Source: a virus (taxonomy: Duplodnaviria > Caudoviricetes). From it: a stretch of 24,418 nt of DNA. Under the pieces are notes generated by a model, which saw nothing but the letters and a program-made list of their open reading frames with translations, was not told where the DNA came from and made no database searches. The stretch is from the IMG/VR virus record IMGVR_UViG_3300017913_000109, positions 1 to 24,418 of that record; one strand, written 5' to 3'. Positions 1 to 24,418 of this stretch are shown here, one piece after another. The first letter of the stretch is position 1; each line of letters opens with the position of its first letter. The translations under genes and the position numbers were made by a program.

Positions 1-408
1 ATCAATGTAGGCGTTCATAGCGTCCTCTGCCGTGCCTTTATATGCGCGTATATCGCCCTCAGACCATGCCGCACCCCACTTGATAGATGCACCAACCTCT
101 TTAGCAGCCGCAGCCATAGCATCGCAGATGTCATCGTAAACGTTAATTTCCCAACATACATCCCCATCCACATACGCTAAACAGTCTACGGCATGTGAGT
201 ATTCGTCAGATTGCGGTATATGCTTGCTGTTCATAGTTTGTGACCGACCAGTAGCAACCAAGCGTTTCTGTTCCTCTACAGTGCGCAGGCCGCATGTAAT
301 CCCAAAGTCTACCTTGGTCAGTTCAATAGCGCGTTTGACTGTGGCAACCATATCTGGGTGGACACCTTCTAATTTGCCCAAACTACGGTTTGATAATTTG
401 AAGCTCAT
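1..408 (-). CDS. Endolysin, M15-family (T5 Lys-like L-alanyl-D-glutamate) peptidase; 3' end runs off the window
   Basis: Not in the ORF track. Manual translation from ATG at 408 (ATGA overlap with the 405..794 stop): MSFKLSNRSLGKLEGVHPDMVATVKRAIELTKVDFGITCGLRTVEEQKRLVATGRSQTMNSKHIPQSDEYSHAVD...IKWGAAW. The GLRT..EQ, SKH...AVD and WG..W motifs are typical of M15 phage endolysins. Confidence 0.88.
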   Translation of the reverse strand, partial: MSFKLSNRSLGKLEGVHPDMVATVKRAIELTKVDFGITCGLRTVEEQKRLVATGRSQTMNSKHIPQSDEYSHAVDCLAYVDGDVCWEINVYDDICDAMAAAAKEVGASIKWGAAWSEGDIRAYKGTAEDAMNAYID

Positions 409-794
409 CTCTTTCCTCCGAAAAACTTAGTAGCAGAACGCACGGCAAAGCTCGCTGATACGATTACACCCAAAGTGTATTGATACCACTCAGGCATCAC
501 TTCCAACGCTGCAAACCCCTCTGCAACGACTGTGCGACCCCATTCCCCTGTGAACACCAAAATTAAGGGTATTGAGAACAAAATTACGAGATATTCGTCT
601 TTCCAACTGGACTGAGAACCTTGCGCCATAATGCGCTCCCAATCAGCAACAGATGTTTCTTTGGAAAGCATAATTTTGGCTTTGGCTTCTGCCTCTGTCA
701 GCTTCAGCTTGGCTTCCGCAGCTTGCTTGTCTGCCTTGCCTTTTAACCAGCCACCCGCAAGTTCAGTCAGTGGCCCTATAAGTGCTTGTATCAT
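405..794 (-). CDS. Holin-like membrane protein (resembles the GTA/3TM holin type)
   Basis: SSWKDEY followed by a hydrophobic helix, then MPEWYQYTLGVIVSASFAVR and a basic C-terminus. Directly upstream of the endolysin. Confidence 0.7.
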   Translation of the reverse strand: MIQALIGPLTELAGGWLKGKADKQAAEAKLKLTEAEAKAKIMLSKETSVADWERIMAQGSQSSWKDEYLVILFSIPLILVFTGEWGRTVVAEGFAALEVMPEWYQYTLGVIVSASFAVRSATKFFGGKR

Positions 795-1099
795 TTCTTA
801 GCCCCCATGCTAGAGAAACCAAAGTATGCTGCTGTAACCCCCGACACAGCCACCACATAGACCGCTGCAATGTCAGTTAGTAGTTCCGCAGCTTGGTTTA
901 ATCCCAGATATGATGAAAGAACAATTAAGAACGGATAGCCAAGCATTCCCGACAGAGCAAACCAAGTCATCTTCAATTGAGCATCGCGCTTATGGTCTTC
1001 ATCTTCCATTTTGCGACGACGATCTTCCAACATGATCTCACGCTCATCAGGATCAATCTTTCCGTTTTCGTTTAGATCGTAGTTTTCCTTGTTCATCAA
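791..1099 (-). CDS. Two-TM membrane protein with an N-terminal EF-hand-like loop (holin/antiholin candidate)
   Basis: DLNENGKIDPDE loop, a charged linker, two hydrophobic helices and a YFGFS end. ATGA overlap with the next gene. Confidence 0.7.
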   Translation of the reverse strand: MMNKENYDLNENGKIDPDEREIMLEDRRRKMEDEDHKRDAQLKMTWFALSGMLGYPFLIVLSSYLGLNQAAELLTDIAAVYVVAVSGVTAAYFGFSSMGAKK

Positions 1100-1220
1100 A
1101 CAACCTTTCGGCGATACGCTTATGGGTGGTGATTATAACCACTTTTCCGTTTTTGTATACACACCAGACATTCCGCTTAATTTCTATCAACTGCAAAACA
1201 GGTGACTGCTTGCCCGACAT
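1053..1220 (-). CDS. Small hypothetical protein (up to 55 aa) overlapping both neighbours
   Basis: Manual translation MSGKQSPVLQLIEIKRNVWCVYKNGKVVIITTHKRIAERLFDEQGKLRSKRKRKD. Covers the otherwise empty 1100-1176 gap; start uncertain (internal TTG possible). Confidence 0.45.
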   Translation of the reverse strand: MSGKQSPVLQLIEIKRNVWCVYKNGKVVIITTHKRIAERLFDEQGKLRSKRKRKD

Positions 1221-1341
1221 TCTTAACCATTACCTCTGCCTTGGCTTTTGCCCTGTTGCAATGCGCCTCTGTCCCGAATGCACCAAGCTGATAATACTCA
1301 AACCTATTATCAATGAAACTGAGCCAAACAAGTATCCACAT
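1177..1341 (-). CDS. Small hypothetical protein (54 aa), hydrophobic N-terminus and two Cys
   Basis: Start reassigned to ATG 1341 (TGATG overlap with the upstream stop): MWILVWLSFIDNRFEYYQLGAFGTEAHCNRAKAK...VTCFAVDRN. Confidence 0.65.
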   Translation of the reverse strand: MWILVWLSFIDNRFEYYQLGAFGTEAHCNRAKAKAEVMVKNVGQAVTCFAVDRN

Positions 1342-1808
1342 CACCAACGCTCCAGATACAGGCCAAGATAATAAACGCACAAGACAAGAACAACGACAGC
1401 CATTGTTATCCCTGCTATCGTTGCAATCATTTCGTTACGTTCTTCTCTAGCTTTTTCCGCAGCTTTCTTTGCAGCTTGCCTTTGCTTTCGTGCTTCGGCT
1501 TGCCACTGTTGCCACCTGTCCCAAGTGCCTGGCGGTGCGTAGAGGCGGCAATAGCTTTCCAATTCAGCACGCTTGGCACGCAAGGACTCCAAATGTTGGA
1601 ACTCCTCCCAATCCCCTTCGGAACCGCCTGTTATCGCTGTGAGTGGACTTTTCTTTTTGCGATTGATTGCGTCCTTAACATCTTCTTCTGCGTTAAGAAA
1701 CTTTCCGACTGCGCCTATAAGTCCAGCAGTCTCCTTACCATTGGAAAGGGCTGTCTTGATAACAGAGAACGCAGCGTTGGCTGCGGCTATGCTCTCAAGG
1801 ATCGCCAT
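1341..1808 (-). CDS. Hypothetical membrane-anchored coiled-coil protein
   Basis: 155 aa, helical and charged, with a C-terminal TM (IATIAGITMAVVVLVLCVYYLGL). Tightly packed in the operon. Confidence 0.75.
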   Translation of the reverse strand: MAILESIAAANAAFSVIKTALSNGKETAGLIGAVGKFLNAEEDVKDAINRKKKSPLTAITGGSEGDWEEFQHLESLRAKRAELESYCRLYAPPGTWDRWQQWQAEARKQRQAAKKAAEKAREERNEMIATIAGITMAVVVLVLCVYYLGLYLERW

Positions 1809-1812
1809 AGCA

Positions 1813-2064
1813 TCACTTGTTCTCTATATACTCGCGGATATGCTTTAGGTTCTCATCAATACGCCCAAGCATTACCGCATGGTCATTTACGCGATCTGTT
1901 AATTCTTTGACCTGAATATCATGACGTTCAATATCACGCGCGTTGTTCTCAACCATATTCACCACGCCTGCGATATACCAAACCAACACCACAGTTTGCG
2001 CAGCAATACCCACCAAAAACGCAATAGGTATTGTCTTGGACAAATGCCAATTCTCGTTCGCCAT
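1813..2064 (-). CDS. Hypothetical single-TM coiled-coil protein (83 aa)
   Basis: Start reassigned to ATG 2064, preceded by GAGGA. WHLSKTIPIAFLVGIAAQTVVLVWY TM, then a heptad region ending GRIDENLKHIRE. Confidence 0.75.
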   Translation of the reverse strand: MANENWHLSKTIPIAFLVGIAAQTVVLVWYIAGVVNMVENNARDIERHDIQVKELTDRVNDHAVMLGRIDENLKHIREYIENK

Positions 2065-2074
2065 GTGTTGATCC

Positions 2075-2356
2075 TCAATAACCATTTGCAATCAGCTTGC
2101 TAAATTCGCCACTCATCAACTTCTTTTTAACATATTCTGCGAACTCTTGCGACCCGATTTTGGCTCCGCATTCCCGCGACCACATTTCAGCGACAACAAA
2201 AGGGATTGAACCCGCCAAACGCATGTCAGACTTACGGTTGTGACCGTCAATATTACGCTCTTTGTTGAAGTCCAAAATCTTCTGGATATCTTGGCTACGT
2301 TTTACAACAACTTTGTCATCTTCTGTATGCCATGACGTATCTAAGATATTATCCAT
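2075..2356 (-). CDS. Phage hypothetical protein downstream of the capsid gene
   Basis: 93 aa ORF overlapping the upstream stop; position in the structural operon. Confidence 0.75.
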   Translation of the reverse strand: MDNILDTSWHTEDDKVVVKRSQDIQKILDFNKERNIDGHNRKSDMRLAGSIPFVVAEMWSRECGAKIGSQEFAEYVKKKLMSGEFSKLIANGY

Positions 2357-2612
2357 TCTTCTTTGGCCTTCCGCGTTTCTTTGGTGCTTTCCCGCCTTCC
2401 CACGCTTCGTTTACATCTGGCGTAGAAGGGTCATCAGCTTTTAGTTTTCCCTTGGCATCACGCGCTCGCTTGGGTGCTGCCTTGATTTCTTCACCGAAGC
2501 CATTGGCAATAAGTGCTTTTGCTTCTGCCGCTGTCACTTCATAAGTTTGGCCTTTTTCAGCTTTCTTGCCGCCAACCCATGTTCTGTCTGTTGTGATTTT
2601 AATTTTAGCCAT
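2349..2612 (-). CDS. Small basic protein with a C-terminal AT-hook-like motif
   Basis: SD GAGGTG upstream. Contains RARDAKGKLKADDPSTPDVNEAW and ends KKRGRPKK. Confidence 0.75.
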   Translation of the reverse strand: MAKIKITTDRTWVGGKKAEKGQTYEVTAAEAKALIANGFGEEIKAAPKRARDAKGKLKADDPSTPDVNEAWEGGKAPKKRGRPKKNG

Positions 2613-2623
2613 ACTACCACCTC

Positions 2624-2648
2624 AAAGTGAAAGGGGGCCGTAGCCCCC
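2624..2648 (-). terminator. Intrinsic terminator after the major capsid gene
   Basis: Minus strand GGGGGC-UACG-GCCCCC followed by UUUCACUUU; cUACGg is a stable UNCG tetraloop. Confidence 0.8.
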
Positions 2649-2654
2649 AATCTA

Positions 2655-3620
2655 TTATGATGTTGTGCAGTCTGCAACGACACCGTGTGCTTTCTGTGAA
2701 GTGACCTGTAGGCCATACTCCGCAGAGATCAAACGGCGTTCTGACAAACCAGTTTTCGCAAGAGGCTCTTGCTTCGCTGTTTGTAGGTAAGCAACCGCTG
2801 CATAGTTCGGATCAAGAACGAAAACGTCACGCGCACGGATATGACGTGCTGGAACAATTTGAAGTTCACCGAAGTCCGAAATATAGACATCAATCGCAGC
2901 ATTTAGCTTGCTATCCTCTGCTTCTTTGTAACGTGTTGCGTTACCTGTGAAGGCAGAAATAGTTTGCTTGTTGAACGATCCACATAGAACGACTGATGGC
3001 TCTGCGCCTGCGTCCCAACAATCAGCAATGACACCCTTTAGGATGGCCTCTGTGATTGCACGTTGTGTGCCGTCTGTAGCTGCCGCATCTGGGTAGCCTG
3101 CTTCACCAGTTCCAGATGTTGTGCCGTCTGCACCAGATGTGCCACGCGCAGTGTTAGATGTCAAAAACGCTGGTAGACCCGCAGTTTGACGCGCTGTGCC
3201 TGATGCACCCGCTGACGCTGCTACGTTGTCCAACAACATTTTTTCCATGTCGCGTTTCATTTCTGACAGCTTATAAGCCACCTGACGCGCAACTGATTGT
3301 GCATCTGCTACACCATTGACAGCTTGGTTAGTTGAAGAAACCTCAACAACTTTCGCTGAAATCTGTGTGTAGTTACCTTTGCGAACAGCATTTGTAGGTG
3401 CTGAGTTAGATAAACCAACGTCACCTTCAATCTGACGGTTTGCGCCAGCCGCTGCAAGGTCTACTTCTGACCACTCAAAATATGTATTGTCTACATTGCG
3501 AGTGCCAATAGTTGACATGAAGATAGTTTCAGTTGGAGTGATAGAGGCCAGAGCATCGCTCAAATCCTCTCTAATCGTGCTTACATCGTAAGTCTCGTTG
3601 GTATTGGCTGTAACGGCCAT
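2655..3620 (-). CDS. Major capsid protein (DUF5309/SU10-MCP-like)
   Basis: REDLSD...P.ET.F.S, FEW..D, N.TQI..K, YK..E.KRD.E and Y.SDFG motifs. Follows the scaffold gene and is followed by a terminator. Confidence 0.9.
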   Translation of the reverse strand: MAVTANTNETYDVSTIREDLSDALASITPTETIFMSTIGTRNVDNTYFEWSEVDLAAAGANRQIEGDVGLSNSAPTNAVRKGNYTQISAKVVEVSSTNQAVNGVADAQSVARQVAYKLSEMKRDMEKMLLDNVAASAGASGTARQTAGLPAFLTSNTARGTSGADGTTSGTGEAGYPDAAATDGTQRAITEAILKGVIADCWDAGAEPSVVLCGSFNKQTISAFTGNATRYKEAEDSKLNAAIDVYISDFGELQIVPARHIRARDVFVLDPNYAAVAYLQTAKQEPLAKTGLSERRLISAEYGLQVTSQKAHGVVADCTTS

Positions 3621-3635
3621 GATCGTGTCCTTTCA

Positions 3636-4634
3636 CTATGACAAGAGATAATCGGCAACACTGTCTGGTGTGCCGCGTTTACGCATGTTCGCCTTGGCTT
3701 GCTGTCGTTTCTTTGCTGAGTTTTGGCTTTTAGAAGGCTTTGCACCAGGTTTAACCATAGGACGCGCGGCTTTGGTTTTTTCCTCTACCTTGCCCTTGGT
3801 TTCCTGTAGTTTGCGATAAGCCACCGCATCACGCATAATCTTAAACTCCCAACCGTGCGTCAACGCACCAAGAACCTCTTGAGGCACCTTGTAGTAATTA
3901 GTTGCTACATCTGTAATGTCCGTCATAAGCTGTTTGCTTTTTTCAGGATCATTCAGTTCAGGTATCTCTTGGCGAAGTAACTCCGCTTGTTGTTGCGCAT
4001 ACGCTTGGGATGCTGCGTATTCTTGCTGCCGCGCTTTATCTAGCTCCGCTTGCGTTTGCTGTTGGAACTGTTGATATTGTGCGACATCTTCACGGTATTG
4101 CTCCATCGCCTCTAAATAACCTAAAGGGTCACTGTTTTGCAGTTCCTTAGATGGCTGTTTAGGTGGCATAGGGGCGTTGCCTTGCTCCAGCGAAGAAATC
4201 AACTGCTGTAAGCGTTGACGATCTTGCTGCATGACTTCGGAAAGTTGCTCTACTTCTTTTTTCTGTAGCGCATTCTGTTCCATAGTCTTTTGGATGTAAT
4301 CTTGTCCAGCGTAGCCACGCTTTAGCTCAGATAGGGTCACTTTCTTCACTACGCCATCGGATTTAACCTCTAGCTCTAGATCATCAGAAAGCTCCATCGG
4401 AACGGCTGCTTCGTCTGCGTATTCATCCTCATCTACGAAATCTTCATCATCGCCTTCGTAGTCAGCGACATCTTCACTCTCGGCTGCTTCTGCTTCAATC
4501 TCAGGTTCAACGTCTTGAGGTTCCAAGATCAAATCTTCTGCAACTTCGTTTAGATTACTTTCACTTGTAGGCTCTGCCGCCATAAGTGAATTTGCAATGG
4601 CATCAATGCTGCCCTGGTTGGGTTCAGTCGTCAT
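3636..4634 (-). CDS. Capsid scaffolding protein
   Basis: Acidic disordered N-terminus, VK.DG....VTL.ELKRGY..Q.Y..KT motif, coiled coil and basic C-terminus; lies between portal and capsid genes. Confidence 0.85.
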   Translation of the reverse strand: MTTEPNQGSIDAIANSLMAAEPTSESNLNEVAEDLILEPQDVEPEIEAEAAESEDVADYEGDDEDFVDEDEYADEAAVPMELSDDLELEVKSDGVVKKVTLSELKRGYAGQDYIQKTMEQNALQKKEVEQLSEVMQQDRQRLQQLISSLEQGNAPMPPKQPSKELQNSDPLGYLEAMEQYREDVAQYQQFQQQTQAELDKARQQEYAASQAYAQQQAELLRQEIPELNDPEKSKQLMTDITDVATNYYKVPQEVLGALTHGWEFKIMRDAVAYRKLQETKGKVEEKTKAARPMVKPGAKPSKSQNSAKKRQQAKANMRKRGTPDSVADYLLS

Positions 4635-4873
4635 AACGGTGCCGATCCTTTTTTCTCTATAAGTTTCTCTGCATCAACGTCTGCTTGCAGTAGATACTTA
4701 ATTTGGTTTAATGCCCGAACAACGGCATGAGCTTCCTCACGTTTATCCGTTTCTTGGGCGGCGGTATTTGCGAAAATCTCCAACTGGCGATCACGCAAAT
4801 CTTCTAAGATGGCTAGGAAGTCATCGTTGCGTAAAAGCTCTTTAGCCCTATGCGCACGTTTCTTATAATCCAT
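4631..4873 (-). CDS. Small hypothetical protein between portal and scaffold
   Basis: 80 aa helical protein (AKELL.N..F...W/F...REEA) overlapping both neighbours. Confidence 0.8.
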   Translation of the reverse strand: MDYKKRAHRAKELLRNDDFLAILEDLRDRQLEIFANTAAQETDKREEAHAVVRALNQIKYLLQADVDAEKLIEKKGSAPL

Positions 4874-6998
4874 AACCCATCATTTCCTCGTTAGGCGATC
4901 TAGGCGCGTTTTGCTCTGCCTTAACCGCTGCGACATCTACGGACGCACCGTATTTGCCTAGAATTTCAGCAACTTTAACAGCCAAGTCTTGCACCATTTC
5001 ATCGCGCGATAGGTCATCTTTCATCGCCATTTCTTGCAACTTCAACTGTTGATCTGCTTGTGCCTTTTGTGCGTCTAGCTGCAACTTAGCCATATCCACT
5101 TGCATCTTGCCTTGAGCTTTCATTTGCTCCGCAGCCAAGAACGCTTGGTTAGGATCGCTTGCAGGCATACCCGCTTGCTGTTGTTGTTGCGCTTGCATTG
5201 CAGCCTCTTGCTGTTTCTGTGCGATTAGCTGCTGCTCACTTTCAAACGTAACTGGCAAATAATAACGCTCTGCGTTTTTCAAGCCTACAGCCGCCAACAT
5301 ATCCGCAAGCGTATTACGAACATTCGTCATTGTCACCAACCCATTGTTCGGGCCGTATTGTTGCCACACGCTCATTTGCATCTGTAGCGTTTCACGCAAG
5401 ACCGCAGCCTTTTCGTTTTCGCGCCCAGTGCCAACACCCACGTTTACAATCAAGTCCATGTCTGCATTCCAGACGCGTGGATCAACTGCGACAAACTGGT
5501 TGTTTAAACGGATAATTTCTTCTTTGTCAGTGTTCTTTATGATGGTTGACGCGATTAGCTTAAACAGGCGTTTCATACCGCCCTCTGCGAAGTTACGCGC
5601 AATAACCTCTGCCTGCCCCGCAGCACCTTCCATCGTAGCCGCAACCGCCGTAGCCGTAGCACTTTGCAAAACATCAGGATCAAGACCCTGTGCCGCCTTA
5701 GATACGCCAGTTTTGTTGTCTACCAACATATCAAAGTATTGTAGTGCAGGGAGCGTAGAACCCGCTGTGAATGGCACAACTTGCTCACGAATGCTTCCAG
5801 GTTGTTTTACTCTGACAATACGCCCAATCTCGTTGTTTAGAAGGTCATCTACCGAAACCTGACCGTCTACGATTTCCAAGCCTGGGTTATTTGTTAGTGC
5901 TACGTTATCAAGAACACCGCGCAACATAGCTGTCGCCGCGTCCTGATCGTCCATAACCAAATCAACAAGGCTGCGCCCAAAGAATGCGTGTGGTTCTGGG
6001 TCACATTCAAACACCGCAAACGGCACTTCGTCTGCTAATTCATAAGAAAGCAGTTTGTAGTTATTACCGCCTAGAATGAATTGGTAAAGCTGTGGGATGC
6101 CTGTGCCTTCCACGTCCACTTTCATATAAGCCTCAGTTACCACAACTTTCTTAGAGGTTGGGTCTGCGCTTTCGTCATCATCTTCGTCTACGGCATAGCC
6201 ACGGCGTTCATATTCGGCTTCTGCCTCAAACGTAGCCATAGACCCTTGCAAGCCAAATAGCTCATCTTCGTCATAACCCATTGCAATCAAGTCGCCCACG
6301 GTCATGTCTGTGCGGTGGCCTATTACAAAGAAGTCATCAACAGAACGCGCGTTTCTATCAATGAAAAACTCCTCTGGCGGGATGCTTTCAATAAGAATAT
6401 CCCCATCAGGAATTTGGCGGCTAACCTTTGCATCGTGAATAGGACGCTCAATCTCAACGCCCATTTCATCAATTTCTATGCTTGCCGTAACCGTATGCTC
6501 TAGAACCTCAATATCATCAGGCTCTACCATATACTGGTATTCTTCGTCCGTTAGGTTAGTAACAGTGTAGATTTCGCTGCGGGTTTTGTCCTCAAACATT
6601 ACCTTGGCAATGCCTGTTTTCTTAACCATCGCATCTTGGAATACGTCACTCAGCAAACGATAACCGTTGTTCTGCATAAACTTGTAGTTTGCATAACGTG
6701 TCATTTGCTCTGCAACTTGCACGTCCTCTGGCATACGAGGCACAAACTCTACAGGGTTTTCAGTGCTTAGAAATACACGCTGAATAGATGGTTTAATACC
6801 GCGAACAACGTCACGGCACTTTGTAGAAACAACTCTAGAACGCCCATCCTCAAAGCCAATGTCTACCTCGCCATCAAAGTAGCGTTGCGCTTTAAGTCTT
6901 GGCTCAGATATTTCAGCCTCAATAAAGTCCACAGCATCTTGCACAGCCTTTTGGATGATGCCTTCAACCGTCATTTCGTCCATTGGTTCAATGCGCAT
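4863..6998 (-). CDS. Portal protein (P22/SU10-like)
   Basis: 711 aa with GRSRVVS, IPPEEFFID, PEPH.FFG.S.VDL..D.Q, TGVS...QG.D motifs and a Q-rich C-terminal coiled coil. SD AAGGA upstream. Confidence 0.9.
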   Translation of the reverse strand: MRIEPMDEMTVEGIIQKAVQDAVDFIEAEISEPRLKAQRYFDGEVDIGFEDGRSRVVSTKCRDVVRGIKPSIQRVFLSTENPVEFVPRMPEDVQVAEQMTRYANYKFMQNNGYRLLSDVFQDAMVKKTGIAKVMFEDKTRSEIYTVTNLTDEEYQYMVEPDDIEVLEHTVTASIEIDEMGVEIERPIHDAKVSRQIPDGDILIESIPPEEFFIDRNARSVDDFFVIGHRTDMTVGDLIAMGYDEDELFGLQGSMATFEAEAEYERRGYAVDEDDDESADPTSKKVVVTEAYMKVDVEGTGIPQLYQFILGGNNYKLLSYELADEVPFAVFECDPEPHAFFGRSLVDLVMDDQDAATAMLRGVLDNVALTNNPGLEIVDGQVSVDDLLNNEIGRIVRVKQPGSIREQVVPFTAGSTLPALQYFDMLVDNKTGVSKAAQGLDPDVLQSATATAVAATMEGAAGQAEVIARNFAEGGMKRLFKLIASTIIKNTDKEEIIRLNNQFVAVDPRVWNADMDLIVNVGVGTGRENEKAAVLRETLQMQMSVWQQYGPNNGLVTMTNVRNTLADMLAAVGLKNAERYYLPVTFESEQQLIAQKQQEAAMQAQQQQQAGMPASDPNQAFLAAEQMKAQGKMQVDMAKLQLDAQKAQADQQLKLQEMAMKDDLSRDEMVQDLAVKVAEILGKYGASVDVAAVKAEQNAPRSPNEEMMGYGL

Positions 6999-7009
6999 AT
7001 CTGTTTCCT

Positions 7010-8821
7010 TTATTGTGCCGTATTAGCTTGTTGTGCCGATAGCGTTCTTAGAATTGTTGCGGCTTCTGCTGCTAAATAACCGTCACCGCCTGCAATCCGC
7101 TGCAATGGCCCCATATCTTTTTTTGCAGCTGCATTTAACGCGCGCAAGAAACTTTTGTTTGTCATGGCTGCACCACTTGCGAAATTTAACGCAGCAATCC
7201 CTACAGCAGTTTTAAACTGACCAGATGCTATCAAAGCACCCAAAGCACCAACTGATAGCACATTGCCTGTCCGTGATCTGTTAATATCTAAAGATGCATC
7301 TTTTGCCATATCCGCAATTTTTGCAAAGTCGTTTAGCTCTTTGTCTAATTCTCCGAAAACAACCTTTCGGGATGTTGGCTCCATGCGATTATAATTTGTG
7401 ACAAATGTGCTTGGGGAAAAAGGCTCTCCCTCAATAGGTGCTTGTCCTGGCTTACTACGTCCTAAATTACTTATTAGCGTAGATCGGAAGCTGTCAAAAT
7501 CATCTTTTGGCAAACTCTTTTTTATTTGCATGATTTGCGCAGTGCTTTGCTTCACATTGCCCTCTAGAAGCATGTTTTCTAGCCTTCTGTAAGCTGCTGT
7601 CTCACCGTCTGCACCAGTAATTTTTGATAAAGTGTCGTCTATTCGCTTTCTACCCGCGCTGTAAAAATCATTTGCACGTTTCCACGCCTTATATGCCTCT
7701 GGGCCTTTTGCCCTTGCAGCAGCTTCCATGTCAGCAGATAAGGTGCCATAAAGTTTTTTAATTTCACCTTGATCCATGTCAGCCAACGGCCCCTTTATAT
7801 TGCCAATAGACTGACCCAACTTTGTGCGTAGTCGCTTAATCGCGCCATAAGGGATTTGCTGACCTGGGCCTATACCCTCAAGCAAAGTTGAAAATCTATT
7901 AACACCCAAAAAGTCTGCGATTTGTGGTGATTGCTGCGCAATATTCATTATATCTTGTAACGCAGCCGCAGTATTGGGCGCAGTAATCATATCATTTGGA
8001 TCAACGAAATTATCTAATTGCCCATAAAGTGCTTCACTTTTTCTTGTGAAATCATTTACAAAGGTTTCTGCACCTGTGCGCAACGCCGCACCAGCAGCTT
8101 CTTTTGTTGTTGGAACACCCGCTTTTTCCGCAATGTCACGACCCGCTTCTTCTAGCTCACCAACTACACGTTGTGTTCCGCGCTGTATCATACCAGAAGA
8201 AATAGGTGATGCTTCCAAACCGCCCTCTAACATAGATGCCGCTTGCCCTTGCATAGAAGCACTAGGTAAAACGCCCATTTCTTCCGCAATTCTTGCTCGT
8301 TCCATGCGAGGTGTCATTTCACCAATTTCACGCGCACCAGGGATTGCTTTACCCGCAGTAACTTGCCGACCCAACCGTGTTGCACCACTTGTAACACCAG
8401 CCAACTCAGGAACAGCCACTTCACCCATCATCATTAGGTCACGCGCTAACTTGCGCTCTTGTGTTCTGTCCCCTGCAATCAACTCTGCTGCCAAGCCTGC
8501 CGCGCCTGCGTAACCCGCACCTAACGCAGATAAACCCGTCATGCCCACATCGCCTGCACGTTGCAGCAATGAACGCTCTGGATCGGCTGCACGTTGACGG
8601 TAGTATTGTAGTGCCTCTAATGGTTGCTCCATTGCTTCCGCAGTAACATCACCAAAAACTTCTGGTCTAGGTGCTGGTGCTTGACCAAAATCAACGCCAG
8701 GTGTCATAGTTTCGGCAGCTTGTGAACCTAATAACTTTGAAAGTTTATTTAAGGCATCTTCTTCTGTAACGGCATCTACAACATATTCTTCGCCGCCATA
8801 TACAAATTCAAATGTCGCCAT
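7010..8821 (-). CDS. Internal virion/ejection protein
   Basis: 603 aa, Ala/Gly-rich and helical with hydrophobic Gly-rich segments; last gene of an ejection-like cluster; TAATG coupling. Confidence 0.65.
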   Translation of the reverse strand: MATFEFVYGGEEYVVDAVTEEDALNKLSKLLGSQAAETMTPGVDFGQAPAPRPEVFGDVTAEAMEQPLEALQYYRQRAADPERSLLQRAGDVGMTGLSALGAGYAGAAGLAAELIAGDRTQERKLARDLMMMGEVAVPELAGVTSGATRLGRQVTAGKAIPGAREIGEMTPRMERARIAEEMGVLPSASMQGQAASMLEGGLEASPISSGMIQRGTQRVVGELEEAGRDIAEKAGVPTTKEAAGAALRTGAETFVNDFTRKSEALYGQLDNFVDPNDMITAPNTAAALQDIMNIAQQSPQIADFLGVNRFSTLLEGIGPGQQIPYGAIKRLRTKLGQSIGNIKGPLADMDQGEIKKLYGTLSADMEAAARAKGPEAYKAWKRANDFYSAGRKRIDDTLSKITGADGETAAYRRLENMLLEGNVKQSTAQIMQIKKSLPKDDFDSFRSTLISNLGRSKPGQAPIEGEPFSPSTFVTNYNRMEPTSRKVVFGELDKELNDFAKIADMAKDASLDINRSRTGNVLSVGALGALIASGQFKTAVGIAALNFASGAAMTNKSFLRALNAAAKKDMGPLQRIAGGDGYLAAEAATILRTLSAQQANTAQ

Positions 8822-10335
8822 TATTTATAAACCTTCTTCATCACACCACCGCCCATATCTTGTAACGTGAAGCTAGGCTCCGCTGGTGCTGTTGGGGTTG
8901 GTTGCGCAGGTGCTGTTGGCTGCTGCGCTGTTGGTGCCTGCGGTGCCGTGAGAGGTGCCACAAAATCTTGCGATTGCGCTGTTGACTGCTCTATAGCGTC
9001 CACTTCTGCGGCCTTACTTTCCAATATGGTCAGACGTTCTGATAATCGCGTTTTTAGATTGTTTAGTTCAGTAACAAGCTGTGTTGCACTCTGCATGCGA
9101 TCTAAGCGTGTCAATCCATCTATCGCTGTTTGCAATTCTTCTTTTGTAATTGCGCCTGCACCACGGAGAGATTGATACGCTTGAACGCCAACATCGCCTT
9201 TTAGCTTTTTAATCTTATTGATTAAGTCTATCTCAGCTTGGTTAAAGGCTAAATATGCACGTTTTGGTGTTGTTTCAGGGTCTAAGGCTCCATAGTTTTT
9301 GCCTGTTACACCCAACAAGGTTTCACCTGAATTAATAATCTCATCAATTATATTGAATGTCAGTTGCGTATCACTTCTAGCTTGAGCAATCTTATTTTTA
9401 GATGCTGCCAAATCTTCTGTTACTTTAGAACCAATAGTTTCAGCCGCTTTTGATCTGCGATCAATTTCATAAGCGCGTTCTTGAGATTTGTTGAAATAAG
9501 CCGTAGCTGCTGGGCCACTTAATGTTTCGCCACTAATAAGCCGCACAACAATAGAGCCATCTCGCATTGTAATAATTTGACCACTTCCATCAGGCAATGG
9601 CCTTGAAGATTGCACGTTTTCACCCGCAGGCAATTTTCCTGTTGCAGCTTTTTCACGCATATACTGCGTATAAACAGTCCGCGCATCCATGCCGCTTTCA
9701 ATAGCCCTTGCATAAGGCTCGCCACCAGGTTGCGTTTTTAACCATGCCGCAGTGCGGTTTGCTGTTTGTCGTTCTTCTTGTCTTACAATATCTTGTTCCG
9801 CGATTTCGCCAAGACGTTTGCCATATTCCGTGCGGCTAAATGAAGATAAAACCTGACGTGTGCGGGGATCGCGTAGGATACCCATCAAACCCCGTGGCTG
9901 TTGTTGCATTTGCTGCATTTGCTGTGCTGTAGGTTGCTGTCCGTCCATCTTCGGCCCCTTGTATCCAGCAAAGGCTTTCGCGCCCTGCGTCTCAAAAATA
10001 TATTTACCAATGCGATCTTGCGTGGCTTTGTCAAACTTCTGGCTAGGATCAATGCCTAGCTTTTTCACCGCATCGCGTAGCGTAGTCCCAACAACTTGAT
10101 ATGCTCCCACTGGAGTAGCAACACCCATTTCTGGGTCTGGGCGGCTAAGTGCAACATACTGACCATACGCACCGCTTGGGTTGGTAAAATCCAAAATATC
10201 AGCAATAGACATTTCCGACACTTTTACGTCTGAGAAAATGCCGCCTGGTCTGTTTTGATAACCAAACAAAGCATTGTAATCGCCGCCGCTTTCACCCGCG
10301 AAAATGCCCTGCTGTATTTCTTGCCATGTTGCCAT
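8821..10335 (-). CDS. Internal virion protein with an N-terminal lysozyme-fold (lytic transglycosylase-like) domain
   Basis: AGESGGDYNA (candidate catalytic Glu), GAYQVVGTTL and FDKATQD motifs in residues ~1-125, then a Q-rich linker and coiled coil. Confidence 0.75.
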   Translation of the reverse strand: MATWQEIQQGIFAGESGGDYNALFGYQNRPGGIFSDVKVSEMSIADILDFTNPSGAYGQYVALSRPDPEMGVATPVGAYQVVGTTLRDAVKKLGIDPSQKFDKATQDRIGKYIFETQGAKAFAGYKGPKMDGQQPTAQQMQQMQQQPRGLMGILRDPRTRQVLSSFSRTEYGKRLGEIAEQDIVRQEERQTANRTAAWLKTQPGGEPYARAIESGMDARTVYTQYMREKAATGKLPAGENVQSSRPLPDGSGQIITMRDGSIVVRLISGETLSGPAATAYFNKSQERAYEIDRRSKAAETIGSKVTEDLAASKNKIAQARSDTQLTFNIIDEIINSGETLLGVTGKNYGALDPETTPKRAYLAFNQAEIDLINKIKKLKGDVGVQAYQSLRGAGAITKEELQTAIDGLTRLDRMQSATQLVTELNNLKTRLSERLTILESKAAEVDAIEQSTAQSQDFVAPLTAPQAPTAQQPTAPAQPTPTAPAEPSFTLQDMGGGVMKKVYK

Positions 10336-11297
10336 TAGCCAAACCCTGGTATGGAACCAATCCCTGATAAAATATCAAACAAACCTGGCGTTCCTGGTGT
10401 TGTTATTGATGCACTAGGAAGTTGGCCTAGAATGCCTGTGCCTGTCTGTAATGCCTGACCAGGATAACCAAGGTTAGCTAGTGTTTGCTGACGCGCTGCA
10501 TTTAGCATCTGCTGTTGTTGCTGTTGCGCTAGTGCCGCTGCACGTTGTTGCTGTTCCAGACCGCGCATACCTTGACCAAACATCTGACCGCCTAAACCTG
10601 TTAGACCGCCCGCTGCTGATTGTTGGATGTTTGCCGCTTGGAATTGACCTTGATAATTGGCTTGATTTGCTGCTTGCTCAAGTTGGGCTTGCTGTAGTGC
10701 AAACTGATTAGCCGCTTGCATATTGCCCTGACGTGCCGCTTGCTCTCTAGCCGCCGCAGCTTCACGCGCTTGCTGTGCAAGTTGTGATGCTTGGAATTGT
10801 TGCTGCGAAGCCATTGTTCGCGCTGCTTGTGTCTGCCCAATGTCAAACTGACCAGAACGCAATGCTGTTTCAAATGCTTGCTGACGTTGCTGTGCTGATA
10901 ACGCACCCGCTTGACGTAGAGCCTCACCCGCTAAAATACCCTCTTGCACGGCTTGACGTGATCCACCAAATGCCCCTGCGCGTTGTGCTTGTGCCGCTAA
11001 GTTCTCAGAAGCCAACTGACGCTGACGCTCAATGTCTGCCTGTCCCGCTTCGATAACTTGCTGTTGATAAGGGGACATATATGGCTGCAAATTTGTTGTA
11101 GCCAATTGACCTACTTGTATTTGACCAGGTGCTTGTGCCGCCTGAACCGCACCAACACCCTGCATGGTTTGCGCTGGGCCTACCTGTGCCGCTTGCATTC
11201 CAGTGGGTGTAAAGCTGCCTAAACGTCCGTAAATATCACCCGCTTGCGTTTGATACTGTTGGGCTTGTCCAAAGATATTTGATGTGTTGGGTATCAT
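10335..11297 (-). CDS. Gln/Ala-rich internal virion (ejection/pilot) protein
   Basis: YMSPYQQQVI and AGAFGGSRQAV motifs, and a G-rich hydrophobic C-terminus (GLFDILSGIG). Confidence 0.7.
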   Translation of the reverse strand: MIPNTSNIFGQAQQYQTQAGDIYGRLGSFTPTGMQAAQVGPAQTMQGVGAVQAAQAPGQIQVGQLATTNLQPYMSPYQQQVIEAGQADIERQRQLASENLAAQAQRAGAFGGSRQAVQEGILAGEALRQAGALSAQQRQQAFETALRSGQFDIGQTQAARTMASQQQFQASQLAQQAREAAAAREQAARQGNMQAANQFALQQAQLEQAANQANYQGQFQAANIQQSAAGGLTGLGGQMFGQGMRGLEQQQRAAALAQQQQQQMLNAARQQTLANLGYPGQALQTGTGILGQLPSASITTPGTPGLFDILSGIGSIPGFG

Positions 11298-11300
11298 GGC

Positions 11301-11963
11301 TTAACCCCTTCCAAACATGCGGTCTAACGCGCGTGATACAACTGTGCCAGGTGGATCGTATGAACGATCAGACAATGAGCGCGATAAATCTGCACCAAAT
11401 GTTTTTTCTGTATCTGCTGCGCTGGTTGGCCTCAATCGTGGCCTTACTGTTGGCGCACGTCCTGTAGAACTGTATCTTGTAGCGGTAGGGCTTGAACTCC
11501 AACTATCGTTGTCATCATTACCACCACCTCCGCCACCGCCAGTTGGTGCCACAGTTTGGGTAGCCATAGGATCGTTATAGCCATATGAACGCTCACCAAA
11601 CTCACCAGTGATTGGATCCATGTAGAACGAACGCAGATAATCGTATTGCCCAGGATAACGCTCGGCATAAGAGGTTTCCATCTGCTCTTGGAAAGGTTGG
11701 CTTGTGTAAACTTCCATCCCGCCGACTGTAGTTGTAGGCATAGAAGGGGGCGCAACAGTTTCTAATCCCAAAGAACTAAGCAAAGCGTTTGTGCCGCTGT
11801 ATTGTGCTTGTGGTGCAACCGCCATGTATTGTGGAACATTTACTGGCCCTGCTGAATATTGCATCAACATTTGGTTAAGTAAAAAGTCCCTTGCTCGTTT
11901 TGTTTCTGGGTCAAGTTGCCCTTCTTGGCCTGACTTCCCAAACAAAAAATCAAAAACGCCCAT
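11301..11963 (-). CDS. Putative small internal virion protein
   Basis: MGVFDFLFGKSG amphipathic start, poly-Gly linker; SD GGAG; first gene of the ejection cluster. Confidence 0.6.
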   Translation of the reverse strand: MGVFDFLFGKSGQEGQLDPETKRARDFLLNQMLMQYSAGPVNVPQYMAVAPQAQYSGTNALLSSLGLETVAPPSMPTTTVGGMEVYTSQPFQEQMETSYAERYPGQYDYLRSFYMDPITGEFGERSYGYNDPMATQTVAPTGGGGGGGNDDNDSWSSSPTATRYSSTGRAPTVRPRLRPTSAADTEKTFGADLSRSLSDRSYDPPGTVVSRALDRMFGRG

Positions 11964-11988
11964 TGTTTTACTCCGAAATCCTTAATGC

Positions 11989-12004
11989 TTTATAGCACAT
12001 TTTG
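11989..12004 (-). promoter_or_regulatory. Candidate promoter (extended -10) for the ejection/head genes
   Basis: Minus strand CAAAAT-G-TGC-TATAAA in a 56-bp intergenic gap. Confidence 0.45.
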
Positions 12005-12019
12005 TTTCCCTTGACACCC

Positions 12020-12691
12020 CTACACATGTATCCTCGTAATCGTCAACGTAGTCGCTGGCGATGCGGGAGCAAATGCGGTTGAGCCATGCGCCTTCAAGTG
12101 ACCATCGGTGCGGTCTACCGCCCACATAACTTGCAAGTAGTCGTTTGCCGCAAAGTCAAAAATAGAGCTACGAGATACAACAAGCGTTGATCCGTTCTGG
12201 TGTAAGGTGTTTACCATTGTGCTGCCTGTGACGTCAGTGCCATTTTTGCGAGGCCAAAAATAAAACACAACATCTGAGCCAGACGTTGATCGTATATTTG
12301 CCGAAAAGCTAATCAGGTATTGCCCTGCTTCCTCAAATACAATGCGGTCATTGTTTGTCGGATCACGGTCAATCTTGTGATTGTAGCTTGGAGCATCATA
12401 AGTGATTGCATAAGCCGTATCTGTAGCCGCCGCCGTAACATCTGTTGAGCGTGTAAACACAGCATCCGCAGACGTAACAGGCACAAAATCACCCATAGCC
12501 AACGGCACCCACTCTCCGTTTTTAGACACAACGGGATATAGGTTCTCACGATCCCACAGTAACGCACCATCCTCTGCCGCAGAGCTATACTGATCCTTGG
12601 CGTCTAGCTGATTGAGAGCCTTGCCAAGAAACTTACGGATATTCTCTGCCCATGCCTGAATGTCTGGCGTAAACGGTGGGACAATTCTCAT
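12020..12691 (-). CDS. Tail needle/spike-like protein with a C-terminal beta-sandwich (C1q/TNF-like) domain
   Basis: Short N-terminal helix, then RIVFEEAGQYLISFSANI...YLQVMW. Follows the nozzle gene, as gp26 follows gp10 in P22. Confidence 0.55.
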   Translation of the reverse strand: MRIVPPFTPDIQAWAENIRKFLGKALNQLDAKDQYSSAAEDGALLWDRENLYPVVSKNGEWVPLAMGDFVPVTSADAVFTRSTDVTAAATDTAYAITYDAPSYNHKIDRDPTNNDRIVFEEAGQYLISFSANIRSTSGSDVVFYFWPRKNGTDVTGSTMVNTLHQNGSTLVVSRSSIFDFAANDYLQVMWAVDRTDGHLKAHGSTAFAPASPATTLTITRIHV

Positions 12692-14163
12692 CTGCGCCCA
12701 CCTTGCCGCGCATCAAGTCGCATTATGCCAACGCGCCAATCTGCATCCTCTGCGCCTTCAACTCGCATGCGCACTTGACGGCCTTGGAAGCGCACAGATG
12801 TTGGATTACTCATAGTGAACGGCCCAAACTCACGCTCCTCGCCATTCGGATAAAAGCGTGTCTTGAACTTGGCGCTAACATCGCCCTGCGTTTTTTCGTC
12901 TGGGATAAGCTCAACAACGCTCATTAAGTTATCACCAGAACCAATCGCAATTGGGCCTGTTTCCGCGTGTGGCGTGTCTGAGCCATAATCGTATCCAATC
13001 TCATGCTCATATAAAACACCGCCGCTTGCGATAAATAGCGGTTGACGGAATACGCCGCGATCCACGCCCGCAGTGCGATCCATGTTTCCTGTCGTCCAGA
13101 TGTTTTCAACGTAATCATATGCAACATAGCGATCACATTCAGTTGATCCGCTTGATGGGTAGAACCACCAGATTTCATTCCACGCTGAATTTACCACTGC
13201 GCTGATCTTACTGCGCTGATCGCTGTTCATGTCTGAGAATACAAAGTCACCAACTTCACAAGGCACTTCCTGAACACGACCACCAGCGTAAACAAAGAAG
13301 CTACGACGGCCCATCCAAAACACGCCGTTGTCAACTGACGCTGCCGCGCCTGCTCCGATAAGACCGCATGATGTTCCAACACGCTCTAGGCCATACACGA
13401 ACGGCGGCCCCTGATAAGTCATGGTGTGACAATCTTCTGATGTGAGGATAACCGACTGTCCGCGCGTTCGAAGTCCACGCAAAATGGTGCCGTTTGTTTG
13501 GATGTTTAGATCACCCGCTTGGTTTGTCGCAGCCGCAGTCCAAGTTGTATTGTCCTCTTGGTCTGACCACTGCACCTTACGAGGATCACCGCCTGCGCCG
13601 AAACATACGACAAAGCGTTCTTCCGTCACCATGAAGCCAGAGCAACTTGTCGGTGCATTGCTAACTTGCGCCGCAGTAGACGCAGACAAGTCCCACTCAT
13701 ACAGCTTTCCGTCATCTGGAGACATGGCAAGTAAATATTCGCCCCAGTTGTCTAGCGACCAAACCGTAGCGGGTTGCAACGTAGAGGCGTCTTGCCTTGC
13801 CACGCCATATTCTTCGTATCCGTAGAAGCCACCGCCATAAGCACTATTTACATCTGCACTTACGCGGCCTGCTGTTAAGCCTGCTGGCGTTATGTCGGTA
13901 GTCGTGCCGCCTGCGGTAATTGCGTAGAGTTTATTATGAGTGCCAGCACCTAAATATCTGTCACCCGTATTGCTTTCCCAAGCAAGCATTGAACGAGCTG
14001 TTCCGCTAATATCTACAGAACCGCGCTGTCTCCACCCACCGATTGGACGTAGGGCATCTTCGTGCCAGCGAACAAGATTGACGTCACGCCAGCGACCTTG
14101 TGACATTAAGTCAGTGCCGTTGCGATACGCCCCCTTCGGGATTTGCAATGGTATGAGAGGCAT
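12688..14163 (-). CDS. Tail nozzle / DNA-stabilisation protein (P22 gp10-like)
   Basis: 491 aa beta-rich protein with WSLDNWGE, VQWSDQED...W, FWMG and EIWWFYPS motifs. Confidence 0.75.
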   Translation of the reverse strand: MPLIPLQIPKGAYRNGTDLMSQGRWRDVNLVRWHEDALRPIGGWRQRGSVDISGTARSMLAWESNTGDRYLGAGTHNKLYAITAGGTTTDITPAGLTAGRVSADVNSAYGGGFYGYEEYGVARQDASTLQPATVWSLDNWGEYLLAMSPDDGKLYEWDLSASTAAQVSNAPTSCSGFMVTEERFVVCFGAGGDPRKVQWSDQEDNTTWTAAATNQAGDLNIQTNGTILRGLRTRGQSVILTSEDCHTMTYQGPPFVYGLERVGTSCGLIGAGAAASVDNGVFWMGRRSFFVYAGGRVQEVPCEVGDFVFSDMNSDQRSKISAVVNSAWNEIWWFYPSSGSTECDRYVAYDYVENIWTTGNMDRTAGVDRGVFRQPLFIASGGVLYEHEIGYDYGSDTPHAETGPIAIGSGDNLMSVVELIPDEKTQGDVSAKFKTRFYPNGEEREFGPFTMSNPTSVRFQGRQVRMRVEGAEDADWRVGIMRLDARQGGRR

Positions 14164-14183
14164 TAAGCATTACTCCCTCTCAA

Positions 14184-14642
14184 TTAAGGTTTAGTAGGCC
14201 AATCACTGTCGGCCAAGTTAGGCCAATTTGCGTGTGTGGTAATGTCGCGCAGAGACTGACGATATGCAGTCATTTCTGCTGTCAGCGTTACATCGGTTAA
14301 TGCAAGGTAATCGGTATCTTCTAGTAAATTGTTACGCTTGGCGCGATTTGTTGCAGCCGTTGCATCATCATATTCTTGAACTTCATCTGCCGTTTTATCT
14401 GATGTTGTCCAAGAAATTGTCCAATCGCTACCAACAAGTGTCGGAGTAGCGTTCATCGCAACCTTTTGCGTTCTTGCTGTGATTGATGGCTGATCCGAAA
14501 CTGTTACTGGATAAACTCCATAATCCGCCAACATTTCATCTGGGATTTGTTTCGGGAAAGATGTGTTAGGATTGTCACGGCGTAGTTGCCCTACGGAATA
14601 GGGGTATGTGTCTACTGAGCCGTTTGTAATTTTAACATACAT
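14184..14642 (-). CDS. Tail fibre assembly chaperone-like protein
   Basis: YPYS..QLRRDNPNTSFP N-terminus and R..RN.LL..TD.....D...YRQ.LRDI...WP.KP C-terminus; SD AAGGAG. Confidence 0.8.
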   Translation of the reverse strand: MYVKITNGSVDTYPYSVGQLRRDNPNTSFPKQIPDEMLADYGVYPVTVSDQPSITARTQKVAMNATPTLVGSDWTISWTTSDKTADEVQEYDDATAATNRAKRNNLLEDTDYLALTDVTLTAEMTAYRQSLRDITTHANWPNLADSDWPTKP

Positions 14643-14653
14643 TGTATGTCTCC

Positions 14654-15970
14654 TTAGAGGTTTGTTGTGGTTGTGGATGTAGCTGTAAAGGTGTCGATTT
14701 GGCTGTCGCCTGATCCTTGTTCCAGCGTCCCAGATTGGTCAGCAAAACTGCCTGTCACGGTTTCAAATGTTGTTGGGTTATTGCGAGTTGTCATGGAAAT
14801 ACTCGAGAACGTAACGCTATCATATGTGCCTGACGTGCTTCCGTCATCTGGTATTTTGCCAATGATTAGCTTTCTGTTTGTTTCTGTGGTGTAGCCGTTA
14901 AAATAAAGATTGCCGTTATTGTCTACGTCTATACCAAGTATTTCTACCGCACCGCCGCCAGAGGCTTCTATTTCCAAACCCCAGAGAAACACCCCTGTAG
15001 CACTTAGCTTCATAATGATGCCATGATTTGGGCTTGCGTTATACCAACCGCAGACATAAATATTGTCATCACTGTCCATCGCTACTGAGGACGAATAAAA
15101 ATTATAGCCACTGACGTAGTAGGATTTTTGCCAGTTTGTGTTTCCATTGGTTGCAATCCTAGCAACAAACATTTCGCTGTTTGTAACAGCTTCCGTGTGA
15201 CCGCATGCGATAATTCTGTCGCTGCTGGAAGTAATACTTTTACACTCAGCAGCCTGTGTTGACTTGTTGCTAATTCTAAATTGCTTCGACCAATCACGGT
15301 ATCCACCTGACACACTTAAAACAAGTAACGCATATTCACCTTGGCCAGCATTTACTGCGTGAGTAATATTTGAATATTGGGTGCTACTGTCACCACACAT
15401 GTCACGAATAAACAAGTTGTTGCCAGTGGAGAAATTCCAGACCTCTGATTTAGAACTTGCCTGTAAGGAGCTATTATATCTGCCACCAGTGATTTGGCGA
15501 TAACTCACATAATAATCAAAAGCCACATAAATATTAGTATCACCTACTATTGCAGGGGTGGAGCCTTTATAGTAAGAAGCGCGATATATGTCTAACTGGT
15601 TGCCACCGTTTCCAAAGTTTGGATCGTCGGCAACTCTTAAATGACCTCTCTCATATGAGCCATCATAGTTATACATACCGTAACCGTATTTATTTGATGA
15701 CAAAATGCACACCTTTGGTCTCATAAAGGTTTCGCTAGTGTCATGCACTCGTAATCTTGGGTAGTTTGCGGACTTATACTCGCCATCTTCAGCATTCAGC
15801 GTTATCTGTATGGTATCGTTACCAGAGGTTCCCATAGCAATGACGTATTCATTTGCGCTGTCATAAAACGCTTGCCAAGGATATACGTTTGTGTAGGCGA
15901 TTTTGGTCATCCATGAGCTTTCACCGCCAGCACCAGATGCAAGAATTGTCTTTTTAGATGAAAAGCTCAT
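14654..15970 (-). CDS. Putative receptor-binding protein (beta-propeller-like)
   Basis: Repeated blade-like motifs (SVAMDSDDNIYVCGW, GIDVDNNGNLYFNGY); Ser/Tyr/Asn-rich; between fibre and chaperone genes. Confidence 0.6.
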   Translation of the reverse strand: MSFSSKKTILASGAGGESSWMTKIAYTNVYPWQAFYDSANEYVIAMGTSGNDTIQITLNAEDGEYKSANYPRLRVHDTSETFMRPKVCILSSNKYGYGMYNYDGSYERGHLRVADDPNFGNGGNQLDIYRASYYKGSTPAIVGDTNIYVAFDYYVSYRQITGGRYNSSLQASSKSEVWNFSTGNNLFIRDMCGDSSTQYSNITHAVNAGQGEYALLVLSVSGGYRDWSKQFRISNKSTQAAECKSITSSSDRIIACGHTEAVTNSEMFVARIATNGNTNWQKSYYVSGYNFYSSSVAMDSDDNIYVCGWYNASPNHGIIMKLSATGVFLWGLEIEASGGGAVEILGIDVDNNGNLYFNGYTTETNRKLIIGKIPDDGSTSGTYDSVTFSSISMTTRNNPTTFETVTGSFADQSGTLEQGSGDSQIDTFTATSTTTTNL

Positions 15971-15975
15971 TTAGG

Positions 15976-16728
15976 TTATCCCATTGCTTGACCAGCAGTA
16001 AATCCATACCAGTTAGTGCCACCGTCGTAGGTAATGAAGCAGAACACATCGACACCGCCAGATGTAGTTGTAAGTGTCGGCGCAGTCGCCGCCGCCCAAT
16101 CTACAGAACTAGGCCATGTAATTGTTCGTGCAGTGCTGTCCTGTGTCACCTTCAACGTGAATGATGAAGTCAATCCAGACGATGCTGGGTTGCTAAATGT
16201 ATAAGTTACGTTTTCTGACAGAGTATGAGTGAAGTTTGTGCCATCACGCATGTTCAGTGTAGCCGCACCAGACGAAGATGTAATTGCTGTGCTTTCCTCA
16301 GAAATACCATTGTCAAACGTCACGACACCATTTGCATCCGCTGTAACCGCCTTAGAAGCCTCTGACGTGCCTAGCGTTGTGATGTCTAGGTAGTTTAGCT
16401 CCGCTGTCGTCGCAGTAACGCCATCCAACAAATTAAGCTCTGCCGCTGTAGATGTCACACCGTCGAGGATGTTTAGCTCCGCAGCCGTTGATGTGATTGC
16501 CGTTCCAGAAATCGACAATGTAGAAAAGTTACCAGTTGAAGCAGAGTTTGCACCAATCGGCGTTCCGTCAATCGAACCAGAATTGATGTCGATACCAGTG
16601 ACAGGCGTTGTGCCGTCTAGCAGATCATCAAGAGTGTCTAGGTTTGAGTTGATATAACCACCCCAAGCGTCCTCATCGCCGCCAACGGTGGGCTTTTGCA
16701 AGCTGTATGTTGTTGTGTTCGTAGGCAT
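15976..16728 (-). CDS. Tail fibre protein
   Basis: N-terminal KPTVGGDEDAWG anchor, TAAELN.LDG repeats, and a C-terminal TQD.T.RTITWPSSVDW...DVF.F...DGGTNWYG domain. Confidence 0.75.
   Translation of the reverse strand: MPTNTTTYSLQKPTVGGDEDAWGGYINSNLDTLDDLLDGTTPVTGIDINSGSIDGTPIGANSASTGNFSTLSISGTAITSTAAELNILDGVTSTAAELNLLDGVTATTAELNYLDITTLGTSEASKAVTADANGVVTFDNGISEESTAITSSSGAATLNMRDGTNFTHTLSENVTYTFSNPASSGLTSSFTLKVTQDSTARTITWPSSVDWAAATAPTLTTTSGGVDVFCFITYDGGTNWYGFTAGQAMG
16384..16497 (-). repeat. Three tandem 13-aa (39-nt) repeats in the tail fibre
   Basis: ITSTAAELNILDG / VTSTAAELNLLDG / VTATTAELNYLD. Confidence 0.85.
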
Positions 16729-17358
16729 TTATGCGGCCCTCTCTAAGTAATGTGCTGTTGTCCACGTTGTTGTCGGATCGGTTGCTGGCAACCACTTGTA
16801 ACGCGCAGACACGGTGGTATCTCCTAGAATGTCATCACTCGCAGAGAATAGTCTAACACGGTTATACGATATATCTGGCGAAATTGAAACAGTTGGGCTT
16901 GCTGCGCCCACGATGCTGTAAACCGCATGTGCTGATGTTGTGTATGTCAGCGCGGCACTGCCAGATACGTTTCTTGTCACCTCGATGGTCAGTGACGGTG
17001 TGATCGTGATATTAGCTGTGGCCGTAACTTCCTCAATACTCTCGTTCTGTCCATACATGAACGTGCCGTAAGTATTGATGCCATAACCATCGCGGAAGCC
17101 TGCAACACTGTCGTATTCTACAGCCGCCGCAGTAACTACACCCAAGATGTTTACAGTTGCGCTTACATCTTTTATCAACCCACCAGATGCTGAGCTACTT
17201 GCTGCAATAGCGGCAGACGCAGATGCATCCACAATCGTAACTGCGCTTGCGCTAGATGATACGCTCAACGCTACAGTAGCAGAAAACTGCGTAGTTTCTG
17301 GCTCACCATAAAGGCCAGAGCCATATTCACCTGTATCGTATGTAGAGCGTAACGCCAT
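16729..17358 (-). CDS. Virion structural protein, Ser/Ala/Thr-rich
   Basis: Two YG-rich motifs (YDTGEYGSGLYG, YGINTYGTFMYG) separated by beta-like S/A/T segments. Confidence 0.65.
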   Translation of the reverse strand: MALRSTYDTGEYGSGLYGEPETTQFSATVALSVSSSASAVTIVDASASAAIAASSSASGGLIKDVSATVNILGVVTAAAVEYDSVAGFRDGYGINTYGTFMYGQNESIEEVTATANITITPSLTIEVTRNVSGSAALTYTTSAHAVYSIVGAASPTVSISPDISYNRVRLFSASDDILGDTTVSARYKWLPATDPTTTWTTAHYLERAA

Positions 17359-17747
17359 TATGCAGCCGTGATGTCTAGGTCACCTGTTGGGATGCGGAAT
17401 ACATCGCCATCGTTAATTGCTTTGGCAACGTCTAGCGCGGCATGAACAATCATGTTGCCGCCTGATGATGCGTCCATCACACCGATGTGGCTAACTGTTC
17501 CCCAGTTGCCGCCTGATGCCGCAGGGAACTCAACCGCTGCTGAGTTGGTTGCCGTGTCGTTTGTGACACTGAACGTTACTGATGTGCGAGCGTAGCCTGT
17601 GCCTGTAGATACCTCTGTGCCAGCAGAGCCAGTGTCTGTCGGGTCAGATGTGAACAAGGCAATATACCAAGCTGTTGGACGTGTTACGCTGTCAGTGGTC
17701 AGTAGATACTGAAGCGTGTGCGTTTCGAAAGCGTTTGTTAAAGACAT
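17358..17747 (-). CDS. Virion structural protein (fibre/decoration-associated)
   Basis: YIALFTSDP, EVS.G.GYAR, FP.A...WGTVSH.G..DA..GGN and GDVFRIP.G.LDI motifs typical of this phage protein class. Confidence 0.75.
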   Translation of the reverse strand: MSLTNAFETHTLQYLLTTDSVTRPTAWYIALFTSDPTDTGSAGTEVSTGTGYARTSVTFSVTNDTATNSAAVEFPAASGGNWGTVSHIGVMDASSGGNMIVHAALDVAKAINDGDVFRIPTGDLDITAA

Positions 17748-17776
17748 GGATTTCTCCGTTAGATATATCTAGGCGC

Positions 17777-17792
17777 AATATACACCATTTTG
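17777..17792 (-). promoter_or_regulatory. Candidate promoter for the fibre/tail genes
   Basis: Minus strand CAAAAT-GGTG-TATATT in a 48-bp gap, followed by the palindrome TAGATATATCTA (17760-17771). Confidence 0.45.
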
Positions 17793-17795
17793 CAG

Positions 17796-18416
17796 TTAAT
17801 AACTAGATATGATAATTCTGCGACCAGAACCACCAAACCGTGTGTCGTCTGAGGCTTTTTGCAAAGAAGCTAATGCGTTCTGATACAAGCTCGCCCAGGT
17901 TTGTGTTCTTGCGTCATCCAGCAAGTAAGGTGCTGACTGCATTAGCGCACCATACAAGTAAATATCTGGGTCAGACTGCAATAGCCAAGTATAAGTGTTG
18001 CTGTCGCTTAGACTTGGGATTTCGGAGTAATACGCAAGCTGCATAGGATATTCTGCATCAGGCGTTGGAAAGACCTCTATAGCCTCACCGATCTGTGAAT
18101 AGTATTGCGGAATGCCACTTGTGTCGCGGTTTTGCTCACGCTTTTCTAGCATATCTTCAGGCCCAATAAGGTCTAACCGTCTGGTATGCGATGCTGTGAT
18201 GTTGAACCGAACTGTCTCCACCCAATCAGCAGGCACTTGAACGTAACGACTGTCTAGCGTTGCATCTACGCGCTCAATCATCTTGTAGTGGCGCAGCTTT
18301 CGGTTAATGTCTGTTTCCGCAAGCGTGATGAAATCAGGAATAACAGACGTTAAATCATCGCGGTTCAGCCAGTTGGCAATAGATGTTTTTAACTCTGCAT
18401 AAGTCGTAATAGCCAT
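17796..18416 (-). CDS. Head-tail adaptor protein
   Basis: MAITTYAELKTSIANWLNRDDL..IPDFI.LAE..INR.LR and PD.YLYGAL...APYL..D.R...W motifs. Confidence 0.8.
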   Translation of the reverse strand: MAITTYAELKTSIANWLNRDDLTSVIPDFITLAETDINRKLRHYKMIERVDATLDSRYVQVPADWVETVRFNITASHTRRLDLIGPEDMLEKREQNRDTSGIPQYYSQIGEAIEVFPTPDAEYPMQLAYYSEIPSLSDSNTYTWLLQSDPDIYLYGALMQSAPYLLDDARTQTWASLYQNALASLQKASDDTRFGGSGRRIIISSY

Positions 18417-18421
18417 TTAGT

Positions 18422-18703
18422 TCACCATTTACAGCGATCAGCCCAATATGCTGCGCTCATTTTACCCTTTGCAATATTCTTAGCATGTCTTGCCTTGAAT
18501 GATGCTCTGCGCTTTTTGTTGGCTTCACTCTCGCCTTTGCGAGGTGGCGAACCACTTACACCTTTTTGACCAAACCGTATTAGCTTAGTCTTGTTACCCT
18601 CTTTTGCCACAACTGCGTGGGATTTACTAGCATGTCCTGGTGTTCTTACACACTGATTAAACCTAGAAGCACCAATCTTTGTTAGGCGAGGGTCTTTAGC
18701 CAT
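18422..18703 (-). CDS. Basic phage hypothetical protein
   Basis: 93 aa with KSHAVVAK.G...KLIRFGQ.G and RRASFKARHAKNI.KGKMSAAYWA. Confidence 0.8.
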   Translation of the reverse strand: MAKDPRLTKIGASRFNQCVRTPGHASKSHAVVAKEGNKTKLIRFGQKGVSGSPPRKGESEANKKRRASFKARHAKNIAKGKMSAAYWADRCKW

Positions 18704-18706
18704 CTA

Positions 18707-19486
18707 TTATAACCCTTCACGCTCACGGTAGCGACGATATACGCCAAGAAGTTGCTCCATGTTCATTGCAGGCAAGCCTAATTCTGCTTCTATGCCGCGC
18801 TGAACCTCAATGAACTTTTTAAATTCTTCGGTAGCGGGAGAAAAACTTTCTGGTGCCAACGCGCCCATCACTGGCGAAACTGGTGCAGGCTCTACAGAAA
18901 CCTCTGGAACAATGCTTGCTGTTGGGCTTGTATTTGTCATGCCAAGAACATGCTGTTCATATAGCTTTTTAATGTCATCCTTATCAGCCCAAAGCATGAA
19001 ATTATAACTTCCAAGTTTACGCCCTAGCGCATCTCCCATTTCCTCAACTGTTGGCTGGCTATTAGAAAGCATTGGACGATTGCCACCATAATCATAGGTC
19101 ATGCCTGTTGCGGGTTGGTTTTGTGGCAACCTACGGCGAAGCCCCCCTTGACTAGGTGCTAAGATCGTATCGTTAAAACGTTCATCCATGAGTGCCGCAG
19201 CCGCTTGACGATCAGCTTCCGCACGATTGTATGCATCCACACGGTCTAGGTTTCTTTGATCACGGCGTTTTGTAAGCTCGTCTACTACCGTAGAAACAGC
19301 GCGACCAGTATCATTCTTGCGTTGGCGTAAGCGATCTTCATAACCGCGTGGTCTAAATAATTCATTTGCTAAGAGGCTTAGAAGTCCACCGCCCTCAAAG
19401 CGATCACCGCTGCGCCCTGCACCGCCACCGTCAATCATATCCATTAAACTGGTGTATTGTGGGCGATCATCGTAACCATAAGCCAT
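18707..19486 (-). CDS. Hypothetical protein (possibly virion-associated)
   Basis: 259 aa with a DMIDGGGAGRSGDRFEGGG N-terminal motif; TAATG coupled to the upstream microprotein. Confidence 0.7.
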   Translation of the reverse strand: MAYGYDDRPQYTSLMDMIDGGGAGRSGDRFEGGGLLSLLANELFRPRGYEDRLRQRKNDTGRAVSTVVDELTKRRDQRNLDRVDAYNRAEADRQAAAALMDERFNDTILAPSQGGLRRRLPQNQPATGMTYDYGGNRPMLSNSQPTVEEMGDALGRKLGSYNFMLWADKDDIKKLYEQHVLGMTNTSPTASIVPEVSVEPAPVSPVMGALAPESFSPATEEFKKFIEVQRGIEAELGLPAMNMEQLLGVYRRYREREGL

Positions 19487-19626
19487 TATTTCTTAGCCTT
19501 CTTTTTTGCTTTCTTTGCTACCGACATTGCAATTGCTTTTGCTTGTGCTGGCGATTTACCCGCTTTTATCTCGCGGCGTATGTTTTCAGCAATGCTTTTC
19601 TTTGAGTAGCCTTGAATAAGTGGCAT
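19486..19626 (-). CDS. Lys-rich microprotein, 46 aa
   Basis: Manual translation MPLIQGYSKKSIAENIRREIKAGKSPAQAKAIAMSVAKKAKKKAKK; SD AAGGT; TAATG overlap with the next gene. Confidence 0.8.
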   Translation of the reverse strand: MPLIQGYSKKSIAENIRREIKAGKSPAQAKAIAMSVAKKAKKKAKK

Positions 19627-19628
19627 GA

Positions 19629-19733
19629 CTAACCTTTAGCTAAACACTTACCAGCCATTGCGCACTTGCTTGGTGTTGGGCAACCCTTGCACGGCTTAAA
19701 ACCCGCTGCTGCTGCTGACTTTCCAGTTCTCAT
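19629..19733 (-). CDS. Cys4 microprotein, 34 aa
   Basis: Manual translation MRTGKSAAAAGFKPCKGCPTPSKCAMAGKCLAKG; ATGA overlap with the upstream ORF. Confidence 0.7.
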   Translation of the reverse strand: MRTGKSAAAAGFKPCKGCPTPSKCAMAGKCLAKG

Positions 19734-19783
19734 TTCTTTTTCCCGCCTTTTTTCTTCATCGTAGATTTTTTACCGTAACCCAT
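19730..19783 (-). CDS. Lys-rich micropeptide, 17 aa
   Basis: Manual translation MGYGKKSTMKKKGGKKK (alternative ATG at 19786); stop/start overlaps on both sides. Confidence 0.6.
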   Translation of the reverse strand: MGYGKKSTMKKKGGKKK

Positions 19784-19908
19784 CATTTTTTCCTTTTCTT
19801 GACTTTAACGCAGCGATCCTTGCCGCCTTTGGTTCCAGCATAACGATAGCCCTTCCAGCAAGCCTTGCCGTCAGCACCTTTTTTCTTTGTAGTGGTTTTT
19901 CTAGCCAT
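19783..19908 (-). CDS. Lys-rich microprotein with a CWKGY motif, 41 aa
   Basis: Manual translation MARKTTTKKKGADGKACWKGYRYAGTKGGKDRCVKVKKRKK. Confidence 0.75.
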   Translation of the reverse strand: MARKTTTKKKGADGKACWKGYRYAGTKGGKDRCVKVKKRKK

Positions 19909-19912
19909 GAAA

Positions 19913-19941
19913 CGCCCTATTGTTAGGGCGACTTTAGCATA
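19913..19941 (-). promoter_or_regulatory. Hairpin over the ribosome-binding site plus a candidate -10 element
   Basis: Minus strand TATGCTAAAGT-CGCCCTA-ACAA-TAGGGCG-TTTC-ATG. Confidence 0.45.
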
Positions 19942-21201
19942 TTACGCAATCCCGCGCAAATTCCTTCTAATAGGCTCTCCCCATTCAGCCGCAGGCTTAT
20001 ATCCGACAGCTAAATAACGGAACGCATCGGCACCGTGGGAAGTCCAATCATGCAACGGTCTGCCACGCCAAGTTTTCAGTCTTTCGTCATAATCCCTGCG
20101 GTATTGTCTAAGTGCCTCAATACCTCTGGTGCATTTGCCTTCATCAAACCAACAGCGTGGGATCATGCTACGCGCAGCCTGTATGCCATCCTCTACCGCT
20201 AGTTTCGGCGCAATCTCAATGTTCCGTATGCCCAGCGCGTCAAGCGTTTCAAGCCTGCTTTTCCCTGTTCCCAGTTCCTTGACTTGGACATCATGCGGCA
20301 AAATGTGTTGCTCGTATTGGTAGTCTTTGTCCAAGAGAACTTTTGCATAGTGATCTAACCCTACTCCGCTGTTTTCGTAATAATCTATAATCCTAACCTC
20401 ACGGCCTACGAACTGGGCGAACCAAATTGCGGTGCTGTCGCCTATTCCTAAGTCCCATGCAGTGATGACAGATGCCGCACGATCATATGGCACCTTGGTG
20501 ATGCGCCCTTGCTCAGTCGCTTCTTTCATTTCCCTTGAAAAGAACGCCCCAACAATTGCCGCTTCAAAACTACACTCAAATTCTTGCAAGTAGCGGTCAT
20601 CCCCCATTGTCCGTCTTGCTTCATCAAGTTCCTCTTGATCCAGTATTGATGTTTCAGATGCTTTGAACATTTCGGCATACCAGTTTGGATCGTTTTGTGC
20701 TTCATGCCAGATTTCCCAGAAATCGTTTTTGCCTTTGGGTGTTCCAATGAATGTTGCCTTACCTTTGCGATCCGTAAGTGCGGGGCGAATAACTGTGGGC
20801 CACGCTGATGCAGGGAAGTCGGCAGGCTCATCCAATACGACAGCATCAAAGAACAAGCCGCGCATGGCATCGTAGTTATCTGCACCAAATAGACGTATTC
20901 GCGCACCGTTAGGGAAATCTATTCTTAGCTCAGAGGCATTGACCTCTATACCAGGTATAACGGCTGTGAACTCTTTGAGGTAATCCCATGCAATTGCTTT
21001 GGCCTGTCGGTAATATGGAGCGATGTAAGCTACGCGAACATTCTTGCGCTGAATTGTAAGAGCATCCCGAATAAGGTCATTGATCGCTGCTACTGTTTTA
21101 CCGAAGCGTCTATGAGCAACGAGGCAAGCAAAGCGTTCTTTCCTGTTATGGAAGTCTTGTAAATGCGCTCTTGGCTTATAGGGGATTTCTATGACTGCCA
21201 T
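19942..21201 (-). CDS. terL: Terminase large subunit
   Basis: Walker A HRRFGKT, Walker B VVLDE, motif III GTPKG, nuclease motifs WDLG..D and HDWTSHGADAFRY. Confidence 0.95.
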   Translation of the reverse strand: MAVIEIPYKPRAHLQDFHNRKERFACLVAHRRFGKTVAAINDLIRDALTIQRKNVRVAYIAPYYRQAKAIAWDYLKEFTAVIPGIEVNASELRIDFPNGARIRLFGADNYDAMRGLFFDAVVLDEPADFPASAWPTVIRPALTDRKGKATFIGTPKGKNDFWEIWHEAQNDPNWYAEMFKASETSILDQEELDEARRTMGDDRYLQEFECSFEAAIVGAFFSREMKEATEQGRITKVPYDRAASVITAWDLGIGDSTAIWFAQFVGREVRIIDYYENSGVGLDHYAKVLLDKDYQYEQHILPHDVQVKELGTGKSRLETLDALGIRNIEIAPKLAVEDGIQAARSMIPRCWFDEGKCTRGIEALRQYRRDYDERLKTWRGRPLHDWTSHGADAFRYLAVGYKPAAEWGEPIRRNLRGIA

Positions 21202-21569
21202 TTTACAACTAAATCGCTGTCGTCTTTACCCACATGCTCTTGCACTTGCTTTTCTCTCCAATCATCAGGAAAGCGGTTTTTCATTTGGAAGATCATCAGC
21301 GTTGGATTTGGCGTTACCCCTTCAGGGTTCATTCCTAGTGCTGCGGTTCTCAATGCATTCTCCCAGAAACCTTGCGCATAATCCGTTGCCTTTTTTATAG
21401 CGTCGGAAAATTCAGGCTTTGTTTTTTTCCAATCATACAAGGTATCTTTGTGAATATCTAGCTCAAAAGCTATCTGAGTGATGCTAAGTCCTTGTTTTCC
21501 AAGGTCTATTACCTGATCGCAGAAACTTTCATCATACTTAGATGGTCTGCCTACTGGTTTCTTTTCCAT
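21189..21569 (-). CDS. terS: Terminase small subunit
   Basis: GRPSKY start, HTH (SITQIAFELDIHKDTLYDW), MKNRF..DWR motif; overlaps the terL start. Confidence 0.85.
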   Translation of the reverse strand: MEKKPVGRPSKYDESFCDQVIDLGKQGLSITQIAFELDIHKDTLYDWKKTKPEFSDAIKKATDYAQGFWENALRTAALGMNPEGVTPNPTLMIFQMKNRFPDDWREKQVQEHVGKDDSDLVVKWQS

Positions 21570-21626
21570 AAATCCGTCCTTAACAGGGTGCGTCTATATA
21601 TTGTGTATAATAGTTTATTGGCCACT

Positions 21627-21731
21627 AAAATGAAAGACCCCCCGAACATACCCGCGTTCAGGGGGTCAGTGAAGGAGAGCCTTGTGTATGGAGCACATAC
21701 GACCAACAGGGAGGGAGAAGGGTCGGCTCTT
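21627..21731 (-). ncRNA. Putative stand-alone sRNA (~105 nt): three-way junction with an anti-SD loop, plus intrinsic terminator
   Basis: AGAGCC[GACC-CUUCUCCCUCCCUGUU-GGUC][GUAUG-UGCUC-CAUAC]ACAA-GGCUCU-CCUUCACU-GACCCCC.GAAC..GUUC.GGGGGUC-UUUCAUUUU; a -10 element lies 7 nt upstream. Confidence 0.6.
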
Positions 21732-21737
21732 GCTACG

Positions 21738-21754
21738 AAGGTATCATAATTTTG
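21738..21754 (-). promoter_or_regulatory. Candidate promoter for the sRNA
   Basis: Minus strand CAAAAT-TA-TGA-TACCTT (overlapping TATGAT), immediately after the upstream terminator. Confidence 0.5.
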
Positions 21755-21759
21755 CGCAT

Positions 21760-21796
21760 AAAAAAACCCTCACAGGAGCAACCTAAACTGCAAGGG
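21760..21796 (-). terminator. Intrinsic terminator after the 96-aa gene
   Basis: CCCUUGCAG-(12-nt loop)-CUGUGAGGG followed by U7; the G-U pairs form only on the minus strand. Confidence 0.8.
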
Positions 21797-21841
21797 CTTT
21801 TATTATCCAGCGAACCGAAGGAGACCAATCCCTCGGAGCTT

Positions 21842-22132
21842 CTACACTTTAGCCGTTCTGAGGTTTGTCGTCAACTTCCTTACGTTATACGGCCCTCGCG
21901 TCCCACGAAATATGATTTCATCTACTGGGCCTGATGCGCCACGCCTTTCTTGTAATGATATTTTGGCCTGAACTTGCTCAACGCTAATATCCTCACCATC
22001 ACTTACACCATCGGGTGGCCCCCACTTTTCTATTTCTTTAGCCAACGCTTGCAACTTCTTTTCATGCTCACGCGCTACATCTAGGTCTTTGACCTCTATG
22101 TCTGCAACAATGATAGCTCTTAGTTTTGCCAT
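21842..22132 (-). CDS. Hypothetical protein, 96 aa (moron-like)
   Basis: Start reassigned to ATG 22132 (SD GGAG, 8-nt spacer): MAKLRAIIVADIEV...ERRG...IFRG. Confidence 0.75.
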   Translation of the reverse strand: MAKLRAIIVADIEVKDLDVAREHEKKLQALAKEIEKWGPPDGVSDGEDISVEQVQAKISLQERRGASGPVDEIIFRGTRGPYNVRKLTTNLRTAKV

Positions 22133-22163
22133 TTTAGTAACTCCATAATTAACTAATACATTC

Positions 22164-22192
22164 ACGGTATTATTTATAAAATGATTTGTAAA
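22164..22192 (-). promoter_or_regulatory. Sigma70-like promoter for the 96-aa gene
   Basis: TTTACA-N17-TACCGT in a very AT-rich stretch. Confidence 0.5.
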
Positions 22193-22193
22193 T

Positions 22194-22232
22194 AAAAAAA
22201 ATACCCCCTGCGGAGCGATCACGCGAGGGGGC
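22194..22232 (-). terminator. Intrinsic terminator ending the replication operon
   Basis: GCCCCCU-CGCG-UGAUCGCUC-CGC-AGGGGGU followed by A and U8. Confidence 0.8.
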
Positions 22233-22249
22233 AGTTCAGTGAGGCAAAC

Positions 22250-22756
22250 CTATGATATAGGTGGGTCAACCCTATCAGGGATATTGTTTGCTGACAAGTA
22301 TTCTAAATATGGCTGTAGATGCGCGTCTGTTATCAAACCCATCTGCACCATCTTATCTGCCAACTTACCGCGTATATACATCTCACCCACTGGCTCCCCT
22401 GCAATGATACGCTTTGCGTTTAGTGCCAAAGTGTCAGGCTTCCACGGCCCCTTGCTTGCTGGCATAGAAGCGCGTTGCGTATTCATAGACTTTGTTACGG
22501 CTGCGGCTATGTCTGCTGCGCTAGGCCAAGAACGTGACTTGTGCGCCTCTTTCAGTTTCAGCATCGCCCGATCCATTGTGCCACGAATATGATCCTCTGT
22601 CGTGTCATTAGGAAACTTCTGATTTAGCATACGCACAATGTTACGCGCTTCGTCTTCTTCTTTTGCGCGTGTATTTAGGTGCTTTGGAGTAGCGTAGCCT
22701 TCAAATATCTTTATTAGCTCGCTTAGAATAACTCTAACTCTTTCTTCGTGTGTCAT
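22250..22756 (-). CDS. Hypothetical protein, possible helicase loader/inhibitor (lambda P position)
   Basis: 168 aa, ATGA-coupled to the initiator. The WPSAADI motif resembles the FP..A.I motif of phage loader proteins; function inferred from position. Confidence 0.55.
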   Translation of the reverse strand: MTHEERVRVILSELIKIFEGYATPKHLNTRAKEEDEARNIVRMLNQKFPNDTTEDHIRGTMDRAMLKLKEAHKSRSWPSAADIAAAVTKSMNTQRASMPASKGPWKPDTLALNAKRIIAGEPVGEMYIRGKLADKMVQMGLITDAHLQPYLEYLSANNIPDRVDPPIS

Positions 22757-23412
22757 GCTTCCACCTCATCTTCCCAACGCTCACCGTTTAGCCATGTAGC
22801 CAGGTGCGGGATGTATTGTTTGTCTTTGCCTTCTAATGTTTGCACATAATCCATCAGCTTGGGAAGTAGATCATAGAAATCTGCTTTCTTAGAAGCTGCT
22901 TTGAATGCCTTACGCGCTTGTCCCTTTCCTACCTTTCTAGGATACAAAGACCATAATTGGTCAAAATAATAATTCACCTCATCATCTTTTGATGATGTAT
23001 TAGGTTCTATGGATGGTTCTATGGATGGTTTGGGTGAACGTGGTTCAGGGGTAGGGGTGAATGACATGCAGGGGTAGGGGTGAACGTCATTCAGGGGTGC
23101 ATGTTGTTCAGTGGCTTCCCGTGTAGACCCAAGACTTCCCACAACGTCTACATTGATCGTGTAATCCACTGTGTAACCTGTTTTACATTGACGTTGGCCT
23201 GCTTCTACTAAAACACCCATCGCAATCATGTCTTTGATATGGATGCGCACGGCTCTGTCGGTCATTTCCAAGTCAGCCGCCATATTCTTTTTACTGACCC
23301 AAATACCTGATCCATCGTCACTAGCCTTGTCTGCCATATACATCAGTATGGCTTTCTTGGTTAGCGACCCAATCTTTTTTGTTTGAACTAAGTTAGATAT
23401 TTTGTTACTCAT
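22753..23412 (-). CDS. Replication initiator (lambda O-like; N-terminal wHTH)
   Basis: KAIL.YMAD.A.DDG...W.S....A.D.E...RAV HTH, an iteron-encoded linker, and C-terminal F..LW..YPRKVGK..A and H.ATWLNGERWEDE motifs. Confidence 0.85.
   Translation of the reverse strand: MSNKISNLVQTKKIGSLTKKAILMYMADKASDDGSGIWVSKKNMAADLEMTDRAVRIHIKDMIAMGVLVEAGQRQCKTGYTVDYTINVDVVGSLGSTREATEQHAPLNDVHPYPCMSFTPTPEPRSPKPSIEPSIEPNTSSKDDEVNYYFDQLWSLYPRKVGKGQARKAFKAASKKADFYDLLPKLMDYVQTLEGKDKQYIPHLATWLNGERWEDEVEA
23003..23110. repeat. Iteron array / probable replication origin inside the initiator gene
   Basis: Three 23-bp tandem units (23032-23100) plus a fourth core, each TGMA-N5-TKCA; also GGTTCTATGGAT x2 (23003-23026). 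Confidence 0.75.
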
Positions 23413-23462
23413 ATATTGAGCCTTTCTTCTCAGAGGTTCTCGCTGTATTTTGTGACATTCTT

Positions 23463-23491
23463 ATTATACAGCATCCTTACTTATTGCTAAA
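23463..23491 (-). promoter_or_regulatory. Candidate promoter for the replication genes
   Basis: Minus strand TTTAGC-N17-TATAAT (perfect -10), about 50 nt upstream of the initiator ATG. Confidence 0.5.
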
Positions 23492-24418
23492 GCCCTCAGT
23501 CTCTTGGCTGGGGGTTTTTTCTGCTTCCTTGATACACAAGCCAATACGCATTGCGATCTGCGGAACAATCGCATTTCCTAATCCTTTAAGTCTGTCCACC
23601 CTTCTGGGTATCCCATTAGCCACTCTACCCACTGCGGGTTCAGGCTTCCAACGCGCTGCGGCTCCGATCTCTTTGCCACCACTCCCAACTGAGTGTTCTG
23701 CCTCTCGTTCCGATACAAATTCATGTTCTCGCCACTGTCCTTGTAGTCTCGCGCTGTTGGTGTGGGCCACATCGTCCGCGCTACCACTTCCTCTAGGTTT
23801 CCGTAGTCGTCTGCTCTTTTCGCTAACTTTGGCGTTAGATTTGCTGCCATTGCTGACGATGCGCGAGGCGTTGGCCACATCCTCACGTCTGTTCTCAGGC
23901 TCTTTCCTTGGTTGCCCCCTGTCGTTCCTTGACTGTCGGCTGCTGATGGCGTTGCCCACATTTCTGGCGATGATCCAAACTCTGTCTCGTCTGTGAGGTG
24001 CGTCAACGGCACAAGCTGGAACAACGAATGCCCTTGAGGCGTAGCCTTCCCCTTCCAGGTCAGATAACACTTCGCTGAGCCCCATAGTGACGTGCCCATA
24101 AACATTTTCGTAAACGCACCAAGTGGGTCGTTTGGCTTTAACAATGGAAAGAATGTATGGCCAGATATGTCTGTCATCTTCACGGCCTCTGCGCTCCCCG
24201 GCAAGTGAAAATGGTTGGCATGGGTATCCTGCTGTGAGGATGTCGCAGTCTGGAACAAGTCCATCTGGGTCATTTGCTAACTCCTTAACGTCTTTTGCAA
24301 TCGGCACATCAGGCCAATGCTTTGCAAGTATCTTACGCGACCATTCTTCAATATCACAAAACAAAACAGGAGAACTTAACCCTGCCCACTCAAAGCCAAG
24401 AGAAAAGCCACCTATTCC
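23477..24418 (-). CDS. C5-cytosine DNA methyltransferase, catalytic (alpha-like) chain; 5' end outside the window
   Basis: Frame is open to the window edge. GIGGFSLG (motif I), GYPCQPFS (IV), ENV (VI), HRRDRVWI (VIII), LGNAIVPQ (X); no recognisable motif IX. Confidence 0.92.
   Translation of the reverse strand, partial: GIGGFSLGFEWAGLSSPVLFCDIEEWSRKILAKHWPDVPIAKDVKELANDPDGLVPDCDILTAGYPCQPFSLAGERRGREDDRHIWPYILSIVKAKRPTWCVYENVYGHVTMGLSEVLSDLEGEGYASRAFVVPACAVDAPHRRDRVWIIARNVGNAISSRQSRNDRGQPRKEPENRREDVANASRIVSNGSKSNAKVSEKSRRLRKPRGSGSADDVAHTNSARLQGQWREHEFVSEREAEHSVGSGGKEIGAAARWKPEPAVGRVANGIPRRVDRLKGLGNAIVPQIAMRIGLCIKEAEKTPSQETEGFSNK
23489..23520 (+). terminator. Plus-strand (antisense) intrinsic terminator inside the methyltransferase 3' end
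   Basis: GCCCUCAGUC-UCUU-GGCUGGGGGU then a U-run; three G-U pairs form only on the plus strand. Confidence 0.6.
23578..24273 (-). CDS. Nested +1-frame ORF: putative second (beta-like) chain of the methyltransferase
   Basis: TAAGGAG 7 nt before ATG 24273; three MW(P/A)TP.A modules; C-terminal LNPQWVEWLMGYPEGWTD is motif IX-like. Confidence 0.8.
   Translation of the reverse strand: MTQMDLFQTATSSQQDTHANHFHLPGSAEAVKMTDISGHTFFPLLKPNDPLGAFTKMFMGTSLWGSAKCYLTWKGKATPQGHSLFQLVPLTHLTDETEFGSSPEMWATPSAADSQGTTGGNQGKSLRTDVRMWPTPRASSAMAANLTPKLAKRADDYGNLEEVVARTMWPTPTARDYKDSGENMNLYRNERQNTQLGVVAKRSEPQRVGSLNPQWVEWLMGYPEGWTDLKD

What the first reader, a model, noticed from the sequence alone, without database searches (positions are those of the whole stretch)
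21627..21754. Stand-alone phage sRNA candidate: three-way junction displaying CUUCUCCCUCCC
Seen on the minus strand: a -10 element ending 7 nt before helix P1 (AGAGCC/GGCUCU), which encloses P2 (GACC/GGUC, loop CUUCUCCCUCCCUGUU) and P3 (GUAUG/CAUAC, loop UGCUC). A CCUUCACU linker and a strong terminator follow, and there is no credible ORF. Established: alphaproteobacterial sRNAs of the AbcR and cuckoo/CcsR types use CU-rich anti-SD loops to block ribosome binding. Inference: a phage-encoded translational repressor of host or phage mRNAs. Its CUCCCUC is complementary to the nozzle SD GAGGGAG (14173-14179), but 7 nt of SD complementarity is weak evidence.
Basis: partly seen in the sequence, partly recalled or inferred. 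Interest (0 to 1): 0.75.

Follow-up and report, generated by a model that had tools for sequence, protein, structure and literature searches.

The report
Marine phage anti-Shine-Dalgarno small RNA
Just before its DNA-packaging genes, this uncultured, likely marine phage carries a conserved stretch that encodes no conserved protein and likely makes a ~100-base RNA, whose CCUCCC loop is predicted to cover ribosome-binding sites on messenger RNAs, likely the host's, as known bacterial regulatory RNAs do.

Summary
The element is real. It is an extended -10 promoter, a folded 5' domain (z -2.35 alone) and an intrinsic terminator, lying between a second terminator and the small terminase gene. The same RNA (family A) follows 35 of 48 relatives of the upstream gene. 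It survives gene swaps on both sides and shows compensatory stem changes. Across the clade this slot holds diverged cassettes that keep CUCCC in a 5' hairpin loop (75 of 93). One lineage has the cassette inverted, which argues against a leader of the late genes. Where upstream mRNA can read through, bases before the predicted start mask the seed (33 of 34); insulated copies, this one included, lack the mask (0 of 33). Best reading: a trans-acting anti-Shine-Dalgarno sRNA working like alphaR8/SuhB, AbcR or cuckoo RNAs, but a member of none (all below Rfam cut-offs). The nozzle target is not conserved (1 of 10 genomes), and the three-way junction is family-specific. No transcript, host or target is shown. 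The scan noted similar RNAs on other phage DNA, not this sequence.

The parts
21738..21748 (-). Extended -10 promoter candidate TATG-A-TACCTT (TRTGnTAnnnT); no -35 consensus, that position falls in the upstream U-run
   Evidence: TRTGnTAnnnT in 32 of 32 family A, 9/12 C, 9/9 D, 2/2 E, 3/3 F, 10/10 G, 0/16 B (B has TGnTAnnnT and a TTGCAA -35), on loci chosen by the terS leader; inferred, not mapped
21627..21731 (-). Predicted small RNA, ~100-105 nt, start inferred at A21731 (7th base after the -10)
   Evidence: Purine at +7 in 40 of 48 and at +8 in 46 of 48 distinct promoters; fold
21676..21730 (-). 5' domain: P1 (AGAGCC/GGCUCU) closing P2 and P3
   Evidence: 98.4% of cells paired over 24 sequences; stem variants tallied in 26 RNAs; P1 wholly replaced but kept in L125
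21705..21720 (-). P2 loop with anti-SD seed; CCUCCCUG at 21714-21707
   Evidence: Unpaired probability 0.99; CU tract free of purines in 25 of 26 family A RNAs; CCTCCC occurs only 1-2 times per genome in 6 clade genomes
21686..21700 (-). P3 hairpin carrying GCUCCA, a second possible pairing site for GGAG
   Evidence: GCUCCA in 26 of 26 family A RNAs; role inferred
21668..21675 (-). CU-rich linker CCUUCACU; its ACU end is shared across families
21627..21667 (-). Intrinsic terminator, 13-bp stem and U tail
   Evidence: 100% of cells paired, 2 pairs changed on both sides
21760..21797 (-). Upstream terminator closing the inserted 96-aa gene; would insulate the RNA gene from read-through
   Evidence: Sequence; matched only as a generic terminator
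21574..21612 (-). Separate terS promoter candidate (TATTAT 21612-21607) and highly conserved leader ATATAGACGCACCC-N-GGACGG
   Evidence: Leader pattern found in 96 viral loci and 81 metagenome loci, a few of them chance
21189..21569 (-). Terminase small subunit, downstream neighbour
   Evidence: phrog_309, E 3.9e-39
21842..22192 (-). Inserted unit: TTTACA-17-TACCGT promoter candidate plus 96-aa ORF (22132-21842) of no known family
   Evidence: 29 of 35 family A loci have no insert here; 6 carry this or another insert; no PHROG or Pfam hit
22195..22309 (-). End of the 168-aa gene and its terminator; likely a decayed older copy of the cassette (CCCACC in place of the seed)
   Evidence: Second-best window hit of model R1, E 0.34; resemblance to families C and G by eye; weak

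Best explanation
The stretch is a conserved promoter-hairpin-terminator cassette that likely makes a free ~100-nt RNA, whose exposed CCUCCC(U) loop is predicted to pair with GGGAG/GGAGG ribosome-binding sites and would block translation of several mRNAs, likely the host's. Shown: the anatomy, its conservation, the independence from neighbouring genes, and the seed held in a predicted 5' hairpin loop across diverged families. Inferred: transcription by host sigma-70 polymerase from the extended -10; Hfq help; repression by SD occlusion, as for SisA/alphaR8 and AbcR; transporter or receptor mRNAs as probable targets, by analogy only. In lineages where the upstream early mRNA can run through the cassette, its extra 5' bases are predicted to hide the seed, so only the short RNA would be active. 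In family A a terminator insulates the cassette and the mask is absent.
For: (1) Family A follows 35 of 48 relatives of the 168-aa gene; 9 more have family D, 1 has L125-type, 3 have none directly after. (2) It is kept with four different downstream genes and with or without upstream inserts. (3) RNA identity to the window is 77-91%, against 47-87% at four-fold codon sites of the neighbour gene, and higher in all 20 pairs. (4) Stem changes in 26 family A RNAs: P2 A-U>G-C (4) and C-G>U-A (1); P3 G-C>A-U (2) and two rescued U-A pairs; wobble changes. Terminator covariation. (5) Among 93 distinct slots chosen by the terS leader, CCTCCC is in A 30/32, C 6/12, D 9/9, E 2/2, F 3/3, G 10/10 and 4 of 9 others; background is 1-2 per genome. 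(6) The seed is unpaired (mean >=0.82) in A, C-G, L125, L358, L359 from the predicted start. (7) Model R1 links A to L125 (E 1e-9), D (6e-7), F (5e-5), E (1e-4) and L265 (6e-4). (8) L265/L333 carry the cassette inverted relative to terS. (9) Masking in 33 of 34 read-through copies and 0 of 33 insulated ones; randomising the 6 bases before the start gives p 0.007-0.046 in each of 7 lineages. (10) L221 and L359 loops contain the alphaR8 10-mer; 3 of 6 family G loops contain AbcR aSD1 (PMC12559287, PMC8844928).
Against: No transcript evidence. No target is shown, and no phage start region recurs as a top partner in 6 genomes. On the MAFFT alignment, changes on both sides appear only in the terminator; P1 is nearly invariant within family A, and 3 of 26 RNAs break the first P2 pair. 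Family B (16 of 93 slots) lacks CCUCCC, L335 has the layout without the seed, and L005 has no cassette. R1 scores C, G and B only weakly (E 0.01-0.9), and part of every R1 score comes from promoter and terminator. GGAGG is depleted on both strands, so it is no proof of self-avoidance. Start regions with GGAGG/GGGAG are not rarer than in three control phages (10/198 vs 9/114, p 0.33). The lineages are related, so the 7/7 vs 0/3 contrast (p 0.008) overstates independence, and it depends on inferred start sites. The host and its Hfq are unknown.
Confidence: 0.58

Rival explanations
1. Attenuated leader of the late operon, like lambda pR'-6S RNA-tR' (recalled): the short RNA is a by-product and antitermination lets polymerase into terS.
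For: Position between replication genes and terS, in the same direction in most lineages; promoter followed by a terminator.
Against: Cassette inverted in L265/L333. terS has its own conserved -10 and leader. Extra promoter-terminator units sit between cassette and terS in L249/L257. No Q-like gene among 36 early ORFs scanned in G001/G002, and the 168-aa gene leans to helicase loaders (a lead only). The terminator stays formed in the read-through folds printed.
Confidence: 0.11
2. Decoy or sponge: the loop titrates a host G/A-rich RNA (CrfA-like sponge of alphaR8) or Hfq rather than covering mRNA ribosome sites.
For: CrfA pairs with the alphaR8 10-mer (PMC12559287 passages); phage sponge RNAs and Hfq competitors exist (AgvB, AsxR, VpdS; PMC12197685). 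SuhB reaches the cut-off in 62 of 151 sampled genomes of the class of an Aureimonas genome.
Against: The only near-invariant core is the anti-SD pentamer, with variable flanks, which fits many SD targets better than one sponge. No sponge partner was looked for.
Confidence: 0.12
3. Timer of the phage's own genes (nozzle, endolysin) by SD occlusion.
For: Nozzle start ranks 1 of 33 in the window and 2 of 54 in G004; the endolysin keeps a GGAGG SD in the window and G002 although GGAGG is rare.
Against: GAGGGAG before the nozzle in 1 of 10 genomes and GGGAG in 2 of 10; the best partners differ between genomes; 8% of random 45-nt windows pair at -14 kcal/mol or better.
Confidence: 0.1
4. DNA-level site (packaging or protein-binding box CCTCCC) flanked by ordinary terminators, with no functional RNA.
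For: Next to terS; CCTCC/GGAGG is depleted on both strands of all 6 genomes.
Against: Compensatory stem changes, constant loop placement, purine at the predicted start, fold-dependent masking; inversion in L265; CCTCC lost while CUCCC is kept in L059, half of family C and L265.
Confidence: 0.06
5. Small protein gene, type I antitoxin, or phi29-like packaging RNA (recalled).
For: A plus-strand 21-aa frame has an SD-like AAGGAG; three-way junction beside terS.
Against: Indels of 1-3 nt between P2 and P3 break every frame; the peptide is hydrophilic; the junction is absent from families B-G; no conserved loop-loop complement was seen by eye.
Confidence: 0.03

Closest known systems
alphaR8 / SuhB family (MmgR, SisA-D; Rfam RF00519; PMC12559287)
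   Same: Short RNA with intrinsic terminator and CCUCCCU anti-SD core; the full 10-mer is in L221 and L359, 8 of 10 in the window. By eye, the order GGGCG ... CCUCCCU ... ACU ... GCC-terminator of six real SuhB genes recurs in families D and F.
   Different: In the six SuhB genes the seed follows a weak 5' hairpin (open in most folds); here it is inside the loop of the 5' stem. No SuhB hit in the window; best cassette hit 11.4 bits against cut-off 41. Phage-borne.
AbcR1/2 (alphaR15, Rfam RF02345; PMC8844928)
   Same: [quoted passage not shown]
   Different: No ar15 match in 5 phage genomes at E<=10; family A has CUCCCUCCC; no LsrB context was tested.
Cuckoo / CcsR / NfeR1 (ar14, RF02344; PMC4615179)
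   Same: CU loop on a stem whose sequence changes freely.
   Different: One seed loop, not 2-4 hairpins each with CCUCCUCCC; that 9-mer is in none of the 78 RNAs checked; best ar14 scores 18-19 bits against 58.8.
Burkholderia anti-hemB (RF02837) and toxic small RNAs (RF02278; PMC5688073, PMC4603805)
   Same: Hairpin plus terminator with CU-rich loops complementary to ribosome sites; the anti-hemB consensus loop UUCUCCUCCCUG is one base from the window's loop.
   Different: Best scores 11-18 bits against 49.5, and the window hit is on the decayed copy; no RF02278 match in 5 genomes; betaproteobacterial chromosomes.
Phage trans-acting sRNAs StxS, PreS, VpdS, AgvB (PMC12197685)
   Same: Phage-encoded RNAs acting on host transcripts.
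   Different: Those are from temperate phages of E. coli and Vibrio; the parts read list none with a generic anti-SD seed or from alphaproteobacterial phages.

Membership tests
alphaR8/SuhB (RF00519) | Score at or above the Rfam cut-off (41 bits) | tested here: not met
   No hit in the window; 11.4 bits on family D; the same model passes in 62 of 151 bacterial genomes
alphaR8/SuhB (RF00519) | 10-mer UUUCCUCCCU | tested here: not met
   8 of 10 in the window; 10 of 10 only in L221 and L359
alphaR8/SuhB (RF00519) | Seed single-stranded downstream of a weak hairpin | tested here: not met
   Seed lies in the apical loop of the 5' stem
alphaR8/SuhB (RF00519) | Intrinsic terminator | tested here: met
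alphaR8/SuhB (RF00519) | Hfq association and target repression | not testable with these tools
   Needs co-IP and reporters
AbcR/alphaR15 (RF02345) | Rfam score >= 40 bits | tested here: not met
   0 of 5 genomes at E<=10
AbcR/alphaR15 (RF02345) | aSD1 CUCCUCCC in the 5' hairpin loop | tested here: not met
   Absent from 26 of 26 family A RNAs; present in 3 of 6 family G
Cuckoo/ar14 (RF02344) | 2-4 adjacent hairpins each with CCUCCUCCC | tested here: not met
   One seed loop; 9-mer in 0 of 78 RNAs
anti-hemB (RF02837) / toxic sRNA (RF02278) | Rfam cut-offs 49.5 and 50 bits | tested here: not met
Lambdoid pR'-tR' late leader | Q-type antiterminator gene upstream | tested here: inconclusive
   None among 32 window ORFs and 36 ORFs of G001/G002; many ORFs have no family
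Lambdoid pR'-tR' late leader | Fixed orientation towards the late genes | tested here: not met
   Inverted in L265/L333
Trans-acting anti-SD sRNA (functional class) | Discrete transcript with its own start and end | tested here: inconclusive
   Promoter and terminator conserved; no raw RNA reads were available
Trans-acting anti-SD sRNA (functional class) | Conserved, exposed anti-SD seed | tested here: met
   (exposure is predicted)

The most novel reading that the evidence does not exclude
An abundant clade of marine alphaproteobacterial phages captured a host alphaR8/SuhB-like seed and rebuilt it into its own family of anti-SD small RNAs that silence host mRNAs (for example receptors and transporters). 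The seed has a start-site safety catch: it is locked in the long early mRNA by bases lying between the -10 and the start, and free only in the short RNA. The lock was lost at least twice, when a terminator or an inversion removed read-through.
Probability: 0.28. Interest if true: 0.8.

Novelty: new variant of a known kind. Interest (0 to 1): 0.6.

Why it matters
Characterised phage trans-acting sRNAs come mostly from temperate phages of enteric bacteria and Vibrio (PMC12197685, parts read). A clade-wide RNA gene that displays the same seed as the widespread alphaproteobacterial regulators would mean that these phages tap into the host's nutrient-uptake regulation with RNA alone. The element is about 100 nt and can be tested in Caulobacter or Sinorhizobium with existing SisA/AbcR reporters, without the unknown host. 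The predicted masking by start-site choice would be a neat way to switch a seed off in a read-through mRNA.

Tried and rejected
Rfam at gathering scores: nothing in the window; E-value scans gave only generic terminator matches. No DNA match among isolated phages; one weak terminase match for a family G stretch. Seed-structure pattern in GTDB genomes: 14 of 14 hits lacked P1 and terminator. No prophage form: the 168-aa gene gave 2 trivial hits, TerL 2 distant ones, and the terS leader 8 hits, none in phage context. Model R1 found nothing in 3 genomes, in 109 genomes of the family of a MAG titled Rhodobacterales, and one chance-level hit (E 0.39, unlike the RNA) in 151 genomes of the class of an Aureimonas genome; only 24-150 candidates per genome were scored. 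Expression: three public runs, contigs only, share of words 0.05-0.07. A 256-nt contig of a relative without the insert reaches into the element in one rRNA-depleted seawater run, but contigs cannot show start, strand or level, and DNA may be present; this is no evidence either way. An alternative hairpin (GCCGAC/GUUGGU) has probability 0 in the window. My first pair count misplaced P3 by one column, redone. RNAalifold on the mixed-family MAFFT alignment recovered only the terminator. CsrA-type GGA loops on the plus strand were considered and dropped: the U tail points to the minus strand. Selective host shut-off with phage immunity was not supported against control phages. Cluster names gave no host. 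Three control phages have no such cassette by pattern or model.

Full report
Setting. The window is a whole 24.4-kb virus record, 70% complete. Its genes lie on the minus strand: methylase, replication initiator, a 168-aa gene, a 96-aa gene, terS, terL, virion genes and endolysin. The closest isolates are distant. TerL is about 50% identical to pelagiphages and to Methylophilales and Rhodoferax phages. The capsid protein is 34-46% identical to uncultured spring phages and to phages of Sinorhizobium, Pelagibacter, Rhizobium, Bradyrhizobium, Octadecabacter, Methylophilales and Microcystis. Homologues carry Tara and uvMED labels, so the habitat is likely marine. GANTC is nearly absent from six clade genomes (0-5 against 58-90 expected) but not from three control phages. 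GANTC is the alphaproteobacterial CcrM site, and about half of pelagiphages deplete it (PMC9516812, passages). This points to an alphaproteobacterial host without proving it. No prophage form was found, and no integrase or Q family among the ORFs scanned.

Observation. The 5' domain folds better than 98% of shuffles even without the terminator. A second terminator lies upstream (21797-21760), so the unit is bracketed. Overlapping frames are not conserved. Rfam has no match at cut-off.

Family A. Relatives were collected by anchors independent of the RNA: terS, the terS leader and the 168-aa gene. Two further scans used RNA motifs. Family A follows 35 of the 48 relatives of the 168-aa gene, 29 directly after its terminator and 6 after an insert like the window's 96-aa gene. 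Nine have family D, one the L125 type, and three have other genes next. Downstream, four different genes occur. Identity to the window RNA is 77-91%, above the four-fold codon sites of the neighbour gene in 20 of 20 pairs. On 24 sequences 98.4% of cells pair, and 0 of 500 shuffles reach that; changes on both sides were counted only in the terminator, because that count left out the first P2 and the outer P3 pair and MAFFT placed gaps unevenly there. A direct tally of 26 distinct RNAs shows for P2: AACC/GGUU 11, GACC/GGUU 4, GACC/GGUC 4, AGCC/GGUU 3, AACU/AGUU 1, first pair broken 3. For P3 it shows: GUGUA/UACAC 16, wobble variants 4, AUGUA/UACAU 2, rescued U-A pairs 2, shifted register 2 (the window is one). 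The CU tract has no purine in 25 of 26, and GCUCCA is in 26 of 26. P1 is almost invariant in family A, which says little; in L125 it is replaced by GUGGGC/GCCCAC.

The wider slot. One search examined 93 distinct 150-nt stretches upstream of the terS leader, after dropping 27 loci judged chance matches and those with under 190 nt upstream. They fall into A (32), B (16), C (12), D (9), E (2), F (3), G (10) and 9 others. CCTCCC is in 30, 0, 6, 9, 2, 3, 10 and 4; CTCCC is in all of A and C-G. Of the 5 others without it, two have a family G cassette further upstream, one has the cassette inverted, one has the layout without the seed, and one has none. That gives 75 of 93 with a CUCCC cassette. CCTCCC occurs once or twice per genome in total. 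From the 7th base after the -10, each seed-bearing type folds as a 5' stem with the seed in its loop, then a linker ending in ACU, then a terminator. The stems differ widely in sequence. Purines dominate at +7 and +8 (40 and 46 of 48), as expected for a start site. A model built from family A finds L125, D, F, E and L265 at E 1e-9 to 6e-4, and C, G and B only weakly. Common ancestry of the latter rests on position, seed and linker. The three-way junction is thus a feature of family A (L125 folds similarly); the conserved thing is a looped-out seed.

Free RNA or leader. terS has its own -10 candidate and conserved leader. Other promoter-terminator units can sit between cassette and terS (L249, L257). 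In L265/L333 the cassette points away from terS. The 168-aa gene has no family; its nearest named look-alikes are helicase loaders, a lead only. These points favour a free RNA over a lambda-type attenuated leader (lambda arrangement recalled).

Masking. In C, D, E, F, G, L358 and L359 no terminator-like U-run lies in the 40 bases before the -10; for C the upstream ORF was seen to end just before it. There the bases between the -10 and the predicted start are complementary to the 3' side of the loop, with different letters in each lineage. Adding 30 upstream bases lowers the unpaired probability of the seed from >=0.92 to <=0.65 in 33 of 34 distinct copies. In 33 insulated copies (31 A, L125, inverted L265) it stays >=0.75. 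Family B, L335, L005, L249 and L257 were left out. Randomising those 6 bases gives p 0.007-0.046 in each of 7 lineages (combined 2e-6); the lineage table 7/7 vs 0/3 gives p 0.008, but A and L125 are close kin. All this is folding prediction on inferred starts. If the true starts were 4-6 nt earlier, these RNAs would instead be two-state folds. Either way it suggests selection on the seed's availability as RNA. The window's copy is of the unmasked type.

Targets. The nozzle SD match is real but not conserved: GAGGGAG in 1 of 10 genomes where the start was found, of 13 tried. The endolysin has GGAGG in the window and G002, and top partners differ between genomes. GGAGG is rare in coding sequence (1-6 against 20-35 expected), but CCTCC is too (0-1 against 3-7), and control phages show milder depletion. 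Restriction-site avoidance explains this as well as self-protection does. Seed-matching start regions are 5% in the clade, 8% in control phages (p 0.33) and 14% in stretches of five unnamed bacterial genomes (p 0.002) that need not be hosts. So no target is identified; host mRNAs are preferred by exclusion and analogy.

Known systems. alphaR8 RNAs share the 10-mer UUUCCUCCCU, single-stranded after a weak hairpin, and SisA represses many mRNAs, including a TonB-dependent receptor, by direct pairing (PMC12559287, passages). AbcR1/2 carry CUCCUCCC in the 5' hairpin loop and silence transporter mRNAs (PMC8844928, passages). Cuckoo RNAs have 2-4 hairpins with CCUCCUCCC (PMC4615179, passages). Burkholderia double-hairpin RNAs have CU-rich loops over ribosome sites and slow growth (PMC5688073, PMC4603805, passages). 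The phage seeds overlap all of these, and two match the alphaR8 10-mer exactly, but every Rfam test fails. It works like them and is a member of none. Six real SuhB genes show GGGCG, seed, ACU and terminator in the same order as families D and F; capture from the host is possible but not shown. No host homologue of family A was found in the 263 genome searches made.

In print. Searches listed no description of this RNA. Of the phage sRNA review PMC12197685 I read part 1 of 6 and passages; it has no occurrence of 'alphaproteo' or 'terminase'. A survey of IMG/VR predicted 8,495 anonymous structured RNAs (PMC10690425, passages); six supplementary files gave no hit for the seed, the leader or two dataset numbers, and three were not searched, so an unnamed model may exist. 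Earlier notes of this scan report similar anti-SD RNAs on other phages, none on this sequence; I did not check them.

Verdict. A real, conserved, probably transcribed phage RNA gene of a known functional kind, in a new setting and with a predicted start-dependent mask in sister lineages. Real RNA gene about 0.85; acts in trans through the seed about 0.75; by covering ribosome sites of mainly host mRNAs 0.58. Interest 0.6.

Noticed in passing
window 21574-21612 (-): The terS leader ATATAGACGCACCC-N-GGACGG is more widely conserved than terS itself, occurs once per genome in 4 of 5 genomes tested (a different variant in G001), and may form a small bulged hairpin; possible packaging or translation-control site.
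   Followed up: partly
window 21760-22192 (-); L116, L249, L257: The terminator U-runs in this region are an insertion hot spot: a 96-aa gene with its own promoter and terminator, and in relatives non-coding promoter-terminator units that may be further small RNAs.
   Followed up: partly
window 22195-22309 (-): The 168-aa gene is about 11 codons longer than in family D phages and runs into what looks like a decayed older cassette, suggesting duplication and replacement.
   Followed up: partly
window 1-24418 and G001-G005: Strong site avoidance: GANTC and GGWCC across the clade, GTAC absent from the window (0 against 60 expected) but much less depleted in most relatives, CCGG-containing words rare, CCTCC/GGAGG on both strands.
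   Followed up: partly
L008 1403-1479; L335 654-749: Family B and L335 keep the promoter-hairpin-terminator layout with other loops (UACCCUC or GCUCCCUU; none), so the seed can be swapped.
   Followed up: no
window 19487-19941 (-): The 450-nt gap between terL and the 259-aa gene holds several short lysine-rich frames (about 30-45 aa) below the ORF cut-off used.
   Followed up: no
L282 5813-7089: terL of G002 appears in two frames (149 and 287 aa); frameshift or assembly error.
   Followed up: no
L279 9125-10414: In G001 and several family A phages a ParB-methyltransferase fusion gene replaces terS directly after the RNA and starts inside a variant of the conserved leader.
   Followed up: no
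window 408-435 (-): The endolysin start region has one of only three coding-strand GGAGG in the window, also kept in G002.
   Followed up: partly

Follow-up and report, generated by a model that had tools for sequence, protein, structure and literature searches.

A nested +1 reading frame in a marine phage methyltransferase gene and the two-chain cytosine-C5 enzyme that it probably completes

The locus and its two reading frames

The window, i.e. the whole stretch of DNA analysed here, corresponds to an entire contig of 24,418 bases from a tailed phage whose portal, capsid and adaptor genes are SU10-like. Sequence of this phage was found in seawater runs (up to 0.56 of sampled words), and the phage is marine. 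The feature described in the initial annotation is real, but it lies on the minus strand, a detail that had been omitted; both frames described below are on this strand.

The catalytic C5 methyltransferase frame, hereafter alpha, encodes 313 aa (23477..24418). It matches PF00145 (E = 1.1e-33), which spans alpha residues 1-207 only, and M.HhaI (E = 1.4e-12, residues 1-151). The motif numbers are those that we take to apply, anchored by the M.HhaI alignments. These alignments place motif IV (GYPCQ, with the catalytic Cys) at 24215..24229, motif VI (YENV) at 24101..24112 and motif VIII (HRRDRVWIIA) at 23966..23995, all three being overlapped by beta, the second frame. Motif X (LGNAIVPQIA, 23552..23581) starts at the beta stop. 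The expected features of a C5 methyltransferase, motifs I-VIII with the catalytic PC and ENV, are thus found in alpha, together with motif X. From the initial list of motifs (I, IV, VI, VIII and X), only motif I has to be qualified: it is partial because the contig begins at GIGG, the contig end cutting its start and leaving alpha 5'-open, and it is intact in relatives. No contig prolonged this 5' end, and the RNA runs X17 and X18 hold small shares only, as contigs of relatives that are uninformative on transcription. Between motifs VIII and X, alpha has an open and unconserved variable region of 105 aa (23651..23965; amino-acid identity 0.25, pN/pS 1.11), which is likely a passenger loop. This region, first described as a low-complexity string rich in R, S and E, is indeed biased (39% R+S+E over the 105 residues) but not truly low-complexity.

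The nested frame, beta, is an ORF of 231 aa with an ATG start, offset by +1 relative to alpha (23578..24273). It is free of stops and lies wholly within alpha (24273..23578 within 24418..23477), as initially reported, and the overlap, announced as about 700 nt across the PCQ and ENV codons, measures 696 nt and includes motif VIII as well. The ribosome-binding word also stands: a Shine-Dalgarno-like TAAGGAG (24281..24287), inside the alpha codons V-K-E and marked by a codon bias, lies 7 nt before the beta ATG, and a +1-frame TAG sits between the two. Beta has no match in Pfam or NCBIfam; it is identified by its match to phrog_1008 ("DNA methyltransferase", E = 6.6e-38), by its open frame and by selection.

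In the layout of beta, a conserved N-terminal part of about 105 residues with a predicted hairpin is followed by modules of 27-50 residues starting with W-x-T-P, then by a motif-IX-like block. The hairpin of the window beta comprises residues 70-88 (24010..24066; strands at 69-77 and at 83-90, from a model of low confidence) and belongs to the interface predicted for the pair of a relative (L001, see below). Module parsing then gives three modules, drawn from a shuffled pool and overlooked in the initial annotation: WATPSAAD... (27 aa, type 4, 23878..23958), WPTPRASS... (36 aa, type 0, 23770..23877) and WPTPTARD... (42 aa, type 7, 23644..23769). The block that follows (LNPQWVEWLMGYPEGWTDLKD, 23581..23643) has a pN/pS of 0.24 in beta vs. 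1.26 in alpha. A motif IX at the end of beta had been claimed; the motif-IX-like block is present, but the actual ORF ends in ...PEGWTDLKD. With motif X on alpha and this block on beta, both C5 motifs are covered by the pair.

Two other out-of-frame ORFs were observed on the minus strand of the window, inside the terminase gene and another late gene (20526-20906, 126 codons; 10601-10927, 108 codons), and both fall within the range of chance runs. Terminator-like hairpins occur at 21636-21667 (minus strand), after a 126-aa gene upstream of the terminase, and at 23489-23518 (plus strand), at the alpha 3' end; their total in the window scan was near chance. Scans for promoters and for terminators, like the fold around the beta start, did not rise above chance.

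Conservation of the nested frame and selection

We searched for viral relatives with alpha as the query and kept the best 80 of 220, beta not being used in the selection. The set includes 73 distinct nucleotide sequences, and the 55 below 90% alpha identity were used for the selection statistics. Three of the checks proposed with the initial annotation could be made on this material (an open +1 frame in homologues, a conserved Shine-Dalgarno and suppressed synonymous variation), and each gave the expected result.

In all 80 of these best relatives, the +1 frame is open from the start to motif IX. It is open across the PC codons for 170-305 codons in 79 of them according to our script, and the last one (L057, with GDPCQ) proved the same by eye; the +2 frame over the same overlap contains runs of 11-35 codons only. 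With the window included (81 sequences), the start lies in the 40-70 nt before the PC codons, mostly at 50 nt, and is ATG in 69 and GTG in 12. A Shine-Dalgarno-like word is found 7-8 nt upstream of this start in 80 of the 81 sequences, a +1-frame stop occurs one codon upstream of it in 69, and all 81 reach LNPxWVEWLMG or the variant WVAWLMG in the +1 frame. The alpha codons that spell the Shine-Dalgarno are biased as well, with AAG for 52 of 53 Lys vs. 128 of 182 elsewhere in alpha, and GAG for 41 of 49 Glu vs. 100 of 217 elsewhere, these counts coming from related and not independent sequences.

Among the 55 non-redundant sequences, no +1-frame stop was found in 10,868 overlap codons, vs. 121 in 2,304 and 99 in 1,045 codons outside the overlap; inside it, the +2 frame has 577 stops in 10,553 codons. 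The same holds over motifs IV-VIII alone (102 codons; 0 stops in 5,596 codons). For comparison, the +1 runs in 12 other window genes reach 26-130 codons. The lengths of alpha and beta covary (r = 0.98); modules are therefore gained or lost in whole-codon steps, alpha staying open.

Selection was then compared between the two frames, from uncorrected pairwise pN and pS values on the 55 sequences. Alpha is constrained before the overlap (pN/pS 0.19, pS 0.75) and after it (pN/pS 0.20, pS 0.83). Over motifs IV-VIII, it is still constrained (pN/pS 0.30) and pS is down to 0.45. In the variable region, alpha is neutral (pN/pS 1.11, pS 0.46, identity 0.25) and beta is constrained (0.68). Over the last block of beta, alpha has a pN/pS of 1.26 with a pS of only 0.13, while beta has a pN/pS of 0.24. 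The synonymous variation of alpha, 0.75-0.83 outside the overlap, is thus only 0.13-0.46 within it. Purifying selection acts on alpha up to motif VIII and is then handed to beta, and the dual coding is real and conserved.

Predicted assembly, WPTP modules and alternative explanations

We propose that the two frames encode two chains of one DNA cytosine-C5 methyltransferase, the nested chain bearing the recognition modules, and we give this whole explanation a probability of about 0.72. Its core, an internal start at TAAGGAG-N7-ATG and two chains forming one enzyme, is highly probable. Ribosomes would start internally at this site and produce a separate beta chain. Alpha would bring the SAM-binding and catalytic motifs I-VIII and X; motif IX of beta would pack on motif X of alpha, and the hairpin on the strand before motif VIII, which would complete an M.HhaI-like enzyme. 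The WPTP modules would act as target-recognition domains, one docked at a time. They would be swapped between phages by in-frame recombination at similar module ends, with alpha reading through them as a dispensable loop. The enzyme would be produced alongside the replication genes and would methylate new phage DNA against host restriction. The initial reading as an M.EcoHK31I-like pair of chains passed all the computational tests run, but it understated beta, which is more than a carrier of motif IX since it bears the WPTP array.

For the proposed co-folding of both chains, we used as a stand-in the complete L001 pair (alpha 66% and beta 70% identical to those of the window) with SAM, in three runs and with three controls. 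The pair scored 0.91 and the best control 0.02; the mark set for this score is reached by 116 of 157 solved complexes and by 2 of 215 mismatched pairs. The runs agree in at least 65% of contacts, with a partner pLDDT of at least 55. The confident contacts join beta 218-241 (motif IX) to alpha 285-309 (motif X) and beta 78-89 to alpha 138-156, and the last module is included. The beta hairpin is thus predicted to pack on the alpha strand preceding motif VIII. This result supports binding without showing it, because split-enzyme halves tend to pass by likeness to solved enzymes. Beta folded alone with AlphaFold2 gives a poor fold (pLDDT 52.8).

Modules could be parsed in 102 of the 121 beta proteins examined. 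The 287 modules obtained fall into 60 types, 25 of them with at least three members, and form 85 distinct arrays of 1-7 modules. The three modules of the window beta are all of common types, and some of the 25 types are found only in first or middle position.

The same modules are present in single-chain enzymes, which were retrieved when we looked for longer forms. We parsed motifs IV-VIII in 254 proteins; the order motifs I-VIII, modules, IX, X is found on one chain in 170, with 1-17 modules, a share that is not a family frequency because the searches were seeded with such proteins. The others have the order I-VIII, X, modules, IX (11), motifs IX and X without modules (11), no match for motif IX (54) or another arrangement (8). 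Aligned to beta, the single-chain profile covers the modules and motif IX (probability 98.8%). It also puts the block on M.HhaI residues 271-316, with a score of 0.7 that is not significant alone, and the match of the block to the EcoHK31I-like beta has a probability of 14%; the alignments behind the motif IX assignment are therefore weak. The model of a single-chain relative with one module (pLDDT 81.5) resembles M.HhaI over its entire length (Z 25.2, rmsd 3.2, 247 aligned), with a pLDDT of only 56-71 for the module block; of this alignment, the fold search gives the end points only. Among the proteins encountered, P0150, P0153, P0187, P0190 and P0392 represent both the single-chain C5 methylases whose WPTP array (1-17 modules) is in frame and the permuted chains (I-VIII, X, modules, IX). 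Some beta-like chains continue into adenine or N4-cytosine methylase domains (PF05063, PF01555; P0138, P0170 and P0181); in others, a helicase, polymerase or homing-nuclease domain follows. These are either true fusions or read-through gene calls.

In phi3T-type enzymes, a module array lies between motifs VIII and IX. More generally, the recognition region of C5 enzymes is located in the interval between motifs VIII and IX, according to PMC3404938. The WPTP modules are at the position of a recognition domain, because the single-chain relatives hold them between these two motifs. The recognition region is thus likely on beta, in the form of an array, and the modules are probably target-recognition domains. 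That each has its own specificity, with one docking at a time, is an analogy to which we give only a slight preference. The module profile has no significant match with two phi3T methyltransferases (best E = 0.16) or with the EcoHK31I-like proteins, and profile searches aligned no module to a solved recognition domain. Beta itself gave nothing significant against solved structures, by sequence or by profile, and its nearest clusters in the ESM Atlas are unnamed viral proteins, with a recognition score under the useful mark. We also compared module types with site depletion in the flanks of 59 loci. From 364 tests, 4 passed the Bonferroni threshold when naive, and module type did not predict site depletion in these 59 loci once relatedness was controlled. 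The link of one module with CGSCG did not hold up (within-cluster p = 0.49; the window has this module and is yet undepleted, with 64 sites against 72). That with CGWCG has a cluster-level p of about 0.02-0.03, which brings no support because it was chosen after the fact.

The best-placed rival keeps two chains and one enzyme as in M.EcoHK31I and denies that the modules are independent recognition domains: a single specificity, or little of it, would come from the last module or from alpha, the others being spacers or spent copies. The missing match to the phi3T recognition regions and the missing module-to-site link would fit this reading, as would a confident predicted interface that names the last module only and the M.EcoHK31I recognition domain, which is described on alpha. 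We consider it unlikely, given that upstream modules are conserved by type across phages (the 25 types with at least three members), that purifying selection acts on the module region in beta (0.68) and not in alpha (1.11), and that single-chain arrays reach 17 modules.

It is much less probable that a single polypeptide is made by a programmed frameshift from alpha into +1 after motif VIII, the upstream ATG being incidental. Such a product could fold, since the single-chain relatives have the same order of parts. A second shift back would nevertheless be needed to include motif X, and no common slippery site emerged (best bin, 13 of 55). The frameshift would also leave unexplained the open +1 frame over motifs IV-VIII (0 stops in 5,596 codons), the fixed start, the biased Shine-Dalgarno codons and the stop one codon upstream (69 of 81).

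Similarly improbable is an alpha active alone, with beta as a separate overprinted protein, e.g. one that regulates or inhibits either the methylase or host restriction. The alphas of L231 and L240 do hold both motifs IX and X, and a conserved EPxVGRVANGIP stretch precedes motif X in alpha; this stretch, however, has a pN/pS of 1.26 in alpha vs. 0.24 in beta on the same bases. Furthermore, single-chain relatives carry the beta modules and the motif IX block inside the enzyme, and M.EcoHK31I loses its methylation when all beta starts are removed (PMC2836561). Finally, an untranslated +1 frame arising as a by-product of the alpha codon pattern can practically be discarded: the beta N-terminus is partly a shadow of alpha (open random recodings of the EcoHK31I-like alpha score a median of 6.8 bits on the hairpin profile), but when alpha is recoded synonymously, only 5 of 20,000 versions retain at least 231 open +1 codons in a row (median 77), the frame is open in 80 of 80 relatives (best 80 of 220) and selection acts in the beta frame.

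Distribution, gene context and comparison with known systems

With a beta profile, at least 6,761 beta-like clusters were found among 8,000 candidate clusters, and 147 GenBank phage records match beta. Some relatives are cultured phages, with hosts such as E. coli, Paenibacillus and Mycobacterium. The prediction that gene callers would miss beta is only partly borne out: the protein database already contains such clusters, and both frames have GenBank annotations in Paenibacillus larvae phage Tadhana and in phage K1ind3, although they are not annotated as subunits.

In bacterial genomes, 80 loci were found with beta. Of these, 52 show the same layout in full, 3 lack only the motif X match, 19 did not fit one of the patterns and 6 have a different layout; visual inspection of 7 of the 19 found a nested frame in every case and a broken alpha in one. 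In two Rickettsiales loci (L231:3500-4800 and L240:1077-2102), motifs IX and X are on alpha, and the +1 frame, which lacks motif IX, still has the hairpin region and three modules; the division between alpha and beta is therefore not fixed across the family. At L214:3050-4300, alpha ends shortly past motif VIII, and the modules, IX and X are all on the nested frame, an M.AquI-like division that could instead be a frameshift error. L202 and L203 look broken or misassembled. In a tree of 97 catalytic domains, single-chain forms appear in five places among dual forms. With several weak nodes and two outgroups, the direction from nested to single forms is a lead only. We see even odds for the broadest reading, a very large phage family in which a hidden and shuffled +1-frame recognition cassette lies over a catalytic gene and specificities are swapped, the nested form being perhaps ancestral and single chains arising several times. 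If this is true, dozens to thousands of plug-in m5C specificities would be naturally available in the family, and the lone E. coli oddity would belong to a widespread phage design.

The gene after the window methylase is a replication initiator. Among relatives, we scanned 69 of 89 neighbouring ORFs, 22 of which had no match at 1e-10. The named neighbours are mostly primases, resolvases, exonucleases, annealing proteins, PAPS-reductase-like and Mom-like proteins, and a restriction enzyme was named at none of the 69 scanned ORFs. PAPS-reductase-like genes adjoin the methylase at eight loci (L023, L035, L048, L049, L054, L055, L075 and L080) and Mom-like genes are near it at two (L040 and L079), which suggests a DNA-modification cluster.

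The window contains no GTAC or GGWCC, one CCGG, one GANTC and only 12 TCGA; AAGCTT, CTGCAG, CGATCG and AGCGCT are absent and many 6-base palindromes are scarce. GANTC is the most depleted word across related loci, and the closest genome match (L159) is an Alphaproteobacteria bin. Depletion of GANTC would fit an alphaproteobacterial host. Such avoidance shows restriction pressure, not that the window enzyme answers it. The window agrees with a phage that is exposed to restriction and carries an orphan methylase for protection, and it is fairly likely that the phage methylates its new DNA against host restriction with an enzyme made along with the replication genes.

With about 700 bases used for two enzyme parts across catalytic codons, this is among the most demanding gene overlaps; its conservation extends over at least 6,761 protein clusters and is not confined to a single E. 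coli enzyme. If specificity depends on the modules, the targets of a phage methylase are unpredictable from its annotated gene, and a recoded alpha cloned alone would falsely seem "inactive". If the module row sets the targets, the phage could shield its DNA from several host restriction enzymes. The family also opens tests of how selection is split between overlapping frames and of recognition-domain exchange in multispecific methylases.

One of the closest known systems is M.EcoHK31I from E. coli (YGGCCR). According to PMC2836561 and PMC3404938, its beta is nested in the +1 frame of alpha, with motifs I-VIII and X on alpha and motif IX on beta. An E. coli locus that we located via a published primer (L239) agrees with the published description in both size and layout (309 aa for alpha, 176 aa for a beta in +1). 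As in M.EcoHK31I, the window beta is wholly inside alpha, in the other frame and with its own start, and the motifs are divided in the same way. The catalytic domains align (probability 99.5%), and the M.EcoHK31I beta fits the hairpin profile of the phage family in register (E = 3.5e-5), a score equalled by 5 of 472 open recodings. The hairpin and a weak motif IX match suggest, but do not prove, a shared origin. In contrast, the M.EcoHK31I beta starts 79 nt after the PC codons, whereas the window beta starts 50 nt before them, so that the catalytic Cys codon is dual-coded in the window. The M.EcoHK31I beta has no WPTP modules, and its recognition domain has been described on alpha; in the window, the alpha variable region is unconserved and beta is constrained there. 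M.EcoHK31I also adjoins a NotI-family restriction endonuclease, while the window gene is an orphan among replication genes: the adjacent cognate endonuclease of EcoHK31I/EaeI-type restriction-modification is absent from the downstream gene, the upstream side being off the contig.

M.AquI (CYCGRG) also consists of two polypeptides, the smaller with the distal variable region and motif IX (PMC3404938). According to the same source, its beta has motif X as well, whereas in the window X is on alpha and beta is fully nested. The phi3T-type multispecific C5 methyltransferases of Bacillus phages (PMC12707154) resemble the window enzyme and its single-chain relatives in having tandem interchangeable modules. 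Their array, like that of the single-chain relatives, lies between motifs VIII and IX. They are single chains, unlike the window enzyme, whose modules and motif IX are in a different frame from the catalytic motifs, and the WPTP and phi3T modules have no significant sequence match, the profile comparison aligning the catalytic domain only. PHROG 1008, the "putative Mte8-like protein" of K1ind3 and the second "DNA-cytosine methyltransferase" of Tadhana belong to the same beta family, nested in +1 in their alphas. These are database labels only, and the portions available of PMC6070908 and PMC5582158 do not describe the nested subunit. In the literature outside subscription journals, REBASE notes and bioRxiv supplements, which may bear on this point, we came across no account that presents the phage family as nested two-chain enzymes. 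The window gene combines a predicted M.EcoHK31I-like assembly with a likely Bacillus phage-like targeting, and belongs fully to neither group.
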